Assembly: GCA_029936965.1 (NCBI GenBank)
Contig: JAPYRG010000003.1
Coordinates: 31,417 to 95,416 of the forward strand
Source of the DNA: Fidelibacterota bacterium
Lineage (GTDB): Bacteria > Fidelibacterota > Marinisomatia > Marinisomatales > TCS55
Reading direction: 5' to 3'
DNA: 64,000 nt
Part shown: piece by piece, positions 1 through 64,000 of the stretch
How positions within the stretch are numbered: position 1 is the stretch's first letter
How the letters are laid out: each line of letters opens with the position of its first letter
Notes under the pieces: model-generated
The model's input: only the letters and a program-made list of their open reading frames with translations
Told to the model about the DNA's origin: nothing
Database searches by the model: none
Made by a program: the position numbers and the translations under genes

Positions 1-208
1 TAGCTACTCCACTATAACCTCTTTTCTTTCCAGAATGCCAATACGTATGATATCCATGATCCGTAAGAATTTCTGAAGTTAGTTGCTCCACATGCGCCTT
101 GGTTTCTTGCAAACAAACAATATCAGGCTTTTCTTGTTCAAGCCAATCCAAAAACCCTTTTTTTACTACGGCTCTCACGCCGTTTACATTCCAAGATATA
201 ATTCTCAT
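1..208 (-). CDS. xth: Exodeoxyribonuclease III, N-terminal 69 aa (3' part runs off the window)
   Basis: My own minus-strand translation from the ATG at 208-206 gives MRIISWNVNGVRAVVKKGFLDWLEQEKPDIVCLQETKAHVEQL... WNVNG and CLQETK are hallmark N-terminal motifs of ExoIII/APE1 EEP nucleases. The gene is absent from the ORF track because the window edge truncates it. Confidence 0.85.
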   Translation of the reverse strand, partial: MRIISWNVNGVRAVVKKGFLDWLEQEKPDIVCLQETKAHVEQLTSEILTDHGYHTYWHSGKKRGYSGVA

Positions 209-262
209 AAAGACATTTAATTTATGTTAGTAAAAAATACATTATTACTAATAATTAAAATT

Positions 263-1156
263 TTATGGTATCATGATCATGGAGTGACGATCGATTGCAA
301 TAGATCCAAATACCCCAATACCGCCATCAATACCAAAACTTCGGCCGGAGCTACCTGATCCAAAGGCACTTGTGAATTCCGCATCGCCATATCGTATAAA
401 ATAATCATAATAATTATTGTCCATACTCATCAAACTAAAAAATAATAAACCTTCATCCCATGAAGATTCATAAGCTTCTGGATCGCACCATTCTCTTCGA
501 TATATTCCAGAACTTTCTTCTGGAGAAATAATAAATTCTTGATTTATACCACAAATATATTCATAGCCGTATTCTCCCCCAAGATGTCCTGAATTTATTA
601 ACTGATAATTATCGTTCATAGGTTGCCAGCTCACTTCCATTTCCCGATAGATTTGAAACGTGTCTGGTAGATCTTCAGTAAAAATCTCTGGAGTCGGTGG
701 TATTGTTGTTTGTCCAGTAACTTCAAATCCACCTGGTGCTGTTACATGTAAAGTCCATATTTCCCCTTGTTGGGGATTCAGATCATTTCCATTATACAAA
801 TATACTTCTTGAAAAACTTCATTTTGATTAACATCAAAACTAAAATCTTTATACTCAAAAATATATTCGTCGACTCCATTTTTTACGACCACTTCTGCAT
901 TTCGTACAATAAATTGAGAAGTATAATAAATATAAATATTGCCCCCAATTGTATCTCTAATCAACGAATCACTTGCTTCCTCCATATCCAATGTGCGCTG
1001 AACTCTTACGAAACTAGTTATCAGTGAATCCGCAGATATAAGACCAATGATGTTTAATGTTGATTCATGATCGGAAGTAACATCTTCCCATTCCAAATCA
1101 GGTGGTAAAATGGTACATGAAATGAAAAATATGCTAATGATATATATATATATCAT
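263..1156 (-). CDS. DUF4249-like lipoprotein, partner of the upstream TonB-dependent receptor
   Basis: The protein has an N-terminal signal peptide with lipobox FISC. The C-terminal GIDGGIGVFGS motif is typical of DUF4249. The start overlaps the stop of the receptor gene by 1 nt. Confidence 0.55.
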   Translation of the reverse strand: MIYIYIISIFFISCTILPPDLEWEDVTSDHESTLNIIGLISADSLITSFVRVQRTLDMEEASDSLIRDTIGGNIYIYYTSQFIVRNAEVVVKNGVDEYIFEYKDFSFDVNQNEVFQEVYLYNGNDLNPQQGEIWTLHVTAPGGFEVTGQTTIPPTPEIFTEDLPDTFQIYREMEVSWQPMNDNYQLINSGHLGGEYGYEYICGINQEFIISPEESSGIYRREWCDPEAYESSWDEGLLFFSLMSMDNNYYDYFIRYGDAEFTSAFGSGSSGRSFGIDGGIGVFGSIAIDRHSMIMIP

Positions 1157-3591
1157 TAGAGTTCTATCCTATAACCTACAGTAAAAAAGAATGGAAACAT
1201 TGGTACTGCAGCCCGCTCTAAACCCAATGTTTCTCCTGTTAATCGATTCTCTTTAGCTCTGTATTGATACGAAAGTGGGTTTACATGGTTAGTAACATTA
1301 ATTAACTGAAGATATCGTTCATAGGGAACGCCAAATAGTGATTTCTTCTGCTTGAGACCTAAATCTAATCGAAAATACATAGGGAGACGATCCGCATTTT
1401 TTCTCCCAACTAATAACTGTTCATTTTGATACCATTCATCTTTAAATGCATCATGATATACCTCCCAATGATTATATCTACCAATTGGAGGTGTAAATGG
1501 TTGTCCACTTGATACTTGTACAGCATAATTAAAGTGTAAATCTTTAATAAAAGGCAAGGTAACATCACCAACAATATTTAATGTATGCGTCCGATCATAT
1601 TTAGGATAATACCAGCCATGTTTTTGAATATGTTTCATGGTCTTTGCATAAGTATATCCAACCCAACCCCGCGATCGTCCTGCAATCTTCTTGAATAATA
1701 GTTCTAAGCCATAAGCGAAAGCTTTGGTGTCAAAGAATTCATTGAAAGGAGTTGTACTAACTTGATCATTGCCTTCCGTGACTTGCTCTCCTTGATTCAG
1801 GGTAATCAAATTCTCAAAGTGTTTATAATATGTTTCTGTACGAAATAGCCAATTGTTCTCTGATAAATACTCTATTCCTAAAATAGTATGATCCGCCCAT
1901 GGAGCAGCACGGTCACCAGGTATCCCTAACCAATAATCAATAAGACGTAAGGTTTCATCCTCCGGATTTGCAATTGTAAGAAATTGATGAAATCTACCTA
2001 CAGATAATTTTAACGATAAATCCTTCTGTAATAAATATTTTAGTCCGAAACGAGGGTCAAAATAGATTTGATCATGGAGAGAATATTTCATCATCCTTCC
2101 ACCAATCTGCAAGGCAATATTACTTGCTACATCCCATTTATCCTGAATAAATAATGAAGTTTCAATAGTTTGCTGTTTCATTTCTAATGGCTTTGCATAA
2201 AACGTTGTATCCAGGTTTTCATATTCAAATTCCATTCCTAAATCATAATCGACCTGTTTTAACTGAAATCCACCCATGATTTGATGATTGTCAATACCAT
2301 GCCATGAAATTTCGGTTTCCAATGTTTGATCTTCAACTATATCATAAAAATCAAAACTCCATCGATCCAAATAACTACCTGATTCATTTCCTACAGACCA
2401 CGTACCTTCATTTTTATTATCCATATCAAAATGAAATCGGTATCTACTAGTTGCAAAAAAAGTTCGTGCCACTAATTGTGGGCTAATAAGCCACCGCCAT
2501 GTCAAACTGTTTGTATGATTTCCCCAGGGCCAATTAATTCCAAATGTATTTGTCGACTTTTCGTAATAATCGGAAAGAATATCATAATCTTCATATACTG
2601 TAGGGCGAAAACTAATATCTAGCACATCATCTCCATAAAAACGACTATAGGTCAAGCGATGATCCTGATTCACATCAATATTTACTTTTAATTGATAGTC
2701 ATAAAAAAAATACGGGAATTTGAAACCACTCTCAGCGCATTCTTCTCCACACATAGCATTGAAAAAGGTATCAAAATAAGTACGACGTCCGGCAATCATC
2801 CAAGAGCCTTTCAGCCCTTTAAATTTTGGTAGTGGTCCTTCCATTAAAAGCTTACTTGAGATAAGAGAAATATTTGCATGACCTTCAAATTTCTCCGTAT
2901 TTCCTTCCCGATTAATTACGTTTAGTATGGCACCCATACGACCGCCATAACGGGCAGGAAATCCACCAGCATGGAAATCTGCTTCCTTGATTGCATCTGT
3001 GTTAAACGTGGAAAAGATACCACCCAAATGATACGGATTATATACGGTGATGCCATCCAGCATGATTAAATTTTGATCTGGAGTACTTCCACGAACATAT
3101 AGTGCGCTAGAAAAATCATTGATGGTCTGGACTCCTGGCAATAGTTGCACTGTACGAAACAAATCCGGTTCAATAAATGCCGGGGTAGATTCGAGAGTAC
3201 GTAAATCAATACTTATCCTACTTGGTTCTACAAGCGCTCTCATCTTTTGCGCCTCCCCAAATACATCTACTACGTCACCTTCCAAAACCGTTTGCTGCAA
3301 CCGAAAATCTAACCGAAGATTTTGATCAGATTTTAGATCAAATTTCTGAGTGACCATTGCAAAACCAATAATAGAAACAACAATTTCTCCAGAGTCTGCT
3401 GGTATTTGGGTCAAAACAAAATAACCATCAAGATTAGTTATCCCACCTTTATTTGTATCTTTAATAAACACATTTGCGTATGATAAAGGTTCGCCTGTTG
3501 CTTCATCGCGAACAAAACCGCTGATCGTTCCAAAATCCTGTGCTTGAAGTGCAAAAATAAAAATTAGAGTTATATAATTGAATATCTTCAT
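1156..3591 (-). CDS. TonB-dependent receptor with N-terminal carboxypeptidase-regulatory-like domain
   Basis: 811 aa. Signal peptide, then a CarboxypepD_reg-like segment (GTISGFVRDEATGEPLSYANVFI). A plug region follows (LPGVQ..., ALYVRGSTPDQNLIMLDGITVYNP). The long beta-barrel ends in an aromatic-rich terminal strand. Confidence 0.9.
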   Translation of the reverse strand: MKIFNYITLIFIFALQAQDFGTISGFVRDEATGEPLSYANVFIKDTNKGGITNLDGYFVLTQIPADSGEIVVSIIGFAMVTQKFDLKSDQNLRLDFRLQQTVLEGDVVDVFGEAQKMRALVEPSRISIDLRTLESTPAFIEPDLFRTVQLLPGVQTINDFSSALYVRGSTPDQNLIMLDGITVYNPYHLGGIFSTFNTDAIKEADFHAGGFPARYGGRMGAILNVINREGNTEKFEGHANISLISSKLLMEGPLPKFKGLKGSWMIAGRRTYFDTFFNAMCGEECAESGFKFPYFFYDYQLKVNIDVNQDHRLTYSRFYGDDVLDISFRPTVYEDYDILSDYYEKSTNTFGINWPWGNHTNSLTWRWLISPQLVARTFFATSRYRFHFDMDNKNEGTWSVGNESGSYLDRWSFDFYDIVEDQTLETEISWHGIDNHQIMGGFQLKQVDYDLGMEFEYENLDTTFYAKPLEMKQQTIETSLFIQDKWDVASNIALQIGGRMMKYSLHDQIYFDPRFGLKYLLQKDLSLKLSVGRFHQFLTIANPEDETLRLIDYWLGIPGDRAAPWADHTILGIEYLSENNWLFRTETYYKHFENLITLNQGEQVTEGNDQVSTTPFNEFFDTKAFAYGLELLFKKIAGRSRGWVGYTYAKTMKHIQKHGWYYPKYDRTHTLNIVGDVTLPFIKDLHFNYAVQVSSGQPFTPPIGRYNHWEVYHDAFKDEWYQNEQLLVGRKNADRLPMYFRLDLGLKQKKSLFGVPYERYLQLINVTNHVNPLSYQYRAKENRLTGETLGLERAAVPMFPFFFTVGYRIEL

Positions 3592-3664
3592 CTCATTCGT
3601 TGAGAATAATAAGCAATTTATTTAGATAATCGTAATATGGATAATTAATTTTGCATTAATCAGA

Positions 3665-5116
3665 ATGAATAAAAATATTAAAATATTATTCTATGCAATT
3701 AGTATAGCTCTCATTATCCTGCGGTTACTATTCATAGGAAATACTCTTCTTATTGATGATGAAGCATATTATGCCATGTATGCCCGTCACCTCAGCTGGG
3801 GCTATATTGATCATGGGCCTGTGATAGGATATTTAATCTATCTATTTACAATTTTTGGGGAAAACAGCTTTACTGTGCGACTGACTGCTCTCACATTGTT
3901 AATAATTCTATCTGTTGTCCTTTATTATTTTGGGAAAGAACATTTTAATAATAATACTGGGATAATCATGTCACTGGGAATTTCAGCTAATATGTTATTT
4001 CATACTAATTCAGTTGTGGTAACTCCAGACGTACCATTAGCCTTTTTTACAATTATGGCAATTCTATATTATTATAAGGCCTACTTTATTCATGAAAATT
4101 ATTTTTACATTGGAGGAACCTTCTTAGGCCTTGCAATCTTATCAAAAGTATCTGCGTTATTTCCTGCCATTGGAATTATTTTGTTTCCATTCATTAATTC
4201 TGCTAAACGACACATTATATTTGAATTACGATTCTATGGATCTTTGCTTATTGCATTGATATTATTTATGCCATTTATAATTTGGAATCTTCAAAATGAT
4301 TTGGCTTTCGTTCGATATCAGGGAGGTCATATCACGGAAGGTGGTAGCTGGTCAGACTTTGCTGGTTTATGGGTAGGGTTGTTTGTAACTGCTGGGCCCA
4401 TTTTATTCTATTATAGCGTAGTAAAACCGTTTTTATTAATAAAAAATATGAAATCCATTAAAATAGAAATTCAATATTTTGTTATTGTAACTATTGTGCC
4501 ATTATGTTACTTCCTTTTTCACTCTTTCTTTTCCCGTATGGAAGTGAATTGGGCTGCCCCAATTTTTTCTGGAGGTTTGTTTCTATTTGGTATTTGCTTG
4601 GGTAAAGACTGGCCTTTATTTCGTAAGCGTTTTGCTTTTCAAATAGCTTTTTCACTTTTTCTTATTTTATTAGTTACAATACAAACATTTTTTCCAATAT
4701 TGCCTGTAAAAGGAAAAACAGATGTAACGAATCGATATCATATTTACAATATTATGAATAACCAACTAGAAGATTATTTGAATAACAACCCGGAGTTAAA
4801 AAATAACAGATTTCTTGCTGAAAATTATCAAATACCATCGATGATTAATTTCTACCTTAATCCAGATCTTGAAGCAACAACCTTATCTATTAATTATCAT
4901 TCAACACTATATTCATTTATCTACAATGATAACAATTTTATAGGGAAAGATTTTTTATTTCTAAAAAGAGGAAAAAATTTTCCAGATAATTACATACCAT
5001 ATTTTGAGAATATTCATTTATTAGAAACACTTTACTCCAAACGTGATGGAAAAGATATCGCAACCTATAGCCTTTGGCATGTAATTAATTATAAAGGAAA
5101 AGGCTTTTATAAATAA
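3665..5116 (+). CDS. Glycosyltransferase family 39 (ArnT/PMT-like) integral membrane protein
   Basis: 483 aa and polytopic. The first loop carries the DEAYYAMYARHLSWGYIDHGP motif typical of ArnT-like lipid-carrier-dependent glycosyltransferases. Confidence 0.7.
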   Translation: MNKNIKILFYAISIALIILRLLFIGNTLLIDDEAYYAMYARHLSWGYIDHGPVIGYLIYLFTIFGENSFTVRLTALTLLIILSVVLYYFGKEHFNNNTGIIMSLGISANMLFHTNSVVVTPDVPLAFFTIMAILYYYKAYFIHENYFYIGGTFLGLAILSKVSALFPAIGIILFPFINSAKRHIIFELRFYGSLLIALILFMPFIIWNLQNDLAFVRYQGGHITEGGSWSDFAGLWVGLFVTAGPILFYYSVVKPFLLIKNMKSIKIEIQYFVIVTIVPLCYFLFHSFFSRMEVNWAAPIFSGGLFLFGICLGKDWPLFRKRFAFQIAFSLFLILLVTIQTFFPILPVKGKTDVTNRYHIYNIMNNQLEDYLNNNPELKNNRFLAENYQIPSMINFYLNPDLEATTLSINYHSTLYSFIYNDNNFIGKDFLFLKRGKNFPDNYIPYFENIHLLETLYSKRDGKDIATYSLWHVINYKGKGFYK

Positions 5117-5184
5117 TACCATAAATTGTTTATTTATAATTATCTACTCTTTAATTTTGTAGTTCATTAATTCAATACGAAACC

Positions 5185-5439
5185 ATGGAAATAAGTAAAA
5201 TATCAGAATTGATCTCATCTGAGTTAAATAATGCTCACGTAGAAGTAACGGACACTACTGGAGGAGGAGATCGCTTTAGCGCTACCGTTGCTAGTAATGA
5301 TTTTCAAGGATTATCTTTAGTTGATCAACATCAATTAGTTTATAAGACATTAGGAAATTATTTGACAAATGAAATTCACGCTTTACAATTAAAAACAATA
5401 ACAAGGTCTGAATGGGAAAAAAATAAATTGGAGGAATAA
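5185..5439 (+). CDS. BolA family protein
   Basis: 84 aa with a BolA-like pattern (GGGDRFSATVASNDFQGLSLVDQHQLVY...EIHALQLKT). It lies directly upstream of a CGFS glutaredoxin, the classic BolA-Grx pairing. Confidence 0.85.
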   Translation: MEISKISELISSELNNAHVEVTDTTGGGDRFSATVASNDFQGLSLVDQHQLVYKTLGNYLTNEIHALQLKTITRSEWEKNKLEE

Positions 5440-5441
5440 AT

Positions 5442-5759
5442 ATGGATTTAAAAGAACAAATAATAGAGGATATTGACAACAATTCTATCATACTTTTTAT
5501 GAAAGGAACGAAAGAAATGCCAATGTGCGGTTTTTCTAATTCGGTTGTTCAAGTATTAAATCATTATGGCGTAGAGTATAAAGATGTAAATATTCTTACT
5601 GATCCAATGATTCGTGTCAAATTATCTGAACACTCAGGTTGGCCAACTATTCCTCAATTGTTTGTAAAAGGAAAATTAATTGGTGGCGCAGATATAACCA
5701 TAGAATTACATAATAATGGTGAATTATTAGATATGTTTGATGTATCAAAAGAAGACTAA
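5442..5759 (+). CDS. grxD: Monothiol (CGFS) glutaredoxin, Grx4 family
   Basis: 105 aa with a PMCGFS active site and a WPTIPQLFVKGKLIGG motif. Confidence 0.9.
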   Translation: MDLKEQIIEDIDNNSIILFMKGTKEMPMCGFSNSVVQVLNHYGVEYKDVNILTDPMIRVKLSEHSGWPTIPQLFVKGKLIGGADITIELHNNGELLDMFDVSKED

Positions 5760-5838
5760 TAAGAATGATAAACCAATTGACCAATACGGACTGAATCAAT
5801 AAATTTCCCTCCGATTTTTATTAAATATTAAATGTATT

Positions 5839-5910
5839 GGCCCGTTCGTCTAGTGGTTAGGACTCCAGGTTTTCATCCTGGCAACAGGAGTTCGATTCTC
5901 CTACGGGCTA
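5839..5910 (+). tRNA. tRNA-Glu (anticodon UUC)
   Basis: I folded the cloverleaf by hand. Acceptor GGCCCGT/ACGGGCT, D arm GTC-TAGTGGTT-AGGAC, anticodon stem CCAGG/CCTGG with loop TTTTCAT, T arm AGGAG-TTCGATT-CTCCT. It is colinear with E. coli tRNA-Glu. No CCA is encoded. Confidence 0.85.
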
Positions 5911-5915
5911 CAGAT

Positions 5916-5947
5916 AAGGCTCGACTTTTGTCGGGCCTTATTGCTTT
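5916..5947 (+). terminator. Rho-independent terminator after tRNA-Glu
   Basis: A 10-bp stem AAGGCTCGAC / GTCGGGCCTT (one G-T pair) with a TTTT loop, followed by the T-rich ATTGCTTTGT. Confidence 0.55.
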
Positions 5948-5959
5948 GTAAATTATATT

Positions 5960-6397
5960 ATGCAGTTTCCCTTACACCCTGCAGTTGTTCATTTTCCCAT
6001 TGCGCTTATTACGGCCGCACTCATATTTCACACTTTACATTTATGTAGACCTGAATGGATAAATGGATCTATAGGATTATGGCTTTTAGGATTATCAACA
6101 ATTTTTTCTATTGTAGCGGTTTTATCTGGTCAAAAGGAAATACAAAAAGCAGGAGAATTAGGATATCCAACAGAAACACTTATTCTAATTGAGCGACACC
6201 AAACAATTGGGAATATTGTTGTATGGGGTTCAATATTACTTTTTATTGGTTGGTTATTTTTATATCTAAAGAATCAAGTTAATAATAAAATTAATCATCT
6301 TGCCTTTGCTTTTTTATTGCTATTATTTGTTATAGTTATAATTTCTGGATATACCGGTGGGCATTTAGTATATATTCATGGTGTTGGGACGCCATAG
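5960..6397 (+). CDS. DUF2231 family membrane protein
   Basis: 145 aa with four predicted TM helices. The N-terminal PLHPAVVHFPIAL motif is characteristic of DUF2231. Confidence 0.6.
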   Translation: MQFPLHPAVVHFPIALITAALIFHTLHLCRPEWINGSIGLWLLGLSTIFSIVAVLSGQKEIQKAGELGYPTETLILIERHQTIGNIVVWGSILLFIGWLFLYLKNQVNNKINHLAFAFLLLLFVIVIISGYTGGHLVYIHGVGTP

Positions 6398-6402
6398 GAT
6401 AA

Positions 6403-6921
6403 TTAATTTTTTTCTGTATTAAAATCTCGTAAAATATCATTTCCATGATCTAAAACAGAAACCTGATCATATATTTTTACTATTTTTCCAGATTCGTCAA
6501 TTAAAAATGTTTTTCTTACAGGGAAAAAGACGCCTTTCGTTCCATACAATTGTGAAACTGATTTATCTGAATCCGATAGTAAGTTAAAGGGTAGTTTATA
6601 TTTTTGAATAAATTGTTGATGTGTCTCCGAGTTATCATAACTAATACCGAATACTTTGATATCTTGGTTAGTAAAATCATCATAAGAATCACGAATAGAA
6701 CATGCTTCCTTTGTACACCCAGGAGTATCATCTTTTGGATAAAAATAGATAACCACTTTTTTCCCTTTATATAATGATAAGGTGTGCGGTCTGCTATGTT
6801 GATCAAACAATGTAAAATCTGGAGCAAACTGACCTTCATTAAGATGAACTTCATCACTAAAAAGATTACAGCTGATCATTATTATTGATAGAATGAATAT
6901 CTTTGAAATCAGTCTAGACAT
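6403..6921 (-). CDS. bcp: Thioredoxin-dependent peroxiredoxin (Bcp type), exported/lipoprotein form
   Basis: 172 aa. YFYPKDDTPGCTKEAC contains both the peroxidatic and resolving Cys. The N-terminal signal peptide has a lipobox-like MISC. Confidence 0.85.
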   Translation of the reverse strand: MSRLISKIFILSIIMISCNLFSDEVHLNEGQFAPDFTLFDQHSRPHTLSLYKGKKVVIYFYPKDDTPGCTKEACSIRDSYDDFTNQDIKVFGISYDNSETHQQFIQKYKLPFNLLSDSDKSVSQLYGTKGVFFPVRKTFLIDESGKIVKIYDQVSVLDHGNDILRDFNTEKN

Positions 6922-6986
6922 AAAAAAAATTACACTATATTATTGTTCATATTAAATGAAAACATTTTTAAGATGAAAATTATTTT

Positions 6987-8162
6987 TCATTTAATATTAA
7001 CATATTCTATAGAATCAATTGCCTCTTTCATTAAATCATCTATTTTAAGATTATTTTCTTCCTGATCTAGATACTGTTTTTTTGCATTAGTTGCTGGGTG
7101 TTTTGGTACAAATAATGAACAACAATCTTGATCAGGTAATATTGAAATATCATATGTCCCATATTGTTTTGCTAAATCCATGATCTCCTGTTTATCAAGT
7201 CCAATCAGAGGCCGTAATATTGGAATAGTGCTTACGGACTCAATGGCAGCAATATTCCCTAAAGTTTGAGAAGCAACTTGCCCTAAAGATTCCCCGGTAA
7301 TTAGAGCCTTTGCTTTGTCTTTTTTCGCAATCATTTCAGCTATTCGTATCATAAACCTTCGATATAGAAGTATGCGAAACTTTTCTTTTGTCTTTACTAA
7401 TATTTCTTTTTGGATTGGAGCTAATGCTACAAGATACAGATGAATTCTAGATTGATATCGTCTTAAAACTTCAGTTAATTGTTTTACCTTTTCGATAGAA
7501 TCTTCAGTTGTCATTGGCACAGAATGGAAATGTACTAGAATCACTGAGGCACCACGTTTCATTGCCATAATAGTGGCTACTGGTGAATCGATACCAGCAG
7601 ATAATAGCCCTACCACCTTTCCATTCGCTCCTGTAGGCAACCCTCCTGGTCCAATAATCTTCTTTGTATATAAATAAGAAACGCCCTGAACAATATCTAT
7701 AAAACATGTTATATCTGGATCATTCAATTTAACAGTCTTATTTATTTTACTTAAAACAAATGCTCCCACATCTTCGTTCACTTGTTGTGCTGTAAGAAGA
7801 AATCTATGATCGGGTCTTCTAGCTTTAATCTTAAATGTTTCAAATTGATTTTCATTTAAAATTGATAATGACTCCTCTCTAATTAACTTTATATCCTGTG
7901 AAACTGTTTTTGCAAAAGCAAAATAGGCGACTCCAAACGTATCCGATAAAGCTCTAGTTATATTTTCTTTATTCTTAGAAATATCTTTTTTTAGTTCGAC
8001 TAAAATACGTCCATGAATCCTCTTAATATCAAATTCTTCTTTTGAAATAACTGTCAATAATGAGGCTTTAATATTTTGTTTTAACCAATTTTCAAAGAAT
8101 CGTCTGTTACCTATTTTGAGGCCAACCTCTGCATAATGGCATAGTATTGTATCAAATTTCAT
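6987..8162 (-). CDS. thiI: tRNA 4-thiouridine(8) synthase ThiI (no rhodanese domain)
   Basis: N-terminal ferredoxin-like/THUMP region (EVGLKIGNRRFFE) and a PP-loop (LLSAGIDSPVA). The ORF track starts at a TTG (8192). I prefer the ATG at 8162 (MKFDTIL...), which matches typical ThiI N-termini. Confidence 0.9.
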   Translation of the reverse strand: MKFDTILCHYAEVGLKIGNRRFFENWLKQNIKASLLTVISKEEFDIKRIHGRILVELKKDISKNKENITRALSDTFGVAYFAFAKTVSQDIKLIREESLSILNENQFETFKIKARRPDHRFLLTAQQVNEDVGAFVLSKINKTVKLNDPDITCFIDIVQGVSYLYTKKIIGPGGLPTGANGKVVGLLSAGIDSPVATIMAMKRGASVILVHFHSVPMTTEDSIEKVKQLTEVLRRYQSRIHLYLVALAPIQKEILVKTKEKFRILLYRRFMIRIAEMIAKKDKAKALITGESLGQVASQTLGNIAAIESVSTIPILRPLIGLDKQEIMDLAKQYGTYDISILPDQDCCSLFVPKHPATNAKKQYLDQEENNLKIDDLMKEAIDSIEYVNIK

Positions 8163-8294
8163 ATCGTAATATATTATTTTTTTATTTATCAACTAATCTC
8201 ATTACTGATTTATGTTATCTAATTTTGATAATGGTTTTTAACATTGTGTTGAGGATCAAAAAATATTATTATTTATATTCTGGGTCTCGTATTG

Positions 8295-8735
8295 ATGAAA
8301 AAAACGTTTGATATAGATAAAATTAATAATTTTAATTCCAAAACTATGGTTGGCCATATTGGTATTGAAATCTTAGAAGCCAATAATGAATATGTACGTG
8401 GTCGTATGCCTGTAGATAAAAGAACAATTCAACCTTATGGGCTACTTCATGGTGGTGCGTCTGTTGCATTTGCAGAATCTCTAGGAAGCTATGCTGGGAG
8501 TTTGCATGTCAATTGGGAAAAAGAAGCTGTAGTAGGTATTGAAATAAATGCCAATCATTTAAAGAGTGTTCGGTCTGGATATGTTTTTGGGAAAGCTACT
8601 CCAATAAAGATTGGTAAGAAAATACATGTCTGGAATATTGAAATTACTAATGAAAATGAAGATTTGATTTGTATTAGTCGATTAACATTGGCTATTATAA
8701 ATTACGAAAAAGTTGTGCAATCAAATAAAAAATAA
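8295..8735 (+). CDS. PaaI/YdiI-type hotdog-fold thioesterase, candidate 1,4-dihydroxy-2-naphthoyl-CoA hydrolase
   Basis: The GLLHGGASVAFAESLGS motif belongs to the PaaI/4HBT class II family. The gene lies directly upstream of a MenA-type prenyltransferase. The ATG at 8295 is preferred over the TTG at 8292. Confidence 0.7.
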   Translation: MKKTFDIDKINNFNSKTMVGHIGIEILEANNEYVRGRMPVDKRTIQPYGLLHGGASVAFAESLGSYAGSLHVNWEKEAVVGIEINANHLKSVRSGYVFGKATPIKIGKKIHVWNIEITNENEDLICISRLTLAIINYEKVVQSNKK

Positions 8736-8744
8736 GGATCCGCT

Positions 8745-10016
8745 ATGAGTGAAAAAATTAAAAGTATTATTACTTGTGATCTTGACGGAAAAATTGAAAC
8801 ATTAAGTAAAGGTGCTGTAGAATTATTTGGATACTCTGAAGATGAGATGGTTGGTAAAGGTCGAGTAAGTGACTTTAGTGATGGAGAGATTGTACTAGGT
8901 CATGTTGTAAATTGGTTGAATGAATCCGTTGAAAAAGGAGCATGGGAAGGGAATAGCGTATTCCTCCATAAAAACGGCAGGGAAATCCCTTGTGAAATTA
9001 AGATTACTCCAACAAAAAATAATAATAATGAACATATTGGCTATTGCGGTGTAACAACTCCTCTTAAAGATAAAACTCCTGAAGAAGTAAGACCTAAAAT
9101 CAGCCTTATGACAAAAATTTTTAAATGGATGGTCATTATGCGCCTACCTTTTTTAAGCGCTACCTTTGTTCCTATCTTTGCTGGAGCTTCCGTTACTGCT
9201 ATGCTAGGTCAAGAGGTAAGTTGGGGATGGCTTGGCCTAACTTTACTTGCAGGTTCATTATTGCATATAGGCACCAACACATCCAATGACTATTTTGACC
9301 ATATGAGTGGTACCGATGCGCTTAATTATAATTATAGCAATAAAGGCTTAAATGGTGGAAGTCGAAGTATTCAGATGGGTCTTATTTCGCCTAAAGGAAT
9401 ATTGATAGTAGCTATAGCGACATTTGCTCTTAGCGCTATTGTAGGCGTCCCATTAATCATGAAATCTGGACTACCTATTCTATGGTTAGGTTTAATTGGT
9501 TTTTTTTCAGGTCTGTTTTATACAGCTCCACCTTTCAAATTTTCCGCTAGGAAAGGTATAGGTGAACTATTAATTGGGCTGAATTTTGGTCCTTTAATGG
9601 TAGCTGGGAGTGCTCTTGTTCAAACTGGTCAATTATTACCAGAAGCTTTCCTTGCAGGCATACCTATTGGCTTTCTTATTGCTGCAGTTGTTTACATGAA
9701 TGAGTTCCCTGATCATGATAGCGATAAGGCTACAGGGAAAAATACTCTCATTGTTGTTTTAGGACCCGAAAGGGCTAGGGCTGGGTATGTAGCTTTAATA
9801 ACATCTGCATTTATTAGTATAATTATTTTAGCTGTTAATGGAACTTTTCCAAAGCTATCATTGATTGCTTTATTAGCAATTTATTTTGGTTTTACAGCTA
9901 CTAAAACCTTATACAAGTATTATAATGATAGGCTGCTCCAGCCAGCAAACTGGGGAACTATTATTATGCACAGTGTAACAGGTATCCTCTTTTGTATAGG
10001 GATTTGGAATGGATAA
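8745..10016 (+). CDS. menA: PAS domain fused to a UbiA-family prenyltransferase (MenA-like 1,4-dihydroxy-2-naphthoate polyprenyltransferase)
   Basis: Residues 1-110 have a PAS pattern (ITCDLDGKIETLSKGAVELFGYSEDEMVGKG...KNGREIPCEIKITP). The remainder is polytopic with the UbiA motifs NTSNDYFDHMSGTD and YMNEFPDHDSDKATGKNTL. Confidence 0.8.
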   Translation: MSEKIKSIITCDLDGKIETLSKGAVELFGYSEDEMVGKGRVSDFSDGEIVLGHVVNWLNESVEKGAWEGNSVFLHKNGREIPCEIKITPTKNNNNEHIGYCGVTTPLKDKTPEEVRPKISLMTKIFKWMVIMRLPFLSATFVPIFAGASVTAMLGQEVSWGWLGLTLLAGSLLHIGTNTSNDYFDHMSGTDALNYNYSNKGLNGGSRSIQMGLISPKGILIVAIATFALSAIVGVPLIMKSGLPILWLGLIGFFSGLFYTAPPFKFSARKGIGELLIGLNFGPLMVAGSALVQTGQLLPEAFLAGIPIGFLIAAVVYMNEFPDHDSDKATGKNTLIVVLGPERARAGYVALITSAFISIIILAVNGTFPKLSLIALLAIYFGFTATKTLYKYYNDRLLQPANWGTIIMHSVTGILFCIGIWNG

Positions 10017-10025
10017 TCTACTGAA

Positions 10026-10868
10026 TTATCTCAGATAGATTATCTTACGAGTTTCACTAAAGGATGGTGTAACTAGTTTCACAAAATATACGCCAGTAGG
10101 AAACAGTGAGGCATTCCATTGCATACTGTGATACCCAGGAGAAAAATTATCTGATAGGAGATTATCTACTTTTTCACCTAATAGATTATAGACTGAAATA
10201 TTGGTAAAATTTTTCTCGGATAATTCAAAATTAATAGTGATAGAAGGATTAAAAGGATTAGGATAACAATTTTTAATTCTTGAATTACTAGGAATCAAAA
10301 CATCTGACAATGATAAAGTTGATAATTCAGATAATGAACTATTTAATACAGCTAAAAAATCATTACCAAATGGTGGCATAATATATCCACGAGAAGTATA
10401 AACAACTTTCATCTCATGATTAATTAATACATGATGGGGTACAGATCCTCTTGTGAACATATTACGTATATCGGAACTATTATCATCAACTATCGGGTAT
10501 GATACGCCAAATGATTCTTCCCAATCCTTGCATTCCATTGGCCCTCTCCATCCATTGCCTACTCCAATTGTCATTAAACCTAAATTAGAGAATTGTTCAG
10601 ATATTGTTTGAGTATAAGAGGCCTCAAGCTGACAGCTACGACTAGTCGGGTTAAAGAATATCAACCAAATAACAAAATAATCAGCATTATTTTCTGATCC
10701 ATTATAATCATATAAAAACATTGTTTGATTAATTTCAGTACATATTGTACCCGAAAAATCAGATACAGTATCTCCAACCTTATAGATCTGAGATGATAAT
10801 TCCGAGGCTATCTGTCCTGACAGAGTTGATACAATAAGTATAAATGATATAATTATTCTTTTATTCAT
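10026..10868 (-). CDS. Secreted TlpA/redoxin-like thioredoxin-fold protein with T9SS C-terminal sorting domain
   Basis: Signal peptide from the ATG at 10868 (MNKRIIISFILIV). The redoxin-like core has SRSC where CxxC is expected. The C-terminal about 80 aa, CYPNPFNPSITINFEL...GVYFVKL, is a typical T9SS CTD. Confidence 0.6.
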   Translation of the reverse strand: MNKRIIISFILIVSTLSGQIASELSSQIYKVGDTVSDFSGTICTEINQTMFLYDYNGSENNADYFVIWLIFFNPTSRSCQLEASYTQTISEQFSNLGLMTIGVGNGWRGPMECKDWEESFGVSYPIVDDNSSDIRNMFTRGSVPHHVLINHEMKVVYTSRGYIMPPFGNDFLAVLNSSLSELSTLSLSDVLIPSNSRIKNCYPNPFNPSITINFELSEKNFTNISVYNLLGEKVDNLLSDNFSPGYHSMQWNASLFPTGVYFVKLVTPSFSETRKIIYLR

Positions 10869-10960
10869 TTTATCGAATATTCTATGCTTTTTGCATTTAG
10901 AACATAATGTTACATCGAAAAACATAATGGAAAAAACAATTTTTTATTAATTGACGGAAT

Positions 10961-13591
10961 TTAAAAACCGATCTGTATTGAAACTGTGGGTGTGAAACCA
11001 AGCATTATTACATCCGTAGTAATAAAAGGATCAACAAATAAATTATATGATCTATGGCTAATATTTTTTCGATCGAATACATTAAATATTGATATTCCTA
11101 TATCTAGACTTTTTTCCATAAAATACATTGACCGATTTAAGCTTAGATCAATTCGTTGTACAATGGGTAATCTTTTGCTGTTTCTTGTGCCTGGTTCTGC
11201 TTGAAGTGTATAGTTGGCATTTTCATTTTCGCGAATCATAAGATTATTATTAGACGTAAATACGCGGCCAGAAGAAATAAGGCCTGTGATACTTAATGTC
11301 CATTTCCCTAGTGAACTAATTAAAACTGATTTTAGCTCATGCGTTCTATCGTGATCTGCAAGAAAAACCTCTCCCCCATTTAACTCTGGAAACTTAAACT
11401 GTATAGTTCCATAGTTATATGAAGCCCAACCATTCAATTTCCCATACTTTTTATGAAAAAATAATTCAAAACCGTTTGATTGTCCTGTTCCTTGAAAAAT
11501 CAAATTATTGCTTGATTCACTATACACATCAATAGGAAATACTAATTGTGAAAAGTCCGAAATATTACTTACAGTTTTATTGTATAAATCAAAACCAAAG
11601 AAAAAATCTGGAGTATTATATTCAAATCCAAAATTCTTCTGTATTGAGCTCATTGGTTCCATATATTTATTAGGAATTAGCCAAACAAACTTGCTTCCAT
11701 TAGTAATTACGTCATTACTAAATCTATTTAAGAATTGATGTGCTCGGCTCCCGGATACTTTTAAACTAAGCTGATTTGATAAGTGATAAGATGCAGTGAA
11801 TCTGGGGTCAAAGAATATTTTATTTCCTTTACTAAATTTTTCTGATCGCACACCAATTAATAGTTCAATATTTGATGAGACAACCCATCTATCTTGGATA
11901 TAACCTTCAATTAAATTTCCTTTAATCTTTTCATTAATAAAAATAATAGAATCGCCTAAATCCACAGAATAATCTGTTTTATAGATTGTTTTTGCTAATC
12001 CTACTTCGATCAAATGATTTTGTCTGTAATTATAAGTAAGATTAACTCTACATGTTTGATCTGTAATTTGATTTTTGTCCTGCGAAAGATAGACTGGAGT
12101 TGTAGAAGTATCTAGGCTCCAATAACTATTAAGTAAATGATTGCTTATGTACTTTATATTTGATAAAAATAATTGTGAAGTCACTTTTTCTGTCCATCGA
12201 TGCAACCATCTGCCAGATACTCCATTATTTCCCCATCTTGTTTTTTCTTTTGTCTTTACTTGATCAACTCCAATAGAATCTAATGGAAAGTCAAAATTCT
12301 TTTTTTCTCCTAAATAATCTTTACCCTCATAAAATGAAATTGAAATAATATCTTTTTTAGTAGGTAGATAAGTGAATTTTCCATTTATATCATAAAAGTA
12401 AAAATTTGGTAAATATTGTGACTCGTACGTTACAGAATCTGATGGCAATTCTGATCCAATATTTAAACCACTTCCTGAAATAAGAAAATCGTGAATTTTA
12501 TCATATAGTTTTGTTTGATATTTATCGGTAAATGATCGACGAGCAGAAAGAATAAAGCTACCACGTTTGGACAATGGTTGTTGATAAGTAAATCCTGCGC
12601 TTAGCATATTTGTAAATAAATCTAATTTCTGTTTTTTAGTGCTTCCAGATTTTCCAGTAATATCAATAATACTTGATATCCCTCCTCCAAATTTTGCTGG
12701 AAAACCACTTCTATATATCTGAACATCTTTTACTATGTTAGAATTAATTGAGCTAAAGAAACCAAAAAAATGATCTACTTGGTAAATTGTCATACCATCA
12801 AGTATGATACGATTTTGGTCAGGTGTTCCTCCGCGTATAAATAATCCTGCAAATCCTGAATTTCCCATTTGAATACCAGGTAATAACTGTAATGAGCGAA
12901 AAACATCTGATTCTCCAATATTGGGTAGATTTGTTATATGTCTTGGAGAAAATGCTAATTCTCCAAGATTTGTTGAACGTTGTAAAAACTCAATCTTTTC
13001 ACCAAAAATATTGATGGTCTCTATTCCTAGAATTTTTGGTATTATTTCAAAATAATTAACAGCATCAAAGTCATTATTAATAACCTTTAGAGGATGGTAT
13101 CCTATATATGAAATAATTAGTGTATCTGTTATGCCTATATTTCCAGAAATATTAAAGAAACCATATTCATCGCTCATTGTTCCCAAAGAACTATTTTTAA
13201 TATATATGTTAGCATGGGGTATATATTCACCGCTTTTGGCATCAATTATATAGCCAGATATAGTTTCATTTTTTCTATTATTAATTATTATATACTGATA
13301 TTTGTTTTTTTTCCAATCTAAAGAAGTATTATGTAAAAGAGATTTTATTGCTTCATCGCTATTACAATTATTACATATTGCATTGATATTTATATTGTTA
13401 ATTAATTGATCTCTATAAACTATATTCAAATCATATGTGGAAACCAAGGAATCAAGTGCCAGCTTTAATGGCTTATCAATAAACGAATAATTAATTATAG
13501 AATTTTGGCTGAATACTGATGAAATATTAAGGAATAATAATATTCCAATAATGTAAATAAAATTAGTAAAAGATGTATGTTTCCTCTTCAA
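10961..13591 (-). CDS. TonB-dependent receptor/transducer with N-terminal STN signalling domain
   Basis: 876 aa. STN-like region (KPLKLALDSLVSTYDLNIVYRDQL), CarboxypepD_reg-like segment (ISGYIIDAKSGEYIPHANIYI), plug (LPGIQ, LFIRGGTPDQNRIILDGMTIY) and barrel. It overlaps the FecR gene by 29 nt. Confidence 0.85.
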   Translation of the reverse strand: MKRKHTSFTNFIYIIGILLFLNISSVFSQNSIINYSFIDKPLKLALDSLVSTYDLNIVYRDQLINNININAICNNCNSDEAIKSLLHNTSLDWKKNKYQYIIINNRKNETISGYIIDAKSGEYIPHANIYIKNSSLGTMSDEYGFFNISGNIGITDTLIISYIGYHPLKVINNDFDAVNYFEIIPKILGIETINIFGEKIEFLQRSTNLGELAFSPRHITNLPNIGESDVFRSLQLLPGIQMGNSGFAGLFIRGGTPDQNRIILDGMTIYQVDHFFGFFSSINSNIVKDVQIYRSGFPAKFGGGISSIIDITGKSGSTKKQKLDLFTNMLSAGFTYQQPLSKRGSFILSARRSFTDKYQTKLYDKIHDFLISGSGLNIGSELPSDSVTYESQYLPNFYFYDINGKFTYLPTKKDIISISFYEGKDYLGEKKNFDFPLDSIGVDQVKTKEKTRWGNNGVSGRWLHRWTEKVTSQLFLSNIKYISNHLLNSYWSLDTSTTPVYLSQDKNQITDQTCRVNLTYNYRQNHLIEVGLAKTIYKTDYSVDLGDSIIFINEKIKGNLIEGYIQDRWVVSSNIELLIGVRSEKFSKGNKIFFDPRFTASYHLSNQLSLKVSGSRAHQFLNRFSNDVITNGSKFVWLIPNKYMEPMSSIQKNFGFEYNTPDFFFGFDLYNKTVSNISDFSQLVFPIDVYSESSNNLIFQGTGQSNGFELFFHKKYGKLNGWASYNYGTIQFKFPELNGGEVFLADHDRTHELKSVLISSLGKWTLSITGLISSGRVFTSNNNLMIRENENANYTLQAEPGTRNSKRLPIVQRIDLSLNRSMYFMEKSLDIGISIFNVFDRKNISHRSYNLFVDPFITTDVIMLGFTPTVSIQIGF

Positions 13592-14444
13592 ATCTATAAG
13601 ACCGTTGAGATAAGATGGCTAAAGTTGTTAATACTCCATCTAAATCTTTAGCATCAATTACACCAGTAATTGAAATACTATTTAATTGATTACTATCCAG
13701 TACAATATTCACATCAAATTTACGTTCAATTTGATTACATACAGTCTCAAGATTTGTTTTGTTTAGAATCAACTTATTATGAATCCATCCAGGATATTCA
13801 GGATGAGGAATCACTTGTGATGTAAGAGTTTGATTATCAATATAATGACCTTGTCTTACTATCACATCTTCTGGTTGTTTGTTTTCAATATTTGGATTAA
13901 AAGATACAGCGCCTTCGTTAACAACGACTTCAATCATATCATTCCTGGAGTTAATATTGAACTTTGTACCCAATACAGTAACAGAACCATGTCTTGTATT
14001 TACTATGAAAGGAGAAGTGCCTTTTTCTACTTGGAAATACCCTTCTCCAGTTAAAATAACGTTTCTAGTTTCTGAATTATAGTCTCTTCTATATTTTAAT
14101 GAGCTTTCTGCATTGATTGTTATGATTGTACCATCAGCTAAATTGAATTCTTTCTGGCTTCCTCTATCAGCATATACAGAAATATTATATATTTTATCAT
14201 AAATGGTTGGCGCTAATAAAAGAAAAACAAATAAAATTGTAAAAGCGTATACCAGTCTAGATTGCATAAAAGGAAATAATCGTCCAGATTGTATCTTAGA
14301 TGGAGCATTTTGTTCCATATCCAACCGTTGCTCCAAACGCATCCATGCATCTGAAGTATCGGGAGAATTATGCATCTTTAACTTCCTAGTTAATTCCCAA
14401 ATAACTTTTAAATCATCTGGTAATTTATTTTTAAATGTACTCAA
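13563..14444 (-). CDS. FecR family anti-sigma factor / sensor
   Basis: 293 aa with a single TM segment (LVYAFTILFVFLLLAP). The FecR-like periplasmic domain reads LADGTIITINAESSLKY...VILTGEGYFQV...VNTRHGSVTVLGTKFNI. Confidence 0.8.
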   Translation of the reverse strand: MSTFKNKLPDDLKVIWELTRKLKMHNSPDTSDAWMRLEQRLDMEQNAPSKIQSGRLFPFMQSRLVYAFTILFVFLLLAPTIYDKIYNISVYADRGSQKEFNLADGTIITINAESSLKYRRDYNSETRNVILTGEGYFQVEKGTSPFIVNTRHGSVTVLGTKFNINSRNDMIEVVVNEGAVSFNPNIENKQPEDVIVRQGHYIDNQTLTSQVIPHPEYPGWIHNKLILNKTNLETVCNQIERKFDVNIVLDSNQLNSISITGVIDAKDLDGVLTTLAILSQRSYRFEEETYIFY

Positions 14445-14519
14445 CGGATTCCTCTGCGAATATTTTTAATATATTTTTTCCATTCACTAAATATATAACG
14501 ATCATATTTCAATAATTAC

Positions 14520-15065
14520 TTACAAATAATCCTTTAATTTTGAACGTAATACTTTTAACGCTCTATACAGTTGATTCTCAACAGTGCGGCGTGAAACCTC
14601 TAATAATTCTGCTATATCTTGATTTGCCAAGCCATTAACTCTGCTTAAAATAAATATTTCTCTACATTTCTCAGGTAAGCTATTATTAACAATGCTATGA
14701 ATTTTATCTTCTAAAATTTTTGATTCATATTGTATAGCTGGATTATCAACACCTGACTGCGTTAGCTGGGGTATATGTTCCTGATGTCGTAGTTTCACCT
14801 TTTCGTGTCGAAAATAATCCATACAAAGATTATTACTAATTTTTGCAATATAGGAAAAAAAAGACTGATTTGGTTTTATGCTATTTCTATGTTTCCATAC
14901 ACGAAGAAATGTATCCTGTACAATATCATCAGCAATCACTTCGTCCTTTACTCTATATAATACGAAATTAAATAATGATTGATGGTATTTTGTAAATAAA
15001 TCACGTAATGAATTCTTGTCAGATTTTTTTAAACAACTAAGTAGCTTTTGATCCTTGTTTGGCAT
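14520..15065 (-). CDS. ECF-type RNA polymerase sigma-70 factor
   Basis: 181 aa. Region 2 (DDIVQDTFLRVW) and a region 4 HTH (LANQDIAELLEVSRRTVENQLYRA). Confidence 0.85.
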   Translation of the reverse strand: MPNKDQKLLSCLKKSDKNSLRDLFTKYHQSLFNFVLYRVKDEVIADDIVQDTFLRVWKHRNSIKPNQSFFSYIAKISNNLCMDYFRHEKVKLRHQEHIPQLTQSGVDNPAIQYESKILEDKIHSIVNNSLPEKCREIFILSRVNGLANQDIAELLEVSRRTVENQLYRALKVLRSKLKDYL

Positions 15066-15148
15066 ACAAATGAATTATTAATAAATTTATGAGTGAATTT
15101 ACGATTACAAATTACAAGATATAATCACTTGGATTATTTCTTATGATA

Positions 15149-15178
15149 TATAAAAAACGGACAAAAGTTTGTCCGTTT
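15149..15178 (-). terminator. Rho-independent terminator downstream of tRNA-Asn
   Basis: On the minus strand, stem AAACGGAC / GTCCGTTT (extendable by A-T pairs) is followed by TTTTTTATA. Confidence 0.55.
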
Positions 15179-15185
15179 ATATCTG

Positions 15186-15258
15186 CTCCGGAGGAGGGAC
15201 TCGAACCCCCGACAAAGTGGTTAACAGCCACCTGCTCTACCAACTGAGCTACTCCGGA
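15186..15258 (-). tRNA. tRNA-Asn (anticodon GUU)
   Basis: The reverse complement reads TCCGGAG TA GCTCAGTTGGTAGAGC A GGTGG CTGTTAA CCACT TTGTC GGGGGTTCGAGTCCCTC CTCCGGA G. This is a full cloverleaf with anticodon loop CTGTTAA. Confidence 0.85.
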
Positions 15259-15318
15259 ATGATTATTACTATTTAAAGGCGAAGCGAATTTATATTATTT
15301 TAATATTCCTTCAAATCG

Positions 15319-17409
15319 CTACATTTCTTTTTCAGCAATCAACATTTTATCATTTCCGAATAGGCCATGATCAATTTGGTCTTTATTTAAATATACTATT
15401 CCGTCCTCATTATGAGATTTTCCAAACCTAGAATGAATTGATTTTAACCCCCCCAGCCATTTTCTTTTATCAGATAAATATACTAAATCACCAACTGCAG
15501 CGCCTAATTTTATAAGATCATTCTTGGAACACATGATCTCATCTTCATTGTGATTTGATAATTGTAATTTTACTTCAACTTTTTCTCCAAATTTTTCATT
15601 TAGTTTTGATCCTTTAAATGCTTGTTTCCCTTCGTTAATAGAATAAACAGTAAGTCCCTTTGTCGATAATTCTTCATCATACTTACCATAATAAGTAACA
15701 ATTATTGGAAAAAAAACAATAATGAATATGGGGAAAATATATTGAAAGGAACTTGATCCAAGGATAACTAATAAAAATGAAACGCCAGCAATTACAGATA
15801 AAATCAACATAATAGTATTACTATTATTATTTTTCTTAATTACTGATACTATATTATTTTGAATAAATGTTGTCATAGTTACAAATACACCTACACCTAC
15901 ACAAACAATTAGATTATAAAAAGCACGTATATATGAATATGGACGATCTGAATTCATTTCTATACCATGATCAAATGGTGAAATAAAAACTTCAGGAAAC
16001 CTTGCACCTAATATCATAAGCGCTACTCCACCTAAAAATGTTGTAATTACTCCTGCTGGAGTAAATCTCTTCCAAAATACACCCATAAATATTGCTACTA
16101 CCAAAGGTGGCGTTAAAGTTGAATGAAAATAACCATGTGCTTCATATACTGTTGGAAATTGAATAAAAGCTAAGACTGATAACACCCCTGCTGCGGTAAT
16201 TACCATTGAAGTTATTCTTGCTGCGAATAACTCCTCTTTATCTTTTTGCTTATCATCTGTGTATTCCTTTTTCGCATACTTCATTATAGGTCGATATACA
16301 TCATTCACAAAAATTGCAGCTGTTGCATTAATTAATGTATCAACAGTTGACATTAATGCAGCGGTAAGTGCCGCCATAATAAAACCAAATATTCCAGGGC
16401 TAGTTACTATACTTGCTACTACAACGAATATTTCATCAGGACTGGTACTTGGACTTACAATGCTTGGATCCATAACAGATATGGCTTTACCTAACCAACC
16501 AGCGTTCCCAACAACAATTGCAGACAAAGGTAAAACAAATAAAATATTAATTGTTGCTGCTTTACGGCCTTCATTAACGCTTTTACATGCCATAAATCTC
16601 ATTAATAATCCTTGATTCATAAATAAGAATCCAACAGAACCCGCCACAGCATCTTGCCAAAAAATTCCTACAAAATTAAAACTAGATGGTTTATTAAAAT
16701 CTGCGAGAGGTAATTTCCAAGATAAAGGCAATAGATCCCAAAACTCCTGACCACCTCCTACATAAGAAATGCCAAGAATAAATAGTAGAAATCCAGCAAA
16801 AAGCAATATAAACCCTTGCAGTAAATCGGTAAAGATTACAGCTGTTTGTCCACCAAAAGTGATATATATACCTGTAATTATTGCTATAACAATAATAGCT
16901 CTCATTAGCGTAATCTCTATTATACTTCCAAAAATATAGAATGATTCAGGGAGCATAGGGATAATAGCTTTACCTAGAGTTAAAAAACCAATTCCAATAT
17001 ATCCGATCATATAAAATAAAAGTAAAATCGTCGCTAAAAATCTTGCTGAAGGGTTAAATCTTTTTTCAAAATACTCTGGAATTGAACGAACTTTTGAATA
17101 AACTATTATCGGCAACCAACCAAACATAAAAAAAGGTATGAAAAACCAATCATTTAAGTAGGTCATAGATGAGCTAAAACCATGTTCAAAACCTTTAGCA
17201 GAATATTTTACAAAACTATGACTACCAACACCAGTAGCTACTATAGACATTGTTATTAGCCACCAACTAAATCTTCTTCCCCCAAAGAAGAAATCAGAAG
17301 TATTTTTTGTATACCTTCCGAAATATGTTCCAAATAGCATAATGGCTAAGAAATATATCACCATCACTATCCAGTCAGTCGAAGTCCCTATATTATGAAA
17401 ATTCTCCAC
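15319..17409 (-). CDS. Sodium:solute symporter (SSF) family transporter with extra C-terminal TMs and a soluble C-terminal domain of about 130 aa
   Basis: 696 aa. The polytopic core is typical of the SSF/SGLT family. After about residue 530 come two further TM segments and a hydrophilic tail. Confidence 0.8.
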   Translation of the reverse strand: MENFHNIGTSTDWIVMVIYFLAIMLFGTYFGRYTKNTSDFFFGGRRFSWWLITMSIVATGVGSHSFVKYSAKGFEHGFSSSMTYLNDWFFIPFFMFGWLPIIVYSKVRSIPEYFEKRFNPSARFLATILLLFYMIGYIGIGFLTLGKAIIPMLPESFYIFGSIIEITLMRAIIVIAIITGIYITFGGQTAVIFTDLLQGFILLFAGFLLFILGISYVGGGQEFWDLLPLSWKLPLADFNKPSSFNFVGIFWQDAVAGSVGFLFMNQGLLMRFMACKSVNEGRKAATINILFVLPLSAIVVGNAGWLGKAISVMDPSIVSPSTSPDEIFVVVASIVTSPGIFGFIMAALTAALMSTVDTLINATAAIFVNDVYRPIMKYAKKEYTDDKQKDKEELFAARITSMVITAAGVLSVLAFIQFPTVYEAHGYFHSTLTPPLVVAIFMGVFWKRFTPAGVITTFLGGVALMILGARFPEVFISPFDHGIEMNSDRPYSYIRAFYNLIVCVGVGVFVTMTTFIQNNIVSVIKKNNNSNTIMLILSVIAGVSFLLVILGSSSFQYIFPIFIIVFFPIIVTYYGKYDEELSTKGLTVYSINEGKQAFKGSKLNEKFGEKVEVKLQLSNHNEDEIMCSKNDLIKLGAAVGDLVYLSDKRKWLGGLKSIHSRFGKSHNEDGIVYLNKDQIDHGLFGNDKMLIAEKEM

Positions 17410-17413
17410 AAAC

Positions 17414-17629
17414 TTATTGAAGTGCTAAAATTGTGAATAAACCATGAACGATCATAAACCACGCATAACCTAAAAAAAATACCTTCATCCAAGTGCGATG
17501 GTGAGGTCGATTTAAATCAATTGCCCCTGTTTTCCATACAATATAAACTCCTGAGAAAAAGAAAATACCGCCAATCCCATAGAGATACATGTAAGGTAGC
17601 CAAGAATGAGAAAAATAATCCATTATCAA
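17414..17629 (-). CDS. Small 2-TM membrane protein, possible accessory subunit of the downstream symporter
   Basis: 71 aa with two hydrophobic helices. There is a 4-nt gap to the SSF gene and a 4-nt overlap with the HIT gene. The function is inferred only from position. Confidence 0.4.
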   Translation of the reverse strand: MIMDYFSHSWLPYMYLYGIGGIFFFSGVYIVWKTGAIDLNRPHHRTWMKVFFLGYAWFMIVHGLFTILALQ

Positions 17630-18117
17630 TTATCCATTATTTTATCAAAATGTATTTTCAATTCATCATATGTTTCTTGAAGGCCCTGAACTTGCACTTT
17701 TGTTTCACCAATAACAGGCATAAAATTTGTATCTCCATTCCATCTAGGCACAACATGGAAATGTATATGATCTGCAATCCCAGCCCCTCCTGCAGTGCCT
17801 ATATTCGCACCAAAATTATATCCATCAGCATTAAGATTTTCTTTCATTATGATCATTGATTCATTAGCAAACCAAATTATTTCATTTAAAGTTTCTAAAT
17901 CTAATTTGTCAGTCGTCTCCACATGTTTGTAGGGAGATATTAGAAGGTGAGCATTGTTATAAGGATATAAATTCATTAATACGAATGAATGATCACCTCT
18001 GGAAAGGATTAATGAGTTTTTATCATCGGTTGATTTTTTCTTCGAACAAAAAATACAACCTTTTTCTTTTCGTTCTCTAATATAGCTTATTCGCCATGGG
18101 GCCCAAAGATGCTGCAT
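17626..18117 (-). CDS. HIT (histidine triad) family nucleotide hydrolase/transferase
   Basis: 163 aa with the histidine triad HIHFHVVPR. Confidence 0.85.
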   Translation of the reverse strand: MQHLWAPWRISYIRERKEKGCIFCSKKKSTDDKNSLILSRGDHSFVLMNLYPYNNAHLLISPYKHVETTDKLDLETLNEIIWFANESMIIMKENLNADGYNFGANIGTAGGAGIADHIHFHVVPRWNGDTNFMPVIGETKVQVQGLQETYDELKIHFDKIMDN

Positions 18118-18119
18118 AA

Positions 18120-20201
18120 TTATTTATTATCATCATTTTGAGATTCAGTAACAAAACGCTTTTGCAATTCTTGAGGTAAATATTCATAATGACTAAAACT
18201 TTCGGAATGTATACCTCTACCTCCTGTTAATGAGCGTATAGCAGTAGAATAATGATATAATTCAGATTGTGGAATTTTCGCTTTTATAACCTGAAAGCTT
18301 CCTTCATTATCCATCCCCATAATTTTCCCTCTCCTACTAGAAACATCTCCCATAATATCTCCCATAAAATCTTCAGGAACTCTGACTTCGACATCCATTA
18401 TTGGTTCGAGCAAACATGGCTGAGCACTATTGAATGCTTCTTTAAATGCTCCTTTTCCTGCAATTTGGAATGCAATATCTTTAGAATCAACAGGATGCTG
18501 TTTACCATCATAAAAAACTACTTTTAAATCAACAACGCGATAGCCAGCAAGGACACCATCCACACAGGCAGATTGAACTCCTTTTTCAACAGAAGGAACA
18601 AAGACTCGATCAACATTCTGCCCAACAAGAGATGAAACGAATTCAACTCCTTCACCCCTTTCTTTAGGCTCAATCCTCATCCAAACCTCAGCAAATTGCC
18701 CTGCTCCGCCAGATTGTTTCTTATGTCTATATTTCGCTTCAGCTTTTCCTTTAATGGTTTCTCTAAAAGGGATTCTTGGCTTAAATGTGTCAATATCAAT
18801 ACCAAATCTTCTTTGCAATCTTTGTATAGACACTTGCAAATGTAATTCTCCCTGACCTGATATAACTGTCTGGTGTAGTTCAGGATCTACATGATACACG
18901 AAAGTAGGGTCTTCCTCATGTAAGGTTGATAGGCCCATAGCTAACTTTTCTTCATCCCCTTTAGCTTTTGGAATAATTCCTATATGAATATTAGAATTGG
19001 GAAGTAAAACTGTATCCATAATAACTTGAAATTTTTGCGAACAAAGTGTGTTGCTTGTATGGGTATCTTTTAATTTGACAACTGCGCCAATATCTCCTGC
19101 ATTAAGATGGTTTACACTTATACGGTTTTTACCATTCAGAAGAAACATTTGACCAAAACGTTCCGTCTTAGACCGTGTGGTATTTAATATATCCATACCT
19201 GCATTAACGCTCCCAGAATACACTCGAAAAAAAGATAAATCCCCTACATGTGCTTCACTAATAGTCTTAAATACATTTACTACTGGCTCGTCTCCATCTA
19301 AGTTAACAGATATTTGTTCATCAGATTTTAATGATTTTGCTAAGACAGTCCCTCTATCAACTGGTGAAGATCCATATTTAGAAACAAATTCCATCAACCT
19401 TGTTACCCCTACATTGATAGTTGCAGAAGTACAGAATAAAGGAATGAAACTTTGATTTTGAATTGCATCATGGATGCCGCTTCGCATCTCTTCTTCAGAT
19501 AAATTCCCTTGTTCAAAAAATTTTTCCAATAAGGTATCATCTGATTCTGCTACATATTCAATCAATTCTTGGTGTAATTCTTCAACGCGACTTTTCCATT
19601 CAACAGGTAGATCAGACTCAGAATATTTTCCGCTCCCATCTGTATTATATGTTATGAGTTCACTTCTAAGGACATCAATTATTTGATTAAATCCTGGGCC
19701 AGCATTTACAGGTAATTGCATTGGAAATACATTTTTACCAAAATGATCCTTAGCTTGATTTAATATATTATTAAATTTTGCATGTTCACGGTCTAATCCA
19801 TTAACAACTAATACTTTTGGTATATTATTTTTCGATGCAAATGACCAAACTTGCTCTGTCCCAACTTCAATACCATTTACTGCATGTAATAGAACAACTG
19901 CCATATCCACAACAGCTAAAGAGCTAATTGCCTCACCAATAAAATCTAAATATCCAGGTGTGTCAATGATATTAAACTTTTTATTCCTCCATTCAAGATG
20001 TAATGGAGATGAATGGATTGAAATTTGTCTTTCGTGTTCATCGTGATGATAATCTGAAACTGTATTCTTAGCTTCAATAGAACCCATTCGGTTTATTTCG
20101 CCTGAACAGGAAAGCATGGCTTCACAAAGCATAGTTTTACCTGATGCACCATGACCTACTATAGCAAAATTCCTTATATCTGCAGATGTAAATTCTTTCA
20201 T
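18120..20201 (-). CDS. Elongation factor G paralog (EF-G2-like translational GTPase)
   Basis: 693 aa. G1 AIVGHGASGKT, G3 DTPGYLDF, and EF-G domains II-V. It is not in an str-operon context. Confidence 0.85.
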   Translation of the reverse strand: MKEFTSADIRNFAIVGHGASGKTMLCEAMLSCSGEINRMGSIEAKNTVSDYHHDEHERQISIHSSPLHLEWRNKKFNIIDTPGYLDFIGEAISSLAVVDMAVVLLHAVNGIEVGTEQVWSFASKNNIPKVLVVNGLDREHAKFNNILNQAKDHFGKNVFPMQLPVNAGPGFNQIIDVLRSELITYNTDGSGKYSESDLPVEWKSRVEELHQELIEYVAESDDTLLEKFFEQGNLSEEEMRSGIHDAIQNQSFIPLFCTSATINVGVTRLMEFVSKYGSSPVDRGTVLAKSLKSDEQISVNLDGDEPVVNVFKTISEAHVGDLSFFRVYSGSVNAGMDILNTTRSKTERFGQMFLLNGKNRISVNHLNAGDIGAVVKLKDTHTSNTLCSQKFQVIMDTVLLPNSNIHIGIIPKAKGDEEKLAMGLSTLHEEDPTFVYHVDPELHQTVISGQGELHLQVSIQRLQRRFGIDIDTFKPRIPFRETIKGKAEAKYRHKKQSGGAGQFAEVWMRIEPKERGEGVEFVSSLVGQNVDRVFVPSVEKGVQSACVDGVLAGYRVVDLKVVFYDGKQHPVDSKDIAFQIAGKGAFKEAFNSAQPCLLEPIMDVEVRVPEDFMGDIMGDVSSRRGKIMGMDNEGSFQVIKAKIPQSELYHYSTAIRSLTGGRGIHSESFSHYEYLPQELQKRFVTESQNDDNK

Positions 20202-20246
20202 TGTATCCTCGGATTATTATTAATAAAACGCTAAGAATTGTAATTT

Positions 20247-20272
20247 AACTTGATGTACAAATCAAGTTTTTT
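20247..20272. terminator. Intergenic 8-bp hairpin with T-tract on the plus strand
   Basis: AACTTGAT-gtacaa-ATCAAGTT followed by TTTT. It lies between two minus-strand genes, and the minus-strand reading has an A-tract before the stem and no U-tail after it. Confidence 0.3.
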
Positions 20273-20286
20273 AAAGAAATAATTTG

Positions 20287-20553
20287 TTATCTAGATTTAA
20301 ATTTCGATTTTTCAATAAATTCTCTAAGAGCCGGAATAATATAAATATCTGAAAGGTTTTTTTTACTGAATTCTTGAGCAAGGATTTTTAATCTTTGTTC
20401 TATAGGCTTATGTTTATTTACCACAATAAAATTTTCATCTTTTACCAAACACGATCCACCAGTAAAATCTCCTTTATCCTGCAGTAGTTTGATATTGAGT
20501 TTATCAGCTAGCTCTTCGAATAACGTAATTAATTTTTCCGGTTTATTAGCCAT
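20287..20553 (-). CDS. Hypothetical protein (88 aa)
   Basis: The ORF is tightly packed, 2 nt after the manC-like stop on the same strand. I recognise no motif. Confidence 0.45.
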   Translation of the reverse strand: MANKPEKLITLFEELADKLNIKLLQDKGDFTGGSCLVKDENFIVVNKHKPIEQRLKILAQEFSKKNLSDIYIIPALREFIEKSKFKSR

Positions 20554-20555
20554 GC

Positions 20556-21611
20556 CTATAATAAATCTTCTTTATTATCTTTAAGATACTCTACTATTTT
20601 TTTTACTTCTTCTACTCTTTCTTTGTTAACAACCAAAATTGCATCATCGGTACCAACAACTACTAAATTATCAACACCCAATAATGCAATAAACTGTCCA
20701 TTTGATCGCAAAAAATTATTATTGCCTTCTACAATCATTCCATTACCTATTATCGAATTACCTTGCTTATTTTTTGGGCTAATTTCATGAATTATATTCC
20801 AAGATCCCAAATCACTCCATTCAAATTTAGCTTTAACTACATAAATATTATCTGATTTCTCCATCAGTCCATAATCAATGGATTCTGGGGAAATATTGTG
20901 CCATATCTCATCATAATTTTCTCCAGTATTTATACATTGTTTAATCATATTTATAGAATCATATAGTTCTGGCATATGTTTATTTAAACTATTCATGAAG
21001 ACATCAACATTCCAGATGAAAATCCCACCATTCCATAAAAAATCTTTGCTCTTTAAAAATCTTTTTGCTAGACCCAAATGTGGTTTTTCCGCAAATGCTT
21101 TTACTCTAAATGCATTTGAATGATCTTTTATATTTTCAAGTTCATGTTGGATGTATCCATAAGCAATTGATGGAAATTTTGGCTCCATTCCTACTGTTAC
21201 TAGTCCTTGATTATTATTGGCTATATCAATAGAAGAATTAATTGCTTTTTCAAATTCCTTATGTCCAATAACTAGATGATCCGCAGGGAATACACCCATA
21301 GTTGCATTTTCATTTATTTCTGCTATCCTCAATGCAGCTAAAGCTATACATGGAGCAGTGTTTTTCCCTTCTGGCTCAATAATTATATTCTCAGAGGGAA
21401 TTCCATTTACATGTTCCTTAATTTGAGGAGCTAAATCTGATCTGGTAATAATAAATATATCCTCAATTTTCTTAACTTTAAGTAAGCGATCAATCGTGAT
21501 TTGCAACATTGATTTTTCACCTATAATATTAAGGAGTTGTTTTGGATTGTTATTTCTACTCAATGGCCAGAATCGTGTTCCGCTTCCTCCAGCCATAATT
21601 ACACAATACAT
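20556..21611 (-). CDS. manC: Mannose-1-phosphate guanylyltransferase (nucleotidyltransferase domain only)
   Basis: 351 aa. N-terminal IMAGGSGTRFWPLSR, then ...KPHLGLAKRFL..., ...WNGGIFIW... Confidence 0.85.
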   Translation of the reverse strand: MYCVIMAGGSGTRFWPLSRNNNPKQLLNIIGEKSMLQITIDRLLKVKKIEDIFIITRSDLAPQIKEHVNGIPSENIIIEPEGKNTAPCIALAALRIAEINENATMGVFPADHLVIGHKEFEKAINSSIDIANNNQGLVTVGMEPKFPSIAYGYIQHELENIKDHSNAFRVKAFAEKPHLGLAKRFLKSKDFLWNGGIFIWNVDVFMNSLNKHMPELYDSINMIKQCINTGENYDEIWHNISPESIDYGLMEKSDNIYVVKAKFEWSDLGSWNIIHEISPKNKQGNSIIGNGMIVEGNNNFLRSNGQFIALLGVDNLVVVGTDDAILVVNKERVEEVKKIVEYLKDNKEDLL

Positions 21612-23264
21612 TTATTTATATACTTCCTCTACATTTATCATTGGTAGTTCTATATCCCAATTACCACGTATTTCAACAGTATCAGGCATAACATAAAACC
21701 ACTCAGCAGGTTCAAATGGTTTTATTTTTCCAAAACTATATTTATAATCTTTATTGATATCATTAAAAATAGTAATTGTATACTTACCCTCAGGAATTTG
21801 CTTAAAAATTATTTCCTCTTCTGAATTTACGAATGATAACTTTTTAAGTTCCTTATTTTTAATGTTTTCTATCTCTGCTCCAAATGAGTTAACTACTGCT
21901 CCTGTAATTGGGATCTGCAATCCTCCATATCTAACATAATTCAGTGTACTTATATTTAATTTAATGGTAGAGTCCTGCAATAAATCATCGTTTATTATTA
22001 ATAAATAATTTGTTCTTGGATCCCAGTTGGTTCGAGGAATTATATTTACTTGCATTGGACTGACTATCATGACTTTTTCTTTGACTTCTAATGTGTCATT
22101 TTTGAATAACTGATAGTCAAATATTTTACTTTTTGGAGTAGGTTTAGAAAATTTTAATTCAATGGGGCTTTTAGGCGCGGTTGTTATATCTGATTTAGGT
22201 GAAGTAAGTTTTATCAAACTAGTATCATTTTCAGAAAGTAAAAAATTTAATGATGCAGAATCTAAATGTGTATTTTCATCAATATATAAATCATTAATTA
22301 TAACTTTAAAAGTTTCGGATACATCTATTAAAGACGGATGCGAAAAAATTAGCGATTTTTCATCTTCGGGATCGATAAATGAAGTAACTGATGTATTTAC
22401 TTTTTTATCATAGATAATTTTTAACATATAATCTTCATTTATATTTTTTAAGGATAGATTAAAAAAGATCCTCCCCCAATTATCCCCATACCATTCTCCA
22501 CTTAATAGTTTTAATTGAGATTCCGCTTGGCCTTTGAACATATTTACGTTTGATAAAACCTGGTCAGATTGTAGAGGAATTATTTTATTCCAATTAAGTC
22601 CATATATCATTCTATCTGTATTCAGAGGCATACCTGCAAAATTTCGGTCTATAGATAAAATTAAATAATCAGATTTTGATAAATATTGAAAAGTAAATAT
22701 TCCTTTATTTGATACATCAGTTATATAATTAGGATCTGTAAGAAAAATTTCTTGAAGATTATTATGATCTTTTATTTTCCATAAGTGGACTGCTGATTTA
22801 CCTTCACCATAAACTATGCCTGATATAGATCCTTTGGAAATTTTATCTCCAGTACTATATGCTAAAGATATTGCATCAGCTAGCTCAACTCCATGTTCAT
22901 CGGTTATATTTCTACTTAGATTAATAACATATGTTTGATCCCTTTCTAGATCAGCTGGGAAATCAATAGTCACAATATCTCCATGAATTATAATTGATAA
23001 TTCATCTTTAAAATTTGGAAAAATACGAATTCCTTTTTCAATGCTATTCGAATTCATGTATTCTGAAAACTGTAAAACAATTTTTTCACCTTTATAATTC
23101 AATGAACCGCTTGGAGGTTTAACATGTACTAAATAAGGAGAGGTTGTATCCTTTGGACCACCACTAGGTGGCTTAATTACTGCACAATATTGAATAAAAA
23201 ATATTGGAATACATACAATAGCACTTTGTAAGAACAAGTAAAAGTAATTTCGTATCCAAATCAT
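21612..23264 (-). CDS. Ig-like (SbsA/Big_5-type) domain lipoprotein
   Basis: 550 aa. Signal peptide with Cys, then DTTSPYLVHVKPPSGSLNYKGEKIVLQFSEYM, a typical Big_5 start. Confidence 0.5.
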   Translation of the reverse strand: MIWIRNYFYLFLQSAIVCIPIFFIQYCAVIKPPSGGPKDTTSPYLVHVKPPSGSLNYKGEKIVLQFSEYMNSNSIEKGIRIFPNFKDELSIIIHGDIVTIDFPADLERDQTYVINLSRNITDEHGVELADAISLAYSTGDKISKGSISGIVYGEGKSAVHLWKIKDHNNLQEIFLTDPNYITDVSNKGIFTFQYLSKSDYLILSIDRNFAGMPLNTDRMIYGLNWNKIIPLQSDQVLSNVNMFKGQAESQLKLLSGEWYGDNWGRIFFNLSLKNINEDYMLKIIYDKKVNTSVTSFIDPEDEKSLIFSHPSLIDVSETFKVIINDLYIDENTHLDSASLNFLLSENDTSLIKLTSPKSDITTAPKSPIELKFSKPTPKSKIFDYQLFKNDTLEVKEKVMIVSPMQVNIIPRTNWDPRTNYLLIINDDLLQDSTIKLNISTLNYVRYGGLQIPITGAVVNSFGAEIENIKNKELKKLSFVNSEEEIIFKQIPEGKYTITIFNDINKDYKYSFGKIKPFEPAEWFYVMPDTVEIRGNWDIELPMINVEEVYK

Positions 23265-23965
23265 TATGGTTTCAAATTTATAGGAATTTCACTAATAAAT
23301 GTCATATCTCTTTTTGACAATCTAGCTTTAATACACCAAATATTAACACCACATTGCTTAGCATTATATAATGCATTACAAAATTTTGGATCCCTATCCC
23401 ACATAGGCTGAAAAATTTTGGCATCAGAACGCTGAACAACAAATATAATGCCTGCTTGAAATCCATCTTTAACAAGATTGCATAATTCCTTCACATGCTT
23501 CTTGCCTCTTTCCGTAATTGCATCTGGAAATTTTGCAATCCCATTTTCGACATAAGTTACTGATTTGACTTCCAGATAAAATGGTTTGTTTTCTTTATCC
23601 GTTAATAGGAAATCAAATCTATGTTTTCCATATCTAATTTCCTGTTTTTTAATACTTGATCCATCAAGAAAAGATAGACGATTAAATTCAATACATTCCT
23701 TGATAAATTGGTTAGGCAATGTTGAAACAAGTGAAACTAATTCTCCGTTAATGTCTGTAAGAACTGTAGTATATCTTGTTTTTCTATTAGTAGAAAATTT
23801 TTCTTTTCTCAAGAATAATACTCTTCCAGGCGTTAGGATTTCTTTTAATCGTCCAGGGTCAGGTAAATGACTTTTCACATATTTATCTTTAATTTTTACT
23901 ATTGTTAAAAATCGGTTTGGACGATCAATAAAATTGCCTTTGATTAATGGCCCGTTAATTTTCAT
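23264..23965 (-). CDS. sfsA: Sugar fermentation stimulation protein SfsA (DNA-binding/nuclease fold)
   Basis: 233 aa. F..RPNRFL, HLPDPGRLKE and YLEVKSVT motifs are colinear with SfsA. Confidence 0.85.
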   Translation of the reverse strand: MKINGPLIKGNFIDRPNRFLTIVKIKDKYVKSHLPDPGRLKEILTPGRVLFLRKEKFSTNRKTRYTTVLTDINGELVSLVSTLPNQFIKECIEFNRLSFLDGSSIKKQEIRYGKHRFDFLLTDKENKPFYLEVKSVTYVENGIAKFPDAITERGKKHVKELCNLVKDGFQAGIIFVVQRSDAKIFQPMWDRDPKFCNALYNAKQCGVNIWCIKARLSKRDMTFISEIPINLKP

Positions 23966-24058
23966 TCTATAATTTCTTAGTTATTGATCAATTATTCCAC
24001 AAATAGTAGTCAATCGTATAATTGATTATTATTATGTAAATTTATTGTATTAATTACC

Positions 24059-25150
24059 ATGCCCCTTGTTCCTTCATATATAAAACAATTATCAAGCTAC
24101 AAACCTGGCGCTAATATTGATGATATAAAAATAGAAAAATCATTAAAAAATGTAATTAAACTTGCATCAAATGAAAATTCTATGGGCCCATCTCCGCTAG
24201 CAATATCAGCAATAAATAAAGGATTGAAAAAGATTAATCGTTATCCTGATGCAGCTGGAAAAAAACTTCGCAAAAAGCTAGCTAATAAATTTGATGTTAA
24301 AGCTGAAAATGTAATAATTGGTTCGGGTTCAGAAGGGATATTGTCAAATATATTAAGAACCTTTTTATTAACGGATGATCAGATTATTGGATCTGCAAAT
24401 TCTTTTATTGGATTCCGCGTCTTAGCTACAGCTACTGGAAGAAAAATAAATTGGGTTGAAATGAAAAATCACAAAATAGATCTTGAAGGGATAAAAAGTC
24501 ATATTAATGATTATACAAAAATTATATACATAGCAAATCCAGATAACCCTATGGGAACATATATAACCAATAAAGAATTTGATGAATTTTATGAACATGT
24601 CCCAGAACGGGTATTAGTGATACTTGATGAGGCATATTTTGAATATGCAGATCATTTAAATGATTATCCAAACTCAATGACATATAGATATGATAACGTT
24701 ATTACACTTAGAACATTTTCCAAAGCATATGGTCTTGCGGGATTAAGAATTGGTTATGGATTCTCTCATGAAACCTTAATTAATAATTTGTTAAAAGTAA
24801 AAGTCCCTTTCGAACCATCTCGTCTTGCACAAATTGCAGGTTTAGTAGCTTTAGATGATACTGAATTCATGAATAAAACAATTAAACTAAATAAAATAGA
24901 GAAAGATAAAATAGAATTAAAACTAGATAAATTGAATATAAAACGTATCCCCTCCGCAACTAATTTTATAACAACTTATTGGGGTTCCGAAAACAATGCT
25001 AAAGAAATAACAGAAAAAATATTAGATAAAGGAATCATTTTAAGACATTTGGCATCTTTTGGTTGGCCAGAATATGTAAGGATATCTATTGGTTTAAAAG
25101 ATGAAAACGAATTTTTTATTAAAACTCTAGAAGAAATTATTTTATTATGA
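24059..25150 (+). CDS. Class II PLP aminotransferase (HisC-like; by context probably the tyrosine/aromatic aminotransferase)
   Basis: 363 aa. KLASNENSMGPSP, ANPDNPMG and TFSKAYGLAGLRIGY (PLP lysine). The stop overlaps the hppD start (ATGA). Confidence 0.85.
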   Translation: MPLVPSYIKQLSSYKPGANIDDIKIEKSLKNVIKLASNENSMGPSPLAISAINKGLKKINRYPDAAGKKLRKKLANKFDVKAENVIIGSGSEGILSNILRTFLLTDDQIIGSANSFIGFRVLATATGRKINWVEMKNHKIDLEGIKSHINDYTKIIYIANPDNPMGTYITNKEFDEFYEHVPERVLVILDEAYFEYADHLNDYPNSMTYRYDNVITLRTFSKAYGLAGLRIGYGFSHETLINNLLKVKVPFEPSRLAQIAGLVALDDTEFMNKTIKLNKIEKDKIELKLDKLNIKRIPSATNFITTYWGSENNAKEITEKILDKGIILRHLASFGWPEYVRISIGLKDENEFFIKTLEEIILL

Positions 25151-26235
25151 ATAGTTATAAAATAGATGGGTTTGATTATTGTGAATTATATGTTAGTAAT
25201 GCAAAACAAGCAGCCCACTTTTATCATAGTACTTTTGGTTTTTACCCAATAGCATATTGTGGCTTAGAGACTGGATCAAGAGATCGAGTAAGTTATGTAT
25301 TAAAACAAAATCAAATTAAATTTTTACTTACATCCCCTTTAAATAATAATTCGGAAATCAGTAAACATATTTATAATCATGGAGATGGTGTAAAAGATGT
25401 ATCATTTACAGTTAATGATGCTGAAGCAGCATGGAAAGAAAGCATTGAGCGTGGAGCTGAAAGTGTTAGAAAACCTCATTTATTATCGGATGAAAAAGGG
25501 GAGGCGATAATTGCTACTATTAAAGCTTTTGGTGACACGAGCCATACTTTTGTTCAAAGGAATAATTATAATGGGGTTTTCTTACCAGGGTATGATGTTT
25601 TTGAAAATAATCTAACAGGTGATCCTTCAGGACTTATACATATTGATCATATCGTTGGCAATCAGCCAAATGGTGAAATGCAGACTGTATGCAATTTTTA
25701 TGAAAAAGTTTTTGGATGGCATCGATTTTGGACTGTTGATGATAAGGATATATCTACAGAGTTCTCAGCTCTAAGATCAATAGTGATGGCAAATGATAAT
25801 GAAAAAATTAAAATGCCTATAAATGAGCCTGCTGATGGATTAAGGAAATCGCAAATACAAGAGTTTATAGATTACTATAATAGTCCAGGAATTCAGCATA
25901 TTGCAATGACGACTAAAGATATCATTAATACAGTTTCAAAGCTAAGAGATAAAGGTGTTCAATTCTTAGAAACACCAAAAACCTACTATGAATCTTTAAC
26001 TGAACGTATTGGAGAGATAGATGAAGATTTAGATCAAATTGAAGATCTAGGGATATTAGTAGATAAAGATGAAAAAGGATATATGCTCCAAATATTCACT
26101 AAACCTATACAAGATAGACCCACGCTTTTTTATGAAATAATTCAAAGAAAAGGATCAAATAGTTTTGGTAAAGGAAACTTTAAAGCTCTTTTTGAATCCA
26201 TAGAAAATGAACAGAAAATTCGTGGTAATTTATAG
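25147..26235 (+). CDS. hppD: 4-hydroxyphenylpyruvate dioxygenase
   Basis: 362 aa. Two VOC modules, GIQHIAMTT, and the C-terminal FYEIIQRKG...FGKGNFKALFESIE signature. Confidence 0.9.
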   Translation: MNSYKIDGFDYCELYVSNAKQAAHFYHSTFGFYPIAYCGLETGSRDRVSYVLKQNQIKFLLTSPLNNNSEISKHIYNHGDGVKDVSFTVNDAEAAWKESIERGAESVRKPHLLSDEKGEAIIATIKAFGDTSHTFVQRNNYNGVFLPGYDVFENNLTGDPSGLIHIDHIVGNQPNGEMQTVCNFYEKVFGWHRFWTVDDKDISTEFSALRSIVMANDNEKIKMPINEPADGLRKSQIQEFIDYYNSPGIQHIAMTTKDIINTVSKLRDKGVQFLETPKTYYESLTERIGEIDEDLDQIEDLGILVDKDEKGYMLQIFTKPIQDRPTLFYEIIQRKGSNSFGKGNFKALFESIENEQKIRGNL

Positions 26236-26268
26236 TAAATAAATCACATAGGATTCTTGTAAAATAAT

Positions 26269-27252
26269 ATGAAATTCGCTACATACACAACTTTTAGAGG
26301 TGAAAAAACCCGATTTGGTTTTATAATAGAAGATAAAATAATAGATATTATGAGATCATCTATCTGGATGAATGAACATAAAAAAGATTCATCTTTTCTT
26401 TCTATCCCAACTACATTAAAACTTGCTTTAAATAAATGGAATGAAAATTTTGATAAACTAATTAAGCTTAAAGAAAACATTTCAGATTTAGACCATTCAG
26501 AATTACAAATTAATGGAAAGTCAATATCAATTAATTTAAATGATGTGCATCTCCTCCCTCCTGTGCCAAACCCTACGTCTTTTAGGGATTTTTATGCATT
26601 TGAACAACATGTGAAAGCAGCAAGAAAGCTACGGGGTCTTGATATGAATCCAGATTGGTATAGAATACCAATCTTTTATTTTTCTAATATAACTTCTATA
26701 TATGGACACAAAGAAGAAATTCCATACCCAAAAGAAACGAAAGAATTAGATTTCGAATTAGAGTTAGCAATTATAATTGCTAATGGTGGAAAAAATATAG
26801 ATAAAAAAGATGCAGAAAAGTTTATTGCAGGTTATACAATATTAAATGATTGGTCTGCAAGAGACTTACAACGTGAAGAGATGCAAATGAATCTTGGACC
26901 TGCAAAAGGTAAAGATTTCGCAAATAGTTTTGGTCCCTTTATGGTCACACCTGATGAATTAAAAAATAATTGGGAAAATGATAAGATGAATCTCAGAATG
27001 ACATGTTATTTAAATGATAATTTAATTTCTGATGGTAACACAAATGATCTTTATCATTCTTTTTCTTCTATGATACAACGAGCAAGCATGAATGTTGATT
27101 TGAAAGCAGGAGATTATATTGGTTCCGGAACTGTAGGTACTGGATGTATACTGGAATTAAGACCTGAGTCTACAGGTGGCTGGTTAAAAAAAGGTGATAC
27201 TATACGTCTAGAGATTGATAATATAGGCGTACTAGAAAATACAATTATATAA
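26269..27252 (+). CDS. Fumarylacetoacetate hydrolase (FAH) family protein, short form
   Basis: 327 aa. The FAH-fold C-terminal domain (ELDFELELAIII..., GYTILNDWSARDLQ, GDYIGSGTVGTG) is smaller than canonical FahA. Confidence 0.8.
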   Translation: MKFATYTTFRGEKTRFGFIIEDKIIDIMRSSIWMNEHKKDSSFLSIPTTLKLALNKWNENFDKLIKLKENISDLDHSELQINGKSISINLNDVHLLPPVPNPTSFRDFYAFEQHVKAARKLRGLDMNPDWYRIPIFYFSNITSIYGHKEEIPYPKETKELDFELELAIIIANGGKNIDKKDAEKFIAGYTILNDWSARDLQREEMQMNLGPAKGKDFANSFGPFMVTPDELKNNWENDKMNLRMTCYLNDNLISDGNTNDLYHSFSSMIQRASMNVDLKAGDYIGSGTVGTGCILELRPESTGGWLKKGDTIRLEIDNIGVLENTII

Positions 27253-27256
27253 TACT

Positions 27257-28402
27257 ATGCCTTTTTATCAACAACAAGGGGAAGTACCAAATAAAAGACA
27301 CATTCAATTTCGAGATAATAATGAAAGTCTTTACTACGAAGAATTAATAAGCCGAAAAGGCTTCAGCTCATTATATTCTAATGCGTATCACATCAATCCT
27401 CCAACAGCAGTCAATAAAGTTGGTAAATATCAAAAAATAAAAAAAGATCCATTAGATTCGACACACAGGCATTACCATATAAAATCATTTGACTTAAAAT
27501 CCTCAGGTGATGCAATAAATGCAAGACTGTCACTTTTTTATAATGATGATGTAGAATTATCAATTGCTAAGATTGATAAATCAATGAATGCTCTTTATCG
27601 TAATGGGCATAATGATGAAATCATATTTATACAAAGTGGATCTGGGAGATTTTATTCCAACTTTGGCAATATGGATTTGATTAAAGGAGATTACATTGTC
27701 ATTCCTAGAGGCGTGATATGGAAAATGGAAGTTGATGAAAAAATGAACCAATTTATTATTGAAACAAATGGGCCAGTTGAAACACCAACAAATTATCGAA
27801 ATAGTCATGGGCAATTATTAGAACATTCTCCGTACTCAGAAAGAGATATACGTACTCCACAATTGGATAAACCAATCAATGACAGCCCTTGCGCGATCAA
27901 AACAAAACTAAATGGTAGATACCAAGACTATGAATATGTTTATCATCCTTTTGATATTATAGGTTGGGATGGTTGCTATTATCCCTGGATATTAAATATT
28001 AAAGATTTTATGCCAATAACTGGAAAGATACATCAACCGCCACCAGTGCATCAGACTTTTCAAGCTCCAGGATTAGTTGTCTGTTCATTTGTTCCTAGAA
28101 TTTTTGATTATCATCCTGAAGCTATACCAGCACCATATGCCCATAGTAATATTGATTCAGATGAGGTTTTATTTTATTCTGCAGGAGAATTCATGAGTAG
28201 AAATAATATTGAAGAAGGATCAATAACGTTTCATCCTAGCGGACTTCCTCATGGTCCCCACCCAGGAAAGATTGAAGAATCAATAGGAAAAGATAAAACT
28301 AATGAGCTTGCAGTTATGGTTGATACATTTAAACCATTATCTATTTCTTCTTTAGCGAAAGAAGCTGATGATGAAGAATATCCGATGTCTTGGAAAATAT
28401 GA
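27257..28402 (+). CDS. hmgA: Homogentisate 1,2-dioxygenase
   Basis: 381 aa. PYAHSNIDSDEVLFY...ITFHPSGLPHGPHPG matches the HGD metal-site region. Confidence 0.85.
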   Translation: MPFYQQQGEVPNKRHIQFRDNNESLYYEELISRKGFSSLYSNAYHINPPTAVNKVGKYQKIKKDPLDSTHRHYHIKSFDLKSSGDAINARLSLFYNDDVELSIAKIDKSMNALYRNGHNDEIIFIQSGSGRFYSNFGNMDLIKGDYIVIPRGVIWKMEVDEKMNQFIIETNGPVETPTNYRNSHGQLLEHSPYSERDIRTPQLDKPINDSPCAIKTKLNGRYQDYEYVYHPFDIIGWDGCYYPWILNIKDFMPITGKIHQPPPVHQTFQAPGLVVCSFVPRIFDYHPEAIPAPYAHSNIDSDEVLFYSAGEFMSRNNIEEGSITFHPSGLPHGPHPGKIEESIGKDKTNELAVMVDTFKPLSISSLAKEADDEEYPMSWKI

Positions 28403-29019
28403 TTATTGATCCTGAAAAATCATCATTTCAAGAAAACCATAAAATTATGATTGGATCAATATTGCCAAGGCCTATTGCGCTTGTTTCTACTATATCATTA
28501 GATGGAAAGAATAATTTAGCGCCTTTCTCATATTTTAATGGAGTCTGTTCTAACCCTCCCTCCATTATGTTTGCTCCTTCAAGGAGAGGATATGATGGTA
28601 AAACAAAAGACACGTTAAACAACATAAAATTAACGAAAGAGTTTGTAATCAATATCGTATCAGAAGATTTTGCAACACAAATGGTGTCATGTTCTACTGA
28701 TTTTGAACCAGATGTAGATGAATTTTCTATTTCAGACCTCACTCCTATTAAAAGTGTAAAAATAAAATCATCACGCGTAAAAGAATCCCGAATCAGCTAT
28801 GAATGCAAATTACAAAAAATTATACCAGTTGGAAATTCTGGCCCTGGTGGTGGGTTCGTAGTTATCGGGACAATCGTTCTATTTCATATAGATGATGAAT
28901 TATATGATGACGGTCATATAAATATTCAAAAATTAAACCCTATTGGTCGCCTCGCCGGAGATAATTACACCCGTGTACATGATACATTAGAGATTAAAAG
29001 AAAAATTAAACCGGATTAA
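28399..29019 (+). CDS. Flavin reductase-like FMN-binding split-barrel protein
   Basis: RPIALVST...NLAPFSYFN pattern. I prefer the ATG at 28399 (ATGA overlap with the hmgA stop) over the TTG at 28390 in the ORF track. Confidence 0.8.
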   Translation: MIIDPEKSSFQENHKIMIGSILPRPIALVSTISLDGKNNLAPFSYFNGVCSNPPSIMFAPSRRGYDGKTKDTLNNIKLTKEFVINIVSEDFATQMVSCSTDFEPDVDEFSISDLTPIKSVKIKSSRVKESRISYECKLQKIIPVGNSGPGGGFVVIGTIVLFHIDDELYDDGHINIQKLNPIGRLAGDNYTRVHDTLEIKRKIKPD

Positions 29020-29027
29020 AATAAGAC

Positions 29028-29972
29028 ATGTCTGAATTAGTTTCAGACCGAATATATAATGCCCAATGCCTTGGGAATATTGAACCGGTCGAATACATAG
29101 TCCCCTACCCTAATATTTTTTCTTTATTAGAGGGTGAAAATATCAAGTTTGGTAATAATTATTTATTCTTAGACCAAAAAATAACAAATAATGATTTTTT
29201 AACATTAATAAATCAAGCTTCTAATTGGCTTAGAGAAAATAAACTTGGTATAAAAAGTAGAGTTGTAATTGAAAATATTGATTTTCCAATTGCTGAAATT
29301 ATTATCTTTGCAGTTTGGGCATCTGGTAACTCGGTAATTTTATCACAGGAGCCAATTAAGAAAAAAGATCTAGCTAAAGTTGACCCTGTAATGTTACTGA
29401 ATAATACCAATTGCCCATCATTAGAAATATTAAAAAATTATCCGTGTGACTATATTCCATTGTTTAGACCATCTTTACACCATGAAGCTTTATTGTTTTA
29501 TAAAAAGAATAAATTTATTCAACTTAGTCATTACAATCTTTTAGTAAACACAAATGGTGCTTGTAAACATTTAGATTTAAGAAGAGGAACTACTATAAAT
29601 ATAAATCTTCCTTCCACATCTACTGCATGGATTGTTCTACAGTTATTATTGCCATTATATGCTGGAATAGCCATTTCAAATAATAATCCAGATATTACAA
29701 TAGGATTAGATGGCCAGTATGATAACGCTGATTATATAATTAAAATGAATTGGAATAAGATTTCAAAAGAACAAAATGTAATTCATATAATTGAAGAAAA
29801 TACTGGTGTTGTTTGTATTGGAGATAGACCAATACATATGACTTCAATAGAAATCAGTAATAATGAAATTAGTATTAAAGGTCACTCTATTATGATGGGA
29901 TATACTGATAAAAAAAGTAATTCTAAAATTTTTAATAATAATTCAATGATAATCAATAATAACTTAGAATAA
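29028..29972 (+). CDS. Truncated, P-loop-less adenylate-forming (ANL/AMP-binding) enzyme-like protein
   Basis: 314 aa and colinear with the N-terminal domain of acyl-CoA ligases. EALLFY-KKNKF-IQLSHYNLLVN occupies the place of AxxxYTSGTTGxPKGVxxSHxNL. ISIKGHSIMMGY corresponds to the xxGxxxMxGY motif. The C-terminal subdomain is absent. Confidence 0.35.
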   Translation: MSELVSDRIYNAQCLGNIEPVEYIVPYPNIFSLLEGENIKFGNNYLFLDQKITNNDFLTLINQASNWLRENKLGIKSRVVIENIDFPIAEIIIFAVWASGNSVILSQEPIKKKDLAKVDPVMLLNNTNCPSLEILKNYPCDYIPLFRPSLHHEALLFYKKNKFIQLSHYNLLVNTNGACKHLDLRRGTTININLPSTSTAWIVLQLLLPLYAGIAISNNNPDITIGLDGQYDNADYIIKMNWNKISKEQNVIHIIEENTGVVCIGDRPIHMTSIEISNNEISIKGHSIMMGYTDKKSNSKIFNNNSMIINNNLE

Positions 29973-30731
29973 ATTTTCATTTACATACTTTAGCATTTTA
30001 GCCTGGGTGCTTAAATAACCTAATCGTGTTTCGATATTAATAAATCGTATGTTCTTTTTCGATGTATACCAAGATAAAGAACCATCACCATTTTCAATTT
30101 GTTTATCCTGCAAAACGACATTAAATGGTGATTTTTTTAACAAATTATAATCTTCTCTATTTGTACAAATAAAAAAGTTATGATGATCAGGGTGATTCTT
30201 ATTTTTTAATGAGACCTCTGTGCTTAAGGGAATTTCATTATCAATTGAATACTCTCGAATATTATTATGTAAAGCAATAAGCAATCCTTCTGCAGGTGGA
30301 GAAATACTTTCAAAAAATTCATCTCTATCTTCACTTATTAATTTTATGGTTTTATTAAGTTCTGATTTAGAAACATTATTATTTAATTTAATTATATTTC
30401 GCTTTGCACCATCATTAGTAAAGATTCGATTTGGATCTAATAAAAATCCATTAATTACTACTTCTCTTTCTGTATTATGAATTAGATAAGCAGTACCATT
30501 ATTTTTCTTCAAATGTTTTCTAATTAATAATTCAGCAGTTTTCTCATCTCCATGAATCCATATTAGCCTTCTATTAGATTCTCCATTTTTTAATATCTCA
30601 AACTTTATTCCTGCTAAACTAACAAAATCTTTTACGTTATCTTTATCATTAGCATAAATAGTAGAAATAGTTACAAGAACTATACAGAAGAATAAAAAAG
30701 AATTTTTCTTAATTATTAATATATTATTCAT
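29964..30731 (-). CDS. Secreted zinc hydrolase-like protein (M14 / succinylglutamate desuccinylase-aspartoacylase-like motifs)
   Basis: 255 aa with a signal peptide. WIHGDEKTA (HxxE), LDPNRIF (DxNR) and ALHNN resemble the three metal/substrate motifs of M14-like deacylases. This rests on motifs only. Confidence 0.35.
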   Translation of the reverse strand: MNNILIIKKNSFLFFCIVLVTISTIYANDKDNVKDFVSLAGIKFEILKNGESNRRLIWIHGDEKTAELLIRKHLKKNNGTAYLIHNTEREVVINGFLLDPNRIFTNDGAKRNIIKLNNNVSKSELNKTIKLISEDRDEFFESISPPAEGLLIALHNNIREYSIDNEIPLSTEVSLKNKNHPDHHNFFICTNREDYNLLKKSPFNVVLQDKQIENGDGSLSWYTSKKNIRFINIETRLGYLSTQAKMLKYVNENLF

Positions 30732-31684
30732 GATAAAACTTTATGTAATGTAGTCGAATTTATATTTCCACCACATATTATTATAACAACTCTTTTTCCT
30801 ATTAATGTTTTTTTTCTTTTAAAAAGTGCTGCAATTGCTGCCCCTGCAGAACCTTCTATTAATTGATGATCATCATTTATTGCAGTTCTAATACCTGATG
30901 CAATATCCTTTTCTGTAACTAAAACAAAATAATCTATAATTTCTTTACAAATATCAAATGTTATAGATCCTTCTTCAACGCCAGCAGCAGTACTATCAGA
31001 TAATGTTTGTTTTGATGGAAGATCTAGTATCCTACCTGCATTAAGAGACTCATACATCACACAGGAATTTTTTGGTGAACATGCAACCATCTGCACTTTG
31101 GGTTGAACTTGTTTTAAATAACCGCCTATACCTGATATTAGTCCACCCCCACCGACAGAAACAATAACTTCATCTATATTATTTAATTGATTATCCAGTT
31201 CAACAGCTATAGTCCCTTGACCTGCAACTATATCAGGATCATTATAAGGGGATATATATGCAGACCCCGATTCTTTTGATATTTCTTGTGCTCGAAATTC
31301 TGATTCAATACAATCTTTTCCATAAAATTCAACTATACCGCCTAGTTTTTTAATATTCTCTAACTTATTACGGGCTATGTTTTTAGGAACGACAATTTTC
31401 CCATTCACATCTAAAATTTTCATTGCCAAAGAAACAGCTGCACCATGATTGCCAGCAGATGCAGTTACAACTCCTTTATTTCTTTGATCAGAGTTAAGGG
31501 AAGTTATTTTACTTATCGCACCACGAAATTTAAAAGATCCGGTTTTTTGAACATTTTCAAGTTTAAGATATACTTCCCCATTAATTAATTCACTTAAAGA
31601 CGGTGAATGATCTAAAGGTGTTTTTCGTATATAATTTTTAGATCGATCGTACGATGCTAGAACATCATCTGGAAATGTTATCAT
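30728..31684 (-). CDS. PLP-dependent threonine/serine dehydratase family protein
   Basis: 318 aa. TGSFKFRGA (PLP lysine), SAGNHG and a GGGGLISG loop. Confidence 0.8.
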   Translation of the reverse strand: MITFPDDVLASYDRSKNYIRKTPLDHSPSLSELINGEVYLKLENVQKTGSFKFRGAISKITSLNSDQRNKGVVTASAGNHGAAVSLAMKILDVNGKIVVPKNIARNKLENIKKLGGIVEFYGKDCIESEFRAQEISKESGSAYISPYNDPDIVAGQGTIAVELDNQLNNIDEVIVSVGGGGLISGIGGYLKQVQPKVQMVACSPKNSCVMYESLNAGRILDLPSKQTLSDSTAAGVEEGSITFDICKEIIDYFVLVTEKDIASGIRTAINDDHQLIEGSAGAAIAALFKRKKTLIGKRVVIIICGGNINSTTLHKVLS

Positions 31685-31792
31685 AAAATTGTAATTCGAT
31701 AATAAACGTTATTTATAGTAAGTATAGATCGCAAATAATCTAATGGTATTTATGCAAGAACTAAAAAAAGTATTTCTTTAAATAATTAAATA

Positions 31793-32506
31793 TTATTGAC
31801 CTTGATCTTCAAGGAACAGCGCTTTGTTTACATTAGCAAAAAATTGACGAAAGAATTCTAGCTCATGTATTCCACCAGTACTCAATATTTTACCATCTTG
31901 TTCAATTTCTCCACTAGCACTTACACGAACCTTTGTTTTATCTGCATTAAGATCATTAAGGTTGATTGTCACCTTATATCGTAAAATACGAGGACCAACT
32001 GGACCTGAGTCACTATTGCTTCCTCCTGAGTCTAAATGAATAGTAGGACCATCTCTATCTCGGCGTTTATCACCACCACCACCATCATCATCATCATCAC
32101 CACCAAAAATAAGATTAAAAAGTATAATGCCTGCACCCGCAATAAATACAATAGGTAGCAATTTCCCTAAGCCAGAAAGTTGATTATTATTGGCAGAATT
32201 ATCAGCAAATAATGGAGCCTGACCTTTTTCTGTAGTTCTACTTGCAGTAATTAATCCAATATCTGAATTCAAGACATCAATTGTATAATCCATATCCTGT
32301 AATGCATTGATAGATGCCTTCAATACAGTTTTCATATCCTTAGTAAAACTTCGTGTTTCCATTGCGCGAGCAACAGTCGTTGGCGGCTTAACTGTTGACT
32401 GTTGGGGAGCAGCACATCCGATTAAGGACGTACATAAATAAAAAATTAATGAGATATGTAATATTTTACCCTGCAAAGTAGAAGGGTATAATAATTGATG
32501 GAACAT
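31793..32506 (-). CDS. Lipoprotein with an internal hydrophobic segment and an Asp/Gly low-complexity tract
   Basis: 237 aa. Lipobox LIGC, internal LLPIVFIAGAGIILFNLIFGG followed by DDDDDGGGGDKRRDRD. No family is recognised. Confidence 0.5.
   Translation of the reverse strand: MFHQLLYPSTLQGKILHISLIFYLCTSLIGCAAPQQSTVKPPTTVARAMETRSFTKDMKTVLKASINALQDMDYTIDVLNSDIGLITASRTTEKGQAPLFADNSANNNQLSGLGKLLPIVFIAGAGIILFNLIFGGDDDDDGGGGDKRRDRDGPTIHLDSGGSNSDSGPVGPRILRYKVTINLNDLNADKTKVRVSASGEIEQDGKILSTGGIHELEFFRQFFANVNKALFLEDQGQ
32071..32105 (-). repeat. In-frame trinucleotide tract (ACC)4(ATC)5(ACC)2 encoding GGDDDDDGGGGD
   Basis: Read directly from the sequence: caccaccaccaccatcatcatcatcatcaccacc. Confidence 0.9.
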
Positions 32507-32878
32507 CTAGTATTTCAAACTTTGATATGTAAAATCCAGCACATTCTTGTTTTCATCAAATTTAATAATAACAGTAAGCGATTTTGAAGAAGAGCTACTT
32601 GATGCATTACTTTTACCAAATAATAAAAACCAGAATCCTTCTGATCCTGAATTTTTTTCTGTTGAGATACGGTCATATGTCCATTCTTCTCTTCCCTGGG
32701 TATCTTTTGTAACAATATTAGGAGAACCTAGTACATCCATCACTGCGGACTGACTTTGACCCTTATATATTTTGCTTTGGACCGTTCCTAAGGTAAGATC
32801 ATTACTATTAGTTGGCGTATTAGAAGCACAACTAAATATAATGATAGAAGAAAGACTGATAAGTGTAATTTTTTTCAT
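32507..32878 (-). CDS. Small lipoprotein, BamE/SmpA-OmlA-like
   Basis: 123 aa. Lipobox IFSC. LGTVQSKIYKGQSQSAVMDVLGSPN...EEWTYD resembles the SmpA_OmlA fold pattern. Confidence 0.4.
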   Translation of the reverse strand: MKKITLISLSSIIIFSCASNTPTNSNDLTLGTVQSKIYKGQSQSAVMDVLGSPNIVTKDTQGREEWTYDRISTEKNSGSEGFWFLLFGKSNASSSSSSKSLTVIIKFDENKNVLDFTYQSLKY

Positions 32879-32963
32879 TTAACTCTCCTAATCTCAATAA
32901 ACAGGGTTGCATATTATTTTACGTATCCCATTATACTTAGTTCCATTGAAATAAAAACAAATT

Positions 32964-33419
32964 TTATACTATATCTTCTAGCACATCTAGAGCATGTGTT
33001 TTCACAGATACTTTTGAATAAGCATAAATTATTATCCCATCCTCATCAATGACATATGTAATTCGAAAAATTCCTTCATATTCTCTACCATACATTTTCT
33101 TTAAACCCCAAGCATCATATGCTTTTAATACATCTGTTGTTTCATCACTTAGCAAAGGAAAAGGAAAGCTCTGTTTTTCACAAAAATTCTTTTGTTTTTT
33201 TGTAGAATCAGCACTCATACCTAAAACGACAACGTCTTGATCTTTAAATTTTTGGAATTCATCACGGAACCCCTGGCCTTCAATTGTTCATCCTGGTGTA
33301 CTTGCTTTAGGATAAAACCAAAGGACTACCTTTTGACCTTTAAAATCTGATAGAGATACTGAATTTTCATCACCATCTAATAGTGTAAACTCTGGTGCTT
33401 TATCTCCCGCGTTTAACAT
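32964..33419 (-). CDS. Bcp-type peroxiredoxin with in-frame UGA at the peroxidatic position (candidate selenocysteine peroxiredoxin)
   Basis: My own translation from the ATG at 33419 (AAGGAGAG sits 5 nt upstream) gives [43 protein letters not shown][TGA][11 protein letters not shown]...GMSADS... It continues into the 84-aa ORF of the track in the same frame. The TGA is at 33288-33290 (codon 44). The sequence is colinear with E. coli Bcp YFYPKAMTPGCTVQACGLRD. Confidence 0.7.
33254..33273 (-). promoter_or_regulatory. Candidate bacterial SECIS hairpin
   Basis: The mRNA reads GGGGUUC-CGUGAU-GAAUUCC: a 7-bp stem (2 G-U pairs) and a 6-nt loop containing GU. The stem starts 15 nt after the UGA. I folded it by hand only. 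Confidence 0.4.
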
Positions 33420-33430
33420 ATATACTCTCC

Positions 33431-33892
33431 TTATACTTTAATTTCTGACCACCGCATTCGATCATCATTACATAAAATCATATCATTTACAATTTTAATT
33501 GCCTGTTTCTGACCTGTCCAAACTAATAAATCTAAGGCTTCATTTATTGTTACCCATTTATACTCTGAGTGTTCATCAGACAATACCACTTCTTCCGTAT
33601 TAACTTCAATACCAAAGACTGGAACTAAATTAATTCTGTCACCCTTTTGCTCATAAAACTTGCTAACATGATCTACTATAAGCATTTTATTTGGTCTTAA
33701 GCCTGTTTCTTCAAGTAACTCACGTTTAGCAGTCTCCCATGATTTTTCACCTTTTTCAATCTTACCAGCTACTCCCTGCCAAATATGTTCATACATCTTT
33801 GTTTTAGCACGTTTCAATAACAAAAATAAAATTCCATTATCGGTAGTTATGTATACATATGCATCAATTACTCTAATAATCATATTTGGCAT
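33431..33892 (-). CDS. NUDIX hydrolase
   Basis: 153 aa with the Nudix box [23 protein letters not shown]. Confidence 0.85.
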
Positions 33893-33894
33893 AA

Positions 33895-35031
<1,137 letters not shown>

Positions 35032-36393
35032 CTAGAATAAATGATTTAATACTTCTTTGACATTAAGAAAACCCAAAACTTTTATTTTATAATCTAAATT
35101 TTTTAGACGTTTTAGATTTGATTTAGGTACAATGATATTTGTAAATCCTAAAGCTTCCGATTCTTTAATCCTTTTATCCAAATTTGGAACCGATCTTAAC
35201 TCTCCAGATAAACCTACTTCTCCAACCAATACAGTATTATTTGGGATAGTAAAATCTTTTGCGCTTGAAGCTACAGCTATAATGACAGCAAGATCTGTAG
35301 ATGGATCCCTTATATAAAATCCGCCAACAAGATTAATAAATACATCTTTTGCTCCTATAGGCATGCCAATTCTTTTTTCTAGAACTGCCAATAGCATTGC
35401 TAGTCGCTTATAATCAATTCCATTAGAATTTCTTTGTGGGGTTCCAAAATTTGCATTAGAAACTAATGCTTGCACTTCGACTAGCAGAGGGCGTGTTCCC
35501 TCTAGTGCAGGAAAAATTGCAGAGCCAGGAACTTCAAGTGTCCTTTCGGATAGAAAAAATTGAGAAGGATTAGAAACCTCATCCAATCCAAGCTCATTCA
35601 TTTGGAATATTCCCACTTCATTAGTAGTTCCAAATCTATTTTTCATTGAACGAAGAATACGATGATCAAATCTAGAATCCCCCTCAAGATACAGAACCGT
35701 ATCAACCATATGTTCTAGCATTCGCGGACCAGCAATTATTCCTTCTTTTGTTACATGACCAATAACTATAACTGAAACTTTATTTTGCTTTGCGATAGCT
35801 AATAATTGTTGACCACATTCTCTTATTTGACTTGGAGATCCAGCAATTGAGTCAACATTGTCACTGTAAATATTTTGAATAGAGTCAATAATCAATAATT
35901 TTGGGTTTGTTAATGTTAATTGATCTACAATTACTTCGATATTATTCTCAGTTGATAATTTTATATTTTTTGTAGGTATATTTAATCGTTTTGCTCTTAA
36001 GGCAAGCTGCTCTTCGCTCTCTTCAGCTGAAACGTATAATACACTATACTTTAATCCAGGTATTATTTGTAATGCCAGTGTTGATTTGCCAATACCAGGA
36101 CTACCGCCAAGCAATATCATTGATCCTGGCAATACTCCTCCACCTAGCACTCTATCTACCTCACGAATACCTGTTTTCTGACTTTGAACTACTCCATCTT
36201 TTAATATATCAACTAAGCTTGATGGGCTCTTTGTTTGTCCATTAGATTTTGAACGAGATTTAGCATTTACTTTATATTCACTCAAAGTACCCCATTCATC
36301 ACATGATGGGCATTGGCCATTCCATTTTGCACAATGATCTCCGCATGACGAACAAAGAAAGACAGTTTTAACTTTAGATTTTGACATGCTCAA
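35032..36393 (-). CDS. radA: DNA repair protein RadA/Sms
   Basis: 453 aa. N-terminal zinc finger CSSCG...CPSC, Walker A GGSPGIGKST, KNRFG motif and a Lon-like C-terminal domain. Confidence 0.9.
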   Translation of the reverse strand: MSMSKSKVKTVFLCSSCGDHCAKWNGQCPSCDEWGTLSEYKVNAKSRSKSNGQTKSPSSLVDILKDGVVQSQKTGIREVDRVLGGGVLPGSMILLGGSPGIGKSTLALQIIPGLKYSVLYVSAEESEEQLALRAKRLNIPTKNIKLSTENNIEVIVDQLTLTNPKLLIIDSIQNIYSDNVDSIAGSPSQIRECGQQLLAIAKQNKVSVIVIGHVTKEGIIAGPRMLEHMVDTVLYLEGDSRFDHRILRSMKNRFGTTNEVGIFQMNELGLDEVSNPSQFFLSERTLEVPGSAIFPALEGTRPLLVEVQALVSNANFGTPQRNSNGIDYKRLAMLLAVLEKRIGMPIGAKDVFINLVGGFYIRDPSTDLAVIIAVASSAKDFTIPNNTVLVGEVGLSGELRSVPNLDKRIKESEALGFTNIIVPKSNLKRLKNLDYKIKVLGFLNVKEVLNHLF

Positions 36394-36423
36394 ATAATTT
36401 AGATTAATATATAAAGTATACGT

Positions 36424-39400
36424 TTACCAATCGGTCCCAATAGAAACATAATACTGAGGCCTTGAATACCCGTTTGGATTAACATCCCACGCAGTATCTA
36501 CTCTAAATAAAAATGGTCCTAAAGGAATTTTTACACCAATGCCAGCACCAGCAATTATCGGACTTGCATTGTCCGGGAGTCTATTATCACCATATTTATT
36601 TCGTAGGGCTTTTATTGAATTAAATTCTTCGCTATCATCCCAAGCTGCACCGACGTCAAGAAATAAATAACTTCCAAAATTTGAGAAAACAAATTTATTT
36701 GGAATTCCGAATGCGAATAAAAAAGGAAATCTAAACTCAAAATTCATTAATAAAGTATTACTACCTGTTCTTTCCCAGAAACGATAACCTCTCATTGGAT
36801 ACATAAAATCTGATAGATATACATCAATTAACATTGAAGTATTGCTTGTATCAATAGGTTGGCTTCGGAATCTACTTTCATCTTTCTCACCAAACGTCTC
36901 TCCATTTCCCCAAATCCAATTTTGTAGCCCACCAAGAATAAATTTTTGAGGATTGGGACCAAAACTTTTACCATATGTAACCCTGCTTGCTAAACTAGTA
37001 TATCTGCTGAACATAAAGTATTTTCTAAAATCTAATTTAACTGTTTGATATTTCAATTTGCTCTGACCAGCGCCAGGGCTAATACTTAAGGTAGTGTTTT
37101 GACGAAATCCATCAATTGGACCAGTATATCCATAAACCGTATTATCAAATATATAGCTTGCAGTGAGCATCATAACATCTGCAGCATCTCTAGCACTTTC
37201 ATAATAAGCATATGAAAATATGTCCTGTTGAAATAAGCGATAATCAATTTTATTATATGACAGACCCGTATCAACTCTATTAAATCTATTTATCGGATAT
37301 GACATTAAACCCTGAAACCCATAAAAACGCAATCTGTATAAATTACCATAGTAATCAGAAGTAGCATCTGCTTGATGAAAAAGGGAGAAATAATAATCTG
37401 CACGATTTTTTAAGTATCCATATGTAAAATAATAATCACTCTTATCTAAACTGATAACTAATTCCGTACCAAGAGATATTTGATGATCTCCTAACACATC
37501 ACTAAAAGCAAACTGTGTCATGCCTTGAGCACCAAAAAAACTATTATAACTTGCATAGCCAAATACCATATCCATTGTTAATCTAGTCTTGTATGGTTGT
37601 GGTACATAATTGCCATCAGTTGTTATTAGTGAATCTGATACTTGAAACTGCATAGAGTCAGGTTTGTTATATTCAATATTATTATTATAATTCCCATACT
37701 CTACAGCAAAAATATAATTTGAATAATCCTTTCCAGATGTGCGATTTATATTTATTCCTCTGGATTTATTTTGTCTAAAATCTGCTAGAGCATTATCATC
37801 TAATCCTATATTTTTACTAAACTGTGTCGGTAGCACATTTATTTGTTTCATCTGTAGTGGGTTTGATAAACGAAAGACATCCCATCCGTTGTCCGAATAT
37901 CCTGCAAACACCATCACTTCATCATCCCTTGAAAGACTTATTTGGAATAAGCCAGTAAGTAAGTTGGTTAAAGATTCAATGCTCCCATCATTCATTCTAT
38001 GTCTATACAAATTAGAAATACCATTATTATCAGATGTATAAAACAATACATCATCTGTATTTGCCCATATAGGGTAATTTTCATTCGCATCAGAAAAAGT
38101 GATCCTATCTAATGAATTATTTGATATATCAATAGAATATATATCAGATTGAAAAAAGGATATATCAGCTACAGATACATTTTTTCTTAATTGATTATCA
38201 TCAGATTTAACTCTACTAGATACATAAGCAATTTTACTGCCATCTGAACTCCAAGTGGGCTCTGAATCTGAATAAATATCATTTGTTAAATTTTTTAATG
38301 TCCTATTATTCATATCATAAAGATAAATATCGCTTGAACTAACTTTATTACCAACAAATGCTAACAGATGTCCATCTGGGCTCCATGAAGCAGAGAAAAT
38401 ACCATCAAGATCAAAAGTAAGTTTTTCCTTTTTATTTGGCTTATCAGAATCAATCAAATAAAGCGCATCTTCCGAACCTGCTTTTGCAGCAATTACAATT
38501 CTTTTGTTATCTGGAGACCATGTTATACCGGGTTGAAGCCATTTTAATTCCTCAAAATCCATTGATCGATTACCTTTAACTAATTTTTTAATATTTTTAC
38601 CATCAATTGCATCAATAAGGGTGATATTTGCAAATCCAGATTTATCTTCAAGAATAGCTATTTTACTTCCATCTGGAGAAATTGCAGGAGCAATATTGTA
38701 ATAATTATTCTTCTTTTTATGATCAGTTAATCTTATCGATATATCCTCAATTTCATCTCTACCATCAATATCTGGCCAATATTCTTTTTTCAAATACTTA
38801 TGCCATTGCTTAGTTAAAGATTCAAAATCCATACCAATAGCTTTATCAAATCCTTTTTCAGCATTTTGAACAAATTTCATAGATGTAAAAATTTCTCCAA
38901 TTTTTTCTCTACCATATTTTTGAGCAATAAATCTCCAAAGAGATTGACCTCCTTTATAAGCAAGAAAAGATTCCAGCTGTTGAACCGTTGGCATTTCTTC
39001 ATGCACTGCCAAATCTCTTAAAATCATATCGGATTGAGTATCCCAATTCATTGATAAAAATTCCGCTAGGCCTTCATTGGCCCATAAAGGGACTCGCAAT
39101 TTTACTCTACCTGAATAAACATTTTGTGCAGAACCGTAAATCATATCATTTATTAATGCATGAACAAGTTCATGATGAATTACATGTCGAAATTGGTCAT
39201 AGTCACCCTCAAAGGGTATAACTACCCTATTTTTAAATAATTCCGTTACGCCTCCAATGCCTTCTTGCATATAAGGAAGCACAACATTTGTTTGTTGAAA
39301 ATCATTATGAGAATGATAAATAATTATTGGTACACGTTTTCTAAGTGTCCAACGAAGATGTTTCGATATCTGTTCGTAAGCTTCTTCACCTTTTTCAGCT

Positions 39401-39567
39401 GTGAATTGAGCCAAATCTGTTGCATCTCCGTAATAATAAATATCAAAATGAGGAGATGTTATAAATGACCAATTAAAATTGCGGTATTGAACCTTATTTT
39501 GCCCAAATGACTGGGCAACTAATAAGTTTGTAGCAAATAAAGCTATAATTGTTATCAACCTAAACAT
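36424..39567 (-). CDS. Multidomain outer-membrane protein: MA-clan zinc peptidase-like domain + PD40/TolB-like beta-propeller + Omp85 (surface antigen D15) barrel
   Basis: The start is taken at the ATG at 39567 (MFRLITIIALFATNLLVAQ signal peptide). HHELVHAL plus NEGLAEF form a gluzincin motif. There are at least 5 PD40-like repeats (ISPDGSKIA, WSPDNKRIV, WSPDGHLLAF, WSSDGSKIAYV...). The C-terminal barrel ends ...YYVSIGTDW. Confidence 0.7.
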   Translation of the reverse strand: MFRLITIIALFATNLLVAQSFGQNKVQYRNFNWSFITSPHFDIYYYGDATDLAQFTAEKGEEAYEQISKHLRWTLRKRVPIIIYHSHNDFQQTNVVLPYMQEGIGGVTELFKNRVVIPFEGDYDQFRHVIHHELVHALINDMIYGSAQNVYSGRVKLRVPLWANEGLAEFLSMNWDTQSDMILRDLAVHEEMPTVQQLESFLAYKGGQSLWRFIAQKYGREKIGEIFTSMKFVQNAEKGFDKAIGMDFESLTKQWHKYLKKEYWPDIDGRDEIEDISIRLTDHKKKNNYYNIAPAISPDGSKIAILEDKSGFANITLIDAIDGKNIKKLVKGNRSMDFEELKWLQPGITWSPDNKRIVIAAKAGSEDALYLIDSDKPNKKEKLTFDLDGIFSASWSPDGHLLAFVGNKVSSSDIYLYDMNNRTLKNLTNDIYSDSEPTWSSDGSKIAYVSSRVKSDDNQLRKNVSVADISFFQSDIYSIDISNNSLDRITFSDANENYPIWANTDDVLFYTSDNNGISNLYRHRMNDGSIESLTNLLTGLFQISLSRDDEVMVFAGYSDNGWDVFRLSNPLQMKQINVLPTQFSKNIGLDDNALADFRQNKSRGININRTSGKDYSNYIFAVEYGNYNNNIEYNKPDSMQFQVSDSLITTDGNYVPQPYKTRLTMDMVFGYASYNSFFGAQGMTQFAFSDVLGDHQISLGTELVISLDKSDYYFTYGYLKNRADYYFSLFHQADATSDYYGNLYRLRFYGFQGLMSYPINRFNRVDTGLSYNKIDYRLFQQDIFSYAYYESARDAADVMMLTASYIFDNTVYGYTGPIDGFRQNTTLSISPGAGQSKLKYQTVKLDFRKYFMFSRYTSLASRVTYGKSFGPNPQKFILGGLQNWIWGNGETFGEKDESRFRSQPIDTSNTSMLIDVYLSDFMYPMRGYRFWERTGSNTLLMNFEFRFPFLFAFGIPNKFVFSNFGSYLFLDVGAAWDDSEEFNSIKALRNKYGDNRLPDNASPIIAGAGIGVKIPLGPFLFRVDTAWDVNPNGYSRPQYYVSIGTDW

Positions 39568-39693
39568 AATTATAATCCTATAATTTAATCTACAAGATCT
39601 AAAATTAGACACTATTAAATAAACTAAAGTTAAAAATAACATAAATTGAAATTGATTGCCTATGCAGAAATATAAAGTTTAGTTTCAAATACT

Positions 39694-40440
39694 ATGAATT
39701 TGCCATTGTATTTTATTTCAGATATTCATCTTATGGATGAAACGTCAGATAATTATCATCAAATCAGCAAAAATCTGGAGAATTTCTTTAATCATATATC
39801 TAGCACTGGAGGAACGCTATTTATTAATGGAGATCTATTTGACTTTTATTTTGAATATAAGGATGTGATTCCAAAAAAATATTTTTCTCTATATAACCAA
39901 TTGTACACACTAAAAAATACAGGTGTTGAAATTCATTATATACTGGGAAATCATGATTATTGGGTAATGGATTTTATTGAAAAACAAATAACAACAAAAA
40001 CATATCGCGATGATGTTACTCTGGAATTAAATGGTAAAAAATTCTACATTTCACATGGCGATGGATATCTTTCATGGGATCATGGTTATCGATTTTTGAA
40101 ATATATAATTCAAAGTAAATTATTTACTTGGACATACAGATGGATTCATCCAAACATAGGCTATCGAATTGGTAATTGGATGTCTAAAAAGGGTAAACAT
40201 TATGATCATTCTAAAGAATACAATGAACGGGTTCTTGATGAAATGACTACATTAGCACATAAAAAGATTCGTCAAGGATTTGATTATCTCATTTTAGGCC
40301 ATTATCATCAGGCGGTTGATAAATCAGTAGAAAATGGAAAATTACTTATTTTAGGTGATTGGCTTACCTTTTTTACTTATGGTTATTTTGATGGGAATGA
40401 ACTCTCACTTTTGAGATGGAGAGAAGATGACCGTTCTTAA
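39694..40440 (+). CDS. lpxH: UDP-2,3-diacylglucosamine diphosphatase (LpxH-type metallophosphoesterase)
   Basis: 248 aa. SDIHL, NGDLFDF, GNHD and GH motifs in calcineurin-like order. Confidence 0.7.
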   Translation: MNLPLYFISDIHLMDETSDNYHQISKNLENFFNHISSTGGTLFINGDLFDFYFEYKDVIPKKYFSLYNQLYTLKNTGVEIHYILGNHDYWVMDFIEKQITTKTYRDDVTLELNGKKFYISHGDGYLSWDHGYRFLKYIIQSKLFTWTYRWIHPNIGYRIGNWMSKKGKHYDHSKEYNERVLDEMTTLAHKKIRQGFDYLILGHYHQAVDKSVENGKLLILGDWLTFFTYGYFDGNELSLLRWREDDRS

Positions 40441-41566
40441 ACATACGACTATAATTCTCTTCGCTTTATTTATTTTTAGCAGTTGTTCATTGATAAAGAA
40501 AATTTTCCCAGGAGATGACAAGGAAGCGCCTGGAGTAACTTTTGAATTAATCGATAAGCTAAGAATTGCATATGAAGACGGCCGAATTCAAGCGTTAGAA
40601 GAATTAATTTCAATATATAATGATAGTAGCCTACCATTTGAAGCAAGAATAGAAGCTGGCCGAGTTTTAGGAGAATCTCAACACCCCACAGCCCTTAATG
40701 CTATAGCTCAAGCCGTTGCAAGTGGAGCCGCTCTGGATATTACATTTATGGAAGAATCAATAAAGTTATTAGCAAAATTTAGAGAAAATCCAAAAGCAGC
40801 CGAAGCAATGATCCAGGGGATGGAAAATATTGAATTAAAAACAAACAGTTTGCATATGACTTTAGTTAGAAGTTTGAATAAGATACGTGTGGAAGATCAG
40901 GTGTTAGCTTTACTCGATTTATATGAAATTGCTCATGCGAATGTAGAACGTACAGATTTATTATTAGCTGAGACTTTAGGAGCTATAGGAACGGAAGAAG
41001 TTGTTCCTATTTTAGTTGGTATAGCAAAAAATACTAGCATAAAAATTGGAGTTAGAAATCGTGCGGTTGAAATACTTGGTAAGAAAGATCCTGCCGATGT
41101 TGCTAATGCGTTTGCTGAATTATTAGATGATCCTGCAACTAATCTTGAAGTCCGAGAATTTGCACTAAAGACGATGAAAGGAGTTAGGCAGGAGAATCTA
41201 GTCCTAGCTTTATTAAATACATATAATGCTGGAAGAGGGGAGTATTATAGTCTTTTAAATACACTGTTAGAAGCCCTAGGAAATTTTGATGATCCTCAAG
41301 TATTTAAAGCCATTATAGAGATAGGATTAACTGAAGATTTACCCCTTGATTTAAGAAAAAAAGCTATAGAAAGTCTAGGTGGGTTAAATAATCCAAATGT
41401 TATTCCCCGGTTTTTGCCATTATTAGGAGATGCAAAAAATTATACTTTGCATGGATCCATAATTCAAATGATAGGTCGACTTGGACAACAAGATACCTAT
41501 CATGAAGAATTGCGTCGATTAGCTTTTTCAGCACATATGAAAGAGAGTCAATATCTTGTACCATAA
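40427..41566 (+). CDS. HEAT (PBS-lyase-type) repeat lipoprotein
   Basis: 379 aa. Signal peptide with lipobox FSSC. Repeated ARxxAxxxLGxxxxPxA-type units occur (EARIEAGRVLGESQHPTAL, VRNRAVEILGKKDPADV, LRKKAIESLGGLNNPNV). It overlaps lpxH by 14 nt. Confidence 0.6.
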   Translation: MTVLKHTTIILFALFIFSSCSLIKKIFPGDDKEAPGVTFELIDKLRIAYEDGRIQALEELISIYNDSSLPFEARIEAGRVLGESQHPTALNAIAQAVASGAALDITFMEESIKLLAKFRENPKAAEAMIQGMENIELKTNSLHMTLVRSLNKIRVEDQVLALLDLYEIAHANVERTDLLLAETLGAIGTEEVVPILVGIAKNTSIKIGVRNRAVEILGKKDPADVANAFAELLDDPATNLEVREFALKTMKGVRQENLVLALLNTYNAGRGEYYSLLNTLLEALGNFDDPQVFKAIIEIGLTEDLPLDLRKKAIESLGGLNNPNVIPRFLPLLGDAKNYTLHGSIIQMIGRLGQQDTYHEELRRLAFSAHMKESQYLVP

Positions 41567-42380
41567 AAAGATATTCTTCTTAATTATTATTAATCTTTTA
41601 ATTGGTCAAGACACTACTAAAATAGATAATAATATGATGGAAATATCAGATAATGGAAAAAATGGCGCTGATTCAACTAATACAAGTATACTTGACACTT
41701 CTCTAACTCCCATTCCAAAGCTACGAGACGATAAGGATACATTGTCTCTCCTCCCTTTGGGGAAACCATTTTTTAATTATGATACAGATATAAAACAATT
41801 GCAAAACCAAATTGATTCACTCGGAGCGATGGTTAGTCTACTTCAAAAATTTCAGGCTATGCCTACTTTAAATCAAGATATAATCAATTTAATTAAAGTT
41901 CCTGATATGCAGCATAGAATAGAATTGACAAATGGAACTGTAGTTATGGGTGAAATAATTGATGAGAATTCAGATGCATTATTTATTCAGACAACGCTTG
42001 GACGTTTAGCCATCACAAAAGATAAAGTTGTTTCAGTGCAACAGGAGCTTCCTCCTGGTCCAAAAGTTGAAATGGTGGGGGAACCAAATGTAAATGTTTT
42101 TCTAGATCGAGAAGAAATTATTGGTACAGTTATAAATAGCGGAGAAATAAGAGCTGATTTTGTACGAACTGAAGCAAAACTATGGTCACCTTCTACTGAA
42201 CTGATTGTTATCGATTCCGCATTTGTAGATGGAAATATAATAACATATAAATCTGGTGTAATTAGCGATACTTCACTTAAACCAGGAGAAACTGCTAATT
42301 TTAAAATAATAATTCAAAAGCCAAGTGTTCCAGAAGTTGGATATAGAACCTATGCTATCCGTTGGGCTCGCACATTTTGA
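41556..42380 (+). CDS. Secreted hypothetical protein (coiled-coil + small beta domains)
   Basis: 274 aa. A TTG start keeps the signal peptide (YHKKIFFLIIINLLIG). It overlaps the HEAT gene by 11 nt. No family is recognised. Confidence 0.45.
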   Translation: MYHKKIFFLIIINLLIGQDTTKIDNNMMEISDNGKNGADSTNTSILDTSLTPIPKLRDDKDTLSLLPLGKPFFNYDTDIKQLQNQIDSLGAMVSLLQKFQAMPTLNQDIINLIKVPDMQHRIELTNGTVVMGEIIDENSDALFIQTTLGRLAITKDKVVSVQQELPPGPKVEMVGEPNVNVFLDREEIIGTVINSGEIRADFVRTEAKLWSPSTELIVIDSAFVDGNIITYKSGVISDTSLKPGETANFKIIIQKPSVPEVGYRTYAIRWARTF

Positions 42381-42590
42381 TATTTATTTTATTGTATAAA
42401 AATAACATATAAAATAATCTAACTAACTTCCATCTTCATTCATTTCCTATTTTTATATAAATTATAGGCAATAACTTGTATTTCCTTCGTATTATTAATA
42501 TTTTCAAGTGATATTTTTAATCATATGCTTATATATGATTAAAAACTGACAATAACCGAGGTAAAAAAGGAAAATTTACAGGAGTAATCT

Positions 42591-42929
42591 ATGTCTGACC
42601 CTATGAGTAATATTGAGGGAGATATCCGTGTAAATGGTACTTTATCATGCGATGGAGACCTAATTATAGATGGACAATTAGAAGGCGAATTATCTGTAAA
42701 AGGAAATCTGACTATTACAGAAATTGGTGATGTTGGCGCAGATACTGTAGCTTCCAAATTAACAGTAGCTGGAAAACTAAAGGGTAAAGTCAGTGCTGAA
42801 AAAGGAGTCTTAATAAAGTCAACTGCGAGCGTTTTAGGGCCAATTGAAACTAATCAAATTATTATTGAAGATGGTGCTGATTATTCAGGTACAATTAATA
42901 TGAATGTAGAATTGCCAAAAGACGTATAA
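42591..42929 (+). CDS. Bactofilin (DUF583) paralog 1
   Basis: 112 aa with the bactofilin beta-helix repeat pattern (IEGDIRVNGTLSCDGDLIIDGQLEGELSV...IIIEDGADYSGTINM). AGGAG lies 7 nt upstream of the ATG. Confidence 0.85.
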   Translation: MSDPMSNIEGDIRVNGTLSCDGDLIIDGQLEGELSVKGNLTITEIGDVGADTVASKLTVAGKLKGKVSAEKGVLIKSTASVLGPIETNQIIIEDGADYSGTINMNVELPKDV

Positions 42930-42953
42930 AAATTTGAGAGGTAATATATAATT

Positions 42954-43268
42954 ATGCCAAAAACAACTATTGGAAAATCATTATTCCTTGATGGGGAATT
43001 ATCAGGAATAGACGGTTTAGTTATTGAAGGAAAAATTAATGGTAGGATTGAAGTAGGTGGCGCAATATCTGTTGAAAAAGGATCAGTTGTTAAAGCTGAT
43101 ATCAAGGCCAATAATGTGAAAATTTCAGGAGAAGTAAAAGGGAATATTACCTCAACAGGTAATGTCCATTATATGGAGGACTGTTCTGTAACTGGGGATA
43201 CAACAACATCAAGGATTCTTATTGAAGATGGTGCAACTATAAAAGGCAGTGTGCACATTGATATTTAA
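42954..43268 (+). CDS. Bactofilin (DUF583) paralog 2
   Basis: 104 aa. LDGELSGIDGLVIEGKINGRIEV...ILIEDGATIKGSVHI. Confidence 0.85.
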   Translation: MPKTTIGKSLFLDGELSGIDGLVIEGKINGRIEVGGAISVEKGSVVKADIKANNVKISGEVKGNITSTGNVHYMEDCSVTGDTTTSRILIEDGATIKGSVHIDI

Positions 43269-43281
43269 TAATGGTAGTTAA

Positions 43282-43680
43282 ATGAACAAAAAAGTTCAAC
43301 AAAATATAACAACCTTACATAAAGATATTTCTTTTAATGGAAAGTTAATTGGAGATGAAAGAATTATTATCTCTGGCCAAATGGAAGGAAACCTACAAAC
43401 ATCTCAAGATTTGACTATAGAAAAATCAGGGATTGTAAAAGCAGATATAAAATCTTCAAATCTTGTTTTAAGTGGGATCTTAGTTGGAAATATTGATTCA
43501 AAAGGTGTCGTGACCATTACCAAATCAGGGCGAATGATTGGAGATATTAAATCTGAGAATATTATTATAAATGCAGGCGCTCAATACAAAGGTACTATTT
43601 TAACTAAAGCAAGTTCTAAATTAAATAGCCCGAATAAAGAATCTCCTAGAAAAAACTCTAGATTAAAAACTAAACGTTAA
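43282..43680 (+). CDS. Bactofilin (DUF583) paralog 3 with basic C-terminal tail
   Basis: 132 aa. FNGKLIGDERIIISGQMEGNL...IIINAGAQYKGTI, then the tail KASSKLNSPNKESPRKNSRLKTKR. Confidence 0.85.
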   Translation: MNKKVQQNITTLHKDISFNGKLIGDERIIISGQMEGNLQTSQDLTIEKSGIVKADIKSSNLVLSGILVGNIDSKGVVTITKSGRMIGDIKSENIIINAGAQYKGTILTKASSKLNSPNKESPRKNSRLKTKR

Positions 43681-43792
43681 CATCTATGCAGGGTGCTCAC
43701 CCCTACTAACCTTGCAATTATATATTATATTGTATGATTTCAATAAATTGTATTATTATCAGAAATAAAGGGTTAATTAGCTTAATATAATT

Positions 43793-45601
43793 ATGATAAG
43801 TCTTATACTTTCTGAAAATCATATTCATTATGCTCAATGGGAAACTATAGCTGGATCACAATCGATTGATCTGGTTGGATCTCTTCCATTAAAAACTCCT
43901 CTTTCAGAATTCAAACCTGGCACTGAAGAGTTTACTGCTATGCTAGGTACTGAATTTAGCAAACTTTCCATGCATATCGATATGGTAGGTAAAGAAATTA
44001 TACTAACAATTCCTGATTGGATTGTACATCAAGAATTTATTACCCTAGATAAAGATTTAATTGCTCCAGAGACAAGACAATATCTTGAATGGATATCTGA
44101 AAACAGATGGGGTGGTAAAGCGTCTTATTTTAATACATTAGGTTACTGGGTCAAATCTGATAAATTGGATAAGAATTACGTTCGAAAAACATTGATTCCT
44201 TCAAATGTAGTGGGAACTTTAAAACTAACTATAGCTGAACAAGGAGCTAAGCCTACATGGATGGGGACAAACTCAGAAGCTTTATTAAACGCGCAGGAAA
44301 AAGGTGATATTATATTAGTTAAATCTTCTGGTTTATCTTATGAGTTATTTTATCGATATAAACAAGAAGTTGGTTGGGCCAAAATACGATTTATTAAAAA
44401 TGTTCCTCATATTCAATCAATTAGAGGTCGTAAACGTTCAATAAATACTTTATTAAAACGGTTAGACCTGTATATAAGTGGTGAGTCAGATTGGCTTGGT
44501 TATGATATAGCTTATATTAATCAACTTAGCGCAGGAAGAAGAAAATACTGGGAAAGAAATGAAGAACACGCTGATTCCCCAATGCTTCAACCCTTTGATA
44601 GAGTAAAAATTAAAGGCGAAGTATCTTTTGAAAACCTATCAGTCCTTCACTTAAATGTTCTTACTTCAATTATAGGAACAATTGATAAGCTTCCATTAAT
44701 TAATTTATTTAACGAGCCTGGAATCACTCAATATGAAGAAGGTATGGATATACCTCAGATACAATCGGAAAAAGATAGTAAAGATTATAGTGGTGATATT
44801 GATCCACAAGATAATAATAAAGAAGATTCTAAGATTAAAGAATCAGTTGTTCACAGCTCAATGCTAACATGGATATTATTTACAATTGCTATGGCAGCCT
44901 TCGCATATTGGATCTTTTCTAAAGAATACCCGCAAACAATTAATTATAGAGATCATATTCTAAAATTATCAAAAGAATCTTATTCAATGGCAAATTCAGC
45001 TAACACTATTATTGATGCAATTCCAGATAGCTCATTAATAGAAGTAAAAGTTGTGAATATGATATTACATTTAGAAATGGTAAAGACTGATACGCTTAAT
45101 CCAGTTTCATTTGTCAACGGAAATGAAATATCTTTCTATCAAGATGAAGTATCATGTTGCGGCGGTACAAAACATATTTATGATTATATTTTATATCCAA
45201 ATGATCAAAAAGCTGATAAAAATTGGTTAACAATTGAAGATTTAAAAATAATCTTCGAAGATTATCCAATGGATACAGAAATAGAAGATTTATCAATGAT
45301 AAATCGGAATTTTTTAGTTTTTGATAGATTAAGAATTAAGGCAAATAGTAAAGACGATTTAATTAGAGCCTTAGAACTTTCCACAAATTTAAGTGAAAAT
45401 ATTCTTTTAAGAAAAATTGTGATTACAAATAACCCTGAAAACCCTAGAGTTAATGGAAAACTATATATTGCAGTTATAAAAGAACCTTCATCAGGATTCT
45501 GGGTTTTTAATATTCAGAATACTATAAAAGATATTAAAAATTTGATTATGAATATTAATTTACAGTCTATAGTAAATAAATTTAAGCAGAGCTTTGGTTA
45601 A
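43793..45601 (+). CDS. Hypothetical bitopic membrane protein (cytoplasmic N-domain of about 340 aa, acidic linker, one TM, C-terminal domain of about 220 aa)
   Basis: 602 aa. The single TM is LTWILFTIAMAAFAYWIF, preceded by the acidic EKDSKDYSGDIDPQDNNKEDSKIKE. It is the last gene of the bactofilin string. No motif is recognised with confidence. Confidence 0.55.
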   Translation: MISLILSENHIHYAQWETIAGSQSIDLVGSLPLKTPLSEFKPGTEEFTAMLGTEFSKLSMHIDMVGKEIILTIPDWIVHQEFITLDKDLIAPETRQYLEWISENRWGGKASYFNTLGYWVKSDKLDKNYVRKTLIPSNVVGTLKLTIAEQGAKPTWMGTNSEALLNAQEKGDIILVKSSGLSYELFYRYKQEVGWAKIRFIKNVPHIQSIRGRKRSINTLLKRLDLYISGESDWLGYDIAYINQLSAGRRKYWERNEEHADSPMLQPFDRVKIKGEVSFENLSVLHLNVLTSIIGTIDKLPLINLFNEPGITQYEEGMDIPQIQSEKDSKDYSGDIDPQDNNKEDSKIKESVVHSSMLTWILFTIAMAAFAYWIFSKEYPQTINYRDHILKLSKESYSMANSANTIIDAIPDSSLIEVKVVNMILHLEMVKTDTLNPVSFVNGNEISFYQDEVSCCGGTKHIYDYILYPNDQKADKNWLTIEDLKIIFEDYPMDTEIEDLSMINRNFLVFDRLRIKANSKDDLIRALELSTNLSENILLRKIVITNNPENPRVNGKLYIAVIKEPSSGFWVFNIQNTIKDIKNLIMNINLQSIVNKFKQSFG

Positions 45602-46505
45602 GTAATGTAACCATAATTGCATTTTGGATATGTAGACGATTTTCTGCCTGATCAAACACAATTGAATACTCAGCTTCCATTACTTCATCTGTTACTTCTC
45701 TACCTCGCTCTGCTGGCAAACAATGCATAAAAAGGGCTTTTTTTCCAGCTTCTGATATAATAGAGTGATTTATTTGAAAAGGTTTAAATACGCTTTCTCT
45801 AATCTCTGCTTCATCTTTTTGACCCATAGATGCCCAAACATCAGTATAAACAACATCTGAATTTTGAATTGAATCAAAAGGATCGTTTGTTACAGTAATT
45901 TTTGATAATCCGGTCTCAATTGACTTATCTAGAGTGCTATTATCAGGCTCATAACCAGCTGGACATGCACAAACAAAATCAATTGGAAATTTTTGTGTCA
46001 GCTGTAGCCATGAATTAACAATATTGTTGCCATCACCAATATAACTGATTTTCAAATCATCCAATGACCCTCTTGTCTCCCAAATAGTAAAAAAGTCACA
46101 CATTATTTGGCAAGGATGGTTATAATCTGTTAAACCATTAATAACAGGAATGCTTGCATTACTCGCAAGCTCCATTATATGATTATGATCAAATAATCTA
46201 GCCATAATTAAATCATTATATCGGCTTAATAATCTTCCAATATCTTTTATAGCCTCTCTTTTACCAATTCCAATATCGTTAGGTCCAAGAAATAGTGCAT
46301 GTCCACCTAGCCATTCAAATCCAGTCTCAAATGATATTCTCGTTCTTGCTGAAGGTTTAGCAAATATCATAGCAAGAGATTTATTATGAAATATTTTATG
46401 ATCTTCTCGATTTCGAAATTTTTGTTTCAAATCTTTTGCTAGTTTCATTATCTCCATTAATTCATCAGATGAATAATCACCAATATGTAAAAAATTATTA
46501 TTCAC
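45582..46505 (-). CDS. argF: Ornithine carbamoyltransferase
   Basis: 307 aa. SARTRISFE, HPCQ, DVWASMG and HCLPAERG motifs. Confidence 0.85.
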   Translation of the reverse strand: MNNNFLHIGDYSSDELMEIMKLAKDLKQKFRNREDHKIFHNKSLAMIFAKPSARTRISFETGFEWLGGHALFLGPNDIGIGKREAIKDIGRLLSRYNDLIMARLFDHNHIMELASNASIPVINGLTDYNHPCQIMCDFFTIWETRGSLDDLKISYIGDGNNIVNSWLQLTQKFPIDFVCACPAGYEPDNSTLDKSIETGLSKITVTNDPFDSIQNSDVVYTDVWASMGQKDEAEIRESVFKPFQINHSIISEAGKKALFMHCLPAERGREVTDEVMEAEYSIVFDQAENRLHIQNAIMVTLLNQSSA

Positions 46506-47350
46506 TATTTATTTAATGTATCAAATAAATTTGAATTTGATGGAAGAACTAAAGTTGTTTTTTTGTCAATTATTTTTTTATAAGCCTCTAGTGATCTATA
46601 AAACTCATAAAATTCTGGATCTATTGAAAAAGCACGTGCATATATATCAACGGCTATTGCTTCTCCTTCTCCTTTAATTTCTTCTGCCTCTTTATATGCA
46701 TTAGCTAATATGATTGTCTTATCTTTATCTGTTGATGCCTTGATTTTCTGGGATTCTTCTTCACCTTCAGATCTAAATTTGTTTGCTTGCCGAATTCTTT
46801 CTGCCTGCATCCTTCTATAAATAGATTCTTCATTATTTTGAGGTAAATCAACTCTTTTTAATCGTACATCTACAACTTCTATTCCATATGGCTTTGTTGC
46901 TGTCGCACTTTGTTTAGTTACAGTCTCCATAATTAGTTCTCTATTTTCTGTTATTATTTCTGACATAATATGCGTACCTAATTCTCTTCTTAATTCAGAA
47001 TAGACTATGTCATCAATGCGAGTTTTTGCTATAGGTTCAGTCTGTACAGTCTGTAGGAATAAAAGTGGATCAATAATTCTCCATCGAACATAGTTATCAA
47101 CTATTAAGGATTTTTTATCCTTACTTAAGATTTCTTCAGGAGAGACATCATATTCTAACAAACGGTTATCAAATCTTTGAGCGACTTGTATTGGCGCTGG
47201 TAATTTAAAATTTAATCCAGGTGTCTTTATTATCCTTACTGGTTGTCCAAATTGTAATATGACTACTTGTTCAGTTTCGTCAATTATAAATACACTACTT
47301 AATCCCCCAATAACTAATAATACAATCAAGATAAGAAATAAATTTTTCAT
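46505..47350 (-). CDS. hflC: Protease modulator HflC (SPFH/band 7)
   Basis: 281 aa. N-terminal TM and an SPFH domain. It is adjacent to, and overlaps by 1 nt, the hflK-like gene. Confidence 0.85.
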   Translation of the reverse strand: MKNLFLILIVLLVIGGLSSVFIIDETEQVVILQFGQPVRIIKTPGLNFKLPAPIQVAQRFDNRLLEYDVSPEEILSKDKKSLIVDNYVRWRIIDPLLFLQTVQTEPIAKTRIDDIVYSELRRELGTHIMSEIITENRELIMETVTKQSATATKPYGIEVVDVRLKRVDLPQNNEESIYRRMQAERIRQANKFRSEGEEESQKIKASTDKDKTIILANAYKEAEEIKGEGEAIAVDIYARAFSIDPEFYEFYRSLEAYKKIIDKKTTLVLPSNSNLFDTLNK

Positions 47351-48321
47351 TACTTTGCTCCTTTCGTTCCAGTAAGATTAAGAAGATTCAATAAATTTCC
47401 ATCTTTACCATTTGGAATTATATATTTATCTATACCAGGAAGTATCTCTTCCATTGCCTCTAAATACAATCTTTCTTTTGTTACATCTTTTGCCTTAACA
47501 TATTCTTTAACGATAGCTTTAAACTTGGCAACATCTCCTTCAGCTCTTTTTATCCTTGATTCTCGAAAACCTTCCGCTTTCCGAATCATCGATTGCGCTT
47601 CTCCGCGAGCCTTTGGAATAACATCATTTCTATATCCCTCTGCTTCATTTATCATTCTATTCTTATCTTCTTTGGCGGAGGCAACATCTTTAAAAGCATC
47701 TATAACTTGTATTGGAGGACTAACATCTTGCAGTTGAACTGCTACAACCATTACTCCTGTTTCATATTTATCTAGTGTCATCTGAAGCAATTCTTTTGTT
47801 TCTTCTTGAATCATAAATTTTCCAGATGTTAAAGCTTCATCAATATTATGTCTTCCTATAACAGTTCTTAATGATGCTTCAGAAGCTTCGCGTAAAGTTA
47901 ATTCTGGTCCAATAAAATTAAATAAGTAATCTGTAGGGTTTTTTATTTTATACTGAACAATCAACTCCGCATCTACAATATTTTCATCACCAGTTAACAT
48001 TAAACTCTCTTGCGCAATGGTTCTATATTGATTTTTTCCTACAGTTCTAAAACCTATTTCAATCCTTTTGACTTCTGTTACCTTAGGAGTTTTGACTGTC
48101 TCTATGGGGTAAGGTAAATGATAATTCAAACCTGACCCTACAACGCGAGTGTATTTGCCAAATCGCTGAACAACTCCTACTTCATCAGGGCCAACTGAAT
48201 ACAAGCCTAATAATAACCATATAACTACTGCAATTGCAATTGCTGGAAACACTCCCATTGATAATAGTTTATCAGGTACGCTTATTTCACTATCTCCAAT
48301 TATTATTCTTTTTGCTGACAT
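47350..48321 (-). CDS. hflK: Protease modulator HflK (SPFH/band 7)
   Basis: 323 aa. TM, then VGPDEVGVVQRFGKY, and a coiled-coil C-terminus rich in EA/RA. Confidence 0.85.
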   Translation of the reverse strand: MSAKRIIIGDSEISVPDKLLSMGVFPAIAIAVVIWLLLGLYSVGPDEVGVVQRFGKYTRVVGSGLNYHLPYPIETVKTPKVTEVKRIEIGFRTVGKNQYRTIAQESLMLTGDENIVDAELIVQYKIKNPTDYLFNFIGPELTLREASEASLRTVIGRHNIDEALTSGKFMIQEETKELLQMTLDKYETGVMVVAVQLQDVSPPIQVIDAFKDVASAKEDKNRMINEAEGYRNDVIPKARGEAQSMIRKAEGFRESRIKRAEGDVAKFKAIVKEYVKAKDVTKERLYLEAMEEILPGIDKYIIPNGKDGNLLNLLNLTGTKGAK

Positions 48322-48336
48322 ATTATCTCCTTTTAA

Positions 48337-49668
48337 TTAAATTTTTCTTCGTAATCTAGCATTTGGTAAGTTTAATTGATCTCGATACTTTGTTACAGTT
48401 CTTCTCGCAATTGAATAACCAGACTGCTTTAATGCTTCCATTAAATCATCATCACTTAGTGGCTTATTCTTATCTTCATTATCAATAACTTTTTTCAAAG
48501 CCAATTTAACATCCCTCACGCTTATTTCTACACCATCAAATAAAATATGATTATTTGTAAAAAAATATTTTAGTTCAAATATTCCATATGGGGTTTCCAC
48601 ATATTTCCCTCTTGTCGCACGACTTACAGTAGAAATATCTATCCCAATAATATCAGATATATCTTTTAGTTTCATTGGTGTAAGTTTATCAATATTGCCA
48701 TCAAAAAATGCTGGTTGATGATTAATTATCTGTTTCATTACATTATAAAGAGTTGTTCGACGTTGATCAATTGCTCCAATAACCCATTCGGCTTTATTGA
48801 AATTATTTTTAAGAAATTTTTTCGTCTTTCTATTATGAGTTTCTAAATTATTCAACATTTTTTTATATGTTTTGCTTACATTGATTGGAGGGATCCAACT
48901 ATCATTTACAGTAATCTCCCATTGATTGCTTCTTTTATTTAAAATTAAATCAGGAATTATCGATTCATCTTTAGAAACCTGTAAACCAAGACCAGGTTTG
49001 GGATTTAATTTAGATAAATTTTTAATTGCACCTGAAAGTTCCTTAGATGAAATGTCTTCTCTTTTAGAAATGCGATTATATCTCTTATTTATAAAATCAT
49101 CGAAATATTGTTTGACGATTTTATATTCTATTGAATCTTTATTATTATCCAATTGTACCATTAAACATTGTTGAAGATCCCTTGAAGCTAGAGCTGGAGG
49201 ATCCAGATGTTGAACTTTATGCAAAATATGATTTATTTCATCTTCATTTTTTTCAAAACGATCTGCAATTAAAAATAAATCAATAGATAAATAACCACTA
49301 TCATCTAAATTATAAATTATCTCCTCTGCAACAGATTTTTCCCAACTTTTTAAATCCAAATCATTAATTTGATCAATTATCGCTTCCAACAAATTCTTTT
49401 CTGATGAAATTTGAAAAATGTTTTCTTTTTTGGGCTCATACACTGCATTGGATTCATATATATCATCCCAGCCTTCATCATTCAAATCTTCTTTTGTATT
49501 AGATTCATCATCATCATTAATTATCTCAGTTGGTTCGAGAATTGGGTTTTTCTCAAATTCCTCCAATATATATTTCTCTAAACTAGAATTATTTAATTGT
49601 AATAATGTTGCTTGTAAAATTTGCTGTGGTGACAGCGCCTGTTTTTGCTGTAATTCCTGTTTAAGCAT
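48337..49668 (-). CDS. rpoN: RNA polymerase sigma-54 factor
   Basis: 443 aa. N-terminal Gln/Leu-rich region I (LKQELQQKQALSPQQILQ), an HTH, and the RpoN box ARRTVTKYR. Confidence 0.9.
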   Translation of the reverse strand: MLKQELQQKQALSPQQILQATLLQLNNSSLEKYILEEFEKNPILEPTEIINDDDESNTKEDLNDEGWDDIYESNAVYEPKKENIFQISSEKNLLEAIIDQINDLDLKSWEKSVAEEIIYNLDDSGYLSIDLFLIADRFEKNEDEINHILHKVQHLDPPALASRDLQQCLMVQLDNNKDSIEYKIVKQYFDDFINKRYNRISKREDISSKELSGAIKNLSKLNPKPGLGLQVSKDESIIPDLILNKRSNQWEITVNDSWIPPINVSKTYKKMLNNLETHNRKTKKFLKNNFNKAEWVIGAIDQRRTTLYNVMKQIINHQPAFFDGNIDKLTPMKLKDISDIIGIDISTVSRATRGKYVETPYGIFELKYFFTNNHILFDGVEISVRDVKLALKKVIDNEDKNKPLSDDDLMEALKQSGYSIARRTVTKYRDQLNLPNARLRRKI

Positions 49669-49673
49669 AATAA

Positions 49674-50411
49674 TTAATCTAAACGAAAGCTCTTTCCAAG
49701 ATAAAGTTGGCGTGCTTCTTCATCATTTGCTAAAAACTCAGATGAACCTGATTTTAAAATGACTCCATTAAATAATAAATATGACCTGTCAGTAATAGAT
49801 AGAGTCTCTCTAACATTATGATCAGTAATTAAAACGCCTATTTCTTTTTCCTTTAATGATTTAACTATTGATTGAATATCTTCAACTGCAATGGGATCAA
49901 CGCCGGCAAAAGGTTCATCTAATAATATAAAGTCTGGATCCATAGATAAAGCTCTACAAATTTCAACTCTACGTCGCTCTCCCCCGGACAAATTAGAGCC
50001 CATACTGTCTCTTAAATGCTCAATAGACATTTCATCTAATAAATTTTCTATTTTATCGTTTTGTTTATTTTTAGGTAGTCCAGACATTTCAAGAACTAAT
50101 CTAAGATTATTTTCTACAGTTAATTTTCCAAATATAGATGGCTCCTGCGCCAAATAACCTATCCCGCTTCTAGCTCGCATATACATTGCTTTAGTAGTTA
50201 TTTCCTTATCGTCAAGGTAAATATTCCCCTTTGATGGTTTTATCATTCCTGTTAACATATAGAATGTTGTTGTTTTACCTGCGCCATTCGGCCCAAGTAA
50301 ACCAATTATTTCACCTTTTTTAACTTCAATATCCACATCAGACACTACCCAACGGTTACCATATTGCTTATAAAGACTTTCAGCACGTAAATGATGGTGT
50401 TTTCTCTCCAT
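49674..50411 (-). CDS. lptB: LPS export ABC transporter ATP-binding protein LptB
   Basis: 245 aa. Walker A GPNGAGKTT, signature LSGGERRR, Walker B ILLDEP. The position upstream of rpoN is conserved. Confidence 0.9.
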   Translation of the reverse strand: MERKHHHLRAESLYKQYGNRWVVSDVDIEVKKGEIIGLLGPNGAGKTTTFYMLTGMIKPSKGNIYLDDKEITTKAMYMRARSGIGYLAQEPSIFGKLTVENNLRLVLEMSGLPKNKQNDKIENLLDEMSIEHLRDSMGSNLSGGERRRVEICRALSMDPDFILLDEPFAGVDPIAVEDIQSIVKSLKEKEIGVLITDHNVRETLSITDRSYLLFNGVILKSGSSEFLANDEEARQLYLGKSFRLD

Positions 50412-50418
50412 TATTTTC

Positions 50419-50931
50419 TTAATTCGTTACACCGGATGGATAAAGTATTTTCCAATGATTTAGTCCTACATCTGATTCAAAACCACTTCCATAAAGGGTG
50501 TCATTCTTTTCAGTAGTTAGCATTATCGGAGATGCAGTATAGATAATTTCTTTTTTTGAATCCCATTTTAATGTATCTGTGAACAGGGTAGCTCCACTAT
50601 CTGAAACGACTACTACATTCTCAATTGCAGTCATAAAGTTTGTTTTTTCATCAATCTCTGCAATCATTGATTTTAAATTAGTAGTATGGATTTCTTCCTC
50701 ATCAAAAAAATCAACATCAACATTCTTATTCAAAAAAATATAATTTCTCTCATTAAATTTTTCTAAGTGGCCTGCTTTAACAAGAGCGCGCATAACACCT
50801 TCATCAGTTAATGTAATCTCTACATCCCAACTTTCTTGATCAGGTAAACCTGCTCGAGAATACATATTTGTTTCATTTTCAATACTTGAGCAACTTATAA
50901 TTACAAAAAAGGATAACAAAAAAATTCTCAT
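50419..50931 (-). CDS. lptC: LptC-like (OstA-fold) LPS export periplasmic lipoprotein
   Basis: 170 aa with signal peptide and Cys (IISC). It sits between kdsC and lptB. The assignment rests mainly on synteny. Confidence 0.45.
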   Translation of the reverse strand: MRIFLLSFFVIISCSSIENETNMYSRAGLPDQESWDVEITLTDEGVMRALVKAGHLEKFNERNYIFLNKNVDVDFFDEEEIHTTNLKSMIAEIDEKTNFMTAIENVVVVSDSGATLFTDTLKWDSKKEIIYTASPIMLTTEKNDTLYGSGFESDVGLNHWKILYPSGVTN

Positions 50932-50936
50932 ACAAT

Positions 50937-51527
50937 TTATATTGACAATATTGAATCTATCATTAAATGAATTCCTTCTTCATAACGTCCTTGGCAAATG
51001 GCAAGCCAATCTATTGCTTCTCGAAAAGCGCCATGTCCACCACTTAATGATGTTGTATAAATTGCTTTTTTCTTCACTAAATGATAAGCATTAGCAACTG
51101 CAATAGGAACGCCAACAGTTTCCATTAAACTAATATCAATTATATCATCACCTATGAATGCACAGTTCTCATCTGATAAACTATATTTCAATTTTAATTC
51201 ATTATAAGGCTTCATTTTATTTAGGGTTCCATTATATACATCAGAAATCTTTAATTCATTAGCACGTATATCAGTAGCAGAAGATTTCCGTCCAGAAATT
51301 AATGCAATATGAAAATCCAGCAACCGAGCAAATGCAACTCCTGCCCCATCTAGCACAGAAAATTTCTTTAATTCAATATTCTCACTCGCATTATCTCCGC
51401 CTTTATAAATAGAACCATCAGTTAGAACACCATCTACATCTGCAATTATAAGTTTAACTTTTTTAACCTGTTCAATTATCTGATTATCGAATTTATTTTT
51501 AAAATCCGTTTCTGAATAAATATCCAT
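50937..51527 (-). CDS. kdsC: 3-deoxy-D-manno-octulosonate 8-phosphate phosphatase (HAD-IIIA)
   Basis: 196 aa. DVDGVLTDG, SGR and GDDIID HAD motifs, in a kds/lpt context. Confidence 0.8.
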   Translation of the reverse strand: MDIYSETDFKNKFDNQIIEQVKKVKLIIADVDGVLTDGSIYKGGDNASENIELKKFSVLDGAGVAFARLLDFHIALISGRKSSATDIRANELKISDVYNGTLNKMKPYNELKLKYSLSDENCAFIGDDIIDISLMETVGVPIAVANAYHLVKKKAIYTTSLSGGHGAFREAIDWLAICQGRYEEGIHLMIDSILSI

Positions 51528-51535
51528 ATTAATAG

Positions 51536-53856
<2,321 letters not shown>

Positions 53857-53979
53857 GATTAGTCCGTCTCTCCTATCAAAGGGAAAAGTAAAGATTTCAT
53901 TTTATTCATATTATAATTCCCAAATTCAAGGAATAAAATTTATTAAATACAATTGTCAATAAAGAATGAAAAATCAGTT

Positions 53980-55233
53980 TTATTCATATCTTAATGATTC
54001 TATAGGATCAAGATTAGAAGCTCTCCAGGCAGGATAAATACCAAACCCAATACCAATTATTGAGCATACAATTAAACCATATAAAGCCCAATCAAATGGT
54101 ATTACAGCTGGAACCTTAAAAATAACAGCCACAATATTTCCACCTGCAATTCCCAGTATAACTCCTACAATTCCACCAAATTCACTCAAAAATATTGCTT
54201 CAGTTAAAAATTGGGTAAGTATATCAGTGCGAGTTGCCCCAATTGCTTTTCGTATACCTATTTCTTTAATTCGATCAGTTACAGAAACAAGCATGATATT
54301 CATTATGCCTATTCCTGCCACTAATAACGCTATAACACTTATAGATAAAGCAAATAACTTTATACCACTTGTAAATCCAGAAAAGCGCTCGATCATTTCT
54401 GCATTTGATTCAATTTCAAAATCATTTTCCTTTCCAGGAGGAACTTTTCGTATCGCTCTCAATAAACCAATTGCTTCATCCATTGTTTTATCATATTCCT
54501 CTGCGGAAGGCGCTTCAACGCTAATAGATAAAGTTGTCCAACGATTTTTAAAGTGTTGTAAAAAATTTGTAATTGGGATTGCTATATAATTATCCTGACT
54601 ACCACCAAACGCCTCTCCCTTACGCTCAGTAATTCCTATTACATTATAATCCAAACCTCTTATTTGAATTGTTTTTCCTATGGGATCTTCAAAAGGAAAA
54701 AGTCGATCTACTACATCCATACCAAGCAAACAAACATTTCGAACAGAATGCACATCATCTGTAGTAACATTTCGTCCATCAGCAATATATGTATTATATG
54801 TTCTAATTGTACCTTCATCTCCACCAATTAGCTCAATAGATCTTTTTACAGTTTTATCACGGTATTTGACATTTCTAGCGCTCGTTCCTTCCGAAACACT
54901 TACCATTATAGGCATTCTAGCTCTACGTTTAAATTCTTCATATTGAGGATAATCAATATTTTTTCGATTCCTGTATTTTTCATCTCCATGATTTCCAACC
55001 CTGATACCTGGCCATTTTTGAATTACAAATGTATTCGTACCAAAAACATTTAATCCCGATTCAACCGATGATTCAAGTGTTCGTATTGCAGTCATTACAC
55101 CAATAACTGAAAAAACACCTATGCTTATACCAAGCAAGGTTAGAATTGATCGTAACTTATTCTGACGTATGGCATCAATAGTCATACGAAAACTTTCCAT
55201 AATTCCATTTTTTGTTCTACTTAAACCAAACAT
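53980..55233 (-). CDS. ABC transporter permease, MacB/FtsX type
   Basis: 417 aa. N-terminal TM, a large periplasmic MacB_PCD-like domain, and a C-terminal FtsX 3-TM module (GIMNIMLVSVTDRIKEIGIRKAIGA). Confidence 0.85.
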   Translation of the reverse strand: MFGLSRTKNGIMESFRMTIDAIRQNKLRSILTLLGISIGVFSVIGVMTAIRTLESSVESGLNVFGTNTFVIQKWPGIRVGNHGDEKYRNRKNIDYPQYEEFKRRARMPIMVSVSEGTSARNVKYRDKTVKRSIELIGGDEGTIRTYNTYIADGRNVTTDDVHSVRNVCLLGMDVVDRLFPFEDPIGKTIQIRGLDYNVIGITERKGEAFGGSQDNYIAIPITNFLQHFKNRWTTLSISVEAPSAEEYDKTMDEAIGLLRAIRKVPPGKENDFEIESNAEMIERFSGFTSGIKLFALSISVIALLVAGIGIMNIMLVSVTDRIKEIGIRKAIGATRTDILTQFLTEAIFLSEFGGIVGVILGIAGGNIVAVIFKVPAVIPFDWALYGLIVCSIIGIGFGIYPAWRASNLDPIESLRYE

Positions 55234-55236
55234 TAC

Positions 55237-56439
55237 TTACTCATATCGCAATGCTTCAATAGGGTCTAAACGTGCTGCTTGATAGGAAGGCACTATACCT
55301 GATATTACACCAACTAAAATACTCATTATTATTGATACTATAGATAACCATAAAGGCAAAGTAGAAGGGAAAATTTTATTAATAAAAAAACTTGCACCAA
55401 AGGCCAAAGCCAAGCCAATCAATCCCCCAATTACACATATTATAATAGCTTCAAATAGAAATTGAACAAGTATCATATTAGGGGTCGCTCCGATCGCTTT
55501 TCGCACACCAATTTCACGAGTTCTTTCTTTGACTGATACAAACATAATATTCATAATCCCTATTCCTCCAACAATAAGCGAAAGTATTGTAATAAACAAA
55601 CCTGTACCACCAATCGCAAATTTTAAAGTGTTATACTGAGTCTCAAATGCCTTGGTTTGATTAATAGCAAAATCGTCTTTCTCGCCTGGCTTTAATCCCC
55701 TTATCCTACGCATTACTGATTGTAGTTCACTTTTTGCATCATCTATTTTTTTCTCATTAACCTTAACACTCAGACGCATAAATCCTCGTTTCGAAAATAA
55801 TCTAGTGTATGCTCCTAAAGGAAGTATCGCCTGATAATCAACACTAAATAGTCCAAGAAATTTTCCCTGTTTTTCTAAGACCCCAATGACTCGAAATTTT
55901 ATCCCATCGATCTTAATATATTTTCCGATTGGATCTTGATATTCAAAAAAAGCATCTTTTATGCCACTTCCAATAATAGTTACTCTGGCCGCCGATCTTT
56001 CTTCTCCTTGAGTAAAAAAGCGCCCAAATTGTATATCTTCTTTCACTGTTTCCATATATTCAACATTAGTACCAAAAATTACTGTTTGTGTATTTTTATC
56101 ACTAAAGGATAAGGAAGCTTCCCTCTGAATAACCGGAGAAACTGCAAGAGCATAATCAGACATTTCTCTAATTTTTTCTTCATAAGATAGTTTCATGCGC
56201 GGTCTATTTCGTACCTCCCACCATTCCATATCGCTAAACCATTCCCAACGACTAATATATAAAATATCTTTTCCAAGCCATGACATACTATTTTCAAACG
56301 AACGATCTAACCCTGAAATAAGGGTCCCCATTACTGTAACGGATAAAACACCAATAATGATTCCTAAAGCAGTAAGACTAGAACGAAGTTTATTCATATA
56401 AATTGATGATAGTGAAATCCGTAAACTTTCAAAAAACAT
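55237..56439 (-). CDS. ABC transporter permease, MacB/FtsX type (paralog)
   Basis: 400 aa with the same architecture (GIMNIMFVSVKERTREIGVRKAIGA). Confidence 0.85.
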   Translation of the reverse strand: MFFESLRISLSSIYMNKLRSSLTALGIIIGVLSVTVMGTLISGLDRSFENSMSWLGKDILYISRWEWFSDMEWWEVRNRPRMKLSYEEKIREMSDYALAVSPVIQREASLSFSDKNTQTVIFGTNVEYMETVKEDIQFGRFFTQGEERSAARVTIIGSGIKDAFFEYQDPIGKYIKIDGIKFRVIGVLEKQGKFLGLFSVDYQAILPLGAYTRLFSKRGFMRLSVKVNEKKIDDAKSELQSVMRRIRGLKPGEKDDFAINQTKAFETQYNTLKFAIGGTGLFITILSLIVGGIGIMNIMFVSVKERTREIGVRKAIGATPNMILVQFLFEAIIICVIGGLIGLALAFGASFFINKIFPSTLPLWLSIVSIIMSILVGVISGIVPSYQAARLDPIEALRYE

Positions 56440-56444
56440 ACTAA

Positions 56445-57137
56445 TTATTTCTTTTTAACAATTTTATCATCCTTGATCTTTCCATCAAAAATATTAATAA
56501 TCCGATGTGCATGATTGGCAATATATTCTTCATGAGTTACAAGAATAATTGTATTCCCTCTAGAGTAAAGACTATCTAATATATTCATAATCTCAGCGCC
56601 ACTTTTTGAATCAAGGTTCCCTGTGGGTTCATCAGCTAATATGATTGATGGGTCATTAACCAGTGCGCGAGCAATAGCAACTCTTTGTCGTTGTCCGCCA
56701 GATAATTCATTTGGGCGATGATACATCCTATCATGTAAACCAACTTCAGTTAATGATTTGCTTGCTTTATCTATACGTTGATTTTTTGGAATATTAGAAT
56801 AGATTAGTGGAACTTCAACATTATGTAAAGCAGTTGCTTTTGGCAATAAATTAAAAGTTTGGAATACAAAACCAATTTTACGATTTCTTATAGACGCCAA
56901 CTGATTATCATCCATATCATGCACTAATTCACCTTCAAATTCATATTTTCCTGAGCTTGGAGTATCAAGACAACCAATCATATTCATTAATGTAGATTTA
57001 CCTGATCCTGATGGCCCCATAATGGAGATATACTCGTTATGATTTATTGTTAAATCAACACCATCTAAGGCGCGGACTATTTCATCTCCAACCTCGTAAT
57101 GGCGTTTAATATTTTGAAGTGATATTAAAGAACTCAA
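56445..57137 (-). CDS. ABC transporter ATP-binding protein (MacB/LolD-type)
   Basis: 230 aa. Walker [10 protein letters not shown], signature LSGGQRQR, Walker [12 protein letters not shown]. Confidence 0.9.
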
Positions 57138-57146
57138 AAGATATGA

Positions 57147-58457
57147 TTAATCCTTATCATCCTCTTCAGTGCTAACCTGCATATTATGCTTTAATTCCTT
57201 ACTTACGGCTTTATAATTTCCTATTACTATAAGATCATTCTCTTCTAACCCATTTAATAATTCGTAGTGAGTTTCGCTAGAGATTCCAACTTTTACTGGT
57301 CTAATATGGACAAATTGGCTCCCGCGTTTAAATTTATTTTCCTTCAGGTTTTTGACCTCTGAGACTTCTCCATCTCTTTGAACTCCACCTTGTTTATCAG
57401 CAATAATAAAAACCAGTTCTTCCAATTCTTTTTTCTTAGAGTTGTTATCTGGTTCATCATCTTTTTCCCATTTTTTACTATTCTCTTCACCAAATAGTTT
57501 ATTTTCAGAGCCATATTCTCTAACCGTTAGGCTCTGTATTGGTATCGCTAAGGCATTATTTCTTACTTCTGTTATAATATTGGCAGTAGCACTCATTCCT
57601 GGTCGAATATTAGGTGGAACATCAAGCATACGTACTTTTACCTTAAAATTTGTTACTTGTTCTTGACTTCCAAAATTTGATGTTTCAGCAATAAGAGCAA
57701 TTTCACTCACAACGCCATAAAATACCGTATCTATATATGCATCAATCTCAATTTCAGAAGTATCACCTATTGAAATACTAACTACATCATTTTCATTTAC
57801 GTCAACAATAACTTCCATTCTACTAAGATCAGCTATAATCATTAACACATCTAAAGAAAACATCCCCCCCATCGCCATTTCGGCAACTTCTTTATTTATT
57901 TTAGTTACAATCCCATTTTGAGGAGAAACTAATCTTGCTTTATCTAATGCATCTTGTGATACCAATAAACTTGCACGTGATTGGTCAAGTTGGCTTTTTG
58001 AGATTTCATATGCAGCTTGTGCTGCCTCAAGTTCTTGATCAGAGGCAAGTCCCTGTTCATAAATACGCTCAACACGTTCTCTATTTGCTTTGTCCTGCTT
58101 CACTCTAGCTGAAGCAGAACGAACTGCAGAGGTTACTTGATCAACATTAGCCTGCAATTGTTTTCTATCAAGAGAGATAAGATGCTGATTCTTTTTAACA
58201 TATTCCCCCTCCACTACAGTTATGGAATCAATAATAGCTGAAGAAGTCGCGCTTATTTTTACTTCTCTTTCAGGTTGTATTTTTCCGCTTGCATTCACTT
58301 TCTGAATGATTGTCTGTCTACCAATTTTTTCAGTCACCACATTGATAACTTCTGAATCATCCCGAAAAATATTTCCAACTATGATTAAAATAATTAGTAG
58401 CCCAATAAACCCAGAAATAAATAATTTTTTGTTCTTTTTATATAATTTTTTAATCAC
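57147..58457 (-). CDS. Efflux periplasmic adaptor (HlyD/MacA membrane fusion protein family)
   Basis: 436 aa. N-terminal TM, a coiled-coil hairpin region, and barrel-sandwich/beta-barrel segments. Confidence 0.8.
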
Positions 58458-58475
58458 TTTAATCTCCTAAAATAT

Positions 58476-59792
58476 TTATAAATCTGTATCTAACGTACCT
58501 AAGATAGCTTTCAAGCTTGCTTGTTCAATCATGCTATCATATTTACTTCGAATTAATGATGATCGCGCACTGACCAAAGACACTTGTGCATCCAGTACTT
58601 CTAAAATACTTGCGGACCCCAAGCTATATCGCTGCTGAACTAATTTTAGATCTTCTTCGGCAGAAGCCAATACTTTTTCATTAATAGGAATCACTTCTTT
58701 ATAATAATTAAGTTGATCTAGAATTAATTGCAGTTGAACTGATAAATTTTGTAGTTGAGTTAAATACTCAGATTCTTGTTTTCTTACATTCAATTTAGCT
58801 TGTTGAATTGTAGTAGATAATGTATTCCCAGTATATATAGGGACTGAGAAAGATAAGCTTGTATTCATTCTCCAATTTTCATCCCATTCATTTGACAATG
58901 TCTGAAAATCTTCGGAATTACCAGAATAATTTGCTGAAGCTGATATATTCGGCAATCTGGATCCTTTTGCTATTTTTTCACTGTATTCAGCGTTTGTTAT
59001 TTGGTTTTTTTTAGCTAAAACGCTCGGATTAAATTTTTGAATAAATTCAAATCCATTTTCAAAATCAGGAATAGTATCTAAAAAGAATAAATCGTCATTA
59101 ACAATAAAATCTCTATCTGTTGTTACAATTCCCATTGCATTCTTTAAACTTAAATATCCATTTTTTAATACAGCTTCATTATTAACTACATCCACACGAG
59201 CTTGCCCATATCTCACTTCAGCTTTTAATAAATCTGTTTTTCTGGCAGATCCTAATTCAAAACGTTGCTTTGTTAAAGCCAATTGTTGTTGAGAACTATT
59301 TAAATTGCTTTGGGATACATTAAGTAATTGCATAGATTTTAAGTAATTAAAATAATTCCTATGTACTTCTCTTATAATGTTAGTTTTAACTTGCCTATCA
59401 TACTGTTCAGCAATTTTATAATTAGTTTTTGATTGCGCAATACTATTCCACCATCTTCCTCCATCATATATATTTTGTGATAATGAAACTCCAGCTGAAG
59501 AACTCTTCAGGCTGCTAATGCTCCCCAATGTAATTTCACCTGTCGTGGGATTGTACCCTCCCTCTTGTTGAGGAAAGCTTGACTCACTTACGCTCCCAGA
59601 TAATGTCAAATATGGTAATATATTACTATAAGATCCTCTAATATTTTGTCTAGAACTTTCTAAATCTAAAGCAGACGCTTTTAATTCTTCTTTGTTTGTT
59701 AGAGCAATTTGAATGCAATCAGCCAATGATAAATTTTCTTTTTGAGCGTACCCAATAGAAAGGAAAAAGATTAAAATTAAAATTTTATTCAT
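58476..59792 (-). CDS. TolC family outer membrane efflux protein
   Basis: 438 aa with a signal peptide and two OEP-type repeats with coiled-coil-rich sequence. Confidence 0.8.
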   Translation of the reverse strand: MNKILILIFFLSIGYAQKENLSLADCIQIALTNKEELKASALDLESSRQNIRGSYSNILPYLTLSGSVSESSFPQQEGGYNPTTGEITLGSISSLKSSSAGVSLSQNIYDGGRWWNSIAQSKTNYKIAEQYDRQVKTNIIREVHRNYFNYLKSMQLLNVSQSNLNSSQQQLALTKQRFELGSARKTDLLKAEVRYGQARVDVVNNEAVLKNGYLSLKNAMGIVTTDRDFIVNDDLFFLDTIPDFENGFEFIQKFNPSVLAKKNQITNAEYSEKIAKGSRLPNISASANYSGNSEDFQTLSNEWDENWRMNTSLSFSVPIYTGNTLSTTIQQAKLNVRKQESEYLTQLQNLSVQLQLILDQLNYYKEVIPINEKVLASAEEDLKLVQQRYSLGSASILEVLDAQVSLVSARSSLIRSKYDSMIEQASLKAILGTLDTDL

Positions 59793-59797
59793 TTTTA

Positions 59798-60505
59798 TTA
59801 TATAAAAAGAGATCCAAGCGCAGCAAAAATGCTAATCTGAAATAACCAATAAATAAAAATAGCTATTATAAATGGTCTGGCAGATTTTTTATAATAAACA
59901 CTTAACCCTATTCCAATGAGTATAATGCGCCACACACTAAAAAGATCCATTGCAGCAAATAAATTATTGATAAATGTCCCTTTTTCACCTATATCAAGCA
60001 AGCCTAGTCCTGTATAGACATCAATAGACCACTTATTAATCATTAATGGTATTTTAATTACTGTTTCAAGAACAGTAATTAGATAAGAGAATGAAACATA
60101 GGGCAATAAATTTGAATATCTTGTGGATTCACCAAAGAAAAACTTAACTATCATTAAGACGATTAATGTCGTCATTATTATTCTTAGAGGCCCTGCAAAA
60201 ATATTTGTTAACCACATTATTAAAATAGAAAATGGTCTAGGGTTTTCTAAAGATTCATATATACTCTTCAATGCATCTTCTTTTTGATCATCAGGTATCT
60301 GTGAACTATTCTCTATCCATTTAACAGATTGTTCAAGTTGTACATCATAATAAAGTTCTTTTAATAATAGAAGGCTTACGGCTCCTAAAACCATTAAGAC
60401 TATTAATGGCATAAAAGATATTTTCCAATCATTTGTTTTCTTCAATTCCTGAAAAGAAACAATTGGATCTGTAAAAATATTTATAAATAAAGCTAAATAT
60501 TTCAT
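59798..60505 (-). CDS. Yip1-like (DUF1282) polytopic membrane protein
   Basis: 235 aa with five predicted TMs. The N-terminal cytoplasmic P..SF..L-type segment resembles the Yip1 family. The family call is tentative. Confidence 0.45.
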   Translation of the reverse strand: MKYLALFINIFTDPIVSFQELKKTNDWKISFMPLIVLMVLGAVSLLLLKELYYDVQLEQSVKWIENSSQIPDDQKEDALKSIYESLENPRPFSILIMWLTNIFAGPLRIIMTTLIVLMIVKFFFGESTRYSNLLPYVSFSYLITVLETVIKIPLMINKWSIDVYTGLGLLDIGEKGTFINNLFAAMDLFSVWRIILIGIGLSVYYKKSARPFIIAIFIYWLFQISIFAALGSLFI

Positions 60506-60534
60506 ATAGCTAACACCTCGGTTAATAAAATAAA

Positions 60535-61953
60535 TTACGAAATAAATTTATCTTTTATTTGATATAAATAACTTAGTCCATCATCATGATTATTATCAAT
60601 CTTACCATCCAAAATAGCTTCCTCAATTGCCTTTTTGAGTTCACCTACCTTTTTTCCTTCTTTTAAATTACATATTTCCATTATTTCATTTCCTCTAACA
60701 GGTGATTGAAACTGGCTAAATAAGTCTCTTTCTTTTACATCTTTCATCAAACTATCAACCAGTTCAAAATTTTTCATATATTTATTTACTTTATTTGGAT
60801 TTTTTGTAGTTATATCTGCTCTACATAGTATCATCAAATCATCAATATCATCACCGGCTGCAACCATAAGCCTTCGAACTGCAGAATCAGTTACACCTTT
60901 CTTTGCTAATGCAATTGGGCGTAAATGCAATAATGTCATTTTTTTTAAGAATTCACCAAGATTATTAGATAATTTCATTCTTTTAATAACTTTATTTAGT
61001 ATTTTTTCTCCCACAGCGTCATGTCCATGAAAGGTATAACCTTTTTTCTTATCTACTCTCCTAGTAACAGGCTTTGCAATATCATGTACTAATGCAGCAA
61101 ATCTAATTTCCATTTTTTGAGTTAATTTTGCTGCATTGTCTACCACTTGCATGGTATGAAAAAAAATATCTTTGTGATTCCATTCAGGTGTTTGATCAAT
61201 TCCATACATTTCATCAATTTCTGGAAAGATTAATTTCATTAAACCTGTTTCTTGTAAAATAATAAGACCAATCGATGGTATTGGTGAAGATAAAATTTTG
61301 CATAATTCTGTCGTGATTCGTTCTTGTGATACGATTGAAATACGTTTTTTTTGATGAATAATTGAATCATAACATTTTTTATCAATTTCAAACTCAAATT
61401 TTGATGCAAAATAAGCAGCTCTTAGCATACGTAATGGATCTTCAGAAAACGTGTCATCTGGGTTTAATGGAGTGATAATTCTTCTAGATTGTAAATCAAT
61501 TATACCACTATAAGGATCATATAAATCTCCATAATTTTCTGGTAACAAATCAACTGCCATAGAATTAATAGTAAAGTCTCTTCTTATTAAATCACCTTTT
61601 AGATCTGTGTAGATCACTTCTTTTGGCTTCCGTGATTTATTATCATATTTTTCTAATCTTGCGGCGGCTACCTCAATATATATTTTTTGATATGGTATTT
61701 TTGCAGTAGAAAATTGCTTGAAGGGAATGACTTTTTTCACTTCCAAATCCTTTGCTAATAACTCAGCAAATTCTATTCCATCACCAATAATCATTAAATC
61801 TATTTCCACTGGTTTTTTCTGAATGAAAAGATCGCGCACAAATCCGCCAACAACATATATCTGTTTATTATTTTCTGATGCAATTTTACCTGCTCGTTTA
61901 AGCACATATTCCGCATCAGGATACTGAGATATTAATTCTTTAATATTACTCAT
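60535..61953 (-). CDS. cca: CCA tRNA nucleotidyltransferase / poly(A) polymerase family protein with HD domain
   Basis: 472 aa. VVGGFVRD, DxD (EIDLMI), RRDFTINS, then HD (LVHDIAKP). Confidence 0.8.
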   Translation of the reverse strand: MSNIKELISQYPDAEYVLKRAGKIASENNKQIYVVGGFVRDLFIQKKPVEIDLMIIGDGIEFAELLAKDLEVKKVIPFKQFSTAKIPYQKIYIEVAAARLEKYDNKSRKPKEVIYTDLKGDLIRRDFTINSMAVDLLPENYGDLYDPYSGIIDLQSRRIITPLNPDDTFSEDPLRMLRAAYFASKFEFEIDKKCYDSIIHQKKRISIVSQERITTELCKILSSPIPSIGLIILQETGLMKLIFPEIDEMYGIDQTPEWNHKDIFFHTMQVVDNAAKLTQKMEIRFAALVHDIAKPVTRRVDKKKGYTFHGHDAVGEKILNKVIKRMKLSNNLGEFLKKMTLLHLRPIALAKKGVTDSAVRRLMVAAGDDIDDLMILCRADITTKNPNKVNKYMKNFELVDSLMKDVKERDLFSQFQSPVRGNEIMEICNLKEGKKVGELKKAIEEAILDGKIDNNHDDGLSYLYQIKDKFIS

Positions 61954-62048
61954 ATGAAAAATTACCTATTTATCTCTAAAAAATGAACTAGTGTTGAATT
62001 ATGAAATATACTTGCCAGTATTAAGTGCTTGTTCTATTTTCTAATATA

Positions 62049-62888
62049 ATGGAAAAAACAAAAAAAGAATTAATCTTTTTTATTATTCTATTAGTATCAT
62101 TACTGAATGCTCAATTTTCAAAAGTAGATGTTACAATGGATGATAGATTGTTAAAAGATGATGATAGACAAATTTTGATTAATCTAAAAAATGAAGTTTC
62201 AAGATTTTTTATTAATAATAAATGGGATGAGGAATGGACTGATTTAGAAATTAAATTAAATATTCAAATTATATTTGAAGGAACAGCTACTAAAAATGGA
62301 AAGAAAAATTTTCTTGCTCAGGCGCTCATATCAACAAATGAAGATCAGCGCTTTTTTGATAACTCCTTACAATTTCCTTTTAATCCAGGATCAAGTTTAT
62401 ATTATGACCCAGTTATGTTTGAACCCCTTCCAAGCTTTCTATCATATTATGCAAATATGATTTTAGCTGGTGAAATAGATACCTATGAACCAAACGAGGG
62501 ATCAAAGCAGTATGAAATAGCTAGATCAATCGCTCTTCGGGGTACCTCAAGCAATTTTCCTAAGGGATGGTCAAAACGCGTCCAACTTACTGATGATATG
62601 TCATCAAATTATGGATTAAGGAAAGCTCGTTTTGCTTATTACTATGCATTAGATTTATTCAAAGATGGAGAAATTGAAGAATCAATTAACCAATTTAATT
62701 CAATGATAAAAGGTATTGATGAAGTATATGATAGAATTCCTAGGGAACATTATACTCTATATTTTTTAAAATCACATGCTACCGAATTATCACAAATATT
62801 ACAAATTTTAAGACAGAATGATATACTTCAAAGTCTTATGGATCTTGATCCCTCTAATAGAGATATTTACGAAGATGGACTGAAATAA
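62049..62888 (+). CDS. Secreted hypothetical protein (possibly DUF4835 family)
   Basis: The ATG at 62049 gives the signal peptide MEKTKKELIFFIILLVSLLNAQ. Size and context are similar to Bacteroidota DUF4835 proteins. The family assignment comes from memory, not from a motif. Confidence 0.35.
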   Translation: MEKTKKELIFFIILLVSLLNAQFSKVDVTMDDRLLKDDDRQILINLKNEVSRFFINNKWDEEWTDLEIKLNIQIIFEGTATKNGKKNFLAQALISTNEDQRFFDNSLQFPFNPGSSLYYDPVMFEPLPSFLSYYANMILAGEIDTYEPNEGSKQYEIARSIALRGTSSNFPKGWSKRVQLTDDMSSNYGLRKARFAYYYALDLFKDGEIEESINQFNSMIKGIDEVYDRIPREHYTLYFLKSHATELSQILQILRQNDILQSLMDLDPSNRDIYEDGLK

Positions 62889-63910
62889 ATATCTCGAAAA
62901 GTTTTCTTTCTTCTTATATAATAATCCCAAATAATACTTCCTTTATACATTGAGCTCATCATTTCGTAATCATCTATTGTACGCAGACGTTTAATCTTTC
63001 TTCTTCGAAGAAAAATAATGTGGATATGAAACAAAATCCATAAATGTGCCTGTATTACACCAAACATATGTTTAAAATCTAATTTTATTAGAGCATAAAC
63101 TATAGCAACCAACTCAAGAGCATATCGTATAGGAAACAAATAAAGAGTTGTAAATAACTTATAATTACTTAGTAACATAATAATCGAATTTCTATGATTT
63201 AACATATATTTCTTTAATGATGTCATTGGCAATGAAACAGCATTTTTATGATAAATGACCGATTGTGGATGCACATAAATACTATAACCTTTAAGTTGAA
63301 GCTTCCAGCATAAATCAATTTCTTCCATATGTGCGAAAAAATTTTCATCAAATTTTTCAACTTCAAGAAAATATTTTTTTCTAACCATAATTGCTGTTCC
63401 TGATGCCCAAAAGCAATGTGTATCATCATCATATTGTTTATTATCATTTTCTTGTTCTAAAAATAATCTTCCTCGTGCAAAGGGATAACATAAAACATCC
63501 ATATACCCACCAGATCCTCCAGCATAATCAAATCTATCTCTTTCATAATAATTTAATATTTTAGGTTGAACACCCGCACAATCCGGGTGGCTATTCATAA
63601 AAGAAACTAAATTATTAAGCCAATCTTTTTCATGAATTGTGTCATTATTCAAAAAAACAATATAATCACCTTTAGAAATTTTTATACCACGATTACATCC
63701 TCCTGCATAACCATAATTTTGATCATTTTCTACAATATTAATTTTGGAGTGATTAGTTTTTAGCCAATTAACGCTATCATCAGATGAGGCATTATCAACA
63801 ACGATAATTTCAAAATTAGAATATTCTGTATTATTTAAGGAATCAATGCATTCTGATAAAACATCAATGCCATTCCAATGCGGTATTATTATGGAAACTA
63901 GCGTATCCAT
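62867..63910 (-). CDS. Glycosyltransferase family 2
   Basis: 347 aa. VSIIIPHWNG, VVDNASSD, and the DxD-like NNDT (FLNNDTI). Confidence 0.85.
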   Translation of the reverse strand: MDTLVSIIIPHWNGIDVLSECIDSLNNTEYSNFEIIVVDNASSDDSVNWLKTNHSKINIVENDQNYGYAGGCNRGIKISKGDYIVFLNNDTIHEKDWLNNLVSFMNSHPDCAGVQPKILNYYERDRFDYAGGSGGYMDVLCYPFARGRLFLEQENDNKQYDDDTHCFWASGTAIMVRKKYFLEVEKFDENFFAHMEEIDLCWKLQLKGYSIYVHPQSVIYHKNAVSLPMTSLKKYMLNHRNSIIMLLSNYKLFTTLYLFPIRYALELVAIVYALIKLDFKHMFGVIQAHLWILFHIHIIFLRRRKIKRLRTIDDYEMMSSMYKGSIIWDYYIRRKKTFRDIYFSPSS

Positions 63911-63928
63911 AGCTATATGCCCTAAAGA

Positions 63929-64000
63929 CTAGGGTGCAGTACCTTTTAATTCATCAAGTAATTTTTTTGCTTGGCGATCGCTCGGGTTTCGTTCTAACCA
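63929..64000 (-). CDS. C-terminal 23 codons of an unidentified protein (5' part outside the window)
   Basis: The minus-strand frame reads WLERNPSDRQAKKLLDELKGTAP followed by a TAG stop (63929-63931). It is too short to assign. Confidence 0.35.
   Translation of the reverse strand, partial: WLERNPSDRQAKKLLDELKGTAP

Follow-up and report, generated by a model that had tools for sequence, protein, structure and literature searches.

The 64-kb stretch of DNA analysed here (the window) contains a locus that, judged by sequence comparison, very probably specifies a complete cytoplasmic peroxiredoxin of the BCP/PrxQ type, 151 residues long, with selenocysteine (Sec, U44) as its peroxidatic residue. 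A Sec-containing Bcp-type peroxiredoxin had been the central proposal of an initial annotation of this DNA, and that proposal is upheld by the conservation of the TGA codon, purifying selection on the frame, a covarying hairpin, the use of standard stop codons in the window and the presence of SelA and SelB in the phylum.

The sole interruption of the 151-codon frame is the TGA at codon 44, and standard ORF calling breaks the locus into two pieces, 43 aa and 84 aa long. The initial annotation had described a lone TGA falling exactly on the peroxidatic cysteine codon and a gene truncated by ORF calling; sequence, translation and fragments agree with this description, and the coordinates that it gave for the ATG (33419), the Shine-Dalgarno sequence 5 nt upstream and the TGA (33288..33290) are all accurate. 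The Shine-Dalgarno-like element AAGGAGAG overlaps the TAA stop (33433..33431) of an upstream NUDIX gene. With Cys placed at codon 44, residues 5-132 match the Pfam domain AhpC-TSA (PF00578) with E=2e-38, and the NCBIfam model NF006960 (Bcp, thioredoxin-dependent thiol peroxidase) returns 165.6 bits against a curated cutoff of 140, in keeping with the original assignment to the Bcp type. The two genes lying directly 3' of prx (32507..32878 and 31793..32506, both on the minus strand) encode small lipoprotein-like proteins without an NCBIfam match, one of which, a 237-aa protein, contains the odd run GGDDDDDGGGGDKRRDRD; both may be co-transcribed with radA-tgt-NUDIX-prx.

Table 1. Coordinates of the features discussed in the text (positions in the window unless another locus is named)
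Feature	Position	Strand	Basis
Predicted Sec BCP/PrxQ peroxiredoxin CDS	32964..33419	(-)	151 codons including predicted UGA-Sec codon 44; translation, Pfam and NCBIfam matches, colinear orthologs in 16 Marinimicrobia genomes
Start codon ATG	33419..33417	(-)	Sequence
Stop codon TAA	32966..32964	(-)	Sequence
Shine-Dalgarno-like AAGGAGAG	33432..33425	(-)	5 nt 5' of the ATG; read from the sequence, putative function
In-frame TGA, codon 44, predicted Sec codon	33290..33288	(-)	Peroxidatic position in the PxxxTxxC/U motif; conservation and alignment to Cys48 of X. campestris BCP
SECIS-like hairpin	33273..33254	(-)	Stem GGGGUUC/GAAUUCC (7 bp here), apical loop CGUGAU; single-sequence fold and ortholog comparison
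Cys80, TGT codon, candidate resolving cysteine (alpha-3 type)	33180..33182	(-)	Alignment to Cys84 of X. campestris BCP/PrxQ (3GKK, 5IIZ); putative role
Arg119 codon (GIFRITY), active-site arginine	33063..33065	(-)	Counterpart, by alignment, of the Arg in 'GIERSTF' of X. campestris BCP chains
Second BCP-type peroxiredoxin, 172 aa	6403..6921	(-)	TPGCTKEAC, resolving Cys at CP+5, N-terminal hydrophobic leader
selA-selB loci	L178 4619..7845; L123 3157..6383; also L126, L204		Conserved order rimM-trmD-rplS-MFS-selA-selB-mutS

The closest solved structures are 5ENU (E=1e-34) and the BCP chains 3GKK and 5IIZ of Xanthomonas campestris (E=2e-27). In the alignment to X. campestris BCP, U44, the last residue of the peroxidatic motif P37-K-A-S-T41-P-G-U44, falls on Cys48 and Cys80 falls on Cys84, and the TPG-x-T.EG and NFC.KQ motifs and the active-site arginine (R119) are all matched. 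We take Cys48 to be the peroxidatic (CP) and Cys84 the resolving (CR) cysteine of X. campestris BCP/PrxQ, the latter on helix alpha-3, and Arg119 presumably corresponds to the conserved active-site arginine of peroxiredoxins. The X. campestris enzyme (3GKK, 3GKM, 3GKN and 5IIZ series; atypical 2-Cys) shares with the window protein the TPG-C/U-T.EG signature, NFC.KQ and the lack of a Cys at CP+5, and differs from it in that its peroxidatic residue is Cys whereas that of the window protein is UGA-encoded. E. coli Bcp is equal to the window protein in length and fold, and the latter scores above the Bcp equivalog cutoff; however, the resolving Cys of E. coli Bcp lies at CP+5 (TPGCTVQAC), a position occupied in the window protein by Gln49, so that the latter is not of the alpha-2 type. 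PrxU of Eubacterium acidaminophilum, which was reportedly shown by experiment to be a Sec-peroxiredoxin (in the 2001 work of Söhling et al.), likewise has Sec at the peroxidatic position (TxxU) but belongs to another subfamily: against the PrxU model NF040737 (profile of 233 positions) the window protein attains 51.9 bits with a cutoff of 270 and is not a member.

The initial annotation had held that the protein lacks a resolving Cys. This is correct for the position used in E. coli Bcp, CP+5, but not for the protein as a whole, given that Cys80 aligns with Cys84 of Xanthomonas PrxQ. Cys80 is retained in 99 of the 109 homolog clusters, with Gly, Ser or Ala in the others, and it is absent from the Acidobacteriota orthologs; those members which lack it must therefore work as 1-Sec enzymes. 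The Cys-containing paralog (TPGCTKEAC) that had been noted at 6403..6921 is indeed present; it is of the E. coli type and probably exported. The genome thus combines an E. coli-type Cys enzyme with a cytoplasmic Sec enzyme that follows the Xanthomonas PrxQ pattern. Elsewhere in the window (10026..10925, minus strand) we observed a 299-aa protein with a faint AhpC/TSA match and a C-terminal Por_Secre_tail, a type IX secretion sorting signal (domains as seen in the L055 copy), which may be a redox protein that is secreted or displayed at the cell surface.

These features suggest how the enzyme would be made and how it would act. The UGA at 33290..33288 would be decoded by Sec-tRNA(Sec) brought by the elongation factor SelB, which in turn would be recruited by a hairpin lying within the coding sequence 14 nt downstream of the UGA. 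By analogy with the family, the U44 selenolate, activated by Thr41 and Arg119, would reduce H2O2 or an organic hydroperoxide and be converted to the selenenic acid. Cys80 on helix alpha-3 would most likely resolve the latter, forming an intramolecular U44-C80 selenenylsulfide as in Xanthomonas PrxQ, and thioredoxin is the probable reductant of this bond.

A scan of one genome per species yielded 48 loci, in each of which the catalytic codon was read. All 16 Neomarinimicrobiota (SAR406) loci (L001-L016), which come from both MAGs and single-cell genomes and encode proteins aligning without gaps at 64-91% identity, have TGA at codon 44. Seven more distant loci also have TGA, namely those from a Terriglobia MAG (L032), Thermoanaerobaculia and other Acidobacteriota (L036-L038, L045), an Armatimonadota MAG (L040) and an unclassified bacterial MAG (L041). 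TGT or TGC occupies the catalytic codon in remoter homologs from Carboxylicivirga, Bacillota and others (L017-L031 and further loci). The comparison of orthologs suggested in the initial annotation (do they carry Cys, or TGA with a hairpin?) thus gives TGA together with a conserved downstream hairpin in Marinimicrobia, and Cys in the remoter homologs.

The stem of this hairpin begins 14 nt past the UGA and its loop lies 21 nt past it. In an alignment of 17 Marinimicrobia sequences the 6-bp core is fully paired in every one, and at three core pairs both partners have changed (U-A to C-G, G-C to A-U and A-U to G-C). The clearest of the covarying pairs is U-A in seven sequences and C-G in nine, with a U-G intermediate in one, and here a Phe-to-Leu replacement (UUC to CUC) goes together with a silent GAA-to-GAG substitution. 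When the partners are shifted by one column, the pairing over all 12 tested pairs, which comprise the core hairpin and an outer helix, falls from 87% to 58%. This outer helix (alignment columns 8-12 with 43-47), proposed by the single-sequence fold, is 81% paired with almost no covariation and was not counted. The hairpin itself is short and weak, at about -7 kcal/mol: the single-sequence fold of the 71 nt after the TGA gives no signal against shuffled sequence (z=+0.98), the 36-nt hairpin core is on its own indistinguishable from shuffled sequence (z=-1.2), and the signal arises only from comparison across orthologs. The apical loop contains a G, and a small G-containing apical loop is a feature of bacterial SECIS elements applied in the Sargasso Sea study (PMC1088965). 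Conservation of the loop is no independent evidence because the same bases are also bound by conserved Arg-Asp codons.

In other phyla different and stronger hairpins are found at the same distance from the UGA, for example AGGUUCCGG-GUU-CCGGGACCU, with a GUU loop, in Thermoanaerobaculia, whereas comparable local structure is absent downstream in Cys homologs. The mean local folding z is -1.20 in 24 TGA forms and +0.23 in 22 Cys forms (Mann-Whitney p=6e-7, for sequences that are phylogenetically non-independent and come from at least four separate clades). Within Terriglobia the TGA form L032 folds at -10.9 kcal/mol as against -3.3 kcal/mol for the TGC form L034; the two are related orthologs, and a CCAGUUC...GAACUGG hairpin is seen in the TGA form only. 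This pair is a clean natural Sec/Cys switch with gain or loss of a SECIS-like element.

The initial annotation had looked to Sec-decoding genes elsewhere in the genome, and the outcome here is divided, with selA-selB recovered from Marinimicrobia MAGs but no sel gene or tRNA-Sec from the window or its surroundings. A search for tRNA-Sec in the window with ARAGORN and Rfam returned only tRNA-Glu and tRNA-Asn; neither selA, selB, selD nor tRNA-Sec was found within the window or within about 20 kb of adjoining sequence (10 kb to either side), recovered through exact protein matches that point to the NCBI MAG contigs JAPOGM010000076.1 (GCA_029935975.1), JAPOGI010000153.1 and JAPOGN010000534.1 as the source, and tblastn with E. 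coli SelA, SelB and SelD gave no match in the window and the 48 loci. Scanning metagenome contigs for the SelA pyridoxal-phosphate motif GDKLLGGPQAG, back-translated into low-GC codons, was more productive. Two Tara Oceans contigs (L123 and L126; 33-36% GC) carry rimM-trmD-rplS-MFS-selA-selB, at which point they end, and their tetranucleotide correlation to the window (0.81-0.82) is within the range of known Marinimicrobia loci. Relatives of the L123 SelB are 61-67% identical, and NCBI labels a number of them as the selenocysteine-specific translation elongation factor of Candidatus Marinimicrobia bacterium; the SelB winged-helix domain PF09107 is present in these NCBI-named relatives. In four NCBI-named Marinimicrobia assemblies (GCA_016784465.1, GCA_028818015.1, GCA_028817835.1 and GCA_028817675.1) selA adjoins selB with mutS on the far side, and the complete rimM-trmD-rplS-MFS-selA-selB-mutS locus occurs on metagenome contigs with the P0158 SelB. 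In L204 the MFS gene is separated from selA by genes for two secreted proteins of the Por_Secre_tail type. SelA/SelB decoding machinery thus exists in the phylum Marinimicrobia.

The NCBI-named Marinimicrobia selA-selB contigs have 42-45% GC, as against 32% in the window, and therefore represent a different clade from that of the window; Sec-PrxQ loci reach similar values, with L004, L005 and L011 at 40-41%. JAPOGO and JAPOGP, whose accession prefixes adjoin those of the window's MAG contigs, both carry selB (in JAPOGO with selA beside it), but on contigs of 42% GC, and so come from a different organism. No tRNA-Sec was seen at the 16 ortholog loci or in the surroundings of the Marinimicrobia selA-selB loci. 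The only one observed, with the anticodon TCA, is on a contig from a marine metagenome with a GC content of 38% (L073 3544..3636, plus strand), where a selA fragment follows about 2.7 kb downstream.

Among the alternatives to Sec, the one that survives best is that the UGA is read through, or serves as a regulated stop, without Sec, by near-cognate insertion of Cys or Trp or by SelB-delivered Cys at low selenium, with the product being mostly Cys or truncated enzyme. Selenium is scarce in the open ocean, which together with the lack of Sec machinery in the window and its flanks would favor such a scheme. A further point in its favor is that three SAR406 single-cell genomes were once classed as 'orphan SelD', with neither SelA/SelB nor selenoprotein genes (Peng et al. 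2016, PMC5029168, Table 1). This classification has been read as possibly pointing to an undiscovered selenium pathway. However, because Marinimicrobia MAGs carry SelA, SelB and the Sec-peroxiredoxin, incomplete genomes are the simpler explanation, which suggests that the SAR406 'orphan SelD' label reflects these rather than a new selenium pathway. Readthrough without Sec is also difficult to reconcile with a conserved, covarying hairpin at the position of a bacterial SECIS, with syntenic SelA and SelB in the phylum and with the fact that a Cys codon is only one mutation away, yet is found at the catalytic position in just 2 of the 109 clusters retaining the exact TPG motif. We consider it improbable, and decoding as Sec remains the preferred reading.

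A second alternative is a pseudogene: a nonsense mutation or an assembly error would have disabled an ordinary Cys-Bcp gene, whose task would fall to the paralog at 6403..6921. The two fragments obtained by ORF calling and the presence of a Cys paralog within the window could be read in this way, as could rare database variants (P0018, P0120, P0008 and P0054; two with Cys, one with Arg and one with Leu), which account for the remaining four of the 120 best-scoring public protein clusters considered below. The initial annotation had argued that a random nonsense mutation at this very codon is unlikely, and the comparative data are decidedly on its side. The TGA is shared by all 16 related genomes, the most distant of them at 64% identity, and by four lineages besides; it also recurs in the DNA of one cluster of orthologs from 10 separate samples (L206-L215; Tara, JGI, Logan, ENA and NCBI). 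No further disabling mutations are present in the prx gene. Across the 17 Marinimicrobia sequences pN/pS is 0.30 for codons 1-43, 0.29 for codons 45-67 (from the TGA to the next ATG) and 0.30 for codons 68-150. As codons 45-67 would be untranslated if the TGA acted as a terminator, and yet are under the same purifying selection as their flanks, the entire frame must be translated, which excludes both a pseudogene and an arrangement of two peptides. The pseudogene is effectively refuted, and we rate its residual probability as minute.

Equally slight is the chance of an altered genetic code (4 or 25), in which TGA would stand for Trp or Gly. Of the 120 best-scoring public protein clusters (P0001-P0120), 116 (full-length, 150-151 aa) are indeed called with W at codon 44, but these calls all come from contigs of 0.5-4 kb, on which code 4 lengthens the ORF, and an enzyme with Trp or Gly as its peroxidatic residue would be inactive. 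In the window itself 51 ORFs reach 150 aa or more, and their stops are TAA in 39, TGA in seven and TAG in five, the seven including the two ordinary TGA stops (25148-25150 and 28400-28402) on which the initial annotation had rightly based its dismissal of codes 4 and 25. A scan of the 64-kb window for other coding-strand genes with an in-frame TGA returned only antisense artefacts. The genome of the window uses the standard genetic code, and the calling of short metagenome contigs with code 4 (TGA=Trp), favored because it gives a longer ORF, is evidently a systematic annotation artefact for the prx selenoprotein.

The selenoprotein thus recovered is a re-discovery of one catalogued in 2005. 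The Sargasso Sea selenoproteome (Zhang, Fomenko & Gladyshev 2005) lists 43 'Peroxiredoxin (Prx)' selenoprotein genes (COG1225, TxxU), and its supplement contains an entry, AACY01010221 ('Peroxiredoxin', 151 aa), with the TGA at nt 130-132 (codon 44). This protein is 67% identical to that of the window over 150 residues without a gap and has the NFC.KQ motif in common with it, a likeness by which we assign the two genes to the same orthologous group. Later compilations include 253 Prx sequences (pfam00578, TxxU) in the GOS data (Zhang & Gladyshev 2008), 12 Sec-peroxiredoxin genes from five independent Cys-to-Sec conversions in a 2006 survey, and 91 such genes in 78 organisms in a 2016 survey (PMC5029168). 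The statement of the initial annotation that Sec-peroxiredoxins are established therefore holds, the Prx family being listed in the 2005, 2006, 2008 and 2016 surveys, whereas the novelty that it attached to a Sec-containing Bcp was overestimated, as the Sargasso list of 2005 already holds the 67%-identical 151-aa ortholog. The marine Prx selenoprotein family shares with the window protein its domain, the TxxU motif and a gene of 151 codons with the TGA at nt 130-132; there is no substantive difference between them, other than that the metagenome papers gave no lineage and the gene is here found on Neomarinimicrobiota/SAR406 contigs. A literature search combining Marinimicrobia or SAR406 with selenocysteine found no paper on a Sec-PrxQ gene in that phylum. 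The new aspects are modest, namely the assignment to SAR406 with a phylum-wide TGA and SECIS-like hairpin, the candidate resolving Cys of the alpha-3 type and the mistranslation to Trp in public calls.

These findings leave knowledge of the mechanism of Sec-peroxiredoxins unchanged. For annotation, they reveal a gene that is systematically mishandled, being either split (43 + 84 aa) or given a code-4 Trp at its catalytic site. Finally, they place a known ocean selenoprotein family in SAR406, an abundant uncultured deep-ocean lineage. We regard it as an even bet that SAR406 bacteria are genuine users of Sec, with the Sec-PrxQ present in every sampled member as their main, perhaps only, selenoprotein and as the source of a sizeable share of the 'Prx' signal of the oceans, and that this enzyme represents a natural Sec/Cys version, with a U44-C80 selenenylsulfide, of the alpha-3-type PrxQ.

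Follow-up and report, generated by a model that had tools for sequence, protein, structure and literature searches.

A putative GspL-like membrane scaffold encoded behind three tandem bactofilin genes in a marine Marinimicrobia clade

Among the described membrane scaffolds, proteins of the GspL/PulL/EpsL type are bitopic, with an actin-like cytoplasmic domain without nucleotide-binding motifs, one transmembrane (TM) helix and a periplasmic part in which a helix is followed by alpha-beta-beta units, and the small bitopic partner of GspL, GspM, is encoded adjacent to it. MSHA pili have, in MshI, a natural fusion of PilM and PilN. Taken together, PilM and PilN consist of one domain, a TM helix and a second domain (PMC10191384, PMC3815138), and an interaction of PilMNOP with the pilin PilA is reported in the title of reference 85 of PMC10191384. 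FtsA lies in the same branch of actin-like folds and serves as the membrane tether of a cytoskeletal polymer, FtsZ; it binds ATP, as PilM does, and is anchored by a C-terminal amphipathic helix.

Regarding bactofilins, padC of Myxococcus shares an operon with the bactofilin genes bacN, bacO and bacP, three in number. In BacP, it is the basic C-terminal tail that PadC binds, and the bitopic membrane protein PbpC of Caulobacter uses its cytoplasmic N-terminal part to bind a bactofilin, whose own membrane-targeting sequence it can replace (PMC12448750). The bactofilin consensus for this sequence is of the MFSKKKK type, which is typical and not obligatory, and membrane-bound clients can stand in for it (PMC12448750). 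Literature searches on bactofilin with PilM, and on Marinimicrobia with bactofilin or type IV pili, returned nothing describing the locus reported here.

The window analysed in this study, i.e. the whole stretch of 64,000 nt, comes from a marine Marinimicrobia (SAR406) genome and holds on its forward strand three tandem ORFs for proteins of 112 aa (bactofilin 1, 42591-42929), 104 aa (bactofilin 2, 42954-43268) and 132 aa (bactofilin 3, 43282-43680), followed by the gene of a 602-aa single-pass membrane protein (43793-45601), the gaps between successive genes being 24, 13 and 112 nt. All three small ORFs give full-domain matches to PF04519 (E 3e-21 for residues 8-102, 3.3e-21 for residues 4-100 and 9.6e-21 for residues 10-106, respectively), with scores of 74.3-75.9 bits against a gathering cut-off of 27.9, and each covers 95-97 of the 98 profile positions. 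The argF gene for ornithine carbamoyltransferase (45582-46505, reverse strand; PF00185 E 2e-54, PF02729 E 3e-44) is convergent with the 602-aa ORF, overlaps it by 20 nt at the 3' end of argF, and closes the gene string on its 3' side. The original prediction had described this arrangement, namely three tandem bactofilins of these lengths and gaps, a large protein 112 nt behind them and a converging argF, and our coordinates, strands and profile matches agree with it. Upstream and co-directional on the forward strand, and overlapping at their ends, are genes for a metallophosphoesterase (39694-40440), for a HEAT-repeat protein (40427-41566) and for a 274-aa protein whose N-terminus resembles a signal peptide (41556-42380), the last being separated from bactofilin 1 by 210 nt; the same upstream gene order is found in one relative, L002.

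The gap ahead of the 602-aa gene (43681-43792, forward strand) contrasts with the 13-24 nt gaps among the bactofilins, both in its 112 nt and in a conserved element that it holds, an inverted repeat with the arms TGCAGGGT at 43687-43694 and ACCTTGCA at 43709-43716. This repeat and the gap length (about 105-112 nt) are kept across the window's clade. The gap also has TTGCAAT/TATATT motifs, near which a promoter might lie. Terminator or RNA structure in the gap was considered and found unsupported: the 8 predicted pairs of the repeat show 0 compensatory changes, the fold z-score of the gap is -0.46, and the check for a terminator uncoupling the large protein from the bactofilins, which had been proposed together with the original prediction, returned no intrinsic-terminator-like site in 42300-45800. 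The shared strand, the lack of a predicted terminator and the perfect conservation in the clade also fit a functional coupling of the gene to the bactofilins.

As to the bactofilins themselves, their N-termini (MSDPMSN in bactofilin 1, MPKTTIGK in bactofilin 2 and MNKKVQQ in bactofilin 3) were compared by inspection with the published consensus (PMC12448750), and a membrane-targeting N-terminus of the MFSKKKK type is absent from all three. Bactofilin 3 ends in a basic, Lys/Arg/Ser-rich tail (aa ~108-132), which is a likeness to BacP.

The 602-aa protein matches no Pfam or NCBIfam family, just as no family had been recognised for it from the sequence before. Its AlphaFold2 (AF2) model has a mean pLDDT of 83.6, a first model from a shallow close-clade alignment (A1) having been discarded at pLDDT 31. 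On the forward strand the gene encodes, in order, a predicted cytoplasmic actin-like domain (aa 1-315, 43793-44737; pLDDT mostly >85), a disordered acidic juxtamembrane linker (aa 316-356, 44738-44860; pLDDT <50 for aa 316-355) with a net charge of -5 over the last 40 aa before the TM helix, a single TM helix (aa 357-376, 44861-44920) and a predicted periplasmic region (aa 377-602 and stop codon, 44921-45601; pLDDT mostly >90 for aa 390-560). The TM helix is indicated both by the AF2 model and by the Kyte-Doolittle profile, whose maximum of 1.89 at aa 357-375 marks the sole strongly hydrophobic segment of the protein. Since most homologs in the family carry a basic stretch ahead of this helix, the N-in topology is predicted family-wide. 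The layout of cytoplasmic domain, acidic linker, TM helix and periplasmic domain, as it had been proposed at the start, agrees with this predicted arrangement.

In the predicted structure the N-domain is of the PilM/GspL/FtsA-type actin-like fold without nucleotide-binding motifs, which is what had been suspected earlier as a degenerate PilM/GspL domain lacking DxG. Foldseek ranks PilM structures at the top (best match 5eou_B, E 6.5e-11), followed by GspL/EpsL cytoplasmic domains (4pht_Y, 1yf5, 1w97 and 5tkw, E 1.4e-8 to 3.5e-7), and FtsA (including 1e4f) is matched with E 6e-8 to 1e-6, with a probability of 1.00 for each of the three groups. The target-normalised TM-scores are 0.52-0.63 for GspL/EpsL, 0.44-0.54 for PilM and 0.30-0.39 for FtsA, and the best structural coverage is reached with GspL 4pht_Y (E 1.4e-8, TM-score 0.63), so that a likeness to GspL and to scaffolds of the PilM-PilN type, which the original prediction had named, holds at the level of the fold. 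No DxG or GGG motif is conserved, and the 602-aa family lacks the phosphate-1, phosphate-2 and adenosine motifs; judging from these motifs, the N-domain presumably does not bind nucleotides. In the periplasmic region of the model, a long helix spans aa 385-409 and is followed by a beta insert of four strands, in which a conserved CCGG occupies aa 455-458; an alpha-beta-beta-alpha-beta-beta unit (481-562) comes next, and two helices close the C-terminus. From topology only this region may be ferredoxin-like (PilN/PilO/GspM-type). A clade-specific C-terminal extension is unsupported, as 227 aa follow the TM helix in this protein and 220 aa on average in the family. A weak match to the OAA/MBHA lectin repeat at aa 100-162 (A1 profile against PDB, E 0.0014) was likewise rejected: it was gone with the deeper A2 profile, and the confident model places a helix and strands of the actin-like lobe there.

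The likeness to the known systems is confined to structure and architecture. The 602-aa protein is predicted to share with GspL the bitopic build, the motif-less actin-like domain, the single TM helix and the order of periplasmic elements, and its family, as described below, also has an adjacent gene for a small bitopic partner; however, it has no detectable sequence similarity to GspL. The same was found for GspM, PilM, PilN and PilO by Pfam (36 members), PDB profile searches and hhalign: PF05134, PF12693, PF11104 and PF05137 match neither the 602-aa protein nor the 36 family members, and hhalign against E. coli GspL, GspM, GspC, HofM, HofN, HofO and HofP gave no link (GspL probability 0.1-0.2%). 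GspL also differs in size, with about 390 aa against 602 aa, the latter having a bigger N-domain and the beta insert with CCGG; in its partner, GspM lying downstream of GspL whereas that of the 602-aa family is pilin-like and lies upstream; and in its setting, as the 602-aa family stands outside a gsp operon, with no GspE, F, M, D, G or O within 10 kb at 80 loci or in the 64-kb window. With PilM-PilN the 602-aa protein shares the overall layout, and the reported contact of PilMNOP with PilA has a parallel in the pilin-like neighbour of the family. PilM binds ATP, the phosphate and adenosine motifs are missing from the 602-aa family, and no pilO, pilP or pilQ follows the gene of this family. 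PbpC, a PBP1A-type synthase, and PadC show no sequence or fold relationship to the 602-aa protein, whose family as a whole is unlinked to bactofilins.

The protein had been called an orphan, a view that the homolog searches do not sustain. In an exhaustive search among 1.84 billion representatives, 53 homologs were found, about 40 of them full-length (540-670 aa) and many aligned end to end, and all named sources are Marinimicrobia, Neomarinimicrobiota or Fidelibacterota; at least 111 species-level Marinimicrobia/Fidelibacterota genomes carry the family. It is small and fast-evolving and appears to be restricted to this phylum, throughout which it is found. The family identity is about 19%; the alignment A2 has no conserved stretch of 7-10 columns, and word-seeded searches with the alignments A2 and A3 returned the close clade only, or one distant protein. 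The window copy has 18.7% identity to the canonical members described below, against a median of 19.3% between canonical subclades, and is no more divergent than those subclades are from one another.

Outside the window's clade, the homolog lies directly 3' of a gene for a bitopic pilin-like protein of about 250 aa, a few nucleotides away, in 9 of 9 metagenomic loci and in 80 of 80 GTDB species loci, the latter having been located by a genome scan with the pilin-like partner, which is better conserved than the 602-aa family. In these canonical loci the gene order is dnaJ-(ComEA-like)-partner-homolog-rsmD-coaD, with no bactofilin, in all 9 metagenomic cases, and the block is otherwise housekeeping (hrcA-grpE-dnaJ, rsmD-coaD-icd-obg). 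The hydrophobic N-terminal helix of the partner (alpha1-N) carries a motif S/T-D-L-L-E5...I-Y-V-P22 conserved in 63 loci, and its type IV pilin hallmarks Glu5 and Pro22, the latter a helix-kinking residue at a canonical pilin position, are in register with E. coli GspG (hhalign, P = 0.016). In none of the same 63 loci does the class III signal peptide have the Gly-1 at which prepilin peptidase cleaves, position -1 being taken by Y, H, R, K, N or T; no N_methyl or pilin model reaches threshold on the partner. Core type IV filament genes (ATPase, platform, secretin, prepilin peptidase, pseudopilins) were found neither within 10 kb at the 80 canonical loci nor anywhere in the 64-kb window; in other words, no machine was found for a scaffold to serve.

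In the window's clade the surroundings are different. Bactofilins lie directly upstream in 20 of the 20 relatives' loci with upstream sequence, at 74-100% identity, and no pilin-like gene was found within 7-10 kb of the 602-aa gene; in the window itself, tblastn with the pilin-like partner gave no match anywhere, and the 274-aa upstream protein was ruled out as its counterpart (BLASTP E 1.0). The window and the canonical block have no gene in common; a tricorn-like protein of the window is 21-24% identical to the tricorn-like proteins of canonical loci. Regarding the canonical side, a bactofilin-like ORF occurs within 10 kb in 1 of the 80 GTDB species loci, and 88 of all 89 canonical loci (80 GTDB and 9 metagenomic) have no bactofilin within 10 kb. 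At family level, homologs lie mostly away from bactofilins, an outcome that the original prediction had named as one that would refute it, and a phylogenetically broad co-occurrence of the two was not found. The tie to bactofilins does not extend beyond the window's clade, and since synteny is expected from common descent alone at 74-100% identity, the conserved gene order carries little weight; being clade-specific, the adjacency cannot name a general family of bactofilin adaptors. Of the bactofilin-anchoring scaffold originally suggested, the adjacency is real and conserved within the clade, and the role fails as a property of the family.

We think it reasonably probable that the 602-aa protein is a divergent GspL-like/PilM-PilN-fusion-like inner-membrane scaffold and that its adjacency to bactofilins is a lineage-specific rearrangement. 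The protein would probably act as a trans-membrane docking platform, as GspL and PilM-PilN do, whose cytoplasmic actin-like domain would keep a cytoplasmic partner at the membrane, while within the envelope the bitopic pilin-like protein would be paired with its TM helix, its periplasmic helix and its alpha-beta-beta units. The gene of the window's clade would have lost this pilin-like neighbour and come to stand behind the bactofilins, and the protein would most likely retain the role of its family, with the bactofilins as a separate unit. Against the scaffold reading count the lack of sequence-level similarity to GspL, GspM, PilM, PilN and PilO, the negative search for core type IV filament genes, and a partner that is devoid of Gly-1 and reaches no curated pilin model. 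The main alternative, possible and in our judgement rather doubtful, is that the scaffold was re-purposed in this clade as a tether, which would anchor a three-bactofilin polymer and couple it to the periplasm in functional analogy with FtsA and FtsZ. The bactofilins directly upstream in the window and in all 20 relatives' loci, on one strand and without a predicted terminator, are consistent with it, yet this linkage is the one expected from descent, and the 112-nt gap with its conserved element may hold a promoter or processing site of its own. The upstream slot, which belongs to the partner in all other lineages, is occupied by bactofilins here; none of these has an MFSKKKK-like N-terminus, a sequence that membrane-bound clients can replace (PMC12448750), and the structural relatives include FtsA, which tethers filaments. 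The acidic linker could be a complement to the basic tail at the end of bactofilin 3, but among canonical members without a bactofilin next to them about 17% have such a linker as well.

Two further explanations take the family as a whole in other directions. The family, its pilin-like partner and the ComEA-like protein could make up a minimal periplasmic DNA-receptor/pseudopilus module of a DNA-uptake (competence) apparatus, of which the window copy would be a relocated member. The ComEA-like HhH gene (HHH_3, E 8e-25) directly upstream of the pair in 55 of 74 loci, dprA about 4 kb downstream in many of them, and the sub-threshold NCBIfam matches of the partner to PilA and the competence pilins ComGF and ComGE point that way; however, the ComEA-like gene is missing in the other 19 of 74 loci, where dnaJ adjoins the pair, the proximity of dprA may be incidental in a housekeeping block, no homolog of ComEC, PilB, PilC or PilQ lies within 10 kb of the 80 canonical loci, and neither a ComEA-like nor a DprA homolog occurs in the window; we regard competence as an unlikely function. 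An FtsA-like divisome or elongasome adaptor unconnected to type IV filaments, whose actin-like domain would be the docking site for FtsZ, MreB or a different cytoskeletal element while the periplasmic domain contacts cell-wall machinery, would agree with the significant Foldseek matches to FtsA and with the place of ftsE-ftsX in the canonical block, upstream by a few kb. Against it stand the TM-scores, lower for FtsA than for PilM and GspL, the absence of the ATP-binding motifs that FtsA keeps, and an anchor made of a TM helix and a large periplasmic domain instead of an amphipathic helix; it also leaves the conserved pilin-like partner unexplained, and we regard it as very improbable.

With the scaffold reading preferred, a fold and an architecture are now assigned to a family unannotated in Pfam and NCBIfam, from Marinimicrobia/Fidelibacterota, an abundant and largely uncultured phylum of the ocean. 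The analysis also defines a conserved two-gene module of an uncleavable pilin-like protein and a GspL-like fusion outside any recognisable pilus or secretion operon, which raises the question of what role a stand-alone GspL-like platform has. For bactofilin biology, the adaptor hypothesis is tempered, and one clade is left as a candidate for a partner swap from the pilin-like protein to bactofilins. We consider such a swap improbable as things stand: in one marine SAR406 clade, a scaffold of the GspL/PilM-PilN type would have exchanged its pilin-like subunit for a three-bactofilin polymer, anchored at the inner membrane and linked to the periplasm. If true, this would be a natural instance in which a platform protein of type IV filaments has been taken over to tether the cytoskeleton, converging in function on FtsA-FtsZ, and would provide the first dedicated trans-membrane bactofilin anchor of a GspL/PilM-PilN-type fold.

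The three small genes upstream of the 602-aa ORF lie on the forward strand at 42591-42929, 42954-43268 and 43282-43680, spaced by 24 and 13 nt, and each matches Pfam PF04519 over nearly the whole domain with an E-value of about 1e-21, which confirms that they are bactofilins. The ORF itself follows after 112 nt at 43793-45601 on the same strand, and its 3' end is overlapped by 20 nt by the convergent argF (45582-46505, reverse strand); the coordinates, the gaps and the convergence are identical to those of the original prediction. Its product matched no family in Pfam or NCBIfam and has a single clear hydrophobic helix at aa 357-376, with an acidic linker before it. Near-identical database proteins carry names that assign the window to a marine Candidatus Neomarinimicrobiota (Marinimicrobia/SAR406) genome. 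Upstream of the bactofilins, three co-directional genes with overlapping ends (39694-42380) encode a metallophosphoesterase, a HEAT-repeat protein and a 274-aa protein, the last with a signal-peptide-like N-terminus and a sub-threshold match to the Leptospira LA_3334 family (E 5e-6); this gene order is also kept in the relative L002. Elsewhere in the window, a run of aminotransferase, 4-hydroxyphenylpyruvate dioxygenase-like, fumarylacetoacetate hydrolase and homogentisate dioxygenase-like genes (24059-28402) looks like a tyrosine/homogentisate catabolism cluster, and on the reverse strand (10961-15065) consecutive genes for an ECF sigma factor, a FecR-like anti-sigma factor and a CarboxypepD_reg-containing TonB-dependent receptor form a typical FCB-type trans-envelope signalling unit.

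Word-seeded homolog searches recovered only relatives of at least 65% identity to the 602-aa protein. A HMMER profile search run exhaustively over 1.84 billion cluster representatives, with an E cut-off of 1e-3, returned 53 proteins, about 40 of them full-length (540-670 aa) and many aligning with the 602-aa protein end to end, at an identity to it of 16-23%. Therefore the protein, which had been taken for an orphan, is not a true one, and it belongs to a small, fast-evolving, unannotated family, no member of which matched any Pfam family and whose profile found nothing among PDB sequences. The divergence of the window copy is unremarkable: it shares on average 18.7% identity with the members encoded beside the ~250-aa gene described below (canonical members), versus a median of 19.3% among those members. 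Short of proof, this fits better with an ordinary lineage copy than with a hyper-divergent paralog; the lineage of the window stands far from all 80 loci of that kind, and the copy may be an ortholog or a paralog. In a few loci the homolog is broken into a pair of overlapping ORFs (L030:10768-12638, L039:10767-12514 and L107:956-2753), a sign of a frameshift or of faulty assembly, or has an ORF of just ~388 aa (L052:10751-11914 and L056:10751-11914); these may be pseudogenes or truncated variants.

A first structural model from a shallow alignment was useless (pLDDT 31). With the 36-sequence family alignment A2, AlphaFold2 reached a mean pLDDT of 83.6, with most of both globular parts scoring above 90. 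The model consists of an N-domain of two beta-beta-beta-alpha-beta-alpha-beta lobes (aa 1-315), a disordered linker (aa 316-355), the TM helix (aa 357-376) and a C-terminal region, in which a long helix (aa 385-409) is followed by four strands including a conserved CCGG (aa 455-458), an alpha-beta-beta-alpha-beta-beta unit (aa 481-562) and two terminal helices. Foldseek matches in the PDB, all at probability 1.00 and with TM-scores normalised to the target, were Pseudomonas aeruginosa PilM (5eou_B and related; E 6.5e-11, TM-score 0.44-0.54), the cytoplasmic domains of GspL/EpsL/PulL (4pht_Y, 1yf5, 1w97 and 5tkw; E 1.4e-8 to 8.9e-7, 0.52-0.63), Thermus thermophilus PilM (2ych_A; E 4.2e-8, 0.49) and FtsA (E from 5.8e-8, 0.28-0.39). 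The predicted layout therefore matches the known GspL/PilM-PilN kind in fold and architecture, and the structural guess originally made is borne out at the level of the fold. In the family alignment neither the phosphate-1 and phosphate-2 DxG nor the adenosine GGG motif is conserved, in which respect the family is more like GspL than PilM or FtsA. By hhalign no sequence relationship was detectable to Escherichia coli GspL, GspM, GspC, HofM, HofN, HofO or HofP (probabilities at most 0.4%), and the periplasmic domain is a candidate PilN/PilO/GspM-type domain by its predicted secondary-structure topology. A candidate OAA/myxobacterial hemagglutinin lectin repeat at aa 100-162 (44090-44278), centred on ENRWGG and matched with a close-clade profile at E 0.0014, was rejected as a chance match, as it disappeared with a deeper profile and the region is part of the actin-like lobe in the confident model; Trp100 is invariant in the family.

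Outside the clade of the window, all nine distant metagenomic homologs lie in one conserved gene block, whose order is tricorn-like protease, DUF5683, BamD, FtsE, FtsX, HrcA, GrpE, DnaJ, a ComEA-like HHH_3 protein, an unannotated ~250-aa protein, the homolog, RsmD, CoaD, Icd, Obg and DprA. By tblastn the window bactofilins matched in none of these nine, and only in the close-clade loci L001-L003. As the ~250-aa neighbour shows higher conservation than the homolog, it served as query in a scan of a single genome per GTDB species, which found 111 species genomes, with 80 loci kept (L013-L092). A family homolog begins a few nt after this neighbour on the same strand in all 80, and a bactofilin-like ORF occurs within 10 kb in only one (L042); the decisive test originally proposed, whether homologs always follow bactofilins, thus comes out negative at the level of the family. 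That single ORF (L042:16245-16703, E 4e-9) is not adjacent, lying ~3.7 kb downstream of the homolog. The ComEA-like gene is directly upstream of the pair in 55 of 74 loci, and DnaJ in 18 of the other 19. Thus at least 80 Marinimicrobia/Fidelibacterota species genomes carry a two-gene module (e.g. L013:9971-12499), the partner and then the GspL-like homolog, between dnaJ or the ComEA-like gene and rsmD, and neither of its two products belongs to a Pfam or NCBIfam family. The 10-kb flanks of these loci hold no other type IV filament gene; homologs of E. coli GspC, D, E, F, G, H, I, J, K, L, M and O and of HofQ, M, N and O are all absent from them. The kept loci are labelled Marinimicrobia, Neomarinimicrobiota, Fidelibacterota or uninformatively ("uncultured bacterium"), save for one Winogradskyella sp. 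MAG (L076, CAXRJK010000135.1); it has the Marinimicrobia-type arrangement of dnaJ, pilin-like gene and homolog, and the contig is probably mis-binned.

The N-terminus of the partner is conserved over 63 loci, with a basic stretch followed by S/T-D-L-L-E-L-x-I-V...I-Y-V-P. Numbered from the Ser/Thr, this segment has Glu5 and Pro22, and Pro22 is a hallmark position in the alpha1-N helix of type IV pilins. Glu5 is a hallmark position of the same helix (PMC10191384). By hhalign the segment is in register with E. coli GspG, Glu5 on Glu5 and Pro22 on Pro22 (P = 0.016). Position -1 is Y, H, R, K, N or T, not the Gly needed by prepilin peptidase; Pfam gave nothing for the partner, and the sole thematically consistent NCBIfam matches (PilA, ComGF and ComGE) are all far below threshold. 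From these features of its sequence the partner is therefore called pilin-like and is probably uncleaved, and it is not a demonstrated pilin.

Inside the clade the situation is different. Bactofilins stand directly upstream of the homolog in every locus with upstream sequence, namely 3/3 close relatives (L001-L003, 75-85% identity) and 17/17 among 18 further metagenomic loci (74-97% identity). No pilin-like gene was found within 7-10 kb in the clade loci, and the window lacks a homolog of the partner, any of the canonical block genes and any type IV filament gene. There are therefore two mutually exclusive arrangements, the partner then the homolog nearly phylum-wide, and three bactofilins then the homolog in one narrow clade.

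The original proposal of a bactofilin-anchoring scaffold thus fails as a statement about the family, whose members outside the clade pair with a pilin-like gene. We think it fairly probable that the 602-aa protein serves as a trans-membrane docking scaffold of a GspL-like, PilM-PilN-fusion-like type, of which the ancestral, near-universal partner would be a pilin-like bitopic protein, and that its place behind three bactofilins would be a lineage-specific rearrangement. The main rival, a clade-specific partner swap by which the protein would tether bactofilins as FtsA tethers FtsZ, seems to us rather unlikely. It gains from the common strand, with no terminator-like site found across 42300-45800, and from the perfectly conserved adjacency within the clade, but the clade is so narrow that descent alone predicts such synteny. 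Also in its favour, all three bactofilins lack an MFSKKKK-like membrane-targeting sequence, which membrane-bound clients can replace (PMC12448750). A further point for it is the basic tail of bactofilin 3 together with the acidic juxtamembrane linker of the window protein (net charge -5), where most canonical members have a basic one (mean +4.9); however, acidic linkers also occur in about 17% of canonical members.

The 112-nt gap, too, speaks against such coupling, as it far exceeds the 13-24 nt between the bactofilins and contains conserved sequence: an inverted repeat, TGCAGGGT (43687-43694) and ACCTTGCA (43709-43716), starting 7 nt past the bactofilin-3 stop codon and shared by 10 sequence variants from the clade, and 3' of it a conserved TTGCAAT...TATATT stretch, which together could be a promoter element, an operator or an RNA processing site. 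The RNA fold of the gap is not significant (z = -0.46), and the repeat has no U-tract and no covariation or compensatory changes. As lesser rivals, a component of a competence module appears improbable and an FtsA-like divisome adaptor more improbable still. With the docking scaffold as the preferred reading, the 602-aa protein would represent a GspL-like family that is novel in sequence and restricted to the phylum, encoded in a two-gene module that stands alone, with an unusual neighbour in one clade.
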